The notes beneath the pieces are model-generated. The model was not told where the DNA came from. It saw nothing but the letters and a program-made list of their open reading frames with translations, and made no database searches. A program made the position numbers and the translations under genes. DNA of 64,000 nt from Candidatus Enterousia sp. (GTDB lineage: Bacteria > Pseudomonadota > Alphaproteobacteria > Rs-D84), in assembly GCA_045646625.1 (NCBI GenBank), contig JAZRLB010000007.1:3369-67368 (forward strand), given 5' to 3'. Of this stretch, positions 1-64,000 are shown one piece after another. The stretch's first letter is position 1; each line of letters starts with the position of its first letter.

Positions 1-173
1 AATCGTCTGTTATCACACAATAAATCAAACGACTTCAGCCCATTTGCAATTCTGTCATACAGATTCCATACAACAAAATCAAACATTGATTCTGTTCCGA
101 CAAAATTTGGAATTTTTTCTGGCACAAAGGCTTTAATTATCACCAAATCTTTCAGTGTTTTCATTTCCCACAT
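1..173 (-). CDS. Hypothetical protein, runs off the window start (MWEMKTLKDLVIIKAFVPEKIPNF...)
   Basis: Hand translation: open from ATG at 173 to base 1; inside the integrative element. Confidence 0.4.
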   Translation of the reverse strand, partial: MWEMKTLKDLVIIKAFVPEKIPNFVGTESMFDFVVWNLYDRIANGLKSFDLLCDNRR

Positions 174-227
174 AACACACCGCCATTCAAAGAAACACCA
201 ACTGGCCTTACGACCAGTTGGATTATT

Positions 228-401
228 TTACTTTTCCTTCCTAACCCCCTTGAATGGCGTTCCGTCGGATTTTACATCCATAAACCGCCCTGTATCTTTT
301 TCACGCTTGATATAACAACAGTTTACTGGATTATAACATTGTGACCGTTCCCTAACAGCCCCAATTCTACGATTATCACCGTATGGTTTATTTACTGCCA
401 T
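228..401 (-). CDS. 57-aa basic hypothetical protein (MAVNKPYGDNRRIGAVRERSQCYNP...FKGVRKEK)
   Basis: ATG at 401, TAA at 228-230, GGGAG Shine-Dalgarno upstream; below the ORF-track cutoff. Confidence 0.7.
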   Translation of the reverse strand: MAVNKPYGDNRRIGAVRERSQCYNPVNCCYIKREKDTGRFMDVKSDGTPFKGVRKEK

Positions 402-781
402 AATAATTTCTCCCTATTTGGCAAGGAGAAAAAACCAGTTACATTTATCATTTTTTCGTGATACAATCACAAGTGCGTATATATGTAATCGGTTTAATCT
501 CCGATGTTCATATTTTCCCACTGGGAAAAAACCTAATTTTCTCGGTGGGGATTTTCTGTTATTTCGTATTTAAATACCATATCTAGTAATCAAACACTAC
601 TAACATATCCAATATATTGAGTTGGTCGTTTTTTATCAATATACAAAAAGCTATTTTTGTTTATTTTTCGCTTTACTTTCTACAAATAGGGTTTTCCGCC
701 ACATACAGGCTGAAAACAGAATCGGTTTTTGCAGCACTAACATATTTTTTTACTGTTTTTAGCCACTTTTCGATTCGTTTT

Positions 782-1960
782 TTACAAATTTTTGTTAACA
801 AACCCTAGCATTTTATCTGTGGCGGTTTGCATTGAATCACGAATTGGGTCAACGGTCAGACGACTGTACACCTGTGTTGCGCTAGTTGATTTATGGCCAA
901 GGGATTTTCCAATTATCGGTAAACTTGCCCCCGATATCGCCTGCCAAGAACCCATTGTTCGACGTAAATCGTGAATACGCATATCCTTAATATCCGCCGT
1001 CTGCAACAAGTCCTGCCACGGGCGTTTTGGGTCTTCAAAATGCCCACTAGCACTTTTTTTACTAGGCAACACCCAAGCGCTTTTCTTGCCTTGGCTAATT
1101 TTTAATAACAATTCACGAACCTGATTTACCATCGGTATCTGCAACGGTTGCCCCCCCTTGGAATCAGGCACATATATCAGACCAGATGCAAAATCCACGT
1201 GTTCCCAGCGCATAGTTAAAACATTATTACGCCGCATCCCTGTGAACAGCGATATCATCACATAGTTCTTGAACACATCGTTTTTCACATCACACAACGC
1301 CGCCCAGAACCGCTTTAATTCATCCCCACTCAAGAACCTATCACGACTTTTTTCTGTAAATTTACGAATTCCGCCGGCCGGATTGCCACGCCCCCCCATC
1401 AGGCCTTTCTTCACCGCAATCACATACATATGCTTAATCAGCGACAACACCCGATTGGCCGTATATGGACTGTGTGTTTTACAAGTTTCCGCATGCAGGC
1501 GTTCAATTTCGTCCGCCTTGATACTTAATAACTTGCGATTATGAAATTGATTCAACCTGTGCTTGAACACACTGTCATCATTTACAACAGAATGCTGTTT
1601 TTTATAGATTGTGGAATATTCAGGTTTATAGATATTTTCATAAAACTGGCGCACCGTCATATCATTCAGATTTTCCCGTCTTTGAACACTGGGGTCTGTG
1701 CCATTGGTCGCCATTTCTTTTAAGCTATGTGCCTGCCGACGGGCATCACACAGTTTAATCTGCCCCACACGCCCGATTTTTACACGCTTTGGTGTGCCTT
1801 CGAATTTCATATATGCATAATACGTCTTTGCCCCACCATAGGTCACAATGACACACAGACCATCATGACTGCCGGTATCATAATACACCGCCTGACCCGA
1901 TGTGGGAATACTCAGGTTTTCCAACGCCCGTTCTGTAAAATTTATACGATTAGAAGACAT
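782..1960 (-). CDS. Tyrosine recombinase/integrase with N-terminal arm-binding domain (P4-like)
   Basis: TGMRR, HDLRRT, LGH...TQVY catalytic motifs; N-terminal GLCVIVT..G.KTY arm-binding pattern. Confidence 0.95.
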   Translation of the reverse strand: MSSNRINFTERALENLSIPTSGQAVYYDTGSHDGLCVIVTYGGAKTYYAYMKFEGTPKRVKIGRVGQIKLCDARRQAHSLKEMATNGTDPSVQRRENLNDMTVRQFYENIYKPEYSTIYKKQHSVVNDDSVFKHRLNQFHNRKLLSIKADEIERLHAETCKTHSPYTANRVLSLIKHMYVIAVKKGLMGGRGNPAGGIRKFTEKSRDRFLSGDELKRFWAALCDVKNDVFKNYVMISLFTGMRRNNVLTMRWEHVDFASGLIYVPDSKGGQPLQIPMVNQVRELLLKISQGKKSAWVLPSKKSASGHFEDPKRPWQDLLQTADIKDMRIHDLRRTMGSWQAISGASLPIIGKSLGHKSTSATQVYSRLTVDPIRDSMQTATDKMLGFVNKNL

Positions 1961-2791
1961 TTATTCTTTATCCACACGCTTTAACTGTTTTGAATTTGAA
2001 CCCGACACAACCCTTTTACCAGTTTCTTGTTCCAACTGTAATCGTGCCTGACGGGCGACATTGCCACCACGCTTGGCCACCGCCATATTTTCATCCAATC
2101 CCATTGGATTTTCATTTTTTGCAATTTCGGTCACAGACAATTCCGCCAACATATTCAAAACCAGTTCGGCATTAGTCATATTATCACGCAGGGATTCTTT
2201 CTTTAGCCCCTTGTGCTGTTTATATTCTTTGGTCTTCATACCCGACCAAGAACGTGTAATTTCATCGGTCAGCAAAGCATATTCCAGCCCCTGTTTAATT
2301 CCACCCCTGTCCCATTGATTAGTCAGGTCTTTACGGATTTCAATAGAACGCAAACGCTGGGCAATCCATTCATCCGAATACCCCAACCGCTGGTAATAAT
2401 TTAACGCACGTTGAATTGCGATTTCAGGGTCAGATATTTCATCAATTCTTTCACTGCCAACACTGGCCAACCACAACTTAAACGGTTCTGCTTTCTTAGA
2501 CGGCACAGATTGAATCAAACGCAACAACTGTTCTGTATCCGCCACATCGGTCATACGCAACTTGCCATCTGGCGCAACCAATTTCAACTGGTTACAATTT
2601 GTAACCGTTTCATTTCCTTCTGCCTTCAGACGGCTTTTCAAAACCTTCCAATAATTACGTGAATGTTGATAATCCGATTCCGTTAATGCCGCAATAACAT
2701 CAACAATGGAAAAATACCATTTTTCAGCATCCGCATCCCATTGGGTTCTGATATTCGTATCTTGAAACAGTTTCAGTGTCGTATCTGTCAT
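1961..2791 (-). CDS. Bro-N (BRO family, antirepressor-like) DNA-binding protein
   Basis: IRTQWD..EKWYFSIVDV, DGKLRMTDVA, IQSVPSKKAEPFKLWLA motifs. Confidence 0.85.
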   Translation of the reverse strand: MTDTTLKLFQDTNIRTQWDADAEKWYFSIVDVIAALTESDYQHSRNYWKVLKSRLKAEGNETVTNCNQLKLVAPDGKLRMTDVADTEQLLRLIQSVPSKKAEPFKLWLASVGSERIDEISDPEIAIQRALNYYQRLGYSDEWIAQRLRSIEIRKDLTNQWDRGGIKQGLEYALLTDEITRSWSGMKTKEYKQHKGLKKESLRDNMTNAELVLNMLAELSVTEIAKNENPMGLDENMAVAKRGGNVARQARLQLEQETGKRVVSGSNSKQLKRVDKE

Positions 2792-2976
2792 TTTTTACCC
2801 CTGTAAATTTGACCCGTTATCTTTTTCGTTTTGCTACCTATTTGCTACTGATATCACAAATTTTCACATTTTGCTACCAATTTTTATTAAATTTTGTTAA
2901 ACTTATTATACGACACAATACGCAGAAAATCAAGAAAAATTAAATAATATTAAACATTATTAAACACCTGACCTAT

Positions 2977-3016
2977 TAACTGAAGGTCAATGGTTCAAAT
3001 CCATTCCCCGCAACCA
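2977..3016 (+). repeat. att site: duplicated 3' half of an initiator-type tRNA-Met
   Basis: TAACTGAAGGTCAATGGTTCAAATCCATTCCCCGCAACCA has a T-arm and the CCCCGCAACCA end typical of tRNA-fMet, but no 5' half. Confidence 0.8.
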
Positions 3017-3022
3017 AGATTT

Positions 3023-3050
3023 AAAAAAACCGCCAAACGGCGGTTTTTTT
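3023..3050. terminator. Bidirectional intrinsic terminator
   Basis: AAAAAACCGCC-AAAC-GGCGGTTTTTT. Confidence 0.8.
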
Positions 3051-3064
3051 GTTTGTAAAGAGGT

Positions 3065-4843
3065 TTATTTTTTCTGGTTTGTTATCAGATGTACTGCGAT
3101 TTTCATCAGTTCTTGGTCTGATTTATTAGCGTTAGCCGGTGTTTTACGCAATTTTTCCATCATTTTTTCAACTGCGCGATCAAACAATATTTTTTCTGCC
3201 CGCTTGTCCGCCAAGACAGCACCACTTTTTTCACCAAATTTAACGCCACGCTCCTGTAAAGTTTTGGTGGCTTTTTCCATTCTGGCCTTTTTAGTGGTTG
3301 TTTGTTTGTCCAGATTTTCTTCGATGATTTCGTAATTTTTTCGAATTTTAGAATAAAATTCTTCGTCGTTTAATTTTCTTGATAATCTGTCCATATCTTG
3401 AGTCAGATTATAACGTTGGTTGTTCAGTTTGTTTTGTTTATCATAAGCGCTGAAATTGTGATCGCCGAATGTGTTGTCACGATTCTCACGAGCGGTGTCC
3501 AAAAATTCATTTACTTGGGCAACCAAGTCCAGCAGTGCCTGATATTGTTTCTTTTCTTTGTCAAAACCAAACAATTTCCAGGGCTTTTCAGGTGTTTCCA
3601 GTTTTTGATACTGTCCGTTTTGGGTTGCGTTATTCAGTGTATCAAGTATTAGGTTGCCGTGTTTGTTAAAATATTCCGTGTTGAAAGACAGTATTCGTTT
3701 GTTTTTTTCCCGCAGGTTGTTTGCACTGTTGGATTCTGTATAAAGTGTTCGTAATTGTTCGTTGATAGGTGCCAATTCAGATTCATTTTTCTGCAATTGT
3801 GCGCGCATATCCGCCAGTTTTTGTTTTAATTCGGTGTGGGCCGATTTATTCTTGGCGATTGCGGTTCGGAATTTATCGTTGAATTGCATCCATAATTTAT
3901 AATTGTCAGATGTTGGTTTTGAGAAATACGAATTTCTGGCCAGAAATTCTGTCATTTGATTGAAGTATTGTTCGTTGTTTTCCTGGGGGGTTTTTTCAAT
4001 CATTAATTGCATTAACGAGTAAACCTGCCAGGGTTCCCATTGGGTGTTGCGATTTGTCAGGACTATGTAGATTTCACTGGGCAAAAGGGATTTAAAGTCA
4101 TTTTTTGGAATGATAAACTTGGCATCGTTTTGGGTTAATTTTCCTAGGGCAAGCATTGGATTGATGCGGCCAGAACGTATTTCGTATAAAAGTTCAGGAT
4201 CTGTGGCCCCACGAAATGCGGTTTTGGGATTAAAAGTGCGACCAAAATCCCGTTCAAATTTATCAAGCAGTTTCTTGTCGTTGCTTGATAAAAAGTTGTA
4301 ACCATTTTGTTTAGGCAGGACGGTCATTATAAATTCTTTATCTTCCAGACGTTTGGATGAAAAGTTATAGTCGTATGTGCCGTCCAGAAAACCGGATTTG
4401 TTTAATAATATCTGAATTTCTGGGTATATGGATTTATTAAATTCCCAGCCGCGACCAAATAAACCGCGTTCTGATGCAGAACGAATGATTATTTCAAATG
4501 GTGTATATTCAGCACGTTTGTGTAAGTCTGCGGCATTCCATTGGCCAGACTGATAACTATAGGCCATATCCCAGTATTCTTTTAATAATTCACCCAGGCG
4601 ATTTGCAAATGCCAGGTTTTCTTTATCTGTGTTGTTTTTTATTGTGTTTTCAACCAATTTTGAAAAAAACCACCAGGTTTGGTTAGAGTTCAGATTAATT
4701 CTGGTGTGAATGAATATATTGCTGTCCATATCTGGGGCGAAAACGATATTATCACTGTTAATTACGCTTGCTTTATCGGAATTATACAGCTGATTTAATT
4801 CAGATGCGGTTTTTATGTATATTAGATTATTTTTTTGTGTCAT
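3065..4843 (-). CDS. Orphan coiled-coil-rich hypothetical protein
   Basis: Long ORF; AAGAGG SD before ATG at 4843; heptad-rich C-terminal half. Confidence 0.75.
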   Translation of the reverse strand: MTQKNNLIYIKTASELNQLYNSDKASVINSDNIVFAPDMDSNIFIHTRINLNSNQTWWFFSKLVENTIKNNTDKENLAFANRLGELLKEYWDMAYSYQSGQWNAADLHKRAEYTPFEIIIRSASERGLFGRGWEFNKSIYPEIQILLNKSGFLDGTYDYNFSSKRLEDKEFIMTVLPKQNGYNFLSSNDKKLLDKFERDFGRTFNPKTAFRGATDPELLYEIRSGRINPMLALGKLTQNDAKFIIPKNDFKSLLPSEIYIVLTNRNTQWEPWQVYSLMQLMIEKTPQENNEQYFNQMTEFLARNSYFSKPTSDNYKLWMQFNDKFRTAIAKNKSAHTELKQKLADMRAQLQKNESELAPINEQLRTLYTESNSANNLREKNKRILSFNTEYFNKHGNLILDTLNNATQNGQYQKLETPEKPWKLFGFDKEKKQYQALLDLVAQVNEFLDTARENRDNTFGDHNFSAYDKQNKLNNQRYNLTQDMDRLSRKLNDEEFYSKIRKNYEIIEENLDKQTTTKKARMEKATKTLQERGVKFGEKSGAVLADKRAEKILFDRAVEKMMEKLRKTPANANKSDQELMKIAVHLITNQKK

Positions 4844-4939
4844 TGTGTACCTCTTTTTATTTGTCTGTAATTGTATCATAAATTAATGCAAAAATAAAGA
4901 ATCTTGCAAATTCAATATAAAACGTGTAGATTAGAAAGT

Positions 4940-5803
4940 ATGAAGGGTAAAGATTTGTTAAAAAAACGCCTGTTTTTGTTCGCAGGATATGATAAGTCCG
5001 GCGTGGTTGATGATGCATTGGTCTTTTATGTGCGCGCATTGTCTGAGTTTGGTGACGTTGTTGTTTGTATGGATTCTGATTGTGAAAAGTCCGAATTGAA
5101 AAAAATTCAAAAATATTGTGTCACAACTGTGGCGGTGCGACACGGTGAATATGATTTTGGGTCTTATAAGCGCGATTATTTGTGGGCGTGTGAAAATCTG
5201 GATTTGAAAAAATATGATTTTCTTTATTTAGTGAATGATTCTGTGTATGGACCCTTGTATGATTTAGGGGATTATTTTAATAAAATGGAATCTTTGAATG
5301 TGGATGCGTTCGGAATCGTGAAAAATCCACATCGTAATCATCCACATATTCAATCGTGGTTCGTAGGATTAAAGCCAAGTGTTTTTTGCGCAGACAGGTT
5401 TGATAAATTTATGCGGCGAATTACAAAATTAAAATCCAAAGGATTAATTACGCGTGAATATGAACAGGGGTTAACACAACTGGTGGAACAGCAGAATTTA
5501 AAATGGGAATGTCTGTATTCTGAACCAGGACGCGGTGTGTATAATAATATAAAAAGTTTGTATAACAGAAAAATGCCTTTTATGAAAAAGGTCGCGTTTA
5601 TCCGTAATCACGGTGCATTGGGGCGTGAAGTGCGCTATGTGCTGGATAATGTCGATTATAATCTAAAAAATGCAATATTGGCGTCAGCGGAACGTGTTTA
5701 TGGCGCAGAATATGTGCGTTGGTTCTTGGATGTAAATCCAGTAAAGGTAATGTGCCGAAAATTAAAACACGTAATGTATAAACTGTTTATAGAAGGAATA
5801 TAA
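4940..5803 (+). CDS. Rhamnan synthesis F (RgpF)-family protein
   Basis: RLFLFAGYD..G.VDD, HGEYDFGSYKR, NDSVYGP, HIQSWF motifs. Confidence 0.8.
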   Translation: MKGKDLLKKRLFLFAGYDKSGVVDDALVFYVRALSEFGDVVVCMDSDCEKSELKKIQKYCVTTVAVRHGEYDFGSYKRDYLWACENLDLKKYDFLYLVNDSVYGPLYDLGDYFNKMESLNVDAFGIVKNPHRNHPHIQSWFVGLKPSVFCADRFDKFMRRITKLKSKGLITREYEQGLTQLVEQQNLKWECLYSEPGRGVYNNIKSLYNRKMPFMKKVAFIRNHGALGREVRYVLDNVDYNLKNAILASAERVYGAEYVRWFLDVNPVKVMCRKLKHVMYKLFIEGI

Positions 5804-5804
5804 A

Positions 5805-6635
5805 ATGGTAAAAAAAATAGCGGCAATTACTATGGCGCGAAATGATACTTTTTTCCTGGGGCGATGGATTAAGTATTATGGCGAACAGATTGGGTATGAA
5901 AACTTATATATCTTGCTGGATGGTATGGATCAAGATGTGCCGGAAAATGCAGATAAGGTTAATGTGACAAAACTGGAACACGTTGATATGTTGCGTGCGG
6001 CAGGTGATAAATACAGAATTGGAAAATTATCCGATTTGGCAGGACAATTATTAAAAAAATATGATATTGTAATTGGCTGTGATGCAGATGAATTCTTGGT
6101 CGTAGACCCGAATTTAAATGTGGGGTTGGCACAGTATTTGTCGAACAAAAAAATAAATACAACTTTGTCAGGGTTGGGCTTGGATGTCGGACAAAATATG
6201 AAACTGGAAAAAACACTGGATACATCAGAATCTTTTCTGGACCAGCGTGGGTTTGCATTGCTATCAACGCGATATACTAAGCCTGTTGTGATTAATAAGC
6301 CTGTGCGGTGGGGCAGTGGTTTTCACAGTGTAAAAGGACATAATTTTCATATAGATAAAAATCTGGTTCTGTTCCATTTCGGGGCAGTGGATATGGATAT
6401 GTTAGTGACCAAGGCTGCAGCACGTGGCCAAGATTGGGTAAATCATTTGAAACGTCGCGGAAATGGTACAATTAATGATGTGACACGGCGGCGTGCACGT
6501 GGGGAAGGGTATATGAAAATCGCCCGTGTGTTGCAGCATATTTTACGACCGATTTATGCGCTGGATAAGCCGGGAATGTTGGGAATAAAATGGGTTGTTA
6601 AAATACCGGAAAGATTTAAAAAATCAGGAATCTAG
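5805..6635 (+). CDS. Glycosyltransferase family 2-like protein
   Basis: AAITMARND..FL..W..YY, DADEF DXD motif, GFH. Confidence 0.8.
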   Translation: MVKKIAAITMARNDTFFLGRWIKYYGEQIGYENLYILLDGMDQDVPENADKVNVTKLEHVDMLRAAGDKYRIGKLSDLAGQLLKKYDIVIGCDADEFLVVDPNLNVGLAQYLSNKKINTTLSGLGLDVGQNMKLEKTLDTSESFLDQRGFALLSTRYTKPVVINKPVRWGSGFHSVKGHNFHIDKNLVLFHFGAVDMDMLVTKAAARGQDWVNHLKRRGNGTINDVTRRRARGEGYMKIARVLQHILRPIYALDKPGMLGIKWVVKIPERFKKSGI

Positions 6636-6702
6636 ATTCCAAGGATTTTAAAGATTTATATTTTGTTTTTATAAGGCGCTGATTTGTGATATAATAAGCG
6701 AT

Positions 6703-7680
6703 ATGAGAAAAAGAAATTTATACATTTTATCGGTTTTATCGTGTCTGGCGTCTGCGCCTGCGGTCGCAGATTGGCAATATCCAGGTACCTATGTCGGGGA
6801 TGGTTGGTATTCTGATGATGGTTCGCGTCTGGTGATTTCTGGGCGTGGTGGTGCAGCATTTGGAATGGGAAAAATTAAAAATCAGGTCGGTGCTGTTTCA
6901 AACGAATATTATATCAGTCCAGATGGTGCTACAATTGTTTCGGCGACATACTATTTTTCCTGTGTGGACAAAGGTGGATGTGACGGATATCAATATGCGG
7001 GATATGGTGATTTAAACAGATTGTCGCCAACCAAAGAATTCGAAAGTTTTTCTTTTGCAATGGGATTCAGTTTGGGATTTACTATGCCTAATAAACCACA
7101 GTGGCGTTTAGAAGGCGGATGGGATCATATTTCGGAAAGTGAATATAATGCATCGCCTATGTTCGCTGGTGAATTAGAACTGATTGGCGGTGATGTGCCA
7201 GGTGTCGTGGTAGAAGTTCAAAGTTCAACGGTTAATTCTAAATTATCGACAAATGTTTTCAGTGTAATGGCGTACTATGATTTCTTTGACGGAATTCAAA
7301 AGCCAACAAATGTTATGATTCCATATGTCGGTTTTGGTATCGGTTATGCAGATACAAAGACTGTGCTGAATTTAACTGACCCGTATGGCGATTTGTCGGC
7401 CCAGGTGGAACTGCAACAGTATGGTGAACTGGATGATTATAATATCGTTCAATTCTATCGGTCTGAACGCGATTCTTCAAATGTGGCAGGTTTGTTGGCA
7501 TTGGGCTTCTCGTACGGGATTGGGGATAATATGTTTATGGACTTTGGTGTGCGCGCAATGTATTTGCCGACTGTGAAATGGGAACTTAGAAACGCAGATA
7601 AAACTAAGTACCGTGAATGGTTCAGCGCAGATGATATGGTTTATATCAATGCAATGGTTGGATTGAGATTCGAATTCTAG
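6703..7680 (+). CDS. Outer-membrane beta-barrel protein (opacity/OmpA-like)
   Basis: Signal peptide, PYVGFGIGY strand, C-terminal GLRFEF. Confidence 0.8.
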   Translation: MRKRNLYILSVLSCLASAPAVADWQYPGTYVGDGWYSDDGSRLVISGRGGAAFGMGKIKNQVGAVSNEYYISPDGATIVSATYYFSCVDKGGCDGYQYAGYGDLNRLSPTKEFESFSFAMGFSLGFTMPNKPQWRLEGGWDHISESEYNASPMFAGELELIGGDVPGVVVEVQSSTVNSKLSTNVFSVMAYYDFFDGIQKPTNVMIPYVGFGIGYADTKTVLNLTDPYGDLSAQVELQQYGELDDYNIVQFYRSERDSSNVAGLLALGFSYGIGDNMFMDFGVRAMYLPTVKWELRNADKTKYREWFSADDMVYINAMVGLRFEF

Positions 7681-7691
7681 AAATAAAAATT

Positions 7692-7717
7692 ATCCCCACA
7701 TTTGTGGGGATTTTTTT
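7692..7717 (+). terminator. Intrinsic terminator
   Basis: ATCCCCACA-TT-TGTGGGGAT followed by a T tract. Confidence 0.7.
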
Positions 7718-7731
7718 ATGTGTGTTCTTGA

Positions 7732-8289
7732 TTAAAAACTGTATGTTAATCCGGTGCCAAAAAATGCATAGGAATTGTTTTCAAGCGCAGTGTTGCCGTT
7801 CGAATAGTGTTGCATAAATATTTCCAGATTTGTACATTCACTTAGCTTGAAGCCGCCGCCCAGTTTAAAGCCAAATAGCAATTTTGAACCAATACGTTCG
7901 TTCTGTTGGGCCTGCATACCAACGCCCAGACCTGAATAAAAATACCAGTTTTTATCGTGTGCCAAAATTACATCTTCGGACAATGTGACGATTGGAATTG
8001 TGTATTTGTCCCAATGCCAACCGCGTGATTCCCTAAACCCCAGTGTTTGGGTTATGTTCAGTGAACGACGTGCCGGCAGACGAAAAAATTCAGTCGGTTG
8101 GGAATATTGGGCGTTTAACATAATAAACGGGGCCCAACGAACAGGGGCAGGTATTAAAAAACCACTGTCCACGCCCCAGCCAAAGTTAACCGCGAATTGA
8201 TTATCGTATCCATTAAAAAATGGGTTTGTGTCTGCATTTGCAGTCGCTGTTGCAGACATAATTAACAAAGAGCATAAGATTTTTTTCAT
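7732..8289 (-). CDS. PagL-like lipid A 3-O-deacylase (acyloxyacyl hydrolase family)
   Basis: Signal peptide, HYSNG catalytic His-x-Ser motif, C-terminal YSF. Confidence 0.75.
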   Translation of the reverse strand: MKKILCSLLIMSATATANADTNPFFNGYDNQFAVNFGWGVDSGFLIPAPVRWAPFIMLNAQYSQPTEFFRLPARRSLNITQTLGFRESRGWHWDKYTIPIVTLSEDVILAHDKNWYFYSGLGVGMQAQQNERIGSKLLFGFKLGGGFKLSECTNLEIFMQHYSNGNTALENNSYAFFGTGLTYSF

Positions 8290-8426
8290 AAATCGCAGTA
8301 TATCATAAAATTGACTTAGGTTCCAATGGATATTATTAAAAAATATAATTATTGTAAATATGAACAAAATCATCAGATTGTTTTTGGTTGCAATTGAAAA
8401 AATTAATGTTATAATGCGTGACGCTT

Positions 8427-8501
8427 GGCAGCGTAGCTCAGTGGTAGAGCAGAGGAATCATAATCCTTTGGTCGGGGGTCCGAATCCCTCCGCTGCTACC
8501 A
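8427..8501 (+). tRNA. tRNA-Met(CAT), probably elongator
   Basis: Cloverleaf, GGAATCATAATCC anticodon arm, encoded CCA; T-loop TCCGAAT. Confidence 0.9.
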
Positions 8502-8590
8502 GAATTCAAGCCGGGTTTATCCCGGTTTTAATTTTGTCGGACAAGGCCTCAGAATCCGATATTTTTCAATCAATAAAAGGATATAATGTT

Positions 8591-8740
8591 ATGAAAAATC
8601 AGAAAAACAAAAAACAAATTACTGTAACAGCTTTCCTGATGGCTGTGAAAAACTTTGCCACATCTGTGGTAAATGATTTCAAAGATGCACAACGTGAATT
8701 GGATGCCATTCGTGAAAGAATGAATCAGCGCAGTAAATAA
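8591..8740 (+). CDS. 49-aa orphan protein
   Basis: AAGGA upstream, followed by a hairpin; the longer listed ORF overlaps the tRNA. Confidence 0.55.
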   Translation: MKNQKNKKQITVTAFLMAVKNFATSVVNDFKDAQRELDAIRERMNQRSK

Positions 8741-8950
8741 AAAATCCGCCCGTGTGGCGGTTTTAATTTTGTGCCACTTTTCCCAATTTCGCGTAAAATT
8801 CTATGATTTAGCAGTTTATTTTACATATACTGGACATAGAAATAGACATAAGAATACCATAGTGGGGGCGGTTTTTTATTTGTTTTCCAGAGATGTTGAC
8901 TTTTTTTGCGATATTCAGAATAATACAACTGATTAAGCGAAAAAGGGGAA

Positions 8951-9454
8951 ATGTTTATGCGAAAGTTTTTAATGGCAATTTTGGCGATGTTGCCAACATC
9001 TGTTATGGCAAATCCGGCGTGCCCGGTGTGTACAATTGCTGTGGGTGCGGGGTTGGATATTGCACGTCGTTTGGGGGTGCCTGACAGTATTGTTGGGTTG
9101 TGGGCCGGGGCGTTGCTGACGTTGCTGGGGTATTGGATGCTGAAATGGATGGATAAGAAAAATTGGCATTTCCGTGGGCGTGATACGATTGTGGTTTTGG
9201 CGTCCGTTGCGATGATTGGGTTTGTTTATCTGGGGACCGTACAATATAATCCGGTTGCGATTTGTGGGGGAATAGTAATGGACCCGGTTTTGTTCGGTAC
9301 GATTTGTGGGGCGCTGATATTTATTGGTACGGGTAAATTGTATGAATGGATGAAGGCGAAAAATGGTGGGCACGCACACTTTCCATTCGAAAAGGTGGTG
9401 TTGCCAATCGTTGCATTGGCTTTGGCCAGCTGGGCTATGATGTTGTGTTTCTAA
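8951..9454 (+). CDS. Membrane protein with N-terminal CPVC motif
   Basis: Signal-like N-terminus, ANPACPVC, about 4 hydrophobic helices, HAHFPF. Confidence 0.8.
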   Translation: MFMRKFLMAILAMLPTSVMANPACPVCTIAVGAGLDIARRLGVPDSIVGLWAGALLTLLGYWMLKWMDKKNWHFRGRDTIVVLASVAMIGFVYLGTVQYNPVAICGGIVMDPVLFGTICGALIFIGTGKLYEWMKAKNGGHAHFPFEKVVLPIVALALASWAMMLCF

Positions 9455-9460
9455 AGGAGT

Positions 9461-10024
9461 GTGGTTATGAAAAAAATTGAATCTGTTCAGGAATTTGTCG
9501 AAGCGCTGGATGCAGTAAAAAAAGTAAATCCAAAAGATTTATCAAGCGACCAAGATTTGACAATCGGTATTATGAACCTGATTTCAATCGAAGAGCATTT
9601 GATGTTTTCTGGTGCCAAAACGGGTAAAACACAATTCTATGATTTGATTAATGAAGTGCGTGAAATGCGTAAAAATGCGATGCTGAAAATTATTCCATCG
9701 TACGAGGGCGAGGTTTGGTGCATTTCTAAGCATTTGTTGGCGGCATCTATGCGCGTGTTCGAAGTTGGAACCAAAGCTTTGGCCGCAGGGGATAAGGAAA
9801 CGGCGTATTCTTTGTTTGACCAATCGTATGAACTGTATTGTATGTTCTGGGGATTGAATATGGGTATGTTGACCGGGGAAAAAAAGGATGTAAAGTCCGC
9901 AAAAAAAGCTGCGCCGGTCAAGGCAGAATCAGCACCAGCTGTAAAGGAAGAAAAAGCACCCAAGGGTGGTATGAGCAAGTTAAAAAGCTGGGTTAAGAAC
10001 GCCGTTAACTGCTGTATCGAGTAA
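9461..10024 (+). CDS. Helical hypothetical protein ending in CCIE
   Basis: AAGGAG SD, 6 nt after the previous gene; SIEEH, WCISKH motifs. Confidence 0.8.
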   Translation: MVMKKIESVQEFVEALDAVKKVNPKDLSSDQDLTIGIMNLISIEEHLMFSGAKTGKTQFYDLINEVREMRKNAMLKIIPSYEGEVWCISKHLLAASMRVFEVGTKALAAGDKETAYSLFDQSYELYCMFWGLNMGMLTGEKKDVKSAKKAAPVKAESAPAVKEEKAPKGGMSKLKSWVKNAVNCCIE

Positions 10025-10344
10025 AATTAAATATAATAATCAATCTGTGGGCGGTTCTGATAACTCGTGTACCCCGTGTACACTTCGTTATCCGAACCGT
10101 TCCACATCTTAATCATTCTATTTAATTTTATTATAATTAATCTGTGGGCGGTTCTGACAACTCGTGTACCCGTGTACACTTCGTTATCCGAACCGTTCCA
10201 CATCTTAATCATTCTATTTAATTTTATTATAATCAATCTGTGGTCGGTTCTGACAACTCGTGTACCCCGTGTACACTTCGTTATCCGAACCGTTCCACAT
10301 CTTAATCATTCTATTTAATTTTGTAATAATCAATCTGTGGGCGG
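10022..10344. repeat. Tandem array of three ~97-bp palindromic units plus a partial fourth (ERIC/RPE-like)
   Basis: AATCTGTGG recurs at 10042, 10139, 10235, 10332; core CTCGTGTACCC(C)GTGTACACTTCG. Confidence 0.9.
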
Positions 10345-10441
10345 GGCGACATATTGTGTATTACGATGTCGAACCTATCTTGTATATATGCTTGTAATGT
10401 ATATCAAAAAAATGTAAAATATAATAAAACAGGATTTATAT

Positions 10442-10984
10442 ATGTTAAAGTGTATTTTTATTTCTTTGATTGTCGTTTTTATGTCTATTGCGGCCAATGC
10501 GGCAACTTTTACTTCGTGTGGGCCGGGCTATGTCTTGGTTGAATCGCGCAAGAAGATTGATGGTATCCCCAGTGCAGAATGTCAAAAACTGTGGTGTCGT
10601 GATTTGGAAACAGGTAAGACAATGGGTGATGGTGACAGGGCAAATGGTGGATATAAAGCAACAAGTTTTCCATCCGAATTATGTGATGCAGAAAAAAACT
10701 GTGTCGAATGTTGGGGTGAGCGCAAGTGGTGCGGAGGTGAAGTTGTAGGGGAATGGAATCCAAAGTATGGCGCATATACCCGTGGTGGTGATAATGCAAC
10801 ATATCAATCCTATCAAAAAGGTACCTGTTTCGCGTGGCGTTTGGAGAAGCCAGACTGTGATGATGGAATGTCCGCAATTCTGCAAAATGGCAATTGGATT
10901 TGTGTAAAGGAATCAAATAAAGGTGAGGCCGCACGTGCATCAACAATGCGCAGAACCGGTACCATTAAAAGAATAGGGCGCTAG
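10442..10984 (+). CDS. Secreted cysteine-rich hypothetical protein
   Basis: Signal peptide (ANA-A), about 10 Cys in the mature part. Confidence 0.75.
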   Translation: MLKCIFISLIVVFMSIAANAATFTSCGPGYVLVESRKKIDGIPSAECQKLWCRDLETGKTMGDGDRANGGYKATSFPSELCDAEKNCVECWGERKWCGGEVVGEWNPKYGAYTRGGDNATYQSYQKGTCFAWRLEKPDCDDGMSAILQNGNWICVKESNKGEAARASTMRRTGTIKRIGR

Positions 10985-11099
10985 GTTTTTATCCCGGATT
11001 TAATCTGGGATTTTTTTTGGACAAAAGTTTGTTTTTCGACTTTTTTTATGATATAATAGCCAGGACAGAGAGAATGGCAACCGTAAAAAGGTATCCATA

Positions 11100-11660
11100 A
11101 TGCCAAGTAAAAAGTTAGATTTTAAAACAGGACAGTATGTTGTTTATCCAACCCAGGGGGTTGGTAAGTTGCTGCGTATCGAAGAGCAAACAATCGCAGG
11201 TCAGAAGATAAAAATGATGGTGATTGACTTTGAACGTAACCATATGACATTGCGTGTGCCACTGGAACGTGCGGAAATTTCAGGTTTGCGTCCACTGACT
11301 ACTGCTAAGAAAATGGACGAAGCAATTGCGTCGGCCAAGGGTAAGGCCGGTGCAAAACGTATGATTTGGGCGCGTCGTGCTGCGCAATATGAAGAAAATA
11401 TTAATTCCGGTGATCCAATGAAACTGGCCGAGGTAGTACGTGACCTGCAACGGCGTAGTGCGGCAGATACTATGACATTTTCTGCCCGTCAACTGTATTT
11501 GCGTGCGCTGGAACGTATGGCTCAGGAATTTGCGGTTCTGCATAAAATTGATTTAGACACCGCATCCGATAAGATTGAAGATATTTTAGGTGTTCCCAAG
11601 GAAATTGACCTGAATGCGGTTGAAGCGGATGATGAAGATGAGATAGAGGAAGATTCCTGA
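11100..11660 (+). CDS. carD: CarD/CdnL transcription regulator
   Basis: F..G..VVYP..GVG, LRVP, GLRPL, W.RR...YE..INSGD motifs. Confidence 0.93.
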   Translation: MPSKKLDFKTGQYVVYPTQGVGKLLRIEEQTIAGQKIKMMVIDFERNHMTLRVPLERAEISGLRPLTTAKKMDEAIASAKGKAGAKRMIWARRAAQYEENINSGDPMKLAEVVRDLQRRSAADTMTFSARQLYLRALERMAQEFAVLHKIDLDTASDKIEDILGVPKEIDLNAVEADDEDEIEEDS

Positions 11661-11743
11661 TTTGATATACCCCCCACCATTCAGGTGGGGTGTTTTTATG
11701 CTTGATTTTTTATGTTCTGTACGTATAATTGGCAGGAGGTTTG

Positions 11744-11817
11744 GCCCTAATAGTCTAGTGGTAAAACACGTCCTTGGTAAGGACGAGTCGCAAGTCCGAT
11801 TCTTGCTTAGGGCACCA
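11744..11817 (+). tRNA. tRNA-Thr(GGT)
   Basis: Cloverleaf GCCCTAA/TTAGGGC, loop TTGGTAA, CCA; T-loop TCCGATT. Confidence 0.92.
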
Positions 11818-11906
11818 GAAATTCCCCTTCGGGGGATTTTTTTTTAGGTGATTGTATAAAATCACAATCTGTTGAATTTTTGTTTTTTGTGGGTTATAAT
11901 ATATAT

Positions 11907-12066
11907 GCGCTGGGGTATTCCCAGTGTGGGGTGTAGAAACCTTTTCTAGAACGTCCAGATGACGAAAAAATCTCCAATCCAGGTGGTTGGAGGGCTGTGA
12001 TATATATGAATAAACAGCACTATCTTTCTAGAATAGTTTCTAACCTCCGACCGCTTTTGTTTTTTT
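11907..12066 (+). promoter_or_regulatory. Structured leader with mutually exclusive helices (attenuator-like)
   Basis: TTGAAT/TATAAT promoter at 11873-11900; 11928-11951 pairs with 12026-12048; alternatively 11983-11993 pairs with 12044-12054 followed by a T tract. Confidence 0.55.
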
Positions 12067-12107
12067 CAATTGCGGTTTTGTTTTGTAAAAACAAAAGAGG
12101 GTGCGTA

Positions 12108-12290
12108 ATGTCGTCTGGGAAAAGGATAGAAGAAATCAGGCAAGAATTAAAAATACCCGTTTATATAATGTGCAATATGTTAAATATTGATTCTGAAATC
12201 GAATATGACCGAATAATACACGGGCATACTAAGTTAACAAACTATCAGAAAATTATGGTTGTGTCGGAAACGCGCAAGATGTTAGAATAA
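12108..12290 (+). CDS. Small XRE/HTH-like protein
   Basis: GAGG SD; GKRIEEIRQELKI....MCNMLNI....Y.RI..G pattern. Confidence 0.55.
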   Translation: MSSGKRIEEIRQELKIPVYIMCNMLNIDSEIEYDRIIHGHTKLTNYQKIMVVSETRKMLE

Positions 12291-12317
12291 AAATCCCGCG
12301 ATTGCGGGACTTTTAAT

Positions 12318-12710
12318 TTACAACTTTTCAACATAGTCTATGTCGATTTCAGTGCTGAACAGGCCACGGTCAACTTCGCCGTACAGTTTTACTGTGTCAG
12401 TTGGTGAAACCGTTTGGCCGCGCCAATCGTCATCGTCGATTTCAATGGTGATTGAACCGGTGCCATCTTCGAACAGGTATTTTTCGTCGCCCATACGTTG
12501 GATGATTTTGCCGCGGATGATAACAGGTACATCGTCGCGCATTTCATTAACCTGTTTTACAGTGACAATTGTTTCAGCGCCACTGACAAAGCCGCCGCGT
12601 TCGGCAGGGGCGGTCGCAGTTGCAGCCGGTGCATCTGGACCCGAAAATTCAGCAGATGCCGCACCAACAGTCAGGATACCCAACAGGGCAAAAAATGGAA
12701 TTTTTTTCAT
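12318..12710 (-). CDS. YgiW/YdeI-family bacterial OB-fold stress protein
   Basis: Signal peptide, GGF.., DDVPVIIRGKI, YLFEDGTGSITIEIDDD.W. Confidence 0.9.
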   Translation of the reverse strand: MKKIPFFALLGILTVGAASAEFSGPDAPAATATAPAERGGFVSGAETIVTVKQVNEMRDDVPVIIRGKIIQRMGDEKYLFEDGTGSITIEIDDDDWRGQTVSPTDTVKLYGEVDRGLFSTEIDIDYVEKL

Positions 12711-12854
12711 ATCTGGTTCCTTTGGTTTTGTTTATGATGAAATTATAGCATATGTGGTCCAGAAATTGTCTAGGATTTTTTATGTTGTGTTTTTTATATT
12801 AAATGCTTGATTTTTATTTCATATATTATATAATCCGTTGGCTTTGAATTTGTT

Positions 12855-12929
12855 GCGGGCATAGTACAAAGGCTAGTATGCAAGCCTTCCAAGCTTGAAA
12901 TGCGGGTTCGATTCCCGCTGCCCGCACCA
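12855..12929 (+). tRNA. tRNA-Gly(TCC)
   Basis: GCGGGCA/TGCCCGC stem, CTTCCAA loop, CCA; discriminator A. Confidence 0.92.
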
Positions 12930-12959
12930 AAAAACAAGTTTTTGTTTTTTGGACGGATT

Positions 12960-13046
12960 GGGCGTGCGCCGGAGTTGGAGAGCCGGGGCAGACTGTAAAT
13001 CTGTTGGCTTAAGCCTGAGCTGGTTCGAATCCAGCCACTCCCACCA
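12960..13046 (+). tRNA. tRNA-Tyr(GTA)
   Basis: CTGTAAA loop, long variable arm, TTCGAAT, CCA. Confidence 0.9.
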
Positions 13047-13207
13047 TAAAAACAACCGACCGTTGGGTCGGTTTTTTTTATGGTTTGGGCAGGCTGAGAT
13101 GAGAACCAGCGGAAAAGTCGCGAAGCGACGACTGGTTCGAGCCGTAGGCGAAAGGGGCCCATAGAGCGAAAGCGAATATGGGAATTACAATCCAGCCACT
13201 CCCACCA
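13028..13207 (+). repeat. 19-bp tRNA-Tyr 3'-end direct repeat flanking a structured ~140-bp insert
   Basis: AATCCAGCCACTCCCACCA at 13028-13046 and 13189-13207. Confidence 0.85.
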
Positions 13208-13333
13208 GAAATAAAAATACCCCCGAATGGGGGTGTTTTTATTTTGGTATGGTAGGGTGTCTGGATGCGCCAGAGCGTCAGCCACCACGCCAGTGTTTGC
13301 CACAAAAAAACCGACCATTTGGTCGGTTGGGCA

Positions 13334-13663
13334 TTATCGTGTCATTTCGTCCAGTGTGCGAAGCATTGAATCAATTGCATCGGTGGTGGATTTGATTCCT
13401 TCTTGGACGGATTGATTCATCGTTCCTGTCATCAACATTAAGTTGCGCTGTTGTTCCAATGCTGTTCTGGGTGTGTCAAATACAACAGTGTCCAGTAATT
13501 TTGATTGACCTTCTATCATTTGGGATACGATGTTTACACCCTCGTTAAATCCAGGACCCAGTTTTTTTGTTTTTGATTTCGCAACAATGCGTTTTAATTC
13601 ACTGGCGCGTTTTGCTAGTTCGGCCTGTGCGGTGTTAACCCGGTCGTTCACAATATCTGTCAT
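13334..13663 (-). CDS. Orphan helical hypothetical protein
   Basis: AAGGA SD, 109-aa ORF. Confidence 0.65.
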   Translation of the reverse strand: MTDIVNDRVNTAQAELAKRASELKRIVAKSKTKKLGPGFNEGVNIVSQMIEGQSKLLDTVVFDTPRTALEQQRNLMLMTGTMNQSVQEGIKSTTDAIDSMLRTLDEMTR

Positions 13664-13716
13664 AGTAAATCCTTTTGTTTGGTTGTTTTAGATTATATCA
13701 CGATTTTGAAGAAACA

Positions 13717-15330
13717 TCAATCTTCGTACACTTCGTATTCGTCAATATAACTGCGTGAGACTGATTCTAGTTTTATTGGGGTAAAGTTCTGGGGCTGAAT
13801 TGTATCCCCGTCGTCTTCGGGTAAAATCGCAACAATTTGGCTTTTTTGAATCATTGGGGCAACGCTGATGTTGGTGCCGATTGTTTTGCTGCGATATTTG
13901 GATGCTAGACGTTCGGGCAGACGGATATAGTCGTCTGGGTCGATGCCCGGTGTTTCCAGGTCCATAGGTGCCGCAGGTGTGATATGACGCTGTTCAATAT
14001 TATATAAAGGTGACATAAAGTTTGTAGGGGCAGATTTTATTTCGCGTGGTGTGCCCGTGCCATCCAGTTCAACAATGCGCAATGCGCGTTCAGATGCCCC
14101 TGTTGGTTGCATACGGAACAGGCCGTCTGTGCCCATATAACCACTGGGGTCCAACAAATATGCGGCTGTGGATTTGTCAGAATACATCATTCCGATTGCC
14201 ATATTGGTGGCGTCAAATCCAAATGTCGCCAGACGGTTCGGGGTCGTGCCTGAAATCATTTCGTATTGGGCGGAAAATTCAGGATTTGTGTCAGGCATTG
14301 TTGCAAATTTTGCACCGGTCATTGTCAAGTCAGATGCAATATCAGACCCGTCCCACATTGTTGTGCCATAGAAACGTGCGTCGCGTGCGGGAACATCAAA
14401 ATAGCGCAAATATGATGCCAGTGATTTGGTGTCGTCGCCACCGCCAAGGAACAATACTGCGTCATAAGGAATGCGACCGATTGTGTCAACCTTTTCCAGT
14501 TTTTCCAACTGGGTGTTCAGATTAGATTTTTCAACCACAGTCAGGCGTTCATTTGTCAGGACGTCGGATATAACCTGGCGGGCGCGCGTGTGGGCCGCAG
14601 TCCGAGAATTATACATGGATGCAGTGCCAGCTGCACTTTTTATTGAATCTGGATTGCCTGGTTCATAATAGAATATGCCCGTCAGGGGTAATTCGTAAAT
14701 CTGGGCCGCGTTTTTGGCTGTGCCTGCCATCAGGGTGCCTGATTTTGTGTCTGGGGCCAGAATAATAAACTGTTTCACGTCGTCCGATTTCATTTCGCGG
14801 ACAATTGTTTCAACACCGTTTGTTGGCATTAAATTCATTGTCATTAAACCGTCACCCAGGGCGTCTGCGTCAGATGTAAACGATAAAACAGGCAGGTGTT
14901 CAGGTTTGGTGTCACGTAATGCCTTGGCATCGTTTGAAAATACAGGGCCAACAATGATTTCTGGGTTTGCAGACAGAGCGTTCTGAATCGTTTCTGTCAG
15001 ATTTTTATTTGTATCATAGAATGATACGGTCAGACCATTCGGCGCGTTTTTAAGAACCGCCATTTCGACCGAAGTACGTATTGTTTTGCCAATTGGTGCA
15101 TGGTCCCCAGATAGTGGTAATAATACAGCCATTTTATGTGTGTCTGAGGATGCGTCGTGTGTGCCATAACCGTCAGACATTGTGCCATACATTTGTGATG
15201 GGGTGCCAGTTGGCTGCATAGTTTCGTATTCGTCAAACCAATTTATGTCAGATGTAGGGCCGTCTGTGGTTGCACAACCTGCTAAGATTAAAACTGCGAT
15301 AAAATATCCAAAAATTTTGTTTATATACAT
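13717..15330 (-). CDS. LpoA/LppC-like penicillin-binding protein activator lipoprotein
   Basis: LAGC lipobox, AVLLPLSG, IIVGP, G.DGLFR; divergent from rsmI, the usual context. Confidence 0.85.
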   Translation of the reverse strand: MYINKIFGYFIAVLILAGCATTDGPTSDINWFDEYETMQPTGTPSQMYGTMSDGYGTHDASSDTHKMAVLLPLSGDHAPIGKTIRTSVEMAVLKNAPNGLTVSFYDTNKNLTETIQNALSANPEIIVGPVFSNDAKALRDTKPEHLPVLSFTSDADALGDGLMTMNLMPTNGVETIVREMKSDDVKQFIILAPDTKSGTLMAGTAKNAAQIYELPLTGIFYYEPGNPDSIKSAAGTASMYNSRTAAHTRARQVISDVLTNERLTVVEKSNLNTQLEKLEKVDTIGRIPYDAVLFLGGGDDTKSLASYLRYFDVPARDARFYGTTMWDGSDIASDLTMTGAKFATMPDTNPEFSAQYEMISGTTPNRLATFGFDATNMAIGMMYSDKSTAAYLLDPSGYMGTDGLFRMQPTGASERALRIVELDGTGTPREIKSAPTNFMSPLYNIEQRHITPAAPMDLETPGIDPDDYIRLPERLASKYRSKTIGTNISVAPMIQKSQIVAILPEDDGDTIQPQNFTPIKLESVSRSYIDEYEVYED

Positions 15331-15378
15331 TGAAAAATCCATTTTATTTTGTATCATTTTACTATAAAAGGAATTCGA

Positions 15379-16179
15379 ATGCAATCAGGGCTTTATATTG
15401 TTGGTACACCAATAGGAAATTTATCGGATATGTCGCCACGTGCGATTGAGACTTTGCAGAATGTTGACTTGATTGCGGCCGAAGATACACGCGTATTTGG
15501 CAAGTTGGCGGCACACTTTGATATAAAAACCAAGCGTGTGTCGTGTCACGAACATAATGAACGTGATGTGGTGGCCGATTTAATAGAAAAAATTCAAAAT
15601 GGTATGGCGGTTGCCTGTGTGTCAGATGCAGGTATGCCGGGGATTTCGGACCCGGGTTTCAGATTGGTGCGGGCGGCGCGCGCATCGGGTGTGCCTGTGT
15701 TTGTTGTGCCGGGGCCGGTGGCGTGTGTGTCTGCGTTGGTGTTGTCAGGATTTCCAACAGACAGATTTACGTTCTGTGGGTTTTTTGATGAAAAAAAGTT
15801 GCGTGATGATAACAAGATTCCTCATACCATTATTTATTACGAAAGCCCAAATCGTGTTATGGAAACAGTCGCCGCAATGGCGCGTGTTATGCCGGAACGA
15901 CAAATTGCAATTGTGCGCGAAATTACAAAAATTCACGAAGAAGCGATTATAGGGTATCCTGCAGAATTGGTGAATATTACACCGCCACGTGGTGAAATTG
16001 TTATCGTTGTTGCACCACGGCCTGAAATTAAAATGTCGGATGCACAGATTTCAGAAATCGTAAATGATATTGCAGCAACGTCTATGAAATCAGCAGCGGC
16101 TGATTTGGCGGCGCGTACGGGAATTTCAAAAAAAGAAGCGTATAAACGGTTGCTGAACAAAGGTGATGGAAATGATTAA
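15379..16179 (+). CDS. rsmI: 16S rRNA C1402 2'-O-methyltransferase
   Basis: LYIVGTPIGNL.D, AEDTR, SDAGMPGISDPG, REITKIHEE. Confidence 0.95.
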   Translation: MQSGLYIVGTPIGNLSDMSPRAIETLQNVDLIAAEDTRVFGKLAAHFDIKTKRVSCHEHNERDVVADLIEKIQNGMAVACVSDAGMPGISDPGFRLVRAARASGVPVFVVPGPVACVSALVLSGFPTDRFTFCGFFDEKKLRDDNKIPHTIIYYESPNRVMETVAAMARVMPERQIAIVREITKIHEEAIIGYPAELVNITPPRGEIVIVVAPRPEIKMSDAQISEIVNDIAATSMKSAAADLAARTGISKKEAYKRLLNKGDGND

Positions 16180-16726
16180 ATTTGTAGGCAGTTTTGAAAC
16201 TGTAAAATCCCTGCCGAATACTCATTTTGCAGAATATGCTTTTATTGGGCGCAGTAATGTGGGAAAATCTTCGCTGATTAACGCGGTTGTGGGGGCGCCA
16301 ATTGCGCGTACGTCTAATACGCCTGGGCGCACACAAAGTCTGAATTTGTTTAATCTGGATGACCGGGTGATGATTGTTGATTTGCCGGGATATGGTTATG
16401 CAAAAGTTTCAAAAACAGATGCCTTGCGTTGGCTGAACAGGTTGGAAGAGTATTTGATAACGCGTCGTCAATTAAAGCGCTTGTTTGTTCTGATTGATTC
16501 GCGCATTGGACCAAAGGACGCAGATTTAGATTTAATGGATTTTTGTGATGTAAATGCAATTCCATATCAAATCGTATATACCAAGAAAGATAAAAAAGTG
16601 CGTGAAGCAAAACAATTGGAAATCAAGCATACAGACCACGGTGCAATGGTGTCTGAAATATTACAGACATCGGCGGAAAAGAAAACGGGGTTGGATGAAA
16701 TAAGGGGAACTCTTGGCATTAAATAA
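16172..16726 (+). CDS. engB: Ribosome biogenesis GTPase YihA/YsxC
   Basis: GRSNVGKSSLIN, TPGRTQ, DLPGYGYA, TK.DK. Confidence 0.95.
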   Translation: MIKFVGSFETVKSLPNTHFAEYAFIGRSNVGKSSLINAVVGAPIARTSNTPGRTQSLNLFNLDDRVMIVDLPGYGYAKVSKTDALRWLNRLEEYLITRRQLKRLFVLIDSRIGPKDADLDLMDFCDVNAIPYQIVYTKKDKKVREAKQLEIKHTDHGAMVSEILQTSAEKKTGLDEIRGTLGIK

Positions 16727-19214
16727 TAATATATTTTGTGCGACAAATCCGGCGCGGATGGCAGATGCGCTGTGGGCTGTTATGGATCAGTCTGGTGTGA
16801 ATGTGTCGGATATGTTGATTTTTCTGCCCAGTCGTCGTGCGGTTCGTACGGTTGAAAAAATGATTGCAGAAAAATCTGGTGGGGTGGCAATTTTGCCAAC
16901 CTTGGTTGCACTGGGCGAAGGGGTGGACGAAGAAACAGATGATGACGTGGCGCCAGATATTATTTCAAATGCAGAACGTGTGGCAATTTTAACAAGACTG
17001 TTGGCGGCAGATGCAAGTGTTGGAAATTTATCAAATGCATTAACTGTGGCGCACGATTTGGTGCGTATGCAGGACTATATGGAAAATGAAGGGGTGGATG
17101 CATGTGATATTGATTGGGCGGCGTTGGTTGATGATAAATATGCCGCACATTTTCAAAGTAAGGCAAAAATATTAAATGTTCTGTCAAATTTTATGGATAC
17201 ATATGCCAATGGGCGCGTGACCGCAACCGCAGCGCGAAATCGTGATATTCGTGCGTGGTGTGGAAAACTGGATAAATATAAATTGGTGATTGTGTGTGCG
17301 TCCACGGCCAGTGTGCCTGCCACAGCAGACCTGATGGAAGCGATTGCAAAATGTTCGCACGGGCGGATTATTTTGTCAGGAAAAATTGATGGGCGGGTAG
17401 TCGACTTTGAACTGGATACCAATCCTTATAATTCAGAATACAGGTTTTTGTCGCGGTTGGGGGTGGCGCTGGATGATGTGCAAACAATTGATGTTGGTGC
17501 ATCTAAAATGGACTTTATGAACTATGCTTTTGGGAATGACTGTACGCCACGTAAGATAGACAGAAATCTGTCAAACTGTCATTTGATTACTGTGCCACGA
17601 GAAGCAGTCGAGGCGGATGTGGTTGCAGAACTTGCTGGGCGTGCAATGTCTGATAATAAAAGCGTTTTGGTTATTACACCGGATGCGGCCGGAAATCAAC
17701 GTATTGCAGCTGCATTGCGCGCGCGTGGTGTGGTGGCTGATTTTTCAGGTGGGGTGCCCGCGACAATGACGGCCCCAGGGCGTGCAATTCTGAATTTGCT
17801 GGATTCGTGGATTGAACAAAAATCGGGCGTGTTTGATAAGATTTATACGGAAAATAATTGTGATTTATTTAATACGATTGCAACGATTATAGATTTATAT
17901 TTACCACAGTTTCAGCCACTGTTTGTTATAGATGATGCGGCATATGTTCCAATTTGGGTTGCGTTGCGTGATATGTCAAATGCAATAAATATTGCGGGAA
18001 TTAAATTGACGTTGGCCGATGCGCGTGTGTTTGTTGCGGATGTTTTGTCGGGTGTGTCTATGCGTGGGGTAATGAATGAATCTGCGCGTGTTGTCGTATT
18101 GGGTACAATAGAGTCGCGTATGCAGACGGCTGATGTTGTAATTTTAACCGGATTGAATGAAGGTATGTTTCCGTCGCGTGGATATGAAAACGCGTGGTTG
18201 CCACGGGTGACTGCGGAAAAAATTGGATTGCCATCGCCAAATCGCAAGGTGTCTTTGCAGGCATTAGATTTTATGAATCTGTCGTGTGGAAAATGCGTGT
18301 ATTGGTTGCGGTCAGGGGTCGCCGGTGGGGTTCAGACAACTGAATCAAGGTTTATTTCGCGTGTGATTGCGCGTGGTGGAAAATTTAATGATGACAAAGA
18401 AATCTTGGAAACAGTTTTGACGTGTGATGATGTGCCGTTGAAGCCACTGGATTATTCTGCGCCAACACCGCCTGCGGATTGGTCTGATGTTTATGTGACG
18501 GAACTAGAACATTTGATTCATAATCCTTATTCTTTTTATGCCAAGCATATTTTGCGATTGCCCGTGTTGGATGATTATTGGGTTGGGGTGGATGCACGTG
18601 ATTTTGGTAATCTGGTGCACGATGTGATTGAACATGCACAGGATTTAAGACCCGATGTCTTGGTTGCAGAAATGGATCGGCGTGCGTTGGAAAAGTTGGG
18701 CGCAAATAATGTGATTTTTCATTTCTGGCATAAAAGATTTCTGGAAATTGCGCCAATTATTGCGAATGTGTTGGGAACACAAGAAGAAGCGTATGCGGAA
18801 ATTGCTGGTGTGGTGAAAATCGCAGGACGTAATGTGCGTGCACGTGCCGACCGAATTTGGGATGGTGGGGTGTTGGATATTAAAACGGGGGCTGCGCCAA
18901 GTAAAAATCAACTGGAACAGGGTAATATGCCACAATTACCGTTAGAAGCATATATGCTGCAATCAGGTGGATTTCCGATTAAAACAAGTGCGCTGTCGCG
19001 TGCACCAATTATGCGTTTCTTGCAACTGAAAAATAATGATGTGCGCGTTATAGAATATGATGTGGAAAAAACTGCACAGATGATGCAGGCTGCGGTTGAT
19101 AAAACAACTCAATTATTTAATATGTATTCAGCAGGTGCAGCACCATATGAATATTATGAAACAAATGACAGAAAGTACAAAGCGTATGATGATTTGGCCA
19201 GAATAAAAGACTGA
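16713..19214 (+). CDS. addB: AddB-like double-strand break repair protein with PD-(D/E)XK nuclease
   Basis: FLPSRRA, LGTIESRMQ, GLNEG.FP, NPY.FYA, ARADRI...DIKTG...PQL.LEA. Confidence 0.85.
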   Translation: MALNNNIFCATNPARMADALWAVMDQSGVNVSDMLIFLPSRRAVRTVEKMIAEKSGGVAILPTLVALGEGVDEETDDDVAPDIISNAERVAILTRLLAADASVGNLSNALTVAHDLVRMQDYMENEGVDACDIDWAALVDDKYAAHFQSKAKILNVLSNFMDTYANGRVTATAARNRDIRAWCGKLDKYKLVIVCASTASVPATADLMEAIAKCSHGRIILSGKIDGRVVDFELDTNPYNSEYRFLSRLGVALDDVQTIDVGASKMDFMNYAFGNDCTPRKIDRNLSNCHLITVPREAVEADVVAELAGRAMSDNKSVLVITPDAAGNQRIAAALRARGVVADFSGGVPATMTAPGRAILNLLDSWIEQKSGVFDKIYTENNCDLFNTIATIIDLYLPQFQPLFVIDDAAYVPIWVALRDMSNAINIAGIKLTLADARVFVADVLSGVSMRGVMNESARVVVLGTIESRMQTADVVILTGLNEGMFPSRGYENAWLPRVTAEKIGLPSPNRKVSLQALDFMNLSCGKCVYWLRSGVAGGVQTTESRFISRVIARGGKFNDDKEILETVLTCDDVPLKPLDYSAPTPPADWSDVYVTELEHLIHNPYSFYAKHILRLPVLDDYWVGVDARDFGNLVHDVIEHAQDLRPDVLVAEMDRRALEKLGANNVIFHFWHKRFLEIAPIIANVLGTQEEAYAEIAGVVKIAGRNVRARADRIWDGGVLDIKTGAAPSKNQLEQGNMPQLPLEAYMLQSGGFPIKTSALSRAPIMRFLQLKNNDVRVIEYDVEKTAQMMQAAVDKTTQLFNMYSAGAAPYEYYETNDRKYKAYDDLARIKD

Positions 19215-19301
19215 GGTCGATTTGTGTGCGGATTTTATACCTGTTGGAATTTAGATATTTTTACTTAATAATTTTGTGCAAAGAATTAAGCGAGAGATTT
19301 T

Positions 19302-19646
19302 ATGCACAACAATATTAATATTCTGTGTGATTTGATGAGATTGAATCAATATCAAAGCGGTAAATTAAAACTGAATTATGAAAGATATGATTTTGCGCGT
19401 TTAGAACAGCGGGGTGGGGTTTTATATGCACCATATGCAGCACGTGGCTTAAAGGAAAAAATCGAAAGTTTTTTGTTTGGAAAGCGTGTCGATTTAATAG
19501 GAAAAAATTCTGTACTGTTGCGCGCCAGACGGGGGGTGCAGTTTTGTGCAAATGGATATCACTGTGTGCGGGCAGGGCGATATACTTACTATGCAGATGC
19601 TAGTGGGCGTGTGATTTCACGTCGTGAATTTATGGCCAATAAATAA
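19302..19646 (+). CDS. Hypothetical protein
   Basis: 114-aa ORF filling the intergenic space. Confidence 0.6.
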   Translation: MHNNINILCDLMRLNQYQSGKLKLNYERYDFARLEQRGGVLYAPYAARGLKEKIESFLFGKRVDLIGKNSVLLRARRGVQFCANGYHCVRAGRYTYYADASGRVISRREFMANK

Positions 19647-19648
19647 TT

Positions 19649-22123
19649 TTAAAACCTGTCGTGTGTTTTTACAAATGCACGCATAAAACCAACGTCTATT
19701 TGGCGCATTATATCTGACAGTGAATAGTTGCGACCGCCGTCAGGCATAATACTTAGTTGTATGGTGGCCGGGGTAGGGGCTGTGCCGCGTAATGTTAAAT
19801 CAAATTCGGCTGTCATATATCCATCTGTTATCGCAAAGCCGCCAATGCCGTCTGTGTGGCGCATAGATATTTTTAACGGTTTTGTCGTTATGAAATTGCC
19901 GCGTTCGTAATCACCAATTAATAACATCTGTTTCAATGCGGTTTCGCCCCCTGATAGTGCGCGTGATAATGCGTATTCTGCATTCAGTGATGTGATGTTT
20001 TCTGCAGATGCATAAAATTCGTCAAACCCAAAACCACTGATAAAGCCACCATCAAATGTCAAATCTAAGGTGCCGCGCAGGTTATAGTAAATGTCGTGGG
20101 CAATCTGGCCGTTGGTGGTCAAAGATATCTGACCTGTTATGGTTGTGTCGCGAATGTTTACAGGTATTTGACTGTTTAACAGCCAGCCATTGATTACAAA
20201 TCGATTTAACTGGGCGAATATATCATAGTTTGTTTTGTCGCGCTCGATCGTGGCCAGCATATTGCCGCGAGACGTGTCCATAATGGAAAAGGTTTGTGCA
20301 TTTGGCTTTAATGAATAGACAAAGTTTTTATATTCGTTGCCATTGTATATCATTCTTTCCGCAGACAGTGCAATGCTGACCGGTAAATTGAACAATGCTA
20401 GCAGTGGTTCATTTGTTCGAAATTCTAATTCTGCATAGTTGTCAATAAAGGCGCGGTTGGTAAAGGCGTCAATCGTCAATACAGGTGTGTGCAGCGTAAT
20501 AGATGTGTTTGATACAGAACCTGTGAATTCGTGGTCGTTCGTTTTTATCGTCAAATTTGATATTTTGCCGTCTTGGTAAAATCCAGATATTGTATAGTCT
20601 GAATCGTTTATAAAGCGCAGGTCTGTGTCTGGCAGCCAAGACTTGAAACTGGTGCCGGTAAGGTGAAAATAGTTGTCGTATGTTGATAGACGCCATTTGC
20701 CACTGTACGGGGTGAATGTCAACATTCCGCCACGCCACGCAAAATCACCGCGGTCCGATTTCATAAAATCTGGCAGAAATGGAATGTTTACGCCTGTGAA
20801 TTCCAGTGTCTTGTTTTTTGCAAAATTGTAGTTTGCACTTATTTTGTCGCCATCAATGTCGTATGTGCCGCCGATGTCAGAAAACTGGAATGTAATATGG
20901 CCACGCGTGCCTAATTTTTTTACGTCGTCTATAAATTTTTTGAATTTTGGCATAGGGGTGTCTGATAAAACAGATATGTCAAATTTGTCGCCGTCAACAG
21001 ATATCTGGCCGGATATGTCACCGTAGGTGAACATCGTACAATCCCATTTTTGCGGAGTGCCAGAAAACAGACACATTGAATTTATACCGTCAATTGGCAT
21101 TGTTATCATCAGGTTGTCAGCGCCTGAGGATGTGATTGTGCCACCAGTTATGGCAATGTCGTCTGCAACAATATTGGCAATTTGTAGTTTGTCAGAGGTG
21201 CCAACAGCCTGGATGCGTATATGATCGAATTTGTGGTTGTCAAATTTTAAATTGCCATAGAAGTCTATGTTCAGATTTGTTTTGTTTATCAATTTGCCAG
21301 GTGTTAGCAAAAATGTGAAATCGTAATCTATGTCTTGGGATACTAATTGAATGTTTCGTTCCCCGTTTGGTAGTACTTCGATATTGCCGGATACGTGTTC
21401 GGTGTTTATGTTTGTTAGTTTGTATCCATTGCCGCCATCCCATTCAAAATTTGTTGTTAATTTTACCAGGCGGTCAGTTTCAGGCGCATCAAACCCAAAC
21501 CAAGAATTAATGTTGTTTGTTTCAATGGAAAAATGTCCGCGGACTGTGCCGTCAGAATATATCTGACCGGTTATGTCCAGATTGTTATTCTTGTTTGTTA
21601 TATGGAATGTGTCGCCGATAAATTCAACGTCGTATTTATGGTTCTTGGTGCGAATGGTGCCGTGAAATTCCCCATTCGAAAATTCTGCCCTGACAATGTG
21701 AAATTTTTTGCCGTTAAAATCGATGTTGCTGTTGTATATTTCGATTGCGTGGTTGAAATTAACGGGTGACAGTTTGTCAATTTTAATGTCTGCATCATAG
21801 ACAATAACCGCATTTTTAAGTTTTGCGTGTTCCAGGTCAAAGAAACTGTGAAACGGTATAGATAATAAAACAGAACCAATGCGTGCCGTCGGTACAGTCA
21901 CGTCGTGGGCAACAATTGTGGCGCCCCCAATTAAACTGAAATGTATGTCACCATTCAGTTTTGCCGGTACAGACATTTGGTCGTAAATAGACTTTTCAAT
22001 TACAGGGCGAAATTTGTTCAGGGTTATCATAGGCGGAACAATTATAATCGCCAATGCAATCGCACCGATGGTGCATATCAGTGACCAGAATATTCTGCGC
22101 TTGTGTTTGGGTTTTAATGCCAT
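19649..22123 (-). CDS. AsmA-like envelope protein
   Basis: N-terminal TM anchor followed by a long beta-rich region; GGAG SD. Confidence 0.7.
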   Translation of the reverse strand: MALKPKHKRRIFWSLICTIGAIALAIIIVPPMITLNKFRPVIEKSIYDQMSVPAKLNGDIHFSLIGGATIVAHDVTVPTARIGSVLLSIPFHSFFDLEHAKLKNAVIVYDADIKIDKLSPVNFNHAIEIYNSNIDFNGKKFHIVRAEFSNGEFHGTIRTKNHKYDVEFIGDTFHITNKNNNLDITGQIYSDGTVRGHFSIETNNINSWFGFDAPETDRLVKLTTNFEWDGGNGYKLTNINTEHVSGNIEVLPNGERNIQLVSQDIDYDFTFLLTPGKLINKTNLNIDFYGNLKFDNHKFDHIRIQAVGTSDKLQIANIVADDIAITGGTITSSGADNLMITMPIDGINSMCLFSGTPQKWDCTMFTYGDISGQISVDGDKFDISVLSDTPMPKFKKFIDDVKKLGTRGHITFQFSDIGGTYDIDGDKISANYNFAKNKTLEFTGVNIPFLPDFMKSDRGDFAWRGGMLTFTPYSGKWRLSTYDNYFHLTGTSFKSWLPDTDLRFINDSDYTISGFYQDGKISNLTIKTNDHEFTGSVSNTSITLHTPVLTIDAFTNRAFIDNYAELEFRTNEPLLALFNLPVSIALSAERMIYNGNEYKNFVYSLKPNAQTFSIMDTSRGNMLATIERDKTNYDIFAQLNRFVINGWLLNSQIPVNIRDTTITGQISLTTNGQIAHDIYYNLRGTLDLTFDGGFISGFGFDEFYASAENITSLNAEYALSRALSGGETALKQMLLIGDYERGNFITTKPLKISMRHTDGIGGFAITDGYMTAEFDLTLRGTAPTPATIQLSIMPDGGRNYSLSDIMRQIDVGFMRAFVKTHDRF

Positions 22124-22179
22124 TCTCCGTTCCCTTGTATTTTTATTATAATGGATTATACTGTATTGTGAATAAAAAA

Positions 22180-24171
22180 ATGAAACGTGCAGAATTTTAT
22201 CTTGAAAGTGATTACAAACCCATGGGGGACCAACCGATGGCAATTGCTGAATTGGTCAATGGGGTAAATGATGGCAAGCAATCCCAGGTGTTGTTGGGGG
22301 TGACTGGGTCGGGTAAGACGTTCACAATGGCAAATGTTATTGCAGAATTGGGACGGCCTGCGCTGATTATGGCGCCAAATAAAATTCTGGCGGCACAGTT
22401 ATATACGGAAATGAAGACGTTCTTTCCACGAAATCACGTTGAATATTTTGTGTCGTACTATGATTATTATCAGCCCGAAGCGTATATGCCCACAACTGAT
22501 ACGTATATCGATAAAGATGCATCCATAAACGAACAATTGGATCGTATGCGTCACAGTGCAACACGCGCAATGTTGGAAGAACGTGATGTGGTCGTGGTGT
22601 CAAGTGTGTCGTCAATCTATGGTATGGGGGCGCCCGAACAATACGCAGGGATGAAGGTAGTATTAAAGGCGGGTGATATGATGTCTATGCGTGATGTTAT
22701 GCGTGCGCTGGTTGATATTCAATATAAACGCAATGATACAGCTTTTGAACGTGGTGCTTTTCGTGTGCGTGGCGATACGATGGATATATTCCCGTCACAT
22801 GCAATGGACAGGGGGTGGAAGTTATCGTTCTGGGGGGACGAGATTGAAGAAATCTGGGAATTCGATACGTTGACAGGGGCAAAATTACAAAAGTTAGAAC
22901 GTGTGGCTGTTTATCCAAATACGCACTATGCAACACCAATGCCTAGCGTGTTGCAAGCGATATCTCAGATACGCGCCGACTTGAAGGAACGTTTGGCATA
23001 TTTTCACGAAAATATGAAATATATAGAAGAACAACGTTTGCGGGAACGCGTGAGCTTTGATATAGAAATGATGGAAAGTACGGGGACCTGTCGTGGGGTG
23101 GAGAATTATTCGCGATATTTATCTGGACGTGCGCCGGGACAGCCACCACCAACCTTGTTTGAATATTTGCCAAATGATGCAGTTTTATTTATTGATGAAA
23201 GTCATGTGACGGTTCCACAGATTGGTGCGATGAGTCGCGGTGACCGTGCGCGCAAAGAAACATTATCACAGTATGGATTCAGATTGCCGGCCTGTGTTGA
23301 TAATCGACCGTTGACGTTTGATGAGTGGGATAACTTGCGACCCCAAACAATCTTTGTTTCTGCGACGCCCGCAGAATGGGAATTGGTTCAATCAGGTGGC
23401 GTTGTGTCCGAACAGGTTATAAGACCTACGGGATTGTTAGACCCAATATGTGAAGTGCGTCCAACAGAACATCAGGTGGATGATTTGTTGGAACAGATTA
23501 AAAAAACGTCGGGGCGTGTGTTGGTGACTACACTGACCAAGAAAATGGCAGAACAGTTGACCGATTATCTGAATGAAAATAATGTTCGGGCGCGATATCT
23601 GCACAGTGATATTGAAACGCTGGAACGTATTGAATTGCTGCGTGAACTGCGTATGGGAAAATTTGATGTTCTGGTTGGAATCAATTTACTGCGTGAAGGA
23701 TTGGATGTGCCAGAATGCGAATTGGTTGCGATTATGGATGCGGACAAAGAAGGTTTTCTGCGTTCGACACGTTCGTTAATTCAGACAATTGGGCGCGCTG
23801 CACGTAATGCAAATGGACGGGTGATTTTGTATGCAGACAAGATTACTGATTCTATGCGGACGGCACTGGATGAAACCGCACGGCGTCGTGAAAAACAGAT
23901 GGCGTATAACGCAGAACACAGTATTACGCCGACAACTGTATCTAAGGCAATTTTTGCCGAGGTTGGTGAGAAACAAGAAAAGACTGACAAAGCACGCAGG
24001 TTTGTGTATGATAAATCAGGTGGTGTGTTGGATGCGGATTCTATCCGACAGGAAATTAAAAAGTTAACCCAACAGATGCACAAGGCGGCCGAGGATTTGG
24101 AATTTGAACGCGCGGCGGAAATTCGTGATACTATTCACAAACTGGAAGATGATTTGTTATTGGTGGAGTAG
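22180..24171 (+). CDS. uvrB: Excinuclease ABC subunit B
   Basis: GDQP.AI, LGVTGSGKTF, YYDYYQPEAY, DESH, INLLREGLD, C-terminal UVR domain. Confidence 0.98.
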   Translation: MKRAEFYLESDYKPMGDQPMAIAELVNGVNDGKQSQVLLGVTGSGKTFTMANVIAELGRPALIMAPNKILAAQLYTEMKTFFPRNHVEYFVSYYDYYQPEAYMPTTDTYIDKDASINEQLDRMRHSATRAMLEERDVVVVSSVSSIYGMGAPEQYAGMKVVLKAGDMMSMRDVMRALVDIQYKRNDTAFERGAFRVRGDTMDIFPSHAMDRGWKLSFWGDEIEEIWEFDTLTGAKLQKLERVAVYPNTHYATPMPSVLQAISQIRADLKERLAYFHENMKYIEEQRLRERVSFDIEMMESTGTCRGVENYSRYLSGRAPGQPPPTLFEYLPNDAVLFIDESHVTVPQIGAMSRGDRARKETLSQYGFRLPACVDNRPLTFDEWDNLRPQTIFVSATPAEWELVQSGGVVSEQVIRPTGLLDPICEVRPTEHQVDDLLEQIKKTSGRVLVTTLTKKMAEQLTDYLNENNVRARYLHSDIETLERIELLRELRMGKFDVLVGINLLREGLDVPECELVAIMDADKEGFLRSTRSLIQTIGRAARNANGRVILYADKITDSMRTALDETARRREKQMAYNAEHSITPTTVSKAIFAEVGEKQEKTDKARRFVYDKSGGVLDADSIRQEIKKLTQQMHKAAEDLEFERAAEIRDTIHKLEDDLLLVE

Positions 24172-24175
24172 GTAA

Positions 24176-24418
24176 ATGATTAATGTAGATGAAATAGTTG
24201 GAGTAAATGGTATATATATTTCACAGTTATATAAAGACTGGTATGCGGTGGAAGTCATAGCAAAACGGGGAAATACTTTTTTCAGAATAAGGTATCCGTA
24301 TGCAACAGTTGGGGTCGCACAAACAGTATTGAAACAGATAAAGAATAAATCTGAAAATATACAAAAACCTGATTATAGGCCTGTTGTTCATATTATGAAT
24401 CAAGGAAAAGTAAGATGA
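24176..24418 (+). CDS. Small orphan protein between uvrB and tsaE
   Basis: 80-aa ORF coupled to both neighbours. Confidence 0.55.
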   Translation: MINVDEIVGVNGIYISQLYKDWYAVEVIAKRGNTFFRIRYPYATVGVAQTVLKQIKNKSENIQKPDYRPVVHIMNQGKVR

Positions 24419-24816
24419 AAGAATATATCTTAGAAAATGTTGAACAAATGCGTGCGTGGGCACGGGATTTTGCAGGTATGTTGACTGCGCCCTGTGTGGT
24501 GGCGTTGCACGGTGATTTGGGTATGGGAAAATCTGAAATCGCACGCAGTGTTATTCAGACCCTGCGTGGGGCAGATACAGTTGTGCCCAGTCCGACATTT
24601 ACCATTGTGCAATCGTATGATGGAATTTCTCATTTTGATTTATATCGTGTTGAAGATGCGGATGAATTAACGGAAATTGGTTTGGCGCACGCCATAGAAA
24701 ATGATATTACTTTAATTGAGTGGCCTGAAATTGCAAAAGATGTTTTGCCAGAAAATACAATTCATATCAGTATTAGTCAGTATGCTGATGGACGACGGGT
24801 TGTGGTTCAGAATTAA
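24415..24816 (+). CDS. tsaE: t6A biosynthesis ATPase TsaE
   Basis: L.GDLG.GKS, VPSPTFTIVQ.Y, HFDLYR, IEWP. Confidence 0.95.
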   Translation: MKEYILENVEQMRAWARDFAGMLTAPCVVALHGDLGMGKSEIARSVIQTLRGADTVVPSPTFTIVQSYDGISHFDLYRVEDADELTEIGLAHAIENDITLIEWPEIAKDVLPENTIHISISQYADGRRVVVQN

Positions 24817-24840
24817 ATATACCGCCCAAATGGGCGGTGT

Positions 24841-25611
24841 TTATTTTATTTCCAGCATTAATCCACAGTGGTCGGTTGGTTTTTGTGCCAGGCGTGGTTC
24901 GATATCAATTTCACAATTTTTTAGCATTTTTGCCGCTGTTTGATTGCATAAAAAGTAATCCAGGCGCAGTCCTTGTTTGTTGCCAACTGTATCGCGGCCA
25001 CGGTATCCGTACCAAGTGTAATCTATTTCATCTGGGTGCAGGGTGCGCCATGCGTCAACCCAGCCAGCATTCAGCCACTCATTCATAATGGCGCGTGCGG
25101 CGGGGGCAGAAATTGCAATACCTTCGTAATTCTTGGGTTTCCAGATGTCGCGGTCTTCGATGGCGACGTTAAAGTCACCGCCGATGATGACGGGTTCTGG
25201 GCTGTTCAGATATTGTGAAATATAGTCTGTGAATGCGCGCATCCATTCCAATTTATATGGAAATTTTGGTGAATTAACCGTGTCGCCATTTGGCATATAC
25301 GTGTTAATCAGGCGTACGCGACCATCAACCACACATTCTAAAAAACGGGCGTTGGGGTCTGCGTAATTTGGCATGCCAAGTATTGTGTCTTCGATAGAAA
25401 ATTTAGAAAATGTTGCAACGCCATTCCAAGATTTTTGGCCGAAAACCTTGATATTATATCCAAATTCATCAAAAATCATATGTGGAAAGTTTGCGGTTTC
25501 AACCTTTAATTCTTGGACCATAATTGTGTCATATTCGCCACTACGCAGGATTTCAATAAAACTTTCAATATGGGCGCGGATTGAGTTTATGTTCAGGGTC
25601 AAAATTTTCAT
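24841..25611 (-). CDS. xth: Exodeoxyribonuclease III
   Basis: NINSIR, QELK, Y.PNG, GDFNV, LRLDY, TDH. Confidence 0.93.
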   Translation of the reverse strand: MKILTLNINSIRAHIESFIEILRSGEYDTIMVQELKVETANFPHMIFDEFGYNIKVFGQKSWNGVATFSKFSIEDTILGMPNYADPNARFLECVVDGRVRLINTYMPNGDTVNSPKFPYKLEWMRAFTDYISQYLNSPEPVIIGGDFNVAIEDRDIWKPKNYEGIAISAPAARAIMNEWLNAGWVDAWRTLHPDEIDYTWYGYRGRDTVGNKQGLRLDYFLCNQTAAKMLKNCEIDIEPRLAQKPTDHCGLMLEIK

Positions 25612-25681
25612 AATTGCTTTCCTTTTTTTCATGAGTATAATATCCGTGTCCAATATAAAAAACAACAAGGAATTTTATAAC

Positions 25682-27262
25682 ATGAATATGTATCAGTTAT
25701 TAGAACGTACCGCGCAAACATACCCAGATAATTTGTACCTGGTGCGCGAAGGCGTTGCGTATAAAGATTTTATAAATTTGGTTAAGGCACGTGCAGCGTC
25801 CCTGGACAAAGCGGGTGTTAAAAAGGGTGATGTTGTTGGTATCTTGTCCCACAATATTCCGGAATTTCCAATTACGCTGTTTGCATTGTGGTATTTGGGT
25901 GGCACGGTATTGTTGCTGGATACAAATCTGACTCCGTTTGAATATGACAATATGGCGGAAATCGCGAACTGCAAAATGGTTTGTGCAGAAAAGTCTTTTG
26001 TATACAAGACGGATAAATTTACGTTCTATGACATTACTAAAAAAGATGGCAAGGTTAATCCGGATTTAAAGCCGGCGGCGGTGGAATCTTTGGATATTGC
26101 AACAATGTCGTTCACGTCTGGGTCAACAGGTGTGCCAAAGGTTGTGCCATTAACACACTTTAACATCGTTGAGTGCACAAATTCATTGGAATCTATGGCC
26201 GAATGGATTAAGCCTGGTGATTATTTGTATGGGTTTTTGCCTATGTATCACGTGTTTGGGTTTGCGGTTGAAATCTTGGCAACATTGCACTTTGGGGCGG
26301 GGGTACTGCTGCAGCCGACAGTTAATCCAAAAGAAATTATGGCCGACTTTAAGAAATTCCGTCCCCAGATTATCCCAGCGGTGCCAAGACTGTGGGAAGT
26401 GTTCCGTAACAAGATTATCGATAATGTCAAAGCGCAAAAGAAATGGGGATTGGTATCTTTCGTTTTGAAATATGGCAAGACGTTGCAGAAAATTGGTTTG
26501 GGTGCATTGGTGCGCAAAGTGCAAAAACCAATCTTGGATGTGTTCGGTGGACGTGCACGCCTGTTAATCGCAGGTGGCGCCGCGACCAAACCCGAAGTTG
26601 AAACATTTTATGAACGTTTGGGGCTGACATTTATACAGGGGTATGGTTTGACAGAAACGGTTGGACCAATCTGTATTTCCAAGCCAACCAAGAAACGTTT
26701 GCCGTTTGCATTCGGTGGACCAACATTGAATAACGAATGTGAAATTCGTGATAAAAATGAAGATGGTGTTGGCGTTCTGTGGCTGCGCGGGCATCAGGTG
26801 TTTGGCGGCTATCTGAATAACGAAGAAGCCAACAAAGAAATCTTTGATGAACGTGGTTTCTTTAATACTGGTGACTTGGTATCTATGGATAAAAATGGTG
26901 AATTGCATTTTGCAGGTCGTAAAAAGCAGGTTATCGTTTTGGACAGCGGTAAAAACGTATATCCAGACGAACTGGAAGGTATGTTTATCACAATCCCAGG
27001 TGTTAAAAATGTTGCGGTATTTGAACACCGTGTCAAAGATAAGACTGTGACATACGGTGTGTTCAGCGTCGAACCAGAAATGACAATGGAAAAACTGGGG
27101 GCGGAAATCGCCGCTGCAAATAAAAAGGTTGCCAGTTATAAATGGGTGACTCACTTTGCCATGACAACGGAAGATTTGCCGTTGACCAGTACGCAAAAGG
27201 TTAAACACCATGTGGTGCGCAAGAACTTGATAGAGGGCAAGTATCCAAACCGCCACGAATAA
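25682..27262 (+). CDS. AMP-binding long-chain fatty acid-CoA ligase family protein
   Basis: FTSGSTGVPK, QGYGLTE, F.TGDL, GRKK..IV..SGKNVYP. Confidence 0.9.
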   Translation: MNMYQLLERTAQTYPDNLYLVREGVAYKDFINLVKARAASLDKAGVKKGDVVGILSHNIPEFPITLFALWYLGGTVLLLDTNLTPFEYDNMAEIANCKMVCAEKSFVYKTDKFTFYDITKKDGKVNPDLKPAAVESLDIATMSFTSGSTGVPKVVPLTHFNIVECTNSLESMAEWIKPGDYLYGFLPMYHVFGFAVEILATLHFGAGVLLQPTVNPKEIMADFKKFRPQIIPAVPRLWEVFRNKIIDNVKAQKKWGLVSFVLKYGKTLQKIGLGALVRKVQKPILDVFGGRARLLIAGGAATKPEVETFYERLGLTFIQGYGLTETVGPICISKPTKKRLPFAFGGPTLNNECEIRDKNEDGVGVLWLRGHQVFGGYLNNEEANKEIFDERGFFNTGDLVSMDKNGELHFAGRKKQVIVLDSGKNVYPDELEGMFITIPGVKNVAVFEHRVKDKTVTYGVFSVEPEMTMEKLGAEIAAANKKVASYKWVTHFAMTTEDLPLTSTQKVKHHVVRKNLIEGKYPNRHE

Positions 27263-27264
27263 AA

Positions 27265-27566
27265 ATAAATTAAATATAATAATTTATCTAAAAACCAATC
27301 GGGAATCTTATGTAGCGATTGTACACTACGATTCCCGATTGTCTTTTATCTAAATCATTCTATTTAATTTATCAAATCTAAAACCGTTTACGGGAATCTT
27401 ATGTGGCGATTGTACACTGCGCCATTTCCAACCCGTTTATCTATACCATTATCTTTTATTTTATTAAAATTTGATACATATCTAAATCGGGTTGGCAATG
27501 GCTTATGTAGCGATTGTACACTACAATTCCCGATTGTCTTTTATCTAAATTATTCTATTTAATTTT
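27265..27566. repeat. Composite of three ERIC/RPE-like palindromic units
   Basis: Cores CTTATGT(A/G)GCGATTGTACACT at 27307, 27398, 27502. Confidence 0.9.
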
Positions 27567-27601
27567 AGCAAATCGAGTTTTTTTATGATATAATCTATTT
27601 T

Positions 27602-28282
27602 ATGAAGCGTTCAATCTGGTTTTGGGTCTGTTTTGTTCTGTCCGTTGTTTTTGCGGTCTATTTCGCGTCGCGTGTTATTATGGTTGGAATGGGGTATGGC
27701 AATATGGCGCGTGTGCGTAATATTTCTGTTTCGGCGGATAAAAAAGATAAAGATTTATCAGCAATTGCAGTGGCGGCTTCGGTTGCGCCGGGAACGCGTG
27801 CTTATTCTGTGGATTTGAATCAGATGAATGCAAAAATTGCAGCTGTGCCGGGGGTCAAAGACAGTGCAGTGCGCAGATTGTCAAATGGTAATCTTGTGGT
27901 GCGGGTGACGCTGCATACGGCGGTGGCGCTGTGGACGGATGGCGAACATTATTTTCCTTTGTCGGCCGATGGTACAATTGTAAATAAGCCAACTGATGTG
28001 CGTGATGATACACATGTTGTTTTTCGTGGCGTGGTGCCAAATGATATTGCAGAAATTACCAAGGCGGCACATAACTTTGTCGGTCGATTGGATTATCTGG
28101 AATGGATAGAAGGAAGACGTTGGAATTTGTATACGATGAATGGGATTGTTGTAATGTTGCCAGAACGTGACCCACTGGGGGCGATTGCTTCGTTGGTGAC
28201 ATTGAATAATAATCACAAAATCTTGGACCGTGATATCAGTGTTCTTGATATGCGGGACGAAGCACGAATTTTAGTTAAATAA
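27602..28282 (+). CDS. ftsQ: Cell division protein FtsQ/DivIB
   Basis: N-terminal TM, POTRA (V..VRR....L.V.V), RRWNL, LDMR. Confidence 0.85.
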   Translation: MKRSIWFWVCFVLSVVFAVYFASRVIMVGMGYGNMARVRNISVSADKKDKDLSAIAVAASVAPGTRAYSVDLNQMNAKIAAVPGVKDSAVRRLSNGNLVVRVTLHTAVALWTDGEHYFPLSADGTIVNKPTDVRDDTHVVFRGVVPNDIAEITKAAHNFVGRLDYLEWIEGRRWNLYTMNGIVVMLPERDPLGAIASLVTLNNNHKILDRDISVLDMRDEARILVK

Positions 28283-28285
28283 GAT

Positions 28286-30064
28286 ATGAATTTATTTGAT
28301 TCTGCTTTTCTGTGTTTGGATATTGGCACATATGGTGTGCGCGGTATTGCGCATCGTGTGCGCAGCGCACGTATTGATCAGTCTGCATACTTTGCAGTTG
28401 ATAGTTCTGATACTGTGTTCGCAATAAAAAAAGTTGTAGATGAACTGGAAAAACAGCTGTCTGTGCGTTTTGGTTCGGCATATGTGACGGGGAATTTTGG
28501 GGAATCAAAATATGAAATGTCGGCTAAAAGTACGGTTTGGAACGGTGAACATAAAATCACAGCCGCTGATGTGCGAAATCAAATTACCCAGATTGTGCCG
28601 CCTGATGGTTTCTTTCCTATGCATATTGTGCCGTTGAGATATTATTCGAACCAGGCACGTGATATGAAGACACCTGTTGGTCATGTGGACAGACAATTAG
28701 TGTCCGTGTTTGGAAATATATTTTATTCGCGTGCTGGTGTTGATGCGGTTTTTGAAAAACTGCGTGGGGCGCATATTCAGGCAGATGCAATGTTTGATCC
28801 GCAATTTATTCAAAGTGAAATGTGTCGTGCGGAAAATCAGACAACTATGTTTATAGATTTTGGTGCCGAATATACGTCGGCTTCAATCTGGACCAATCGT
28901 GGACCAGTATGGCATACCAAAATTAATATGGGGGGGGCACATATTACAAATGCAATATGTGAAAAACTGAAAATCAATACGGATGATGCCGACAGAATCA
29001 AGCGCGTGGTGGCGTCATTAATACCAAAAGAAATGGATAGGTTTGCGCCCGCGGATAGGGAATATGATTTTACGCGTGGTGATGTAAACGATATTGTGTT
29101 GCCTGTGTTGATTGATATTATTGGGCAATTGAAAAATCAATGTGCGGCATCGTTTGCAAAGCACAGGCCAAGTAAAATTATTCTGATGGGGGGTGGGGCA
29201 GAAACAGAAGGTTTGCGTGATTTTATAGAAAATGCCTTTGCAATAGTGACAGAAGTGTTGCCGATTGATGCGACGGTGCGGGCATTGGCGGATTGGATTT
29301 GGCAATCAGAAGAAGCGCACAGAAAAAGTTATGTTGCACGTCGCGAACGCTGGGGGCAACGTACAAAATGGATGTCCAAGTTGTTCAGAAAAAAGGCAAA
29401 AAAGGTTAAAAAATTTATCCCAATATTGCCCAGCAGTCTGTGTTTTGATATGCGACGACCTGATACATATACGTTGTTTAAGTCGGGTGGAATATCAATG
29501 ATTCATGTTGATATTATGGATGGTTTTTATGTGGATAGGGTGTCAGGTAGTATAGATGAATTAAAGACAATTCGTGCGCGGACAAATGCGTTTTTGCATG
29601 TGCATTTGATGACGGAAAGTCCTGTTGTTTGGGCTGATGATGCGATTGCGGCGGGTGCAGATACAGTGATTTTATCAACGAATACTTCGGGGTTAAAGAC
29701 GGCGATACATAATGTTCGTGCAGCAGGACGTCGTGTTGGTGTGGCGTTGAATCCGAATTCATCGGTGACCTTGTTGACACCGATTTTGCGCGAGATAGAT
29801 GAGGTTATGGTTATGGCGGTTGCGCCAGGGGCAGCGGGGCAACCGTTTGATCCAGATGTGTTGCGCAAGATTTCTATTTTGGCCGGGACGCGAAAAAAAT
29901 ATGGATTAAAGTTTATTATTTCTGTTGATGGTGGAATTAATGAAACGACGGCGCGCTTATGTTGGGACGCGGGGGCCGATTGGCTGGTGTCTGGGTCGTA
30001 TCTGGCGTGTGCACCAGATTTTCCGTTGGCGGTGCAAAGTTTGATGAAAAAGAATGCTGAATAA
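28286..30064 (+). CDS. ftsA: Fusion of FtsA-like actin ATPase and ribulose-phosphate 3-epimerase
   Basis: LDIGT, IDFGAEYT, MGG.HIT, LMGGGA; then HVDIMDG, HLM, ALNP, SVDGGIN, VSGS (Rpe). Confidence 0.85.
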   Translation: MNLFDSAFLCLDIGTYGVRGIAHRVRSARIDQSAYFAVDSSDTVFAIKKVVDELEKQLSVRFGSAYVTGNFGESKYEMSAKSTVWNGEHKITAADVRNQITQIVPPDGFFPMHIVPLRYYSNQARDMKTPVGHVDRQLVSVFGNIFYSRAGVDAVFEKLRGAHIQADAMFDPQFIQSEMCRAENQTTMFIDFGAEYTSASIWTNRGPVWHTKINMGGAHITNAICEKLKINTDDADRIKRVVASLIPKEMDRFAPADREYDFTRGDVNDIVLPVLIDIIGQLKNQCAASFAKHRPSKIILMGGGAETEGLRDFIENAFAIVTEVLPIDATVRALADWIWQSEEAHRKSYVARRERWGQRTKWMSKLFRKKAKKVKKFIPILPSSLCFDMRRPDTYTLFKSGGISMIHVDIMDGFYVDRVSGSIDELKTIRARTNAFLHVHLMTESPVVWADDAIAAGADTVILSTNTSGLKTAIHNVRAAGRRVGVALNPNSSVTLLTPILREIDEVMVMAVAPGAAGQPFDPDVLRKISILAGTRKKYGLKFIISVDGGINETTARLCWDAGADWLVSGSYLACAPDFPLAVQSLMKKNAE

Positions 30065-30108
30065 ATCAGGCCCCGTTTTGGGGCCGTTGATTTTTTATTG
30101 TTGGATAT

Positions 30109-30678
30109 TTATACCATAAACGGCAGGTTTTCCAATGTTCCTTCGGCAACACGGACGTTTACGTCAATCATCATAAAGACAGAATCTGGTGTGCGCAGGG
30201 CGTGGTCTGCAAATATGTTAGAGTCCAGAAGATGGCTGGTATTGACGGACAATTTTGTAATCAAATGATCGTCGTCAAGAAGTGTGTAAATAGGACCAAT
30301 GTCACGTGGTGTGTTTGCGCCAATTTCGTGTTCGTTTTGTGGACAACGCAGTCCGTCCATAATAGTCTTTACGCGGTTGTCGATATCAGAACGCGGAACA
30401 CCAACGATTTCAGGGTGCAGCATTTGGATGTCCAGTTCTGCAATTAATTTCAGGTTTGGGGTGATAATTGGATTCCAATCAATGCCGCCAACGTGACGTG
30501 TGGTGATGGGGCTTTTGGTTGGGTTTGGTACCATATATTTTGTTAGGTTGTTCCAAGGGCTGTGTTCAACCAGTTTCTTTAACTGGGGGTGAAATTGCAT
30601 ACGGATGTCCGCAATGTGTTGGGCGCGTTTTTTTGGGTTAATTAAAATGTCGCCAAAATAAAGTAGTTTGAATTTCAT
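30109..30678 (-). CDS. Hypothetical protein with RusA-like acidic motifs
   Basis: DIDNRVKTIMDGL and LLDDDHLI resemble the RusA D-x-D-N-x-x-K...DD motifs. Confidence 0.6.
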   Translation of the reverse strand: MKFKLLYFGDILINPKKRAQHIADIRMQFHPQLKKLVEHSPWNNLTKYMVPNPTKSPITTRHVGGIDWNPIITPNLKLIAELDIQMLHPEIVGVPRSDIDNRVKTIMDGLRCPQNEHEIGANTPRDIGPIYTLLDDDHLITKLSVNTSHLLDSNIFADHALRTPDSVFMMIDVNVRVAEGTLENLPFMV

Positions 30679-30679
30679 A

Positions 30680-30925
30680 TTAGTCCCTTTGGTTGGAATC
30701 TTGGGTTATCATATCCAGTATCAATTTTTCCGCGCGTGGGTGGATATAGTCCGAACCTGAATTGTGAGATTTGCGGTTGCGGATAATGTACGGCGTCAAT
30801 GTACCCGGCATATTAACACCGCGCAGTCGGCGTATCATTTGTTCCACTTTTTCTTTGCCGACATTATACTTTTTTGCGTATTTGTGCGCAGTTAAAAAGT
30901 CGGATTTAGTAAATGGTTCTGTCAT
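30680..30925 (-). CDS. Small basic hypothetical protein, possibly HTH
   Basis: 81 aa, 1 nt from the RusA-like gene. Confidence 0.6.
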   Translation of the reverse strand: MTEPFTKSDFLTAHKYAKKYNVGKEKVEQMIRRLRGVNMPGTLTPYIIRNRKSHNSGSDYIHPRAEKLILDMITQDSNQRD

Positions 30926-31001
30926 ATTTTTTATCCCTTTTTTCTTGCTAATTATAGCATAAATTGCTATGTTTTACATAGAAAAAAGAAAGGAATGTTA
31001 A

Positions 31002-33401
<2,400 letters not shown>

Positions 33402-33450
33402 TGTTGTGGCGCGGATTTCCGCGCCATAAAATTACAAAAAGGTTATATTT

Positions 33451-33744
33451 ATGGCAGATGGAATTGTAAATCGGGGCAAGTCTAGAAAAGATATACTAAC
33501 CGAAGAAATGCATAAATTAGAGACCGAAATAGAATCCTATGGTTCGGCCGTGTCAGATGCGCAAATTTGGCATAAAAAAGCCAGAATTGAACAGATAAAA
33601 AAAGAACTGGCCCAGTTGGAATCGCCTGTAAATAAATTTAATATGGGGGCTGAGAAACTGCAGGAAATGATGGCTGCAAAAGAACAAGCGGGAATGCAAT
33701 TGACGCCCGAACAAATGGCCGCAATGGCGGGTGGGCGCGGGTAA
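33451..33744 (+). CDS. Orphan coiled-coil protein
   Basis: 97 aa, stop overlaps the next start (TAATG). Confidence 0.6.
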   Translation: MADGIVNRGKSRKDILTEEMHKLETEIESYGSAVSDAQIWHKKARIEQIKKELAQLESPVNKFNMGAEKLQEMMAAKEQAGMQLTPEQMAAMAGGRG

Positions 33745-34415
33745 TGGATTTTTCCAAGGAATGGTTTTTTGCGTTGGATGCAAAATTGCGTGCGCGTGGG
33801 GCGGACAGTGATGCACAGTCTTTTGACGAGATTTTGGAAAACATGCGCGCGCGAAAAATTTATGATGCAGATACATTTGCGTCGCATTGTGCCTATGTTA
33901 TTTTGGCGGGTGGTTTTTCACAACAAACTGCGAAAAAAATTCATGAAAAAATTATGAATTATGTGCGCGCGTCGGGTGCAGATTTTGATGTATTAATTCA
34001 AATGTTTAATAACAAAAATAAAATAAATGCGATTTGTAAAATTTGGAAAAATCGCAATTGTTTGCGTGATGGGTACTATGAATTAAAATCTTTGGATGAT
34101 AAATTAAAGTTTTTGCAAAAACTGCCGCATATTGGGAAAATTACCGCAAATCATTTGGCACGAAATCTGGGTGAAGATGTCGTAAAATATGATGTATGGA
34201 TTCAGCGGTTGGGGTGTGCGTTTGTTGGTAAAAAATTGCCAATTGATAATGGAAATTTATGTTCAGAAATAAAATCTGCCTGTGATGAAATGTTTGCGCA
34301 TTTGGTGCGTGAAACGGGTTTGCCACGTGGGTATATAGATGTTGTGTTATGGAAATCTTGTCAGGTAAAATTAATTTCTATGGACGATTACTTGCATAAA
34401 CCGCCGGTCATGTAG
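33744..34415 (+). CDS. HhH-GPD superfamily DNA glycosylase-like protein
   Basis: LQKLPHIGKITANHLARNLG...KYDVWIQR (HhH followed by an Asp); adjacent to ung. Confidence 0.6.
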   Translation: MDFSKEWFFALDAKLRARGADSDAQSFDEILENMRARKIYDADTFASHCAYVILAGGFSQQTAKKIHEKIMNYVRASGADFDVLIQMFNNKNKINAICKIWKNRNCLRDGYYELKSLDDKLKFLQKLPHIGKITANHLARNLGEDVVKYDVWIQRLGCAFVGKKLPIDNGNLCSEIKSACDEMFAHLVRETGLPRGYIDVVLWKSCQVKLISMDDYLHKPPVM

Positions 34416-34472
34416 CGAGTAGTACACTTCCTTTGGTTTGTGCGGCGTACTCGTCTCATATAAATTAATTTT
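34367..34472. repeat. ERIC/RPE-like palindromic unit overlapping a gene end
   Basis: AAAATTAATTT...AAATTAATTTT ends; core GTCATGTAGCGAGTAGTACACTTCC at 34407. Confidence 0.7.
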
Positions 34473-34497
34473 GAAGTTGGTTGAGGTTGATAAAGTT

Positions 34498-35160
34498 ATG
34501 AATGTGAAAATCGAACAATCTTGGAAGGATGCTTTGGGGGCGGAATTTGATAAAGAGTATTTTATCAAATTAACGGATTTTGTGCGCGCGGAATATTTGT
34601 CGGGGCGGGCGGTTTATCCTGCGCCACAGAATATTTTTAATGCGTTCAACCTGTGTCCGATTGATAAGGTCAAGGTTGTAATTATTGGTCAAGACCCATA
34701 TCACGAACCCGGTCAGGCGCACGGTCTTTGTTTTTCTGTTTTGCCACCAACACCTGTGCCACCATCATTAGTAAATATTTACAAGGAAATTGAATCTGAT
34801 TTAGGCAGAAAATCAATTACAAATGGTGATTTAACACATTGGGCAAACCAGGGTGTGTTGTTATTGAATTCAACATTAACTGTTAAGGCGCATCGGGCGG
34901 CATCCCATGCAGGACACGGTTGGGAAGAATTTACAGATGCGGTAATTAGGACCGTGTCAATGCGCGATAATATTGTTTATATGCTGTGGGGCAGTTATGC
35001 CCAGAAAAAGGCTGCGTTTGTAAGTCCTGATAATAACCTGGTTCTGAAAAGTGTGCATCCGTCGCCATTGTCGGCGTATCGTGGGTTCTTTGGGTGCAGG
35101 CATTTTAGTCGCGCAAACGAGTATTTGGAAAAAAATGGTAAATCACCAATTGAATGGTAA
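34498..35160 (+). CDS. ung: Uracil-DNA glycosylase family 1
   Basis: GQDPYH, QAHGL.FSV, PPSL.NI, GVLLLN, HPSPLS. Confidence 0.97.
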   Translation: MNVKIEQSWKDALGAEFDKEYFIKLTDFVRAEYLSGRAVYPAPQNIFNAFNLCPIDKVKVVIIGQDPYHEPGQAHGLCFSVLPPTPVPPSLVNIYKEIESDLGRKSITNGDLTHWANQGVLLLNSTLTVKAHRAASHAGHGWEEFTDAVIRTVSMRDNIVYMLWGSYAQKKAAFVSPDNNLVLKSVHPSPLSAYRGFFGCRHFSRANEYLEKNGKSPIEW

Positions 35161-35163
35161 ATA

Positions 35164-35188
35164 AAAATCCCGGTAAAATCGGGATTTT
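35164..35188. terminator. Bidirectional terminator
   Basis: AAAATCCCG-GTAAAAT-CGGGATTTT. Confidence 0.7.
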
Positions 35189-35341
35189 GTTTTGCAAACA
35201 TTGCATTTAGGGATGTGGGTTCGGGAACTGTTAAGAAAGTCCGCCGTTGTTTAGTGCAGTGTCCGCATTGTGCGCTTTTTGGTTTGCGCATATATATTAT
35301 GTAATATTTTTTTAGGATTTCCATGGGTAGGATTTCCCATT

Positions 35342-35728
35342 TTACATTGCGCGAAGCAGATATCCACGACGGAACATACATTTACGATACGCGCCAACCG
35401 ATTTTGATGTTGTGTTGCGTGGAACAGACATCAGACTGCGTTGACCAACGTCGCGATATTCGTTTGACTGAAATGTCACCCATAGGCCATCCCAGTCGGG
35501 CATTACGGCAGATTGATTTGGGGCAATCAATTTAGCAATACGGGATCGTGGCTGGTACGATGGTTTGTTTATGCCCAGGCACGCCTTGTGGTCGCGGACG
35601 AATTGTTCAGTGGTGACCGCTTCGTTTTCCCAGTTTAAAACCGTCGCATCATCAATACTGCCGCGGTTAACCGATGCGCAGGACGCTAGAAAAAGTGATA
35701 AAAAAATGGTCGGAAAATTTATTCTCAT
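35342..35728 (-). CDS. Hypothetical lipoprotein
   Basis: LASC lipobox; D...C and CM..RGY motifs. Confidence 0.7.
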   Translation of the reverse strand: MRINFPTIFLSLFLASCASVNRGSIDDATVLNWENEAVTTEQFVRDHKACLGINKPSYQPRSRIAKLIAPNQSAVMPDWDGLWVTFQSNEYRDVGQRSLMSVPRNTTSKSVGAYRKCMFRRGYLLRAM

Positions 35729-35805
35729 ACTTTATATTATAATTTAATTGCCTTTTGGTGGCAATAGTTTTTATAATGTGAAAAAAGAGAGAAGGAACAA
35801 CGTCT

Positions 35806-36129
35806 ATGGCAATTAGTGTGCAACAATTTATTAAGTTGGCAAATTATTATAATCAGACTGCAATGCTGATGTCTGCGATTTGTGTGCAAAAGGGCGGAAT
35901 TGCAATGGAAAACTATGTCGGACGTTTCTATATGGCCGATGTTTTGGAATATGTGGTGGAGTATGGACGACGTTTGCAGGCGCATAATGGGGTTGTGGCG
36001 CCGGAAATCACAGCGCTGATTAATCGGTTTTCTGCCCAATTTGAAAGGGTGCGCGATTTGGTGACGCCTACGCAGAAACCAATTCATGAAATGACGTTGG
36101 AGGAATTTGAAAGGTTGATGAATATCTGA
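35806..36129 (+). CDS. Hypothetical protein
   Basis: AAGGA upstream, 107 aa. Confidence 0.6.
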   Translation: MAISVQQFIKLANYYNQTAMLMSAICVQKGGIAMENYVGRFYMADVLEYVVEYGRRLQAHNGVVAPEITALINRFSAQFERVRDLVTPTQKPIHEMTLEEFERLMNI

Positions 36130-36140
36130 ATGCAAAGGAT

Positions 36141-37472
36141 GTGGAGATGAAGTATTTTAAATTTTTGTTTTATGTAATTTGTGTTGGGGGTGTTGTTGGT
36201 TGTGCGCAAACGCAGCAGTCACAAGATGTGCCGATGTATGATAATATCACGGTTGTAGATGAATTGGTGATTGATGAAAATTCTGTGCCAATTTTTCCAA
36301 AAAAGGCGGCATTGACCACGGATACTGCGCGTCGTTTTTCGGTTGAGTTGCCGATGCGTTGTGAAGTGGATTGGAATAATCAAAGCGTTGTCTCGGTGGT
36401 GCCAGCGGAAACAATCGAAATGGTGCGTCTGGGGGTTGGGGATGCGTTGCCGGATTTGCAGGTGTCGGATTATGAGTTCAAAGATTTAACGGTAAAAAAC
36501 GCACTGGAAAAATTATTGGATGGTACAGATATTTCTGTGATTGAAAAAGGGGCGTTGTATGAAAAAATTACGGGGACTATTTCTTCGGGGACGTTGGTAG
36601 ACGCGGTTGATTTGATGACTAAAATGGGGCGTGTGTATTATTCTTATGATGCGCAAAATGGCGAGTTGAATTTATCACATCGTGGAAAATGGTTGATAAA
36701 AATGCCGCAAGATCAGACTATTATTATGGCGTTGCTGGATGCAATGCATGGGGCAGATATGCGAAATCTGTTAGTGGATTGGGCGGATAAAACGGTTGTG
36801 TTCGAAGGAAATTATCAGACAGAACGTGAGGTTGCCAGGATAATTGCGGATATATCGGGTAAAAAATATATGTTGGCCTGGGATATTGATGTATATCGTG
36901 TGTATCCGCGTACAGATAACCCAATTGTGTGGATGAACTTGTTGCCTGCGTTCGGTGAAAAGAATATTAAAATGTCAATACCGGGTGTGGTTGGGCGCGC
37001 GCTGGTGGTAGGGCCAGAAATTAATACAAAAACATTGCAAGAATTTTTGGGGCAGCAGTCAAATGTTGTTCTGATTTCCCAGGGTACATTCGCGATTCCA
37101 AATGGATGGCAGTCGCGTTTCGATATTGGGCAATGTGGGCGAGAGGAAAGACTGGAAACTGATTTGATTGTTGGGGCAACGGGAACCTATGGTGATTTCG
37201 GTGGCAGGGATAAAATTGATGCCAGGATTGTTCTGCGCACCAGTCAGGGAGAATTGAGTTCGTTTAATATTCCATCAAGTGTTGGTGATAACTATGTAAT
37301 TATTGGTATTCCTACACATTCTTTTGTGACCACGCCAGAGACATTGGTGTCGCCATTTGCAGAATTGGTGGTGTTTATGTCGCCGCGTGTGATTTCAATC
37401 GCAGATAATGCCGGGGTTGCACAGTCAAATGAACTGATTGGTGATGCGCTGCGCGATTATTTACAGGAATAG
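36141..37472 (+). CDS. Lipoprotein with a possible divergent secretin (PilN/BfpB-like) architecture
   Basis: VVGC lipobox; STN-like VKNALEKLLDGTDI; C-terminal ELVVFMSPRVI. Confidence 0.5.
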   Translation: MEMKYFKFLFYVICVGGVVGCAQTQQSQDVPMYDNITVVDELVIDENSVPIFPKKAALTTDTARRFSVELPMRCEVDWNNQSVVSVVPAETIEMVRLGVGDALPDLQVSDYEFKDLTVKNALEKLLDGTDISVIEKGALYEKITGTISSGTLVDAVDLMTKMGRVYYSYDAQNGELNLSHRGKWLIKMPQDQTIIMALLDAMHGADMRNLLVDWADKTVVFEGNYQTEREVARIIADISGKKYMLAWDIDVYRVYPRTDNPIVWMNLLPAFGEKNIKMSIPGVVGRALVVGPEINTKTLQEFLGQQSNVVLISQGTFAIPNGWQSRFDIGQCGREERLETDLIVGATGTYGDFGGRDKIDARIVLRTSQGELSSFNIPSSVGDNYVIIGIPTHSFVTTPETLVSPFAELVVFMSPRVISIADNAGVAQSNELIGDALRDYLQE

Positions 37473-37484
37473 GGAAAGTGAAGT

Positions 37485-38738
37485 ATGTTTTCAAAATTAG
37501 AACGTAAGATTGCATTTAGATATCTGGGGGCCAAAAAACGTGGGTTTGGTTCTGTGATTTCGTGGGTGTCGTTGATTGGTATTATGCTGGGGGTGGCGAC
37601 GCTGATTGTGGTGATGTCGGTTATGGGTGGTTTTCACGATACTTTGTTGGGGCGTATTGTGGGTATGAATGGACACGTTGTTGTGTATCATCAAGATGGG
37701 GCGATTTCTGATTTTGACTTTTTGATTGATAAAATGAAACAGAACAAGGTTGTTGTGCAGCGTGTTAATTCAATCGTGCCAATTGCCGAAGGTCAGGTGA
37801 TGGCCACTGCCAATGGGAATAATACTGGGGCAATGGTGCGCGGAATTCGTATGTCTGATTTGTCGGCAAAAACCCAGAACGGTACGCGTATTTATGGCAA
37901 GGATTTGTCGGCGATAACAGATGGTGAATTGGTTGCAGGGGCGTCGTTGACGCGGGCATTGCGTGTTGGTATGGGGGACAGTATTTCGTTGGTGTCCGCA
38001 AATAATGCGACGCCCACGCCGTTTGGGTCTATGCCACGTATTATGTCGTATCCGGTGAAAAGTTCGTTCTTTATGGGGATGTATGAATATGATTCAGGAT
38101 ATATTTTTATGCCGCTGGAAACCGCGCAAAAGTATTTGAATATTGGTAATTCGGTGACGCATATTGATTTGTTCTTGGATAATCCAGAAGACACGACTGT
38201 GGTTGTTGAATCTTTGGCGCGATTGTTGCCAGATGGGTTCGTGGTGCGTGATTGGCGCGATTTAAATCGTGGATTCGTTGGCGCGTTGCAGGTTGAATCA
38301 AATGTTATGTTTTTAATCTTGTTGCTGATTGTTATTGTTGCGGCATTTAATATTGTGTCGTCGTTGGTGATGCTGGTAAAAGATAAAAATAAAGATATCG
38401 CAGTATTGCGTACGTTCGGAGTGTCACGTAAATCTATGATGAAAATATTTGTTTTGTCGGGTACGTCTATTGGTGTGATTGGGGCGTTCTTTGGTACGAT
38501 AATTGGGGTACTGGTGGCGATTTATGTAGAACCAATTCGCCAGTTTTTCCAATGGATAACTGGGCGTGATTTATTTCCGGCAGAACTGTATTATTTGTCT
38601 GAATTGCCGTCAAAACTGGTCTGGATGGATGTTTTGGGAATTGCGCTGATTGCAATATTGTTGGCTTTCTTGGCAACGTTGTACCCAGCGTGGAAGGCGG
38701 CAAATACAGACCCGGTAGAGGTATTAAGAAATGAATAA
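37485..38738 (+). CDS. lolC: Lipoprotein-releasing ABC permease LolC/E
   Basis: IAFRYL, GVATLIVVMSVMGGF, VAAFNIVSSLVMLVKDK, LATLYPAWKAA..DP. Confidence 0.93.
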   Translation: MFSKLERKIAFRYLGAKKRGFGSVISWVSLIGIMLGVATLIVVMSVMGGFHDTLLGRIVGMNGHVVVYHQDGAISDFDFLIDKMKQNKVVVQRVNSIVPIAEGQVMATANGNNTGAMVRGIRMSDLSAKTQNGTRIYGKDLSAITDGELVAGASLTRALRVGMGDSISLVSANNATPTPFGSMPRIMSYPVKSSFFMGMYEYDSGYIFMPLETAQKYLNIGNSVTHIDLFLDNPEDTTVVVESLARLLPDGFVVRDWRDLNRGFVGALQVESNVMFLILLLIVIVAAFNIVSSLVMLVKDKNKDIAVLRTFGVSRKSMMKIFVLSGTSIGVIGAFFGTIIGVLVAIYVEPIRQFFQWITGRDLFPAELYYLSELPSKLVWMDVLGIALIAILLAFLATLYPAWKAANTDPVEVLRNE

Positions 38739-38750
38739 AGAGAGTATGAC

Positions 38751-39461
38751 GTGGCGAATATTTTGAATTCTTTATCAAAAGTGCAAGTCGGTGATGTGGT
38801 GATGTCGGTGCGTGATATTAAACGGACCTTTGTCGAAGGTGGCCAGCCTTTGCATATTCTGCGTGGGGGTGGATTTGATCTGCATCGTGGTGAAATTATT
38901 GCACTGGTCGGGGCATCGGGGTCGGGTAAGTCGACGTTGTTGCAATGTGTGGGTTTGCTGGACAAGCCAAGTGGTGGCAGTATTTTAATTAATGAAATGC
39001 CAGTGCAAAAGATGGATGAAGATATGCGTACCCAAATCCGACGCAAGAAAATTGGATTTGTGTATCAAAAGCATAATTTGTTGGCAGATTTTACGGCGCT
39101 GGAAAATGTTATGTTGCCAATGTTGGCAAATGGGGTGGATGAAAATGTGGCGCTGGGGCGGGCGATGAAGCTGTTAAGGGCCGCAAATGTCGCGCACAGG
39201 GCGTCGCATGTTCCCGGGGAAATGAGTGGTGGCGAACAACAACGCACCGCCGTTGCACGCGCGTTGGCAAATGGGCCAGATATTTTATTGGCAGATGAAC
39301 CAACGGGCAGTCTGGACCCAATGCATGCAGGTGCAGTGTTTGATTTACTGATGGATTTGGTGCGAAAAAATAAAATGGCAATGCTGTTTGTGACGCATGA
39401 TATGAATCTGGCGTCGCGTGCCGACAGAACAATTACCATTGACAATGGGATTGTGGTATAA
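38751..39461 (+). CDS. lolD: Lipoprotein-releasing ABC ATPase
   Basis: GASGSGKST, IGFVYQ.HNLL.DFTALENV, SGGEQQR, ADEPTG. Confidence 0.93.
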   Translation: MANILNSLSKVQVGDVVMSVRDIKRTFVEGGQPLHILRGGGFDLHRGEIIALVGASGSGKSTLLQCVGLLDKPSGGSILINEMPVQKMDEDMRTQIRRKKIGFVYQKHNLLADFTALENVMLPMLANGVDENVALGRAMKLLRAANVAHRASHVPGEMSGGEQQRTAVARALANGPDILLADEPTGSLDPMHAGAVFDLLMDLVRKNKMAMLFVTHDMNLASRADRTITIDNGIVV

Positions 39462-39484
39462 TGAAAAAATAAAAGGAGAGAGAG

Positions 39485-39859
39485 ATGAAAGTAGGGGCGT
39501 TTTTGTTTGTGCCTGTTGTGTTTTCTGGATTGTTTTTTATGTCTGTGGCGTCGGCGGAAATACAGCCAAAGATGGCGTCTGGTTTGCCGATTACGCAACA
39601 AGATTTTGCTGGGAATATTACGCAACAAGCCTTTGCTGGGCATAGAATTGAGGAGGATGAGAACTTTGAACATCAAATTTGGTGCCAGCGCGCAGAAAAG
39701 CTTTTGTTGCCAGAAATTATTGAAAACCCAAAGTCTGAGTCTGAGTTTAAAAGGAATATAGAGTTGTATCATAGGTTGGGAAAATGTTCGGATGAGTATA
39801 AGATTAGGGCAGGGGTTGAATCAGATATGTTGAACATTATTAGAAATTTAAAATATTAA
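39485..39859 (+). CDS. Exported hypothetical protein
   Basis: AAGGAG SD, ASA signal cleavage site. Confidence 0.65.
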   Translation: MKVGAFLFVPVVFSGLFFMSVASAEIQPKMASGLPITQQDFAGNITQQAFAGHRIEEDENFEHQIWCQRAEKLLLPEIIENPKSESEFKRNIELYHRLGKCSDEYKIRAGVESDMLNIIRNLKY

Positions 39860-39869
39860 GGAGAGGGAG

Positions 39870-40607
39870 ATGAAAGTAAATAAAAAAGTTCAAGTTATTC
39901 ATACGAGGCGTCAAAAGTTTTTTGGCTGGTTGGCCCTGGCGGCTTTGTTTGGTTGTGGAATTATGGTGGGAATGGGAATTAATGGGCGTCCTGTCACAGT
40001 TGTGTCGACAGAGCAGGTTGCGGCCCAAACGCAAAATATAAATTCGGAACCAAAGGAAACGTGTCAAATTGTTGAAGATTTATTGTTGGCACGGTTGGTC
40101 CCCATAGAAAGCCAGGATGTGCGCGATCACGAATATAATATCAGTGTTTATGAAAAACTGATTATGAATGGTTGTTCAGAAAATCAGCAAAAGTATCATA
40201 ACCTGGCCCAGCGTGAACGTGAAATTATGGCGGCACTGTCTGAGTCGGGACCTGTCGTTGAAGAAACGTGCGAACAGATTGAAGCACTGTTGTTGGAGCA
40301 AATGCCATCGGCCAATGGGAATTCTTTTGCGCGTATAGATCGGGCGAAAATCTATGCAAATTTGTCGGAACGTGGGTGTGCGGAAAACAGCGCAAAGTAT
40401 GTTGATTTGGCAAAACAAGAATTGGAAATTGCACGTGCATTGGAAGATGACGAGTTTGGTGATCGTGAAACAATCGAAATTGTTGAAACATATAAACGTC
40501 TGAATATGCAGGCGGCAGCAGAAGAGATTTTCGAAACAGCTAAGAAGTTAACAAATCCTGCAATTGACTTTATATTGGAAGTTGAAAAAATCATTAACGA
40601 ACAATAG
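39870..40607 (+). CDS. Membrane-anchored protein with two Cys-pair helical repeats
   Basis: ETC..(V/I)E.LLL...Y..L...GC.EN..KY..LA..E.EI..AL occurs twice. Confidence 0.75.
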   Translation: MKVNKKVQVIHTRRQKFFGWLALAALFGCGIMVGMGINGRPVTVVSTEQVAAQTQNINSEPKETCQIVEDLLLARLVPIESQDVRDHEYNISVYEKLIMNGCSENQQKYHNLAQREREIMAALSESGPVVEETCEQIEALLLEQMPSANGNSFARIDRAKIYANLSERGCAENSAKYVDLAKQELEIARALEDDEFGDRETIEIVETYKRLNMQAAAEEIFETAKKLTNPAIDFILEVEKIINEQ

Positions 40608-40616
40608 GTTAAAGTT

Positions 40617-41135
40617 ATGAAATTACTTTTTGCTTTAATGCTAACTTGTTTTGCGACGGGGGTCTTTGCGGATGAAGAGCAGGTGGTCGTTGAACGCGTG
40701 ACGTGCGCAGATATGTCTGCAAATATTTCTGAGTTAGCAGCAATTGAGGCGCCGACTGAAGACGAAACTGCAGAGTTGGCCGACTTAAAGGCTGAATATC
40801 GCAGAAAGTGTGTTCTGTCGGCGCGTGGGCGTCGTGCATCATCTGGGCAGTTGGTTGTGCCTCAGGATACAGATGCAGAAGCGTTTGCGGCCGAGGAAGA
40901 AAGTCAATCGGTAGAGGCAGAAGTGGCAGAGGCGGTAGAATCTGAAACAGAAGTTACTGTGGTCACAATCAGCCCAGAACAGGAATTGGCTAATTTGGAG
41001 GCCGGGCTGTGCGCAGATGGCAGTGCGCCAAATAGATTTGGTTGCTGTGGGGATGAGGTCTTTAAAGACCTGGGGGATACAGTGTTTGCGTGTTGTCCAA
41101 AGGGTGGGCAAGGTGACTGTTTTCCCCCGTTATAA
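40617..41135 (+). CDS. Exported protein with a C-terminal 6-Cys domain
   Basis: Signal peptide; C.DG.AP...GCC..EV..D....F.CCP...GDCFPP. Confidence 0.75.
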   Translation: MKLLFALMLTCFATGVFADEEQVVVERVTCADMSANISELAAIEAPTEDETAELADLKAEYRRKCVLSARGRRASSGQLVVPQDTDAEAFAAEEESQSVEAEVAEAVESETEVTVVTISPEQELANLEAGLCADGSAPNRFGCCGDEVFKDLGDTVFACCPKGGQGDCFPPL

Positions 41136-41161
41136 TTTATTTTTTATTAAAGGAATAAAAG

Positions 41162-41404
41162 ATGAAAAAGTGTATGAATTCTTGTTTGGGAATAGTTGTG
41201 GCGTTTTTGGTTGGGTTTGTCTTGGGGATGTGGGCGAACGCAAATCGTGATACCTGGGCCCCTAGTGATGTGTCAATGTGTGATGGGGGTGGGGCGCCTG
41301 ATAAAAATGGCTGTTGTCCAGGTGAGGTTTATACAGATATGAATGATTTGGGCTTTAATTGTTGTCCAGAATCGGGTGGTGATTGTTTTCCGCCAATGCG
41401 ATAA
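41162..41404 (+). CDS. Small membrane-anchored protein with the same 6-Cys domain
   Basis: CDGGGAPDKNGCCPGEVYTD....FNCCPESGGDCFPP. Confidence 0.75.
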   Translation: MKKCMNSCLGIVVAFLVGFVLGMWANANRDTWAPSDVSMCDGGGAPDKNGCCPGEVYTDMNDLGFNCCPESGGDCFPPMR

Positions 41405-41427
41405 AAAATCCCCCAAACGGGGGATTC

Positions 41428-43260
41428 CTATTCTTCAACGTGTTTTTTAAGTTTTTTACGTGTGTTGCTGTCCAGTTCGCGTTTGCGCAGGCGGATGGTG
41501 GCGGGGGTGACTTCGACCAGCTCGTCATCCAGGATATAGGACAGCGCTTCTTCTAATGAAATGCGGCGCGGTGGGGCCAGGAACAGTTTCTCGTCCGCTG
41601 TCACCGAGCGCATATTGGTTAATTCTTTTCCTTTGACCGGGTTTACTTCCAGGTCGTTTTCTTTGCTGTGTTCGCCGATAATCATACCTGAATATACTTC
41701 GGTCTGTGGGTCGATGAACAGTGTGCCACGTGGCTGTAGATTGAACAGTGCGTATGTTGCCGCGTTGCCTTTTTCCATAGATACCAGTACGCCTGGACGA
41801 TATTGTTGAATCGCACCACGATACAGGTCGTATTTATCAAATACACGGTTCATAATGCCTGTGCCGCGTGTGTCGGTGCGGAATTCAGATAGATAACCAA
41901 TCAGACCACGTGATGGAGCGGAAAATACAATGCGTGTTTTGCCGGCGCCAGATGCCTTCATTTCGGTGATGGTTGCTTTGCGTTTGGTCATTTTTTCAAT
42001 TACAACACCTGAAAATTCATCGTCAACGTCAATTACAACGTCTTCGATTGGTTCAAGGCGGTTGCCGTTTTCGTCTGTGTGCATTACAACGCGTGGACGG
42101 GAAACAGATAATTCAAAGCCTTCGCGGCGCATTGTTTCAATCAAAATACCCAACTGTAATTCGCCGCGGCCGGATACTTCGAACGCTTCGTTGTTTTCGC
42201 TTTGTTCAACACGCAGGGCAATGTTTGTTTCGGCTTCTTTGAACAATCTTTCGCCAATCATACGCGATGTTAATTTTTTGCCTGATTTGCCCGCTAAAGG
42301 TGATGTGTTCACAAAGAATGTCATTGTCAGGGTTGGTGGGTCAATTGGCATTGCAGGGATTGGTTCGGTGACGCTTGGGTCACATAGGGTGTCCGCCACG
42401 GTTGCACGTGTGAAGCCTGCAACAACAACGATGTCGCCCGCGGATGCGGTGTCGCGTGAAATCTTTTCAACGCCACGGTGTTCAATGATTTTAGTGATTT
42501 TTGCATTTTCAATGAATTCGCCATTGCGATTGATGGCCTTGACCGACTGGCCAACGCGAACGGTGCCAGATTCAATTTTTCCCGTTAGAATGCGGCCAAC
42601 ATATGGGTCGGCCTCTAACGTAGTGGCCAACATAGTAAATGGTGCGTCCAGTTGACAGCGGCTGCCGTTGCAATCGGGGGCGGGGACGTGATCAACAATT
42701 AATTGGAATAATGGGGTCAGATCTTTGCGTTCGTCATTCAAATCGCGTACAGCCCATCCGTCGCGGCCAACAGAATACAGGTATGGAAAATCTAACTGAG
42801 AATCTGTGGCGCCCAGTTTGTCAAACAAGTCAAATGTCTCAGATAAAACTTCGTCTGGACGGGCGTCGGCACGGTCAACTTTGTTGATACAAACAATCGG
42901 GCGCAGTCCCAGTTTTAATGCCTTGGATAATACAAATTTGGTCTGGGGCAGGGGACCTTCGGCGCTGTCCACCAATAATACCACGCCGTCAACCATAGAT
43001 AAAATACGTTCAACTTCGCCACCAAAGTCCGCGTGTCCAGGTGTGTCAACAATGTTAATTTTGTATTCGCCCCACTGGATAGATGTTGGTTTGGCCGAAA
43101 TTGTAATGCCGCGTTCGCGTTCAATGTCACCACTGTCCATTACGCGTTCGTCAACGCGTTCGTTTTCGCGGAATGTTCCCGCCTGCTTTAACATATTGTC
43201 AACCAATGTCGTTTTCCCGTGGTCAACGTGTGCAATAATTGCAATGTTGCGAATCTTCAT
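41428..43260 (-). CDS. typA: Translational GTPase TypA/BipA
   Basis: IAIIAHVDHGKTTLVD, ERERGITI, GRGELQL, ELVEVTP..IRLRK. Confidence 0.98.
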   Translation of the reverse strand: MKIRNIAIIAHVDHGKTTLVDNMLKQAGTFRENERVDERVMDSGDIERERGITISAKPTSIQWGEYKINIVDTPGHADFGGEVERILSMVDGVVLLVDSAEGPLPQTKFVLSKALKLGLRPIVCINKVDRADARPDEVLSETFDLFDKLGATDSQLDFPYLYSVGRDGWAVRDLNDERKDLTPLFQLIVDHVPAPDCNGSRCQLDAPFTMLATTLEADPYVGRILTGKIESGTVRVGQSVKAINRNGEFIENAKITKIIEHRGVEKISRDTASAGDIVVVAGFTRATVADTLCDPSVTEPIPAMPIDPPTLTMTFFVNTSPLAGKSGKKLTSRMIGERLFKEAETNIALRVEQSENNEAFEVSGRGELQLGILIETMRREGFELSVSRPRVVMHTDENGNRLEPIEDVVIDVDDEFSGVVIEKMTKRKATITEMKASGAGKTRIVFSAPSRGLIGYLSEFRTDTRGTGIMNRVFDKYDLYRGAIQQYRPGVLVSMEKGNAATYALFNLQPRGTLFIDPQTEVYSGMIIGEHSKENDLEVNPVKGKELTNMRSVTADEKLFLAPPRRISLEEALSYILDDELVEVTPATIRLRKRELDSNTRKKLKKHVEE

Positions 43261-43407
43261 ATGTTTGCCCCATAATTTTCTGTTTAATCGCGCAAAGGTT
43301 ACACCTTTTTATATTAATTTTCAACTTTTTTTATGTACAAATATTGACATTTGTGTAATTTTGTCTATAATTATTGGTGTAAGTTGAATAACAAAAAGGA
43401 TTTTGTA

Positions 43408-43734
43408 ATGTTGAAGTATGAATTTAGCAAGGATGGTGTGCGACTGGCCGCGCGCGATTTGGTGAATATGTTAAATGGTAATGCAAGATTAATTCGTGAA
43501 TATGAAAGGATTTTGCAGGTGCTTATCTTGGCGTCGCAACAGACGAAAAGTCGTGTAAAGAAAAAGAAATATAAAAGCGCGCACGACAGATTGTCTGAAC
43601 AAAAGATGAAAAAGGTCGGTGAAAATCGATATTTGTTTACTTGGTATTTGCCAAATGATGCAACGGTTGCACAAAATCGTGTCAAGGTTATGCGGGGACG
43701 TGCAATGTTAAAGCAGTTAGGATTGAGTAAATAA
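43408..43734 (+). CDS. Basic orphan protein
   Basis: AAGGA SD before ATG at 43408. Confidence 0.6.
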   Translation: MLKYEFSKDGVRLAARDLVNMLNGNARLIREYERILQVLILASQQTKSRVKKKKYKSAHDRLSEQKMKKVGENRYLFTWYLPNDATVAQNRVKVMRGRAMLKQLGLSK

Positions 43735-43809
43735 TACACATCGCAAAATGGTTTGTTTTTGTGACAGGTTTATGGTATTATTATATGAAGATACAAAAAG
43801 GTGTAGTGA

Positions 43810-44247
43810 ATGATTGATTATGGTGCGACGTTGCAAAAGTTTTTTGATGAAACAATTGTGTATTTACAAAAGCGATTAGACGCAGCAAAGGATGAAATTG
43901 AACAATCTCGTGTTTCTCAGGCAATGGCCCAGGTGAGTGCAGTTGCAGAAAATCCACGAAAATATGCAGATTATAATATGCGTGTAAAAGATAATTTGGT
44001 TGCAGACCCCAGACCTTTTATGCCAACAGAACATGACAATAGTGTGTTTATGATTTATCAAAAGGTTCTGTGGAAAATGGCTGATTTATATAGTCCGTAT
44101 GATCATCAAAGACAAGAGGCGCAAAAATTATTGCTGAATGCGTTAAAGCAAATGAAATACAAAAATGCAAAGAATGTGCTGAAAGATTTGTATTTTCCAT
44201 TCGTCAGTCCGGAAAAATATGCGGTCAAGACAAATAAAGCTCGGTAA
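43810..44247 (+). CDS. Orphan hypothetical protein
   Basis: 145 aa followed by a terminator. Confidence 0.65.
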   Translation: MIDYGATLQKFFDETIVYLQKRLDAAKDEIEQSRVSQAMAQVSAVAENPRKYADYNMRVKDNLVADPRPFMPTEHDNSVFMIYQKVLWKMADLYSPYDHQRQEAQKLLLNALKQMKYKNAKNVLKDLYFPFVSPEKYAVKTNKAR

Positions 44248-44323
44248 AAAATCCCCATATTGGGGATTTTTTTTGTGGGTGATGTTTGTGTTTGCGCTTG
44301 TTTTATGATAGAATATAGGTGCT

Positions 44324-46600
44324 ATGGCAGGAAAGAATTCAAGTAAGTTTTTACCAGACAGTATATCTGGGATGTTGAAAAAATTGTTGGCGCGCTTGTT
44401 TGGGGCGCTGGTGCTGATTTGTGGGGTATGGGCCGTGTGGGCTATGCTGTTCTATAATCCTTATTTGTCGGGGTTTGGTGTGGCGGGTAGTTATGGAACG
44501 CAGTCCGTTATGGGGTATATAGTTGGTTTCGTGCGATATGCGATTGGGGCGCTGCCGGGGTTGTTTGTATTTATGTGTGTTGTGCGCTGGGGCTTTATGC
44601 GGATGATTGCGCTGGTGGGCGAGGGGATGCCCGAATATAACCTTTTGCGTGGTTTTATTGCGACGTGTGTTGGGGCTGCGGCCTTTGGGTTGATTGTGCC
44701 TTCGGCTACATTTGGTGGGATGTTTGGCGCAATTGTTGCAAGTGATCTGGGGGCGATGGTTGGGCGTGGGATGTCTGTTGCGATTGGTTTGGGATGTTTG
44801 CTGGTGTTTTTCTGGATGGCGGGTGCATTGTTGCATATAAAGTGGTCGCATGTGCGTGGGGCGCTGCAAATTGCGTGGCGTACAGTTCGTGCGGTTGGGG
44901 TGGCATTCCATTTGACGGGGGCGCGCGCTGCTGTGGCAGATACGACAGAAACGCCAATCAAAGATGAAGAGCCTGTTGTGGCCAAGGAAGAACCTAAGAA
45001 GCAGCGACGTGGATTGTTAACACGGCGTGCGCCCAAAAAGGCGGTGTCGATGGCGCCTGTTGCGGTGGCTGCGACGCCAACGCGTGTGCGGGCTGAGTCT
45101 CAATATCAATTGCCAGATCCGAAATTATTAGAACGTTCTAATTTTAGCAAGTGTTCAGTGACGCCTGAGTTGAAACAAAATGCGCGGAATATGGAAACAC
45201 ACTTTGCGGAATATGGTGTGTACGGCAAAGTTGTGGGGATTAAACCGGGGCCAATTGTGACACTGTATGAATTTGAGCCCGATACAGGTATGCGAATTGC
45301 AGATATTACAAAGACTGTCAAAGATATGACGCGCGCAATGGCAACTGAAAATATTCGTATTGCCCATATCCCCAGCACCAGTTATATCGGTGTCGAAATG
45401 GTTAATGTCACACGACAGATGGTTCGGTATCGTGGCCTGATGGAGGCAGATACATTTGTCGATACGAAATACAAAATTCCTTTGGCGTTGGGGGTGAATA
45501 TCGGTGGAAATCCAATGTATTTCGATTTGGCAAAGATGCCGCATATGCTGATTGCAGGACGCACAGGTTCAGGTAAATCTGTGTTCGTGCAGTCTATTAT
45601 TACGTCGATTGTTTATCACTTTACGCCGGATAAGTGCAAGTTGATGATTATTGACCCAAAAGGTGTGGACTTTGGTTTCTGGGATGATATCCCGCATCTG
45701 ATTACGCCAATTGTAAAATTAGATCCCGCGGCGGCTGTAAACGCACTGAAATGGGCAGTGCGCGAGATGGAAGAACGGTATAAGCAACTGCAGGTGTTAA
45801 ATGCGCGTAATATTGAAAGTTATAATGAAATCGCGGCTGAAAAACGCGCGGCCGGCGAAAAAATGACCAAGCAAGTGGCGGTTGGTACAGACCCTGAAAC
45901 GGGTGAGTTGTTGTTCGAAACCCAAGAAATCGATTTGTCTGATATTCCATATATCGTTATCATTATTGACGAGGTGGCTGATTTGATGAGTTTGGCGCGT
46001 AAAGAAGTGGAAGCCTGTGTTCAGCGTATCGCACAAAAGGCACGCGCAGCGGGGATTCATTTAGTTATGGCAACGCAAAGACCAGACGCAACAACCATTA
46101 CAGGTGTTATCAAAGCGAATTTTCCAACACGTGTTTCCTTCCAGGCGCGTAGCCGTATTGACAGTGTGACCTGTCTGGGTGAAGGTGGGGCGGAACAATT
46201 GTTGGCCTGTGGTGATATGCTGTTCAGCGAGGCGGGACGTGTGCCTGTGCGAATACACGGTGCGTTTATACACGATGATGAATTAACACGTGTTGGTGAT
46301 TTCTTGCGTTCTCAGGGGACGCCTGAATATGTCGAGGGTGTGACAGATGCCGAAGGTGATGGGGCAGGGGGTGATATGGCCGGATTGCCGGGTGCGATAC
46401 CAGGGGGGGGCGCTGATAAAGAAGGCGACCTGTATGAACGTGCCAAAGAATGTGTCATTCGTGATAAAAAGCCTACGATTTCATATATTCAACGCCGTTT
46501 GGGAATTGGGTATAACAAAGCGGCTGGATTTATGGAACGTATGGAACAGGACGGAATTGTGTCCGCGCCAGATGCGAATAATAAAAGGCATATATTGTAA
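44324..46600 (+). CDS. ftsK: DNA translocase FtsK
   Basis: N-terminal TMs, PHMLIAG.TGSGKS, IDE.ADLM, ATQRP, gamma domain QRRL.IGYN.AA. Confidence 0.97.
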   Translation: MAGKNSSKFLPDSISGMLKKLLARLFGALVLICGVWAVWAMLFYNPYLSGFGVAGSYGTQSVMGYIVGFVRYAIGALPGLFVFMCVVRWGFMRMIALVGEGMPEYNLLRGFIATCVGAAAFGLIVPSATFGGMFGAIVASDLGAMVGRGMSVAIGLGCLLVFFWMAGALLHIKWSHVRGALQIAWRTVRAVGVAFHLTGARAAVADTTETPIKDEEPVVAKEEPKKQRRGLLTRRAPKKAVSMAPVAVAATPTRVRAESQYQLPDPKLLERSNFSKCSVTPELKQNARNMETHFAEYGVYGKVVGIKPGPIVTLYEFEPDTGMRIADITKTVKDMTRAMATENIRIAHIPSTSYIGVEMVNVTRQMVRYRGLMEADTFVDTKYKIPLALGVNIGGNPMYFDLAKMPHMLIAGRTGSGKSVFVQSIITSIVYHFTPDKCKLMIIDPKGVDFGFWDDIPHLITPIVKLDPAAAVNALKWAVREMEERYKQLQVLNARNIESYNEIAAEKRAAGEKMTKQVAVGTDPETGELLFETQEIDLSDIPYIVIIIDEVADLMSLARKEVEACVQRIAQKARAAGIHLVMATQRPDATTITGVIKANFPTRVSFQARSRIDSVTCLGEGGAEQLLACGDMLFSEAGRVPVRIHGAFIHDDELTRVGDFLRSQGTPEYVEGVTDAEGDGAGGDMAGLPGAIPGGGADKEGDLYERAKECVIRDKKPTISYIQRRLGIGYNKAAGFMERMEQDGIVSAPDANNKRHIL

Positions 46601-46627
46601 AAAAAAACGCCCGGTTGGGCGTTTTTT
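46601..46627. terminator. Bidirectional terminator between ftsK and mnmE
   Basis: AAAAAACGCCC-GGTT-GGGCGTTTTTT. Confidence 0.8.
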
Positions 46628-46634
46628 GTTTTGT

Positions 46635-47933
46635 TTATTTTCCTAGGCACAGTTGGCCGAATGTTTTGTCCAGAACCTCGGTCGCGGTGATGGTGCCTAA
46701 TATTTTACCAATTGCGTCGGCGGCACGGCGCGTGTGTTCGGCAAAAATGTCATAGTTGTCATCAGCACGCAGGGACGCAGCCAATTCGTCGCGGGCGGAT
46801 GTCAGTAATTCATATGTGCGTGCATTTATGGTTAATGTGTTTTCGGTGCCATCCATAATTTTGTGGATTTTGTTGCGCAGGGCGTTCAATAACGTGTCCA
46901 TTCCGCTGCCTGATTTTACAGATGTGTAAATGGCGTTTTTGTGTGGTTGTGTTGTTGTAGTGTCTGATTTGTTAATTACAACAATTTCATTGTTTGCAAA
47001 ATCGTTGTGTTCGACGGAATCCGGCGTATAGACGTGGATTATAATGTCTGCATTTTCGATTTCTGATTTAGTGCGTTCGATGCCAATTGATTCAATTGTG
47101 TCATCTGTTTCGCGCAGGCCCGCCGTGTCAGACAGGTTGACTAAAAATCCGTCCAGGTCCAGATTGATTGATATAACATCGCGTGTTGTGCCAGCAATGT
47201 CGGACACGATTGCGCGGTCGGAACCTGCCAGAAAATTAAAGATTGATGATTTGCCGACGTTTGTTTCGCCCACCAATGCAATATTTATTCCGCCACGAAT
47301 TGCGCGTGATGCGCGGTAATTGTTCAGGGCGGTGTTTATTTCGTTGTATAATTTTGTTGTGCGTTCTGTAATCGTGTCGCCGATGTTTGCGGGCAGGTCG
47401 TCTGGGCTGTAATCCAGGATTGCCGCCGCATAGGCCGATATTTCAACCATTGAATTGCGCCAAGTGTTGTAGATTTCGCTGTCGCGACCCAGCATAGAAC
47501 GCAGGGCGTGTTTGCGTTGCTGTTCGGTTTGAGCGTCCAATAATGCCGCCAGGCCATCAACGTCCGCCAAATCCATTTTATTGTTATAAAATGCACGACG
47601 TGAAAATTCCCCTGGGGTTGCCATACGCATGCCCAGGGTTTTTAAGAATTCAAATACCGCGTTAATTGTGGCCGGTGCGCCGTGTGTGTGCAGTTCAATA
47701 ATATCTGTGCCGGTAAAACTGTTCGGGGCGGAAAAATATATAGCCAGACATTGGTCCAGTAGATTGCCATTGTTGTCCGTCAGATTGCAAAAATACGCGT
47801 GGCGGGGCCGAAAATCTGTTTTTTTTGTAAAGCTGGAAAAAATATCGTGCAGATTGTCGCCCGATATGCGAATTACCGCAACGCCCGATTTTCCATGCCC
47901 AGATGATAATGCAAAAATTGTATCGTTATTCAT
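46635..47933 (-). CDS. mnmE: tRNA modification GTPase MnmE
   Basis: DTIFALSSG, SFTG.D..E.H.HG, G..NVGKSS, GTTRD, DTAGLR, C-terminal CLGK. Confidence 0.96.
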   Translation of the reverse strand: MNNDTIFALSSGHGKSGVAVIRISGDNLHDIFSSFTKKTDFRPRHAYFCNLTDNNGNLLDQCLAIYFSAPNSFTGTDIIELHTHGAPATINAVFEFLKTLGMRMATPGEFSRRAFYNNKMDLADVDGLAALLDAQTEQQRKHALRSMLGRDSEIYNTWRNSMVEISAYAAAILDYSPDDLPANIGDTITERTTKLYNEINTALNNYRASRAIRGGINIALVGETNVGKSSIFNFLAGSDRAIVSDIAGTTRDVISINLDLDGFLVNLSDTAGLRETDDTIESIGIERTKSEIENADIIIHVYTPDSVEHNDFANNEIVVINKSDTTTTQPHKNAIYTSVKSGSGMDTLLNALRNKIHKIMDGTENTLTINARTYELLTSARDELAASLRADDNYDIFAEHTRRAADAIGKILGTITATEVLDKTFGQLCLGK

Positions 47934-49146
47934 GTTGTGATGCCTGATGTTTTATTAAATCCATTTCCATTGTGCGGGCGATTTGGGATACCCGTTCAAC
48001 AATGCCGGTGGGGTTGATGATTTTTCCGCCCATGGGATGTTCAGATGCGGTTTGCTTCATAATTTCAATTAATTCATCCTGCCAATTGGGACGTGTACAA
48101 AAGATTGTGTTTCCCTGCAGGGCGCACGCAAATACACCGGCAAGGTAAGGTGCGGCAGAAGAATCACCTCCGTTTGGGTCAAATCGTAAGTCTTGGTGGT
48201 GGTCGATGTGCGACATGTTGCGTGTTGGAATGCTGATTAAGTCGGGCGTGTTTATAAAACGTCCGAATGGGGTTTGGTTTTGATTGCGATTGCTGAATTC
48301 CTCGTCGTGCCAATGAATTGTTTGATAACCACGTTTGTTTAGTATTTGTTCGACTTGGGTGCGTTGGTCAATGTCGCTTTGTTCGGTTGGGGTGGGTGAA
48401 CAATGTATTATTTGAATTCCAAGATTATGCAATTCTTGTATAAGTTCGTATACTCTTGTGATTTGTTCGGTGGTGGCGCGTTGGCCGCTGGAATTGGCGC
48501 GCAAGCCAAAACTGCATGATAAAATATGGATGTGTTCGGATGCTGGGGCGTTTTTTTGATGCTCTAGAACGCGTTCAAATGCTTCAATGTTTGAGTCAAA
48601 AAAATCTGTTTCGCGATTTTTTGAGACATTAAAATAATATAAATTGGCATCAGGGGCTGTGCCTGTATTTTTTCCGACCGCGCGACATGCCACCAATGGG
48701 CCGTGGTGTTCTGGGTTGGTGTTTGATGTATGTATTTTTGTGCTGTTAGAAATTAATTTTATTTGGTTTCGGTATTCGGGGTTTGTTGGGTCTATTTGAC
48801 CGTCTATGATTGCAATATTAATGCCGTGTCCAGTTTTTCCAGATTTGTGTAAATCTTCAACCAGTCGCGGTTTCATAGAGGTTTCAAGTAGTTGTTGTGG
48901 GTTAAAGCCGGCGGGCATTTTGTCTGGCGCGGGCCATATGACATTGTTTGTCCAGGGATGGGTTTTGTTTCCATTATAGTCGTAAAATAAATTGCCGTGT
49001 TCACGTAAATCAAGTGCAGATAAATCGTGATAGTTCAATGCATAAATTTTATTCAGTTCATCAATGGTTTTGATTTTAGTATACGGGTTTATTCGATATT
49101 TTATCGTGCGAATTGCGTCGTTAATTTTCTTGATAAAATCGACCAT
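47926..49146 (-). CDS. S8 subtilisin-like serine peptidase without a signal peptide
   Basis: G.G.NIAIID (Asp), EHHG (His), GGDSSAAPYLAG (Ser). Confidence 0.8.
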   Translation of the reverse strand: MVDFIKKINDAIRTIKYRINPYTKIKTIDELNKIYALNYHDLSALDLREHGNLFYDYNGNKTHPWTNNVIWPAPDKMPAGFNPQQLLETSMKPRLVEDLHKSGKTGHGINIAIIDGQIDPTNPEYRNQIKLISNSTKIHTSNTNPEHHGPLVACRAVGKNTGTAPDANLYYFNVSKNRETDFFDSNIEAFERVLEHQKNAPASEHIHILSCSFGLRANSSGQRATTEQITRVYELIQELHNLGIQIIHCSPTPTEQSDIDQRTQVEQILNKRGYQTIHWHDEEFSNRNQNQTPFGRFINTPDLISIPTRNMSHIDHHQDLRFDPNGGDSSAAPYLAGVFACALQGNTIFCTRPNWQDELIEIMKQTASEHPMGGKIINPTGIVERVSQIARTMEMDLIKHQASQHE

Positions 49147-49149
49147 ATA

Positions 49150-49743
49150 TTATTTTCCTTTGCTGATTTCTTTTAATGCCATGGGGACCAGTTTGGATAC
49201 GTCCGCGGTTGGGTTCTGGTTGACCAGGTTTTGTGCCATTTCAATAATATCCAGTCTGCGATAGCCCAAGGATTCCAATGCCATCAATAAATCGGGCAGG
49301 GCAGATGATGCGCCCGATGCAATGTTTGTGTCTGGGGCAAACAGGGTTGCAGATATACCGCCGACTTTGTTTTTTAATTCAACAATAATCTTTTCTGCCA
49401 TTTTTTTGCCAACACCCGGGGCGGTCGCAATCGTTTTGGCGTCGTTTGTGGCAATCGCAGACATTAATGTGTCCGAATTTATTGTGCCAAGTATGGCCAA
49501 TGCAACCTTAGGACCCACACCAGACACGGCCGTTAACATGTTAAACAGGTTTTGTCCGTTCAGGGTCGTAAAGCCGAATAAGCGTATGGAATCTTCGCGA
49601 ACAACCGTTTCAATCCACAGTGCAACCGTTGATTTGTGGGTTAGGTATTCGGCGGTATAAACCTTGTATCCGACACCATTCACCAATAAAATAACAAAAC
49701 CGTCGCCGATATAGTCAACTATGCCTTGCAATTTGCCAATCAT
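49150..49743 (-). CDS. ruvA: Holliday junction branch migration protein RuvA
   Basis: MIGKL.G, GVGY, VRED..LFGF, V.GVGPK.AL, PGVGKK.A..I..ELK, AL.SLGY. Confidence 0.96.
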   Translation of the reverse strand: MIGKLQGIVDYIGDGFVILLVNGVGYKVYTAEYLTHKSTVALWIETVVREDSIRLFGFTTLNGQNLFNMLTAVSGVGPKVALAILGTINSDTLMSAIATNDAKTIATAPGVGKKMAEKIIVELKNKVGGISATLFAPDTNIASGASSALPDLLMALESLGYRRLDIIEMAQNLVNQNPTADVSKLVPMALKEISKGK

Positions 49744-49793
49744 TTGTTATCCTTTTGGGGTAATTTTAATCTAAATAAATAAAAAGGTCAAAT

Positions 49794-50510
49794 ATGAGTG
49801 GACACAGTAAATGGCATAACATCCAACATAAAAAAGGCGCAGCCGACGCAGCACGCAGTGGGTTGTTCACAAAATTGGCGCGTGAAATTACTATGGCGGC
49901 AAAATTGGGCGATAAAAATCCGGATAATAATCCTCGTTTGCGCTTGGCGATTTTAACCGCACGCAAGAATTCTATGCCAAATGATAATATCAAACGCGCA
50001 ATTGACAAGGCGTCAGGTGCAAATACGGAAAATTATGAAGCAGTGCGCTATGAAGGTTATGGTCCAGGTGCGGTGCCTGTTATTGTAGAGGCGTTGACCG
50101 ATAATCCACGTCGTACTGTGCCAGAAATTCGCAATATCTTTGGTAAAAATGGCGGAAATATGGGCGAAGAAGGCAGTGTTGTGTTTATGTTTACACGCGC
50201 GGGTCAGATTATGTATCCGGCATCCATCGGTAAAACCGAAGATGAAATGATGGAAATTATTATGGAAGCAAATGCGGATAATCTGGAAACATCCGAAGAA
50301 GGCTTTATCATCACAACAAAACCAGAAGATTTTATCACAGCCCAGAAATATCTGGCCGATAAATTGGGTGAGCCAGAACAGGCAGAGCTGACCTGGATTC
50401 CAAATATGCCAATGGATTTAGATGACGAGGCGTATGCCAAGTTGGAAAAGTTGGTTGATGCGCTGGATGCCAACGACGATGTGCAGAAGGTGTTTACCGC
50501 CGCAGCATAG
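49794..50510 (+). CDS. yebC: YebC/PmpR family protein
   Basis: MSGHSKW.NI.H.K, NPRLR, YEGYGP, TDN..RT, DDVQ.V. Confidence 0.97.
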   Translation: MSGHSKWHNIQHKKGAADAARSGLFTKLAREITMAAKLGDKNPDNNPRLRLAILTARKNSMPNDNIKRAIDKASGANTENYEAVRYEGYGPGAVPVIVEALTDNPRRTVPEIRNIFGKNGGNMGEEGSVVFMFTRAGQIMYPASIGKTEDEMMEIIMEANADNLETSEEGFIITTKPEDFITAQKYLADKLGEPEQAELTWIPNMPMDLDDEAYAKLEKLVDALDANDDVQKVFTAAA

Positions 50511-50695
50511 GCAAATATAATTCATCTAAAAAACAAAACCGATGACTCATGTAACGTCTGTACACTACGTCATCGGCTTTGTTTTTGTCTAAATCATATT
50601 TGCCTATGCTGTTTCAAGTGCTAGGGGATATGTAGCGTCTGTACACTATGGGGACGGCACTGTCTATATCTATACCATTATCTTTTATTTTTAGT
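50503..50695. repeat. Two ERIC/RPE-like units downstream of yebC
   Basis: Cores at 50546 and 50628; terminal IR CAGCATAGGCAAATAT/ATATTTGCCTATGCTG includes the yebC stop. Confidence 0.85.
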
Positions 50696-50745
50696 CTAAA
50701 AAAGATATCTTGATTTTTTTTGTGGTTGGTAATAATATTAGATTC

Positions 50746-50802
50746 ATGAAAATGTTTGGTTCTTTCTTTACTACAACAACTACAACCCCTTTGGGGGTGT
50801 AA
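50746..50802 (+). promoter_or_regulatory. thrS leader peptide MKMFGSFFTTTTTTPLGV*
   Basis: Six consecutive Thr codons upstream of thrS; TTGATT-17-TAATAT promoter immediately upstream. Confidence 0.85.
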
Positions 50803-50887
50803 TTTCTATTTGCGATAAATCGCACAATTTTTTAAAATTAAACAGTTAATCAGATATAAAAAAGTAAAATATAAAAAGGTTAGAATT

Positions 50888-52621
50888 ATGGCATATGATA
50901 TTGAATTAATGCGTCATTCATTAGCGCACGTTATGGCGGCGGCGGTAAAAAAACTGCACCCGGATGTTAAATTTGCGGGTGGGCCCGCAATTGAAAATGG
51001 GTTTTATTATGACTTTGATACAGAATATCGTTTTTCCGAAAATGATTTTGAAAAAATCGAAAAGGAAATGCGTGATTTGATTAAGTCTAATGGGCGTTTT
51101 GAACAGCGTAATGTGTCCCTGGATGAAGCAAAAGAAATCTTTGCAGATCAGCCATACAAAATGGAATGGTTGAATGAATATGATGCGGCTGGTGAAGCGC
51201 TGTCTGTCTATGCTTTCCGTGATTTTGTTGACCTGTGTCGTGGTCCACACGTTGAAAGTTCTAAGGATTTGCCGCGAGACAGTTTCAAAATTCGCAGTGT
51301 TGCAGGCGCATACTGGAAAGGGGATTCGAAAAATAAAATGTTGCAGCGTATCTATGTGGATGCGTTCGCAACTAAAGAAGAATTAGAACAGTTCTTGAAA
51401 ATGCAGGAAGAGGCTGCCGCACGAGATAATCGCAAATTGGGTAAAGATATGGATTTGTTCCATTTTGAACCAGAATATGCGCCGGGGTCTGTGTTCTGGC
51501 ACGACAAGGGATACAGAATGTATCGCAAGCTGATTGAATATGTGCGTCTGCGTCAGGAAATGGCGGGCTATCAGGAAATTTCAACACCTGCTGTTATGGA
51601 CAGGTGTTTGTGGGAAAGATCTGGTCACTGGGCAAAGTATGGCGAACATAACTATTCAGGTAAAACCCAGGATGGCAAAGTGTTCTGTATTAAGCCTATG
51701 TCGTGCCCAGGTGGGATGTTGGTGTTTGGGCACGGTCTGCGTTCTTATAAGGATTTGCCATTGTATATGGCTGAATTTGGTAAGGTTCATCGCTATGAAG
51801 CGGCCGGTGGTTTGTCTGGACTGATGCGTGTGCGTGAATTTACCCAGGACGATGCGCATATCTTTTGCACGGAAGAACAGTTGGAAGAAGAAGTTGTTAA
51901 GATTTTGCGTTTTATCAAAGATATTTATGGAAAATTCGGCTTTGATAAAATTACTATGAAATTGGCAACGCGTAAAGAATCAGAATTCCGTATTGGGTCT
52001 GACGAAATTTGGGACAAAGCCGAAGGCGCATTAAAGCACGCGCTGGATGCGAATGGTATTGAATACGAAATTGCCGAAGGTGATGCCGCGTTCTATGGTC
52101 CAAAGATTGATAACTATCTGCGTGATTCTATGGGACGCGTATGGCAATGCGGTACGGTGCAATTGGATATGAATTTGCCAGAACGTTTTGATTTGTCTTA
52201 TGTTGGCGAAGATGGTGAAAAGCATCGCCCGATTATGTTGCATCGCGCGATGTTGGGTTCGATTGAACGCTTTATGGGCGTATTGTTGGAATCAACAGGT
52301 GGTAATTTGCCGTTGTGGTTGAGTCCAGAACCGGTTGTTGTTGCGCCAATTTCACAAAAATACGCAGAATATGCGAATGAAATTGTGGCGGCTTTGCGAG
52401 CGTCGGGTATAAATGCACGGGCAGATTTGCGTGATGAAAAAGTAAACTATAAAATCCGCGAATTGTCTTTGGCAAAAACACCGATTATCGCGATTGTTGG
52501 AGAAAAAGAAATGGCAGAAAAAATGGTGACTCTGCGTCGTTTGGGTGTTGAAAAGCAGGAATCAATGCCAATGGCGGAATTTGTCGAAATGATGAAAGAT
52601 AGTGTCAAAATGCCGTTGTGA
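50888..52621 (+). CDS. thrS: Threonine--tRNA ligase lacking the N-terminal TGS domain
   Basis: RHSLAH, DLCRGPH, GAYW.G, KPM.CP, RVREFTQDD.H, AFYGPK, HRA..GS.ERF. Confidence 0.98.
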   Translation: MAYDIELMRHSLAHVMAAAVKKLHPDVKFAGGPAIENGFYYDFDTEYRFSENDFEKIEKEMRDLIKSNGRFEQRNVSLDEAKEIFADQPYKMEWLNEYDAAGEALSVYAFRDFVDLCRGPHVESSKDLPRDSFKIRSVAGAYWKGDSKNKMLQRIYVDAFATKEELEQFLKMQEEAAARDNRKLGKDMDLFHFEPEYAPGSVFWHDKGYRMYRKLIEYVRLRQEMAGYQEISTPAVMDRCLWERSGHWAKYGEHNYSGKTQDGKVFCIKPMSCPGGMLVFGHGLRSYKDLPLYMAEFGKVHRYEAAGGLSGLMRVREFTQDDAHIFCTEEQLEEEVVKILRFIKDIYGKFGFDKITMKLATRKESEFRIGSDEIWDKAEGALKHALDANGIEYEIAEGDAAFYGPKIDNYLRDSMGRVWQCGTVQLDMNLPERFDLSYVGEDGEKHRPIMLHRAMLGSIERFMGVLLESTGGNLPLWLSPEPVVVAPISQKYAEYANEIVAALRASGINARADLRDEKVNYKIRELSLAKTPIIAIVGEKEMAEKMVTLRRLGVEKQESMPMAEFVEMMKDSVKMPL

Positions 52622-52672
52622 TTTTGTTGGGGTGTGAAATTGCGCCCCAATAACAATTAAGGAGATGATAGA

Positions 52673-52816
52673 ATGAAAAAAAAATTGATGGTTATTGCGT
52701 TGCTGGTTGTGCCAGTTCTGGTGACGGGATGTGCAAAAAAGTGCGAGGTTGAACCAATTGTCGAACAAAATCATAAATTGATTGTGCCGCCAAATTTTGG
52801 AAATATGCCAAAGTAA
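52673..52816 (+). CDS. 47-aa small lipoprotein (MKKKLMVIALLVVPVLVTGCAKKCEVEPIVEQNHKLIVPPNFGNMPK)
   Basis: AAGGAG upstream, VTGC lipobox, LIVPP.F motif reminiscent of DUF3035. Confidence 0.7.
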   Translation: MKKKLMVIALLVVPVLVTGCAKKCEVEPIVEQNHKLIVPPNFGNMPK

Positions 52817-52893
52817 AAATTTATGCCAAAGCATTTTGTCTTTGGCTTTTTTTGTGATATAATGTTCACAATGAATAAGAGGGAGTTTTTATC

Positions 52894-53688
52894 ATGAACG
52901 ATGATAACAATTTGGATTTACTGGATTTAGATGACAACGGTGCAATGGACACTTTGCCAGAAGCGACGTCGTTCGCAGCACCAAGACCAAAAAAACCTTG
53001 GTTGTTGCTGAGTGTGGGATTGTTGGTAATCGTGTTGGCGACATATGTTATTATTCGTGCAATTGGTGATGATTCTGCGTCTTCGATAGAAGTGGATTTA
53101 GATGCACCGGTTGTTGTTGATGCAGGGGCAGGGCAACCAGTGCCAGTTGATATGAATGTTATGCCACCGGCACAACCTGCGCAGATTCAGCCGCAGCCAG
53201 TAGCACAGCCAGCGGCGCAACCGCAAGTTGTCGCACAGCCGGCGACACAGCCGCAAGTTGTCGCGCAGCCTGTGACGCAAACGGCGGGTGTGCCAGTGCG
53301 TGTTGTCGAAGAACGTCAAGAAGTAAAATTTAATCCTGCGGTGGAAGCAAAGCCTGCGGAAAAACCAAAAACTGTAACCGCAAAACCTGCAGCGAAAAAA
53401 ACGCCAACAAAGACAGCAAGTCAAACTGTGTCTAAGCCTGTGGTAGGTGCCTGGTATGTTCAGTTCGGTTCATACAGTACACGTGCGTTGGCGGAAAGCG
53501 CCCAGCGTCAGATTCAAAACGCACATAAGAGCTTGTTTGATGGACATCAGTTTGTTATTCTGGCAGCCCAGTTAAAGGATGGCAAGACGACATATCGTTT
53601 GCGTGTCGCGTTCAAGACGGCTGCAGATGCAAATGGTTTCTGTCGCAATGCTAAATCCGATGGGTTGGATTGCTATGTGGCGAAATAA
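52894..53688 (+). CDS. SPOR-domain (FtsN-like) membrane protein
   Basis: One TM, Q/P-rich repeats, WYVQFGSY....A, YRLRV.F.....A..FC. Confidence 0.88.
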   Translation: MNDDNNLDLLDLDDNGAMDTLPEATSFAAPRPKKPWLLLSVGLLVIVLATYVIIRAIGDDSASSIEVDLDAPVVVDAGAGQPVPVDMNVMPPAQPAQIQPQPVAQPAAQPQVVAQPATQPQVVAQPVTQTAGVPVRVVEERQEVKFNPAVEAKPAEKPKTVTAKPAAKKTPTKTASQTVSKPVVGAWYVQFGSYSTRALAESAQRQIQNAHKSLFDGHQFVILAAQLKDGKTTYRLRVAFKTAADANGFCRNAKSDGLDCYVAK

Positions 53689-53704
53689 TAAAAGGAGAAT
53701 CTGA

Positions 53705-53917
53705 ATGTTTGGACGTTTTGGATGGGCGGAAATACTGGTTATTGTCATTTTGTTGGTTATCTTGTTCGGGTCTAATAAGATTCCAGGAATGATGAAGAAT
53801 TTGGCAGATGGTTTGAATGTTTTTAAAAAAGAAGTTAAGAAAAGCACGCCAAAACAGGTGGAAAAAAAGCCTGTTAAAAAACAGGTGAAAAAAAAGATGC
53901 CAGTAAAAAAGAAATAA
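53705..53917 (+). CDS. tatA: Twin-arginine translocase TatA/E
   Basis: G..EIL.I....LFG..KIP....L..G...FKK. Confidence 0.92.
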   Translation: MFGRFGWAEILVIVILLVILFGSNKIPGMMKNLADGLNVFKKEVKKSTPKQVEKKPVKKQVKKKMPVKKK

Positions 53918-53942
53918 AAAAATCCCCAATCTTGGGGATTTT

Positions 53943-54304
53943 TTATCTGGCTTTTTTCTGATCCATTAAAAAACGAACTTGTTGCAGGCGGTTGCTTAAT
54001 TCGTCGGAATATACGATGATAGAGTTCAGAAAATTCATGGGTTCTGTGTCCAGCTGGACCATATCTGTTGCCGTAATTTTTAACGCAGGGTATGGATACA
54101 TACTGCTTTTAAAAACTTCGGGTTTTATGCCGTGTTGTTCAAAAATAAATTTGCAAATCTTAACGTATTTTTGGGGTTGTGGAATATGGTATCTGCATAG
54201 GATGCCGTTGTGGTCTTTGATGAAAGGGGGGCTTTGATGAGTTTTTTTAATAATTCGGCATCAGTCTTGGTTTATGAATTATACGAGTTTGTTTTGTATG
54301 GCAT
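53943..54304 (-). pseudogene. Disrupted orphan gene
   Basis: AAGGA plus ATG at 54304 hits TAA after 10 codons; a ~105-codon frame ending ...DQKKAR* lacks an N-terminal start. Confidence 0.45.
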
Positions 54305-54419
54305 CGAAAATCCTTTTTGGTAATTTGGGTTCCAAATACAGTACAAAAGAATAGGCTGTCAATGTTGAAATTAGCAGTTTTATGTTGAAAGTTTCTTTTT
54401 TTTGTACTAGAATTCACGC

Positions 54420-54600
54420 GTTGTGTTTAATTGTGTTGACGTGATTGACGACCACCGAGCAGGCGAACACAGATAAAGTTATAAATCAGGGTGGCACCGC
54501 GCGGCCAAATTGACCTGCGCCCCTGAAAACTAACAATTAAGAAAGGGTGCCGAAATTCCAATTTATGTTTTTCGTGCCCGAATTTGAAAAAAAAGGGACC
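54420..54600 (+). promoter_or_regulatory. T-box-like leader of aspS
   Basis: TCAGGG-TGGCACC-GCGC...GCGC-CCCTGA antiterminator at 54486-54526; promoter TTGAAA-17-TAGAAT at 54385-54413. Confidence 0.8.
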
Positions 54601-54603
54601 AAA

Positions 54604-56373
54604 ATGTTATCTTTGAAATCAAAGTACAGAACCCATACTTGTGGTGAATTAAATACATCAAATGTGGGCAACCGTGTTGTTTTGTCGGGGTGGGTGCATC
54701 GTAAACGTGACCATGGCTCGTTGATGTTTGTAGACCTGCGTGATAATTATGGTATTACCCAGGTGGTTTTTGATGGTGGAAATGAAGCACTGGAAAAAGT
54801 GCGCCCAGAATCCGTTATTAAAGTTGTTGGCAATGTTGTCGCACGTGATGCGAATGCTGTTAATGATAAAATTCCAACTGGTGGTATCGAAATTCAGGCG
54901 GAATCTTTTGAAGTTTTAACAAATGCAGATGTGCTGCCTTTCCAGGTGTTCGGCGATGATGATTCTGTGGCCGAGGATTTGCGTTTGAAATATCGCTATA
55001 TTGATTTGAGACGCGAAAGTCTGCACAAGAATATTTTGTTCCGTAATCGCGTTATGAAATTTCTGCGCGATAAAATGTGGGATATGGGATTTTCAGAATT
55101 CCAGACACCAATTTTGACTGCGTCATCACCAGAAGGTGCGCGTGACTTTATCGTGCCAAGTCGTAATCATCACGGTATGTTCTATGCCTTGCCACAGGCG
55201 CCACAGCAGTTTAAGCAGTTTATTCAGATTTCTGGGTTTGATAGATATTTCCAGATTGCGCCTTGTTTCCGTGACGAAGATTTGCGTGCGGACAGATTGT
55301 TAGAATTCTATCAGTTGGATTTGGAAATGTCGTTTGTGGACCTGCCAGATATTCAGGCGGTGGGTAATAAATTAATGCCAGAAATGATTCGCGAATTTGT
55401 GCCAGGTGCAAAAATATGCGAAGAAATTCCACATATTCCATTCGATGAAGCAATGCTGAAATATGGTTCGGATAAACCAGATTTGCGTAATCCGATTATC
55501 ATTTCTGATGTGACTGAAATTTTCCGTGGGTCTGATTTTGGTATCTTTGCGAATGCGGTTGAAAATGGCAGCGTCGTTCGCGCAATTCCGGCACCAAATT
55601 CGGCGGATAAACCACGTTCTTGGTTTGATAAACTGGGGGAATTTGCAGTCAAAGAATTAGGACTGGGTGGTTTGGGATACATCGTGTTTGCAGATGAGGC
55701 CAAAGGACCTGTTGCAAAAAAATTGGATTCGGAACATATCGCAAAGTTGCGTGAAATCGCAGGTGATAATTCATCATTGTTCTTTGTTTGTGACGAAGTA
55801 AATGCCGCCGCCAAGGCAGCTGGTAAATTGCGTAACAAGTTGGGTGATGATTTAGGGTTGATTGATCCAAAGGAATTCCGTTTCTGTTGGATAGAAGAAT
55901 TTCCGTTCTTTGAAGCGGACGAAGAATCACCAACAGGTATCGCGTTTACGCATAATCCGTTCTCGTTCCCGATGGCAACGTTGGAAGAACTGAATACTAA
56001 AAATCCATTGGAAATCAAAGCGGCGCAGTTCGATATGGTGTTGAATGGCGCAGAAATCTGCAGTGGTGGTTTGCGCAACTTTAACCCAGAAGTTATGTTG
56101 AAATGCTTTGATATCACCGGGTACAGTGAAGAAGTTGTAAAAGAAAAATTTGGTGGTATGTATACTGCATTCCAATATGGTGCGCCACCACACGGTGGTT
56201 GTGCGTTTGGGTTGGATCGACTGGTTCAGATTATGTTGGATGAACCAAACCTGCGCCAGGTTGTGATATTCCCAACGAATCAGCGTGGTCAGGACTTGAT
56301 GATGGGGGCGCCGACAACTGTGACTGAAAAACAGTTGCGCGAAGTACACATTCAGGTGCGCAAGAAAAACTAA
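54604..56373 (+). CDS. aspS: Aspartate--tRNA ligase, probably non-discriminating
   Basis: YRTHTCGEL, RDHG (His of ND-AspRS), PEGARDF, LPQAPQQFKQ, GAPPHGG.A.GLDR. Confidence 0.98.
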   Translation: MLSLKSKYRTHTCGELNTSNVGNRVVLSGWVHRKRDHGSLMFVDLRDNYGITQVVFDGGNEALEKVRPESVIKVVGNVVARDANAVNDKIPTGGIEIQAESFEVLTNADVLPFQVFGDDDSVAEDLRLKYRYIDLRRESLHKNILFRNRVMKFLRDKMWDMGFSEFQTPILTASSPEGARDFIVPSRNHHGMFYALPQAPQQFKQFIQISGFDRYFQIAPCFRDEDLRADRLLEFYQLDLEMSFVDLPDIQAVGNKLMPEMIREFVPGAKICEEIPHIPFDEAMLKYGSDKPDLRNPIIISDVTEIFRGSDFGIFANAVENGSVVRAIPAPNSADKPRSWFDKLGEFAVKELGLGGLGYIVFADEAKGPVAKKLDSEHIAKLREIAGDNSSLFFVCDEVNAAAKAAGKLRNKLGDDLGLIDPKEFRFCWIEEFPFFEADEESPTGIAFTHNPFSFPMATLEELNTKNPLEIKAAQFDMVLNGAEICSGGLRNFNPEVMLKCFDITGYSEEVVKEKFGGMYTAFQYGAPPHGGCAFGLDRLVQIMLDEPNLRQVVIFPTNQRGQDLMMGAPTTVTEKQLREVHIQVRKKN

Positions 56374-56469
56374 ACAAAGTTCCCGCTGAAAGGCGGGATT
56401 TTTTATGATACGATATGAATAAAATTGTTATTGCAAAAAATTGTTAGAGGGTTATAATTGGCGGTGCAT

Positions 56470-56543
56470 TGGGGTGTCGTCTAATGGTAGGACAAGAGAT
56501 TTTGGTTCTCTTTATCATGGTTCGAATCCGTGCGCCCCAACCA
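56470..56543 (+). tRNA. tRNA-Gln(TTG)
   Basis: U1-A72 stem, TTTTGGT loop, TTCGAAT, CCA. Confidence 0.92.
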
Positions 56544-56930
56544 AATTCAAAAACACCCCAGATGGGGTGTTTTTTAATTTGCTATACGTCACGGATTGTG
56601 CAAACTGTTTAATTTCGTTTGCACGGCAAAACATTATCAATGTTTTGTACGTGTTTCGGCAAATCACAGATTTCCCAAAACACTAGTGGGGGGCATCCCC
56701 ACACCCCTGTGTGCGCCCCAACCAATATTCAAACGCCCCGTTTGGGGCGTTTTAACATTGGTATATGTACGGATTGCACAAATATTTTCATATATTTGTG
56801 CAGCAAAACATTATCAATGTTTTGTACGTGTTTCGGCAAATCACAGATTTCCAAAACACTAGTGGGGGCATCCCCACACCCCTGTGTGCGCGACCGACCA
56901 ATATTCAAACGCCCCATTTGGGGCGTTTGA
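56530..56930 (+). repeat. ~180-bp tandem repeats each ending in a tRNA-Gln 3'-end copy plus a terminator
   Basis: GTGCGCCCCAACCAA at 56530 and 56711, degenerate at 56886; internal blocks nearly identical. Confidence 0.88.
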
Positions 56931-56944
56931 TTGTTTTTACAGAT

Positions 56945-59900
56945 TTAAAATTCATATCTGAATTTTATGCGGCCTGTTTGGGATGTGTAATCTGTGCGGG
57001 ATTCGATGTCATAGTTTAATGACATATTGAATGCCCCGTACATCATACCAATTTCAAGACCAACTTCGTTCGCAATGCGTGATAAGTGTTCGCCGTCCAG
57101 GGTGTATGCGCTGATGCCGGGCATTGAGACCGTTATATGATTGTCATCTGATATCAGGTCGTACTTTAATGCATAGTGTATTCCGGGACGAACAACCCAG
57201 CCGTTATTCAATAACAGGTCAAATCCATAGCGTGTGCTAAGGGATGCTGTCATGTAATCTGTGCCGTCAATTTTGCTGCGTATGCCTAATGAATTGGTGT
57301 AGTCTGCAGAACCTATGTGCAGATATTGCACGGATAATTCAGGACTGATTCCGCCAAGAAACTCATAGCCGATTGTGGCGGCCGCACCAAATGAATTCAG
57401 GTCATAATCCCCGGATACATAAATGCCTAAGGCGTCGCCTTTTTCTGTATAGTCGGACATTGTGTAATTTACAATGGCGTTCATATACCAGTTATTGGGT
57501 TTGTATTGCCCATAGACAAAGAGCGAGTGTGAGTCAATATCGGTATTACGGGCAATGGCACCAATATCTGAATGAGCGTACATATATCCCATACCCAATG
57601 TCCAAGTGTCGTTTACTGTGCCATCAAAACCAACCGATATGCCACGGGTATAGCCGTTAAAACTGTCGTTCAGTTTTGATTTGTTGTATAGGCCTTGGGT
57701 CCAGAAGCCGCCAAGGTCAATTGTTTCGTCGCCGCCGTTGCGCCCTATGTCAAATCCATTCAGACGGTTGTATGCCAATAACTGCATGGTGTTTTGGGTG
57801 CTGGCGCTGATGGAATGATTAACTGGCGATAATTCTGGATTGATTGCGCGGGTGGCGTGTTCAACCGCTTCGCGACCAGTCTGGGTGCTGTCGGACAGAC
57901 TTTCCTGCATTAATAATGACAGGTCATTTAGGCGCGTGGATGATGCCATGGATACGTTTGAAACTGTGCGTGCAGCATCGTTTGATATGTTATTTTGTGT
58001 GGCAATATCTTCGACAGATTTCAGACTTGCAGTGACGTCCCCACTGTTCCAAGTTAGGTCATAGACAGAACTGGTGATGTCGGTGTTGGTGAATATTTGA
58101 TTGCCGAAAACTTTATATGTGCCCGCCGAATCAAATGACAGTTTTATTGTGCCGTCGCCTGTAAAGCCGTCTGTGTTTTCTACGTTAATTTGGGCGGTGT
58201 TGCCGGTGCGCAGTACAGCAAGCAGGGTGCCGTCCAATTTTACTGCACCTTGGGAAATTGTGGCGGTACCAATGTTCAATGTGCTGCCAGATGCAATGTT
58301 TAATGTTCCAGTGCCTGTGACGCCGCCGGTCATCGTTGTGTCGCCATTCAGATTTACTGTACCATCGTTATGGATGTCGTTTGCAAGGCCGTTTGCGGTG
58401 TTGCCAGAAAATGTTGCGTTGCCATTAAACGTGATTGTATCATTGTTATAGATTGCGCCACCTTGGCCACTTGCGTGGTTGTTTGCAAATGTTGTGTTGC
58501 CGTTAAACGTTATGTCGGACGTGCCGCCATCGCCAGATGTGGCATTCCAAATTGCGCCACCGTCCAAAGTTGCGGTGTTGTTGCGGAATGCGCTGGTGCC
58601 ATTGATTGTGACGGATGAGTCTTGATCTGCGCCGTCAAATGCACGCGACACGATTGCACCGCCGTATGCGCTGGATGTGTTGTTTGCAAATGTGTTTGTG
58701 CTGGCGGATGTGCCAATTGTCAGTGTCGTAGTATTGGTGTTGCCACGATTGTGAATTGCGCCGCCGCCACTTTTGGTTGTGCCTGTATCGGATGCGGTAT
58801 TGCCGGTAAATGTATTTGTTTGGGATGTGATATTCAGATCGCCTGCATTAAAGATTGCACCGCCATAGCCCGCGCTGGATTTGTTGTTTGTAAATGATAC
58901 GGATGATGCCGTCATTGTGATTTCGCCGCCGTTATCTAATGCGCCAGCCGTACTGGTGGTTTGATTGTTATCAAATAAAACGCGACCATATGTTGCAATT
59001 GATACAGCACCTGCGTTTTTAAGTCCGCCGCCATTGCTGCCTGTGTTATTTGTAAAAATAAAGTCGCCGCCAGTGCCATTAATTGTGCCTGAGTTTACCA
59101 ATGCGCCGTTTAGTGGGTTTGTGTTTTTGTCAAATGTGACGCCGTTTGCAAATGAAACAGTGCCGGTTGTGTCGTTGTTTAACAATGTGCCTGTGCCTGT
59201 GTTTTCTGAAAAGACTGCGCTGTCCATAAATGTCAGGTTGCTGGTCGGTTTATCAATGAATATGGCTGCGCCAGAGCCTGCGGCATTGTTTGTGAATGTT
59301 GCGGATTTTGTAAAACTGACATCGCCGCCCAGGATTGACATTGCGCCGCCACTTGTTGTGGCACTGTTGCCAGTAAAGGTTGTGTTGTCGTTAAATGTTA
59401 TGTCGTCTGCCGCCAGTATTGCGCCACCACGATGCGAAGATGAATTGTTGGTAAAGTTTGCTGTACTATCAAATACGATTGTGCCACCGCGATGATTTAT
59501 TGCACCGCCGCCGGAAAATACGCTGTTGTTTGATGTGCCATTAGCTGTGTTGTTTGCAAATGTTGTTGCGCCAATGAATTGAATGTCTGGGGATGAATAT
59601 GTGCCATTTCCATAATTAAATATAGCGCCACCGCCGTTTGGATTGTTTGTGCCGTTGGATGTAAATATTGCGTCGCCATTAAATACTGTTTTGCCACCAA
59701 CTGTAAAGTCGTCGCCAGTCACAGATGATAGCCAGCCATTTCCAATAACGCCACCCATACCACCGTTATTCAGGCTGTTGCTATTGAAAGTGCTGGTGCC
59801 GTCAAATGTTAGGGTTGTGTTCGGAACGTTTTCCATATAAAAAACACCACCATTATTTGCGGTTGTTGATGTGATGTTGGATGCTGTCAGGTCTGTGTAA

Positions 59901-60007
59901 ATTGTGTTTTCTGTGATAACTTGGCGTGTGGTGATGGTGTCTGCAAGTGCAGGCATAATCAACAGGGCAGGTAATACAGATATGCCCATCAGGATATTAT
60001 GTTTCAT
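56945..60007 (-). CDS. Autotransporter with Pmp-like GGA(I)/FxxN repeat passenger
   Basis: Signal peptide, many F..N.....GGAI repeats, C-terminal beta-barrel ending FRYEF. Confidence 0.9.
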   Translation of the reverse strand: MKHNILMGISVLPALLIMPALADTITTRQVITENTIYTDLTASNITSTTANNGGVFYMENVPNTTLTFDGTSTFNSNSLNNGGMGGVIGNGWLSSVTGDDFTVGGKTVFNGDAIFTSNGTNNPNGGGAIFNYGNGTYSSPDIQFIGATTFANNTANGTSNNSVFSGGGAINHRGGTIVFDSTANFTNNSSSHRGGAILAADDITFNDNTTFTGNSATTSGGAMSILGGDVSFTKSATFTNNAAGSGAAIFIDKPTSNLTFMDSAVFSENTGTGTLLNNDTTGTVSFANGVTFDKNTNPLNGALVNSGTINGTGGDFIFTNNTGSNGGGLKNAGAVSIATYGRVLFDNNQTTSTAGALDNGGEITMTASSVSFTNNKSSAGYGGAIFNAGDLNITSQTNTFTGNTASDTGTTKSGGGAIHNRGNTNTTTLTIGTSASTNTFANNTSSAYGGAIVSRAFDGADQDSSVTINGTSAFRNNTATLDGGAIWNATSGDGGTSDITFNGNTTFANNHASGQGGAIYNNDTITFNGNATFSGNTANGLANDIHNDGTVNLNGDTTMTGGVTGTGTLNIASGSTLNIGTATISQGAVKLDGTLLAVLRTGNTAQINVENTDGFTGDGTIKLSFDSAGTYKVFGNQIFTNTDITSSVYDLTWNSGDVTASLKSVEDIATQNNISNDAARTVSNVSMASSTRLNDLSLLMQESLSDSTQTGREAVEHATRAINPELSPVNHSISASTQNTMQLLAYNRLNGFDIGRNGGDETIDLGGFWTQGLYNKSKLNDSFNGYTRGISVGFDGTVNDTWTLGMGYMYAHSDIGAIARNTDIDSHSLFVYGQYKPNNWYMNAIVNYTMSDYTEKGDALGIYVSGDYDLNSFGAAATIGYEFLGGISPELSVQYLHIGSADYTNSLGIRSKIDGTDYMTASLSTRYGFDLLLNNGWVVRPGIHYALKYDLISDDNHITVSMPGISAYTLDGEHLSRIANEVGLEIGMMYGAFNMSLNYDIESRTDYTSQTGRIKFRYEF

Positions 60008-60105
60008 TTGTTTTCCTTTTTTGGTTTGCTGTATAAAAAGGTATACAATGAAAATAATTAAAAATAACTAGGTGTGTTTTCTTGGGAAAAAACGCCAATT
60101 GTGGT

Positions 60106-60849
60106 TTACTTTGTTGCGTAATATAGTTTGGAATATTCGTATAATACGTCGGTCATCAGGCCGCGGTATCCGTTTTTGTTCCAAAAGCGTTCGGCCATAT
60201 ACATAGATGGTTTGAAATCGCAAAAATCAACCGCGTCCCAATCTATGAATCCGATAATGTTAAGGTCGTTGTCCATTAAAAAATTTTGGCCAATGTCATT
60301 GTGAAACCAGCCGTATAAGTAGTCAGGTTTAGCGTTTTTGGTTTTTTTGAATTCACGTATTGCCGTTGGGTCAACACGTCCGATTTCAAACATAAATTGT
60401 GCCAACTGGGATGCCAATTTTTTGCGGTGTGACATAATAAAGCCAGGGGGAAAATCACATAATAATTTGCCTGATATAAATTCATATCGACGAATAGTCG
60501 TGCCGTTCCAATTTATAATTTCCATTTCTGGAATTTTGAAAGATGTATGTTTGCGCAACGTGTTGCATATACTTAATTCGCGTCGATAGTCGCCCGAGTT
60601 AGTTGTCAAAGAAAATTTGAATACGTGCGCGTTGTTTAATATTACAATCAGGTTTTGACAGCCTATGCCAAAATTAATAGATATTTTTTTTGCACCACCA
60701 CAGTTTGTATCAGCCCAGTTTTGGACAAACTTGATATATTTTCGTGCACAGGGATTGTTTAACATTACGCGGACACTGCGACGGGCTTTGTCCCCGGGGA
60801 TAAAGCCGCATACAATGTTTGCTAAAAATTTGCGAAGCGCACCAGCCAT
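60106..60849 (-). CDS. Aminoglycoside phosphotransferase/choline kinase-fold protein
   Basis: VFKF, HNDI..NFL, GFIDWD kinase motifs. Confidence 0.75.
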   Translation of the reverse strand: MAGALRKFLANIVCGFIPGDKARRSVRVMLNNPCARKYIKFVQNWADTNCGGAKKISINFGIGCQNLIVILNNAHVFKFSLTTNSGDYRRELSICNTLRKHTSFKIPEMEIINWNGTTIRRYEFISGKLLCDFPPGFIMSHRKKLASQLAQFMFEIGRVDPTAIREFKKTKNAKPDYLYGWFHNDIGQNFLMDNDLNIIGFIDWDAVDFCDFKPSMYMAERFWNKNGYRGLMTDVLYEYSKLYYATK

Positions 60850-60951
60850 TACGAAGATTATCCTAGGAAATAAAAAAAGTGGGCGCAAGAGAAAACTTTC
60901 ATTTGAAATATATTGACTTTGTGTATATGATATATGGCACAGATATGTTTT

Positions 60952-61026
60952 GCCCCCATCGTCTAGCGGTTAGGACATCAGATTCTCATTCTGGCAACAC
61001 GGGTTCGATTCCCGTTGGGGGTGCCA
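60952..61026 (+). tRNA. tRNA-Glu(CTC)
   Basis: GCCCCCA/TGGGGGT stem, TTCTCAT loop, TTCGATT, CCA. Confidence 0.92.
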
Positions 61027-61081
61027 AGTTTATGTTAAAGTATAAAATAAAAATCCTGCTGAAAAGCAGGATTTTTGTTTG

Positions 61082-62359
61082 TTAGTGTTTCCCGCCGATT
61101 TTTGTTCGATTGCCCATTAATGGCTGTAATTTCTTTGGAATATTTACCGAGCCGTCTGGGTTTTGGTGGTTTTCAATTACAGGCACAATTGCGCGGGGCA
61201 GGGCAATACCTGTGTTATTTAATGTTGCACAGAACTGTAATGTGCCGTCTGTGGCGCGGTAACGGGTGTTCGTACGACGTGCTTGGAATTGACCAATCGA
61301 TGAACAAGACCCCAGTTCGCGATATGTGCCTTCGCTTGGGAACCAGGCTTCGACATCGTGCATTTTTACTTTGTTAAAACCCATGTCGCCCGTGCAGGCT
61401 GCAATGACACGGTATGGTAATTCTAAATCTTCCATAATTTCGCACAGGTTGTTCAATAAATGTTCGTGCATTTCGTCCGACTGTTCAGGTGTGCAATAGA
61501 TGTATTGTTCAACCTTGTTAAATTGATGTATACGCACGATTCCGCGGGTGTCACGCCCTGCCGCCCCAGCTTCTTTGCGGAAACAAGGTGAATAGCCTGC
61601 GTATTTAATTGGCAAATCTTTTTCATTCAAAACTTCATCAGAATGTAAAGAATTCAAAACGATTTCTGCTGTCCCTGCCAAACATCTATCTGTATCAGTC
61701 AACATGAACACATCATTGTTCATGACCGACAAATCCGACCCCATAAAGTGCCCCGCATTAAAGATTGTTTGTGGTTTTGTAATTGCTGGACAGTTCACAA
61801 ATGTAAAGCCCTTGCTGATTAATTTCTGTAACACATATGTCTGAATTGCCAATTCTAATTCGGCAGCTTCACCAAACAAAGCGTATGTACGCGCACCACA
61901 AATTGATGCAATTTTATCATTCTTCCACCAACCATTCATTTCCAACAATTCCCATTGTGGACGTGGTGTAAAGTCAAATTCACGTGGTGTGCCAACGCGC
62001 CGCACCTCTACATTTTCTGTATCATCCTTGCCAACTGGTGCATCTGCAGATGGCACCTGCGGTACACGCAACAGCAAATCATGCAACAAATCTTCCTTTT
62101 CGGCCAACTCTGCCAATTCCGCAGCAATTTCAGCTGCAATTTCTTTACTGCGCGCAATCAATGGCGCTTTGTCTGTTGCAGTTGGTATTTCCCGTGTGAT
62201 TTTATTTTTCTCAGCGGTCTTGGATTGTGTAACCGTTTTCAATTCACGCACACGCACATCCAAAGACAGAATTTCATCAACCTTGTCTTCATAGCCCTTT
62301 AATTCACATGCCTTTTTAACAGCATCTGGATTTTCACGAATAAATTTCATATCCAACAT
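61082..62359 (-). CDS. serS: Serine--tRNA ligase
   Basis: MLD.K.IR, LAGTAE, CFRKEAG.AGRDTRG..R.HQF.KVE, E..SCS, TLN.T. Confidence 0.97.
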   Translation of the reverse strand: MLDMKFIRENPDAVKKACELKGYEDKVDEILSLDVRVRELKTVTQSKTAEKNKITREIPTATDKAPLIARSKEIAAEIAAELAELAEKEDLLHDLLLRVPQVPSADAPVGKDDTENVEVRRVGTPREFDFTPRPQWELLEMNGWWKNDKIASICGARTYALFGEAAELELAIQTYVLQKLISKGFTFVNCPAITKPQTIFNAGHFMGSDLSVMNNDVFMLTDTDRCLAGTAEIVLNSLHSDEVLNEKDLPIKYAGYSPCFRKEAGAAGRDTRGIVRIHQFNKVEQYIYCTPEQSDEMHEHLLNNLCEIMEDLELPYRVIAACTGDMGFNKVKMHDVEAWFPSEGTYRELGSCSSIGQFQARRTNTRYRATDGTLQFCATLNNTGIALPRAIVPVIENHQNPDGSVNIPKKLQPLMGNRTKIGGKH

Positions 62360-62439
62360 AGTATTCTACCTTTTTGATTTATTTGGATTATATCTTAGAA
62401 CAGTTTATATTTCTTGTAAAGAAAATGAATACGCAAAAA

Positions 62440-62493
62440 CTATACCCCCAACGGGGATGAAGAACGACTAAAAAACACAAATTTCATATTCAT
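62440..62493 (-). promoter_or_regulatory. serS leader peptide MNMKFVFFSRSSSPLGV*
   Basis: Ser codons AGT, TCT, TCA, TCC clustered upstream of serS; TTGAAT-17-TATAAT promoter 9 nt before the ATG. Confidence 0.8.
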
Positions 62494-62610
62494 AACACCC
62501 CAATTATAAAACATTTTTCAAACACATTCAAGATATTCCGATTTTATTTGCATAATATTCTTATGTTGTGTATGCTATGCCCGAATAATAAAGGGAAAGG
62601 TATTACTGTT

Positions 62611-63513
62611 ATGTACGATATTATTATCTTGGGTTCTGGGCCTGCAGGATTAACAGCGGCATTATACGCGGCGCGCGCAAACAAAAAAACATTGGTTTTA
62701 GGTGGCGATCGTTTGGGCGGTCAAATGGCAGGTATTGCTACATTAGAAAACTATCCTGGATGGGCGGGCAGCGGTTACGAACTGGCTGAATTTATGAAAA
62801 AACAATGTGAAACATTTGGCGCAATTGTTGAATTTGCATCTGCGAAAAACATCTCTGGCGATGCTGACAACGGCTTTACTATCACATGCGATAACAACAA
62901 AGAATATGTTGGCAAGGTTATAATAATTGCCACAGGCGCATCACCACGCAAACTAGAAATCACGGGCGCACGCGAATTCATGGGTCGTGGCGTATCATAT
63001 TGCGCAACATGCGACGGATTTTTCTATACTGGCAAAACAGTTATTGTTATGGGCGGTGGCAACAGCGCATTGAACGATGCACTATATCTGGCCGACTTGG
63101 CAAAAACAGTAAAGATTGTTTACCGCAAATCAGAATTTTTCCGCGCGGAAAGTGTTTTACGCGAACGCGTAGCTGCACGCGATAATATTGAATGTCTGTT
63201 CAATACAGACCTGGCAAAAATCGCCGCAAAACCAGATTCCGAAGACGGTGAATTAATTGTAACAACAACAAACGGCGATGAAATTATTGTTGACGGGGTA
63301 TTTGTTGCAATTGGACACGAAGCCAACACAGACTATCTGACAGAAAACATCAAACGCGATGGCATGGGTCGTTTGGCACCAGACGCATTACCCGCTGGCA
63401 TGTTTGTTGCCGGCGATGTCCACAGCGACATAAAAATGCAAATTGCCACAGCTGTCGGCACAGGATGTACAGCAGGAATGGATGCGATTGCATTTCTTAA
63501 TTCACGCGCTTAA
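62611..63513 (+). CDS. trxB: Thioredoxin-disulfide reductase
   Basis: GSGPAGLTAA, ENYPG, GVSYCATCDG, GGGNSA, GD. Confidence 0.95.
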   Translation: MYDIIILGSGPAGLTAALYAARANKKTLVLGGDRLGGQMAGIATLENYPGWAGSGYELAEFMKKQCETFGAIVEFASAKNISGDADNGFTITCDNNKEYVGKVIIIATGASPRKLEITGAREFMGRGVSYCATCDGFFYTGKTVIVMGGGNSALNDALYLADLAKTVKIVYRKSEFFRAESVLRERVAARDNIECLFNTDLAKIAAKPDSEDGELIVTTTNGDEIIVDGVFVAIGHEANTDYLTENIKRDGMGRLAPDALPAGMFVAGDVHSDIKMQIATAVGTGCTAGMDAIAFLNSRA

Positions 63514-63516
63514 AAG

Positions 63517-63541
63517 AATCCGCCACACGGCGGATTTTTTT
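63517..63541. terminator. Bidirectional terminator
   Basis: AATCCGCC-ACAC-GGCGGATT plus a T tract. Confidence 0.75.
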
Positions 63542-63542
63542 A

Positions 63543-64000
63543 TTATTTAACCAAACTTCTAAGATTCTTTTTAATCCATGCTTGGAATGCATTTGGCTCT
63601 TCAGTTTTACGAAATGCTGCATATCTTTTTGATGCATGAACAATATCTTCTGCAACCCGCTTTGCGGCAAAGAATTCTTTATCTTCTGCAGATGTGCGTT
63701 TATATTCCCAATCCTGCACCATACTGCAAAATCTATAAAACATTTTGGCAATATCTGCATTATATATCCATGCTGCACCAGCTTTTTCTGCAACAATTTC
63801 TTTTGGCCCCTGAACAATATAATACGCATGATGCATATTCGCAGGCACAATATTATGTGATTCTGCAAAATCATGTGCACGTTTTACCCATGCCGCCCCA
63901 GTATTCGCGCGCGAAAAATATTTTGCAGGATTTGTTGACAGTTCTTTCATAAAGACCAAACTGCGCCCCGCCTGCGCACGTTCAACCGGCGTCAAAGATT
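63543..64000 (-). CDS. Hypothetical protein, probably truncated by the window end
   Basis: Open frame up to the window edge. Confidence 0.6.
   Translation of the reverse strand, partial: SLTPVERAQAGRSLVFMKELSTNPAKYFSRANTGAAWVKRAHDFAESHNIVPANMHHAYYIVQGPKEIVAEKAGAAWIYNADIAKMFYRFCSMVQDWEYKRTSAEDKEFFAAKRVAEDIVHASKRYAAFRKTEEPNAFQAWIKKNLRSLVK

Follow-up and report, generated by a model that had tools for sequence, protein, structure and literature searches.

The window analyzed here, a stretch of 64,000 nucleotides, comes from a gut alphaproteobacterium with a small (0.96-Mb) genome that belongs to the order Rs-D84, among Candidatus Enterousia and its kin. On its minus strand we find serS, encoding a seryl-tRNA synthetase of 425 aa (61082 to 62359; TIGR00414, 413.5 bits, cut-off 301.65), with a Shine-Dalgarno-like AAGGTAG read directly at 62366 to 62372. 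The gene is followed by a strong intrinsic terminator (61049 to 61076, minus strand; -14.9 kcal/mol, z = -6.75), used here as a comparator, and shares its upstream intergenic region with a divergent thioredoxin-reductase-like gene on the plus strand (62611 to 63513; TIGR01292, E = 1e-85, under the curated cut-off).

Direct reading of the minus strand upstream of serS gives the order P1, putatively near-leaderless short open reading frame (sORF), hairpin, T5 run and serS. P1 is a sigma-70-like promoter at 62531-62503 (TTGAAT-17-TATAAT, 10/12 consensus match); a promoter scan places its -35 hexamer TTGAAT at 62526 to 62531 and its -10 hexamer TATAAT at 62503 to 62508, 9 nt upstream of the sORF ATG. 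The sORF, MNMKFVFFSRSSSPLGV, occupies 62440 to 62493 as 17 codons plus TAG (ATG at 62493, then AAT ATG AAA TTT GTG TTT TTT AGT CGT TCT TCA TCC CCG TTG GGG GTA TAG), and direct reading reveals no Shine-Dalgarno sequence ahead of it. This is the frame quoted in the first-pass annotation, and it is present letter for letter, as are the four different Ser codons in five positions (AGT, TCT, TCA and TCC, from both codon families) to which that annotation drew attention. These putative regulatory codons, AGT CGT TCT TCA TCC, span 62455 to 62469, and the last of them lies within the 5' arm of the hairpin that was likewise said to follow. We read this terminator-like hairpin as ATCCCC-GTT-GGGGGT (62444 to 62458, overlapping sORF codons 13-17), followed by ATAG and then by the T5 run (62435 to 62439); the ATAG contains the sORF stop codon (62442-62440), 2 nt past the stem. 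From the end of the sORF to the start of serS, on the same strand, there are 80 nt, which include a second promoter-like element, P2 (TTTACA-17-TAAGAT, 62392 to 62420, minus strand; 9/12). The genome carries tRNA-Ser genes with anticodons gct, gga, tga, and cga.

The core of the hairpin is the one usual for terminators in this genome, CCCC-N3-6-GGGG, found at 130 sites outside long ORFs, of which 106 have a T-rich tail. With its T5 run the hairpin passes a terminator consensus scan; its energy is weak (-8.4 kcal/mol, compared with -14.9 and -18.9 for the neighboring terminators), it overlaps the sORF, and the stop codon of the latter breaks up its T-run. Regulatory RNA families give no match: the serS intergenic region yielded no Rfam family even when E values as high as 10 were allowed, and six tRNAs are the only RNA-family matches in the whole window. 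No T-box (RF00230) turns up in the region (E ≤ 10), in the window (gathering score), or in the genome (E ≤ 0.001), and relatives show sub-threshold matches only. Metatranscriptome contigs (0.08 of words; 85% likeness) cover only positions 60972-61555, that is, the conserved 3' part of serS and a tRNA, and are mostly those of relatives.

Taken by itself, as one sequence, the serS leader makes a weak case and does not go beyond chance. Its hairpin has z = -1.3, with 17/200 shuffles folding equally well, and for the 166-nt leader as a whole the fold is no more stable than those of shuffles (z = +1.12). Promoter-like sites are not enriched in the serS upstream region (6, compared with 6.9 in shuffles), and sORFs with amino-acid runs are no more frequent genome-wide than in shuffled sequence (4 loci versus 3-8 loci). 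Since the total of such sORFs is at the shuffle level, the weight is carried solely by the identity of the genes downstream. We judge the leader to be above chance because of the cross-genome comparison and the sister leaders of the same genome.

Conservation of the leader within Rs-D84

For the comparison we used a cassette detector that asks for a -10 box, 4-11 nt, an ATG, 8-30 codons, and a CCCC or CCGC hairpin at the end of the sORF, and that does not require Ser. Upstream of serS, this Ser-blind detector finds the cassette in 55/128 species genomes of the order Rs-D84 and none in the other 73. The positives comprise 48/95 genomes of one genus (g1) and 4/14 in other genera of the same family, while the other families contribute 1/2 (f5), 2/2 (f6), 0/4 (f2), 0/10 (f3), and 0/1 (f4). 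Applied to 28 other alphaproteobacterial families, the same detector finds no serS cassette.

Where the cassette occurs, the position of the sORF ahead of serS is conserved among relatives and its spacing from the promoter is narrow: the distance from -10 box to ATG is 9 nt in 41/79 and 10 nt in 33/79 distinct detector matches (74/79 together). A P1-like promoter matching at least 8/12 consensus positions precedes all 78 of the 78 distinct leaders, and one matching at least 9/12 precedes 73/78. A P2-like match of at least 9/12 between hairpin and serS was found in 37/78, the best P2 score averaging 7.7 compared with 6.2 in shuffles; part of serS transcription may thus be driven from P2 and bypass the leader.

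Among the 78 distinct sORFs, the peptide is weakly conserved apart from the Ser run and the hairpin. Counting codon positions from the hairpin codon as 0, we observe Ser at position 0 in 78/78 sORFs, at -1 in 77/78, and at -4 in 62/78. It was expected of an ortholog alignment that AGY and TCN codons would replace each other, and at position -4 both families are indeed used (AGT 46, AGC 2, TCT 8, TCA 4, and TCG 2); Cys and Thr, through which AGY and TCN are connected by single steps, also occur there. Retention of Ser is moreover specific to the frame, Ser codons filling 133/312 of the positions -5 to -2 in frame versus 37/312 and 30/312 in the other two frames, and the Ser share of the proteome is 6.0%. 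Variants exist: one subclade has serS leaders with two or three Ser codons only, and in one genus the leader is Leu-rich and contains a single Ser. The Ser codons are preceded by a T-rich tract.

The hairpin is the sole conserved structure in a consensus fold of 50 serS leaders (RNAalifold). It keeps a fixed position in the leader. In two distant genomes it is retained through a double change, CCCC/GGGG to CCGC/GCGG, with the peptide differing as well, and in distant relatives the sORF stop falls in the hairpin loop. No conserved antiterminator was detected in the single fold, in the consensus fold of the 50 serS leaders, or in folds of thrS leaders with blocked segments, and the serS leader is thus not a classical attenuator. 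A candidate antiterminator that could form in this genome by pairing of a 5' GGGGTG with CATCCCC was dropped, as it is not conserved in relatives. We also rejected a -1 frameshift site (T6-A before the Ser codons), which is out of register and reads TTTTTC in many relatives, and a second ORF using the G-rich 3' arm as a Shine-Dalgarno sequence, for which no conserved start codon follows downstream.

Sister leaders before thrS, hisS, and ileS

Three further synthetase genes of the same genome are preceded by sORFs with runs of their cognate amino acid: six Thr before thrS, two His (HH) before hisS, and four Ile before ileS. All four genes, serS included, score above their NCBIfam cut-offs. The thrS leader lies in the same window as the serS leader, on the plus strand. 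By direct reading, its P1 (TTGATT-17-TAATAT, 50710 to 50738) stands 7 nt upstream of the ATG of an sORF with six Thr codons, MKMFGSFFTTTTTTPLGV (50746 to 50802), which is conserved in 26/30 loci. The hairpin TACA-A-CCCC TTT(G) GGGG-TGTA (50781 to 50801; -10.7 kcal/mol) is followed by ATTTCTATTT and then by P2 (TTGCGA-17-TAAAAT, 50810 to 50838), which contains a small palindrome, hairpin B (TGCGA-TAAA-TCGCA). The gene itself, encoding a threonyl-tRNA synthetase of 577 aa, extends from 50888 to 52621 (TIGR00418, 686 bits, cut-off 383.65). Folding of thrS leaders with blocked segments gave no alternative pairing.

Within the genus, the hisS leader is conserved in at least 19/21 and the ileS leader in 24/24. 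The latter folds as a classical switch: holding the ribosome on the Ile codons leaves the antiterminator free, and blocking the RNA to slightly beyond the stop codon lets the terminator form. In the Ser, Thr, and His cassettes, both codons adjoining the hairpin are cognate, and the hisS leader has only those two. That cognate codons are flush with the hairpin in three cassette types fits occlusion of the hairpin by the ribosome.

Besides thrS and serS, a composition-blind scan of the genome for the cassette returned only another copy of serS and one match that is probably due to chance. Among the other synthetase genes inspected by eye, namely the Val, Leu, Met-like, Asp, and Lys/Asn-like genes and two more of class II (frames of 485 and 454 aa), none has a convincing cognate leader.

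Candidate mechanisms at the hairpin

The element had been read in the first-pass annotation as a ribosome-mediated sensor of Ser-tRNA charging. The AGY/TCN exchange, the frame-specific Ser codons, the cognate sister leaders, and the missing T-box largely support that reading, and we consider it very probable that a ribosomal sensor of Ser codons acts on serS. For the full statement, direction included, namely a minimal ribosome-mediated attenuator that works without an antiterminator and in which a shortage of Ser leads to read-through into serS, we would put the chances at slightly less than even; that the sORF is translated, that transcripts end at the hairpin and, most of all, which way serS responds are here inferred. 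In this scheme the strong P1 would start the transcript, its first codon only some 2-3 nt inside the predicted 5' end, and Ser codons of both families would abut and enter the 5' arm of the hairpin. When Ser-tRNA(Ser) is short, the ribosome would dwell on TCT, TCA, and TCC near the hairpin and bury the 5' arm, so that no hairpin could form behind RNA polymerase and P1 transcripts would continue into serS, adding to a basal output from the weaker downstream P2. With Ser-tRNA plentiful, the hairpin would form on more of the transcripts and transcription would be stopped.

Two observations concern the sign of this response. As the sORF crosses the hairpin, a ribosome close behind the polymerase should keep the hairpin from forming when Ser-tRNA is abundant too, which speaks against equating a stall with read-through, and a ribosome stopped at AGT, the first Ser codon, 12 nt ahead of CCCC, would let it form. 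Given an sORF running through the hairpin and so distant an AGT, simple kinetics fit the opposite sign at least equally well. Such kinetics are those of pyrBI and pyrE of E. coli, where the leader frame reaches or crosses the terminator hairpin, T-rich tracts occur upstream, and there is no antiterminator; the closeness of ribosome and polymerase sets whether the hairpin forms, slower translation gives more termination, and UTP is sensed via polymerase pausing. The serS leader shares with these systems the ORF through the hairpin, the upstream T-rich tract, and the lack of an antiterminator, and departs from them in that it would sense an amino acid via cognate codons rather than UTP. The gene-specific codon runs argue for tRNA charging, not an NTP, as the signal.

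That the same sensor works with these opposite kinetics, a pacing ribosome covering the hairpin and a stall at the first Ser codon causing termination, appears unlikely to us, even though it would account for several features. Among them are the span of the sORF, with its stop 2 nt beyond the hairpin or, in distant relatives, in the loop; the T-rich tract; and a P2 within about 12 nt of the hairpin in thrS and many serS loci. The most conserved Ser codon outside the hairpin, moreover, lies 12 nt before CCCC and about 30 nt before the T-run, where a stall would, given usual ribosome footprint sizes, free the hairpin. A further feature is the covarying hairpin B inside the P2 spacer, which shows selection to act on the read-through RNA. 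Coupling of this kind would, however, by itself lower serS expression upon starvation and become homeostatic only if read-through from P1 interferes with P2; lacking such interference, it amounts to positive feedback, self-destructive for an essential gene, and a P2 of at least 9/12 is present in only 37/78 serS leaders. The hisS leader has just two His codons, both directly against the hairpin, and a stall there would cover it rather than free it; the ileS leader of the same genome follows the classical logic.

The same Ser sensor could have an output other than intrinsic termination, with ribosome position governing how serS is translated, how stable the mRNA is, whether Rho gains access, or whether RNases process the AU-rich stretch after the hairpin; we regard this as quite improbable. 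The weak hairpin and interrupted T-run would suit such an output, as would the Rho encoded in the genome and the AU-rich linker with a conserved 5'-proximal hairpin B downstream; the RNA downstream is, however, C-poor by eye, and the hairpin has a normal terminator core and sits at the usual place of a terminator, ahead of a promoter. Translation is also the level at which the closest known leaderless sensor, the polycysteine sORFs of mycobacteria, is reported to act (10.1101/834739). The serS leader would resemble those sORFs in combining a leaderless cognate run with a stalled ribosome that physically blocks an RNA structure, in a design common to several loci. It differs in having a terminator-like hairpin about 80 nt before the synthetase gene and in showing no pairing between sORF and ribosome-binding site. 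Across 50 loci, the sORF is no more complementary to the serS ribosome-binding site than expected from shuffles (mean z = -0.15; z below -2 in 5/50), and sequestration of the mycobacterial type is not supported.

It is less plausible still that P1, sORF, and hairpin form an independent small gene, for a peptide or small RNA, which lies upstream of the true serS promoter P2 and exerts no control in cis. The three parts do make up a complete unit with a P2-like promoter next to it in many genomes, and attenuator RNAs and peptides released in another alphaproteobacterium can act in trans, as reported in PMC6614838. Against this, in four independent cases the run encodes the amino acid of the synthetase that follows, the composition-blind scan places the unit only before these synthetase genes, and the peptide is poorly conserved outside run and hairpin; where P2 is weak or undetectable, in about half of the leaders, P1 would be the sole promoter of an essential gene. 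Finally, a chance ORF and a chance hairpin in an AT-rich 5' region would agree with the single-sequence controls (hairpin, promoter match, and fold within shuffle range, and single-amino-acid runs as common in promoter-proximal sORFs of shuffled upstream regions) and is hardly credible, as it is already contradicted by the comparative data, with their fixed frame and promoter spacing, synonymous Ser exchanges across several families, absence before serS in 28 other families, and cognate sister leaders.

Relation to known systems

Leader-peptide attenuation is known chiefly from biosynthetic operons; among the few synthetase genes with it, pheM-pheST in gamma-proteobacteria (Phe) is the demonstrated case. 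Predicted leader-peptide attenuators include those of trpS2 (Trp) and leuS (Leu) in Streptomyces and of a hisS paralogue (His) in bacilli (PMC1262725, PMC2965389). With all of these the serS leader has in common an upstream short ORF with cognate codons, a synthetase gene as the target, and a presumed dependence on ribosome speed. Leaders of the pheM-pheST type, however, combine a terminator with an antiterminator and have an ORF that ends before the terminator; here we observe no conserved antiterminator, an ORF through the hairpin, a predicted near-leaderless start, serine as the cognate amino acid, and often a second promoter. The ileS leader of the same genome fits the classical type. T-box leaders of Firmicutes, including those of serS, perform the same task of tying synthetase expression to the charging of the cognate tRNA, and they do so through an RNA of about 200 nt that binds uncharged tRNA without translation, a family with no match in the serS leader. 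Our literature search turned up no published leader with Ser codons, nor any for serS or thrS; the supplements of attenuator surveys may list further synthetase leaders.

A wider, tentative reading, which we think somewhat improbable, is that the lineage has evolved a portable minimal cassette, re-coded for Ser, Thr, or His and set before the own promoter of each synthetase gene, in which ribosome and hairpin compete directly without an antiterminator. Its parts would be a strong promoter, a leaderless sORF that opens with hydrophobic, Phe-rich residues, an exchangeable cognate run, and a Pro-Leu-Gly-X-stop end encoding the terminator hairpin typical of the genome. It may also act via read-through polymerases that interfere with P2, in whose spacer the covarying hairpin B resides. 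The lineage is described as lacking amino-acid biosynthesis (PMC12306168); with those pathways lost, the synthetase genes remain as targets for regulation.

For annotators, the cassette pattern is worth seeking in reduced genomes without T-boxes. As a compact natural test bed, it lets one ask how small an RNA suffices for control by the ribosome, whether a stall near a terminator means occlusion or loss of coupling, and how a sensor is re-coded between amino acids. If true, a portable cassette joining ribosome-hairpin competition to interference with P2 would constitute a new leader-peptide regulatory logic. On the sensor reading itself, an organism that has lost amino-acid biosynthesis would still have at least four of its synthetase genes under ribosome-based sensing, with one stripped-down cassette, free of an antiterminator, common to three of the leaders.

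Layout and serine codons of the serS leader

The serS gene (61082-62359, minus strand; NCBIfam TIGR00414, above cut-off) is separated by an intergenic gap of 251 bp from a divergent thioredoxin-reductase-like gene (62611-63513, plus strand; NCBIfam TIGR01292, E = 1e-85, below cut-off), and the leader elements lie within this gap on the minus strand. A sigma-70-like promoter, P1 (62531-62503; TTGAAT-17-TATAAT, 10/12 match), is followed after 9 bases by the ATG of a 17-codon small open reading frame (sORF), MNMKFVFFSRSSSPLGV, which ends with TAG at 62442-62440. Its final codons form the hairpin ATCCCC-GTT-GGGGGT (62458-62444), 3' of which stand ATAG and a T5 run (62439-62435). Farther toward serS we find a second promoter-like element, P2 (62420-62392; TTTACA-17-TAAGAT), with a weaker match than P1, and a Shine-Dalgarno-like AAGGTAG between P2 and the serS start. 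The codons and hairpin quoted in the first-pass annotation, which had proposed a Ser-codon leader peptide sensing the charging of Ser-tRNA, are identical to the sequence on this strand.

The genome (0.96 Mb, 20 contigs) belongs to Candidatus Enterousia, a member of the order Rs-D84 whose genomes are described as reduced and without amino acid biosynthesis pathways (PMC12306168). Its tRNA-Ser genes carry the anticodons gct, gga, tga, and cga, so the four Ser codons of the leader would need three isoacceptors, all charged by SerRS. A second reductase gene-leader-serS arrangement lies at a contig end (C19:108299-110397); the encoded SerS, truncated by the contig end, is 87% identical across residues 1-306 and has its own leader, MKKAFVFFSSSSSPLGE*. 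This copy probably stems from a co-binned related strain and is not a true duplication.

Judged on the window sequence alone, the leader is not above chance. The hairpin has a folding energy of -8.4 kcal/mol (z = -1.3 against shuffles), compared with -14.9 and -18.9 kcal/mol (z near -6.8) for two real terminators nearby, while the entire leader folds more poorly than most shuffles (z = +1.12), which also contain equally many promoter-like matches. An Rfam search of the leader region matched no family, and a T-box search across the genome gave no match. Of 41 related genomes, 20 (G032, G028, and G025 among them) have T-box matches below threshold; the best of these, in a genome from another family, reaches 90.4 bits, the gathering score being 93.

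Upstream regions of serS were therefore compared across the order, taking one genome per species (128 genomes), with a detector that calls for a -10-like box, 4 to 11 nt, ATG, 8 to 30 codons, and a CCCC/CCGC hairpin at the sORF end, and that imposes no serine requirement. This cassette of promoter, sORF, and terminal hairpin was detected in 55 of the 128 genomes: 48/95 in the genus itself, 4/14 in other genera of the family, 1/2 in family f5, 2/2 in f6, and none in f2 (0/4), f3 (0/10), or f4 (0/1). One serS locus cut by a contig end and two variant leaders, one with a stop codon in the hairpin loop and one Leu-rich with a single Ser, are scored as misses in these counts. The Leu-rich leader, from another genus of the family (L096; MKKLFLLLSPRGV*), keeps the hairpin position and carries a Leu-rich run with one Ser codon, and is a counter-example against strict Ser enrichment. 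In a further 28 alphaproteobacterial families, each represented by one genome, no cassette was detected before serS; one locus, whose genome carries an unpublished flag, was excluded. The reductase gene differs in orientation from one species of the genus to another, being co-oriented and directly upstream of serS in 8 of 24 same-genus loci (L014, L016-L018, L020, and L022-L024), in some with gaps of approximately 10 to 25 nt, and none of the eight has a leader; among these loci and L001-L013, the leader is confined to the divergent arrangement.

With 80 added records the set comprised 209 serS upstream sequences and contained many duplicates; 93 were detector positive and yielded 79 distinct sORFs, or 78 after removal of one false positive. 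With the TCC inside the hairpin arm numbered 0, Ser occupies position 0 in 78/78 and position -1 in 77/78 (TCA 71, TCG 6), followed by 36/78 at -2, 22/78 at -3, and 62/78 at -4 (AGT 46, AGC 2, TCT 8, TCA 4, TCG 2); positions -5 and -6 are Phe in most. The predicted AGY/TCN interchange is thus present at the homologous position -4, these counts being sequences and not independent events. Such an exchange takes two base changes, and the one-step intermediates Cys and Thr also occur there. Ser codons at -5 to -2 number 133/312 in frame (mean Ser content of the proteome, 6.0%) versus 37/312 and 30/312 in the other frames.

A promoter matching at 9/12 or better precedes 73 of the 78 leaders, and the distance from -10 box to ATG is 9 or 10 nt in 74 of the 79 detector hits. 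No Shine-Dalgarno sequence lies upstream of the sORF ATG, whereas the synthetase genes do have one. From this spacing and the missing Shine-Dalgarno sequence, we infer that the transcript from which the sORF is read is leaderless or nearly so.

Sister leaders upstream of thrS, hisS, and ileS

When promoter-proximal sORFs containing any single-amino-acid run were sought across the genome, four loci emerged: serS, its truncated second copy, thrS (MKMFGSFFTTTTTTPLGV), and ileS (MKQTTIIIIK), the genes being named by NCBIfam. Shuffled upstream regions yield as many run-bearing sORFs (3 to 8 loci), so the evidential weight rests on the match between run and gene and not on their number. A composition-blind scan for the cassette matched only thrS, both copies of serS, and one further site that is probably a chance hit. 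Inspection of the sequence upstream of ten other synthetase genes revealed one more leader, MINKNVFFIVFHHARAGEY* with a terminal GC hairpin, before hisS.

The thrS leader (50710-50838, plus strand; sORF 50746-50802, thrS 50888-52621) has six Thr codons and is present in 26 of 30 loci examined, comprising all 23 same-genus loci for which upstream sequence exists, plus three from two other families; the other four are one locus without upstream sequence and three leaderless loci of family f3. It shares with the serS leader Phe-Phe before the run, a Pro-Leu-Gly-Val-stop end, and the CCCC/GGGG hairpin, and to judge by sequence the two are evidently copies of a single cassette with the codon run swapped. 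The hisS leader (L112), approximately 138 to 78 nt before hisS (C2:63781-65082), has two His codons flush with a GC hairpin whose stem covaries across species, and an extended -10 promoter-like element, TGATATAAT, on its 3' side; within the genus it occurs at 19 or more of 21 loci, and elsewhere at 0/7.

The ileS leader (L111), approximately 106 to 30 nt before ileS (C8:10036-13059), contains an antiterminator followed by a GGCGC...GCGCC-T6 terminator 30 nt before the gene, and was seen by eye in 24/24 same-genus loci and 0/6 of family f3. In four of the 24 it lies directly 3' of a tRNA gene. When the RNA is folded free, or blocked over the Ile codons only, a hairpin forms that uses the 5' arm of the terminator; when it is blocked a few bases past the stop codon, the terminator forms. 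Ile stalling would thus yield read-through, and on these predicted folds the ileS leader is a textbook attenuator. The serS, thrS, and hisS leaders have no alternative structure, and their reading frame passes through the hairpin.

We also observe a long region (approximately 54300-54546, plus strand) before an aspartyl-tRNA-synthetase-like gene (PF00152 match, 54973-56283), with a good promoter-like match, a GC-rich segment able to pair (GGGTGGCACCGCGCGGCC ... CTGCGCCCCTG), and a putative frame that opens with GTG and includes two Asp codons; it has no Rfam match.

Hairpin, ribosome, and putative second promoter

In a consensus fold of 50 serS leaders the hairpin is the sole conserved structure, and in two distant genomes it is maintained via a C-G to G-C exchange, with the peptide changing from SSPLG to SSAMRG/SSAMGG. 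Its core matches that of the usual intrinsic terminators of the genome, which are bidirectional and of the form A5-TCCCC-N3-5-GGGGA-T5 (e.g., 63511-63542 and 61045-61080); CCCC-N3-6-GGGG is found at 130 sites outside long ORFs when both strands are counted, of which 106 have a T-rich tail, and at only 18 sites inside. In leaderless relatives the terminator of the upstream gene takes the same position, separated from the serS promoter by a few bases. This standard core and terminator-like position suggest that the hairpin is a putative terminator.

Output would then be a contest between ribosome and hairpin. The footprint of a ribosome extends approximately 12 nt past the first A-site base, and its melting of structure reaches slightly less far. 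A ribosome with its A site at TCT, TCA, or TCC would cover the 5' arm of the hairpin, and at AGT it would only abut it. We favor an occlusion model, in which a Ser stall would allow read-through and more serS. We do so since this model is homeostatic, as are the ileS leader of the same genome and, to our knowledge, all known synthetase controls, and since in each of the three cassette types both codons directly adjoining the hairpin are cognate, the hisS leader having only these two. Its kinetic weakness is that a ribosome close behind the polymerase would cover the hairpin during plenty as well. Conversely, stalling at the first Ser or Thr codon would keep the ribosome off the hairpin. Both points follow the logic of the pyrBI attenuator, the sign of which is opposite to that of occlusion. 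Output may also be Rho dependent, Rho being encoded in the genome. A mechanism like that of the mycobacterial polyCys sORFs, in which the sORF would pair with the ribosome-binding site of serS, was tested and is unsupported.

These models are complicated by P2, which lies 3' of the hairpin in 37 of the 78 serS leaders (at least a 9/12 match) and, by eye, in most thrS loci (TTGCGN-16/17-TATAAT; in the window, TTGCGA-17-TAAAAT) and most hisS loci (TGNTATAAT). Its spacer frequently contains a small hairpin or palindrome, B, overlapping the -35 hexamer, at 50811-50824 (plus strand) for thrS, with a matching site 3' of the serS leader in relatives (e.g., L003, L004, L005, and L015). The halves of B covary among species (GCGA/TCGC, GCGG/CCGC, GCGC/GCGC, GCAC/GTGC), and as RNA it could form solely in read-through transcripts from P1, which points to selection on the read-through RNA.

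Leader-peptide attenuators of synthetase genes, known or predicted, include pheST of gammaproteobacteria. Others are described for trpS2 and leuS of Streptomyces (PMC1262725) and for a hisS paralogue in bacilli (PMC2965389), and leaderless cognate-codon sORFs acting through stalled ribosomes are described for mycobacterial cysteine genes (10.1101/834739). We found no published Ser-codon leader, or serS or thrS leader, in the literature, although supplementary tables or a survey of proteobacterial attenuators might list one. Classical attenuators have an antiterminator, whereas none was found for the serS leader, which therefore lies outside that family; in operation it most likely works like a classical attenuator. 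The element before serS is real, and the frame-specific Ser codons, the AGY/TCN exchange, and the cognate sister leaders support its proposed reading as a serine-sensing leader peptide.
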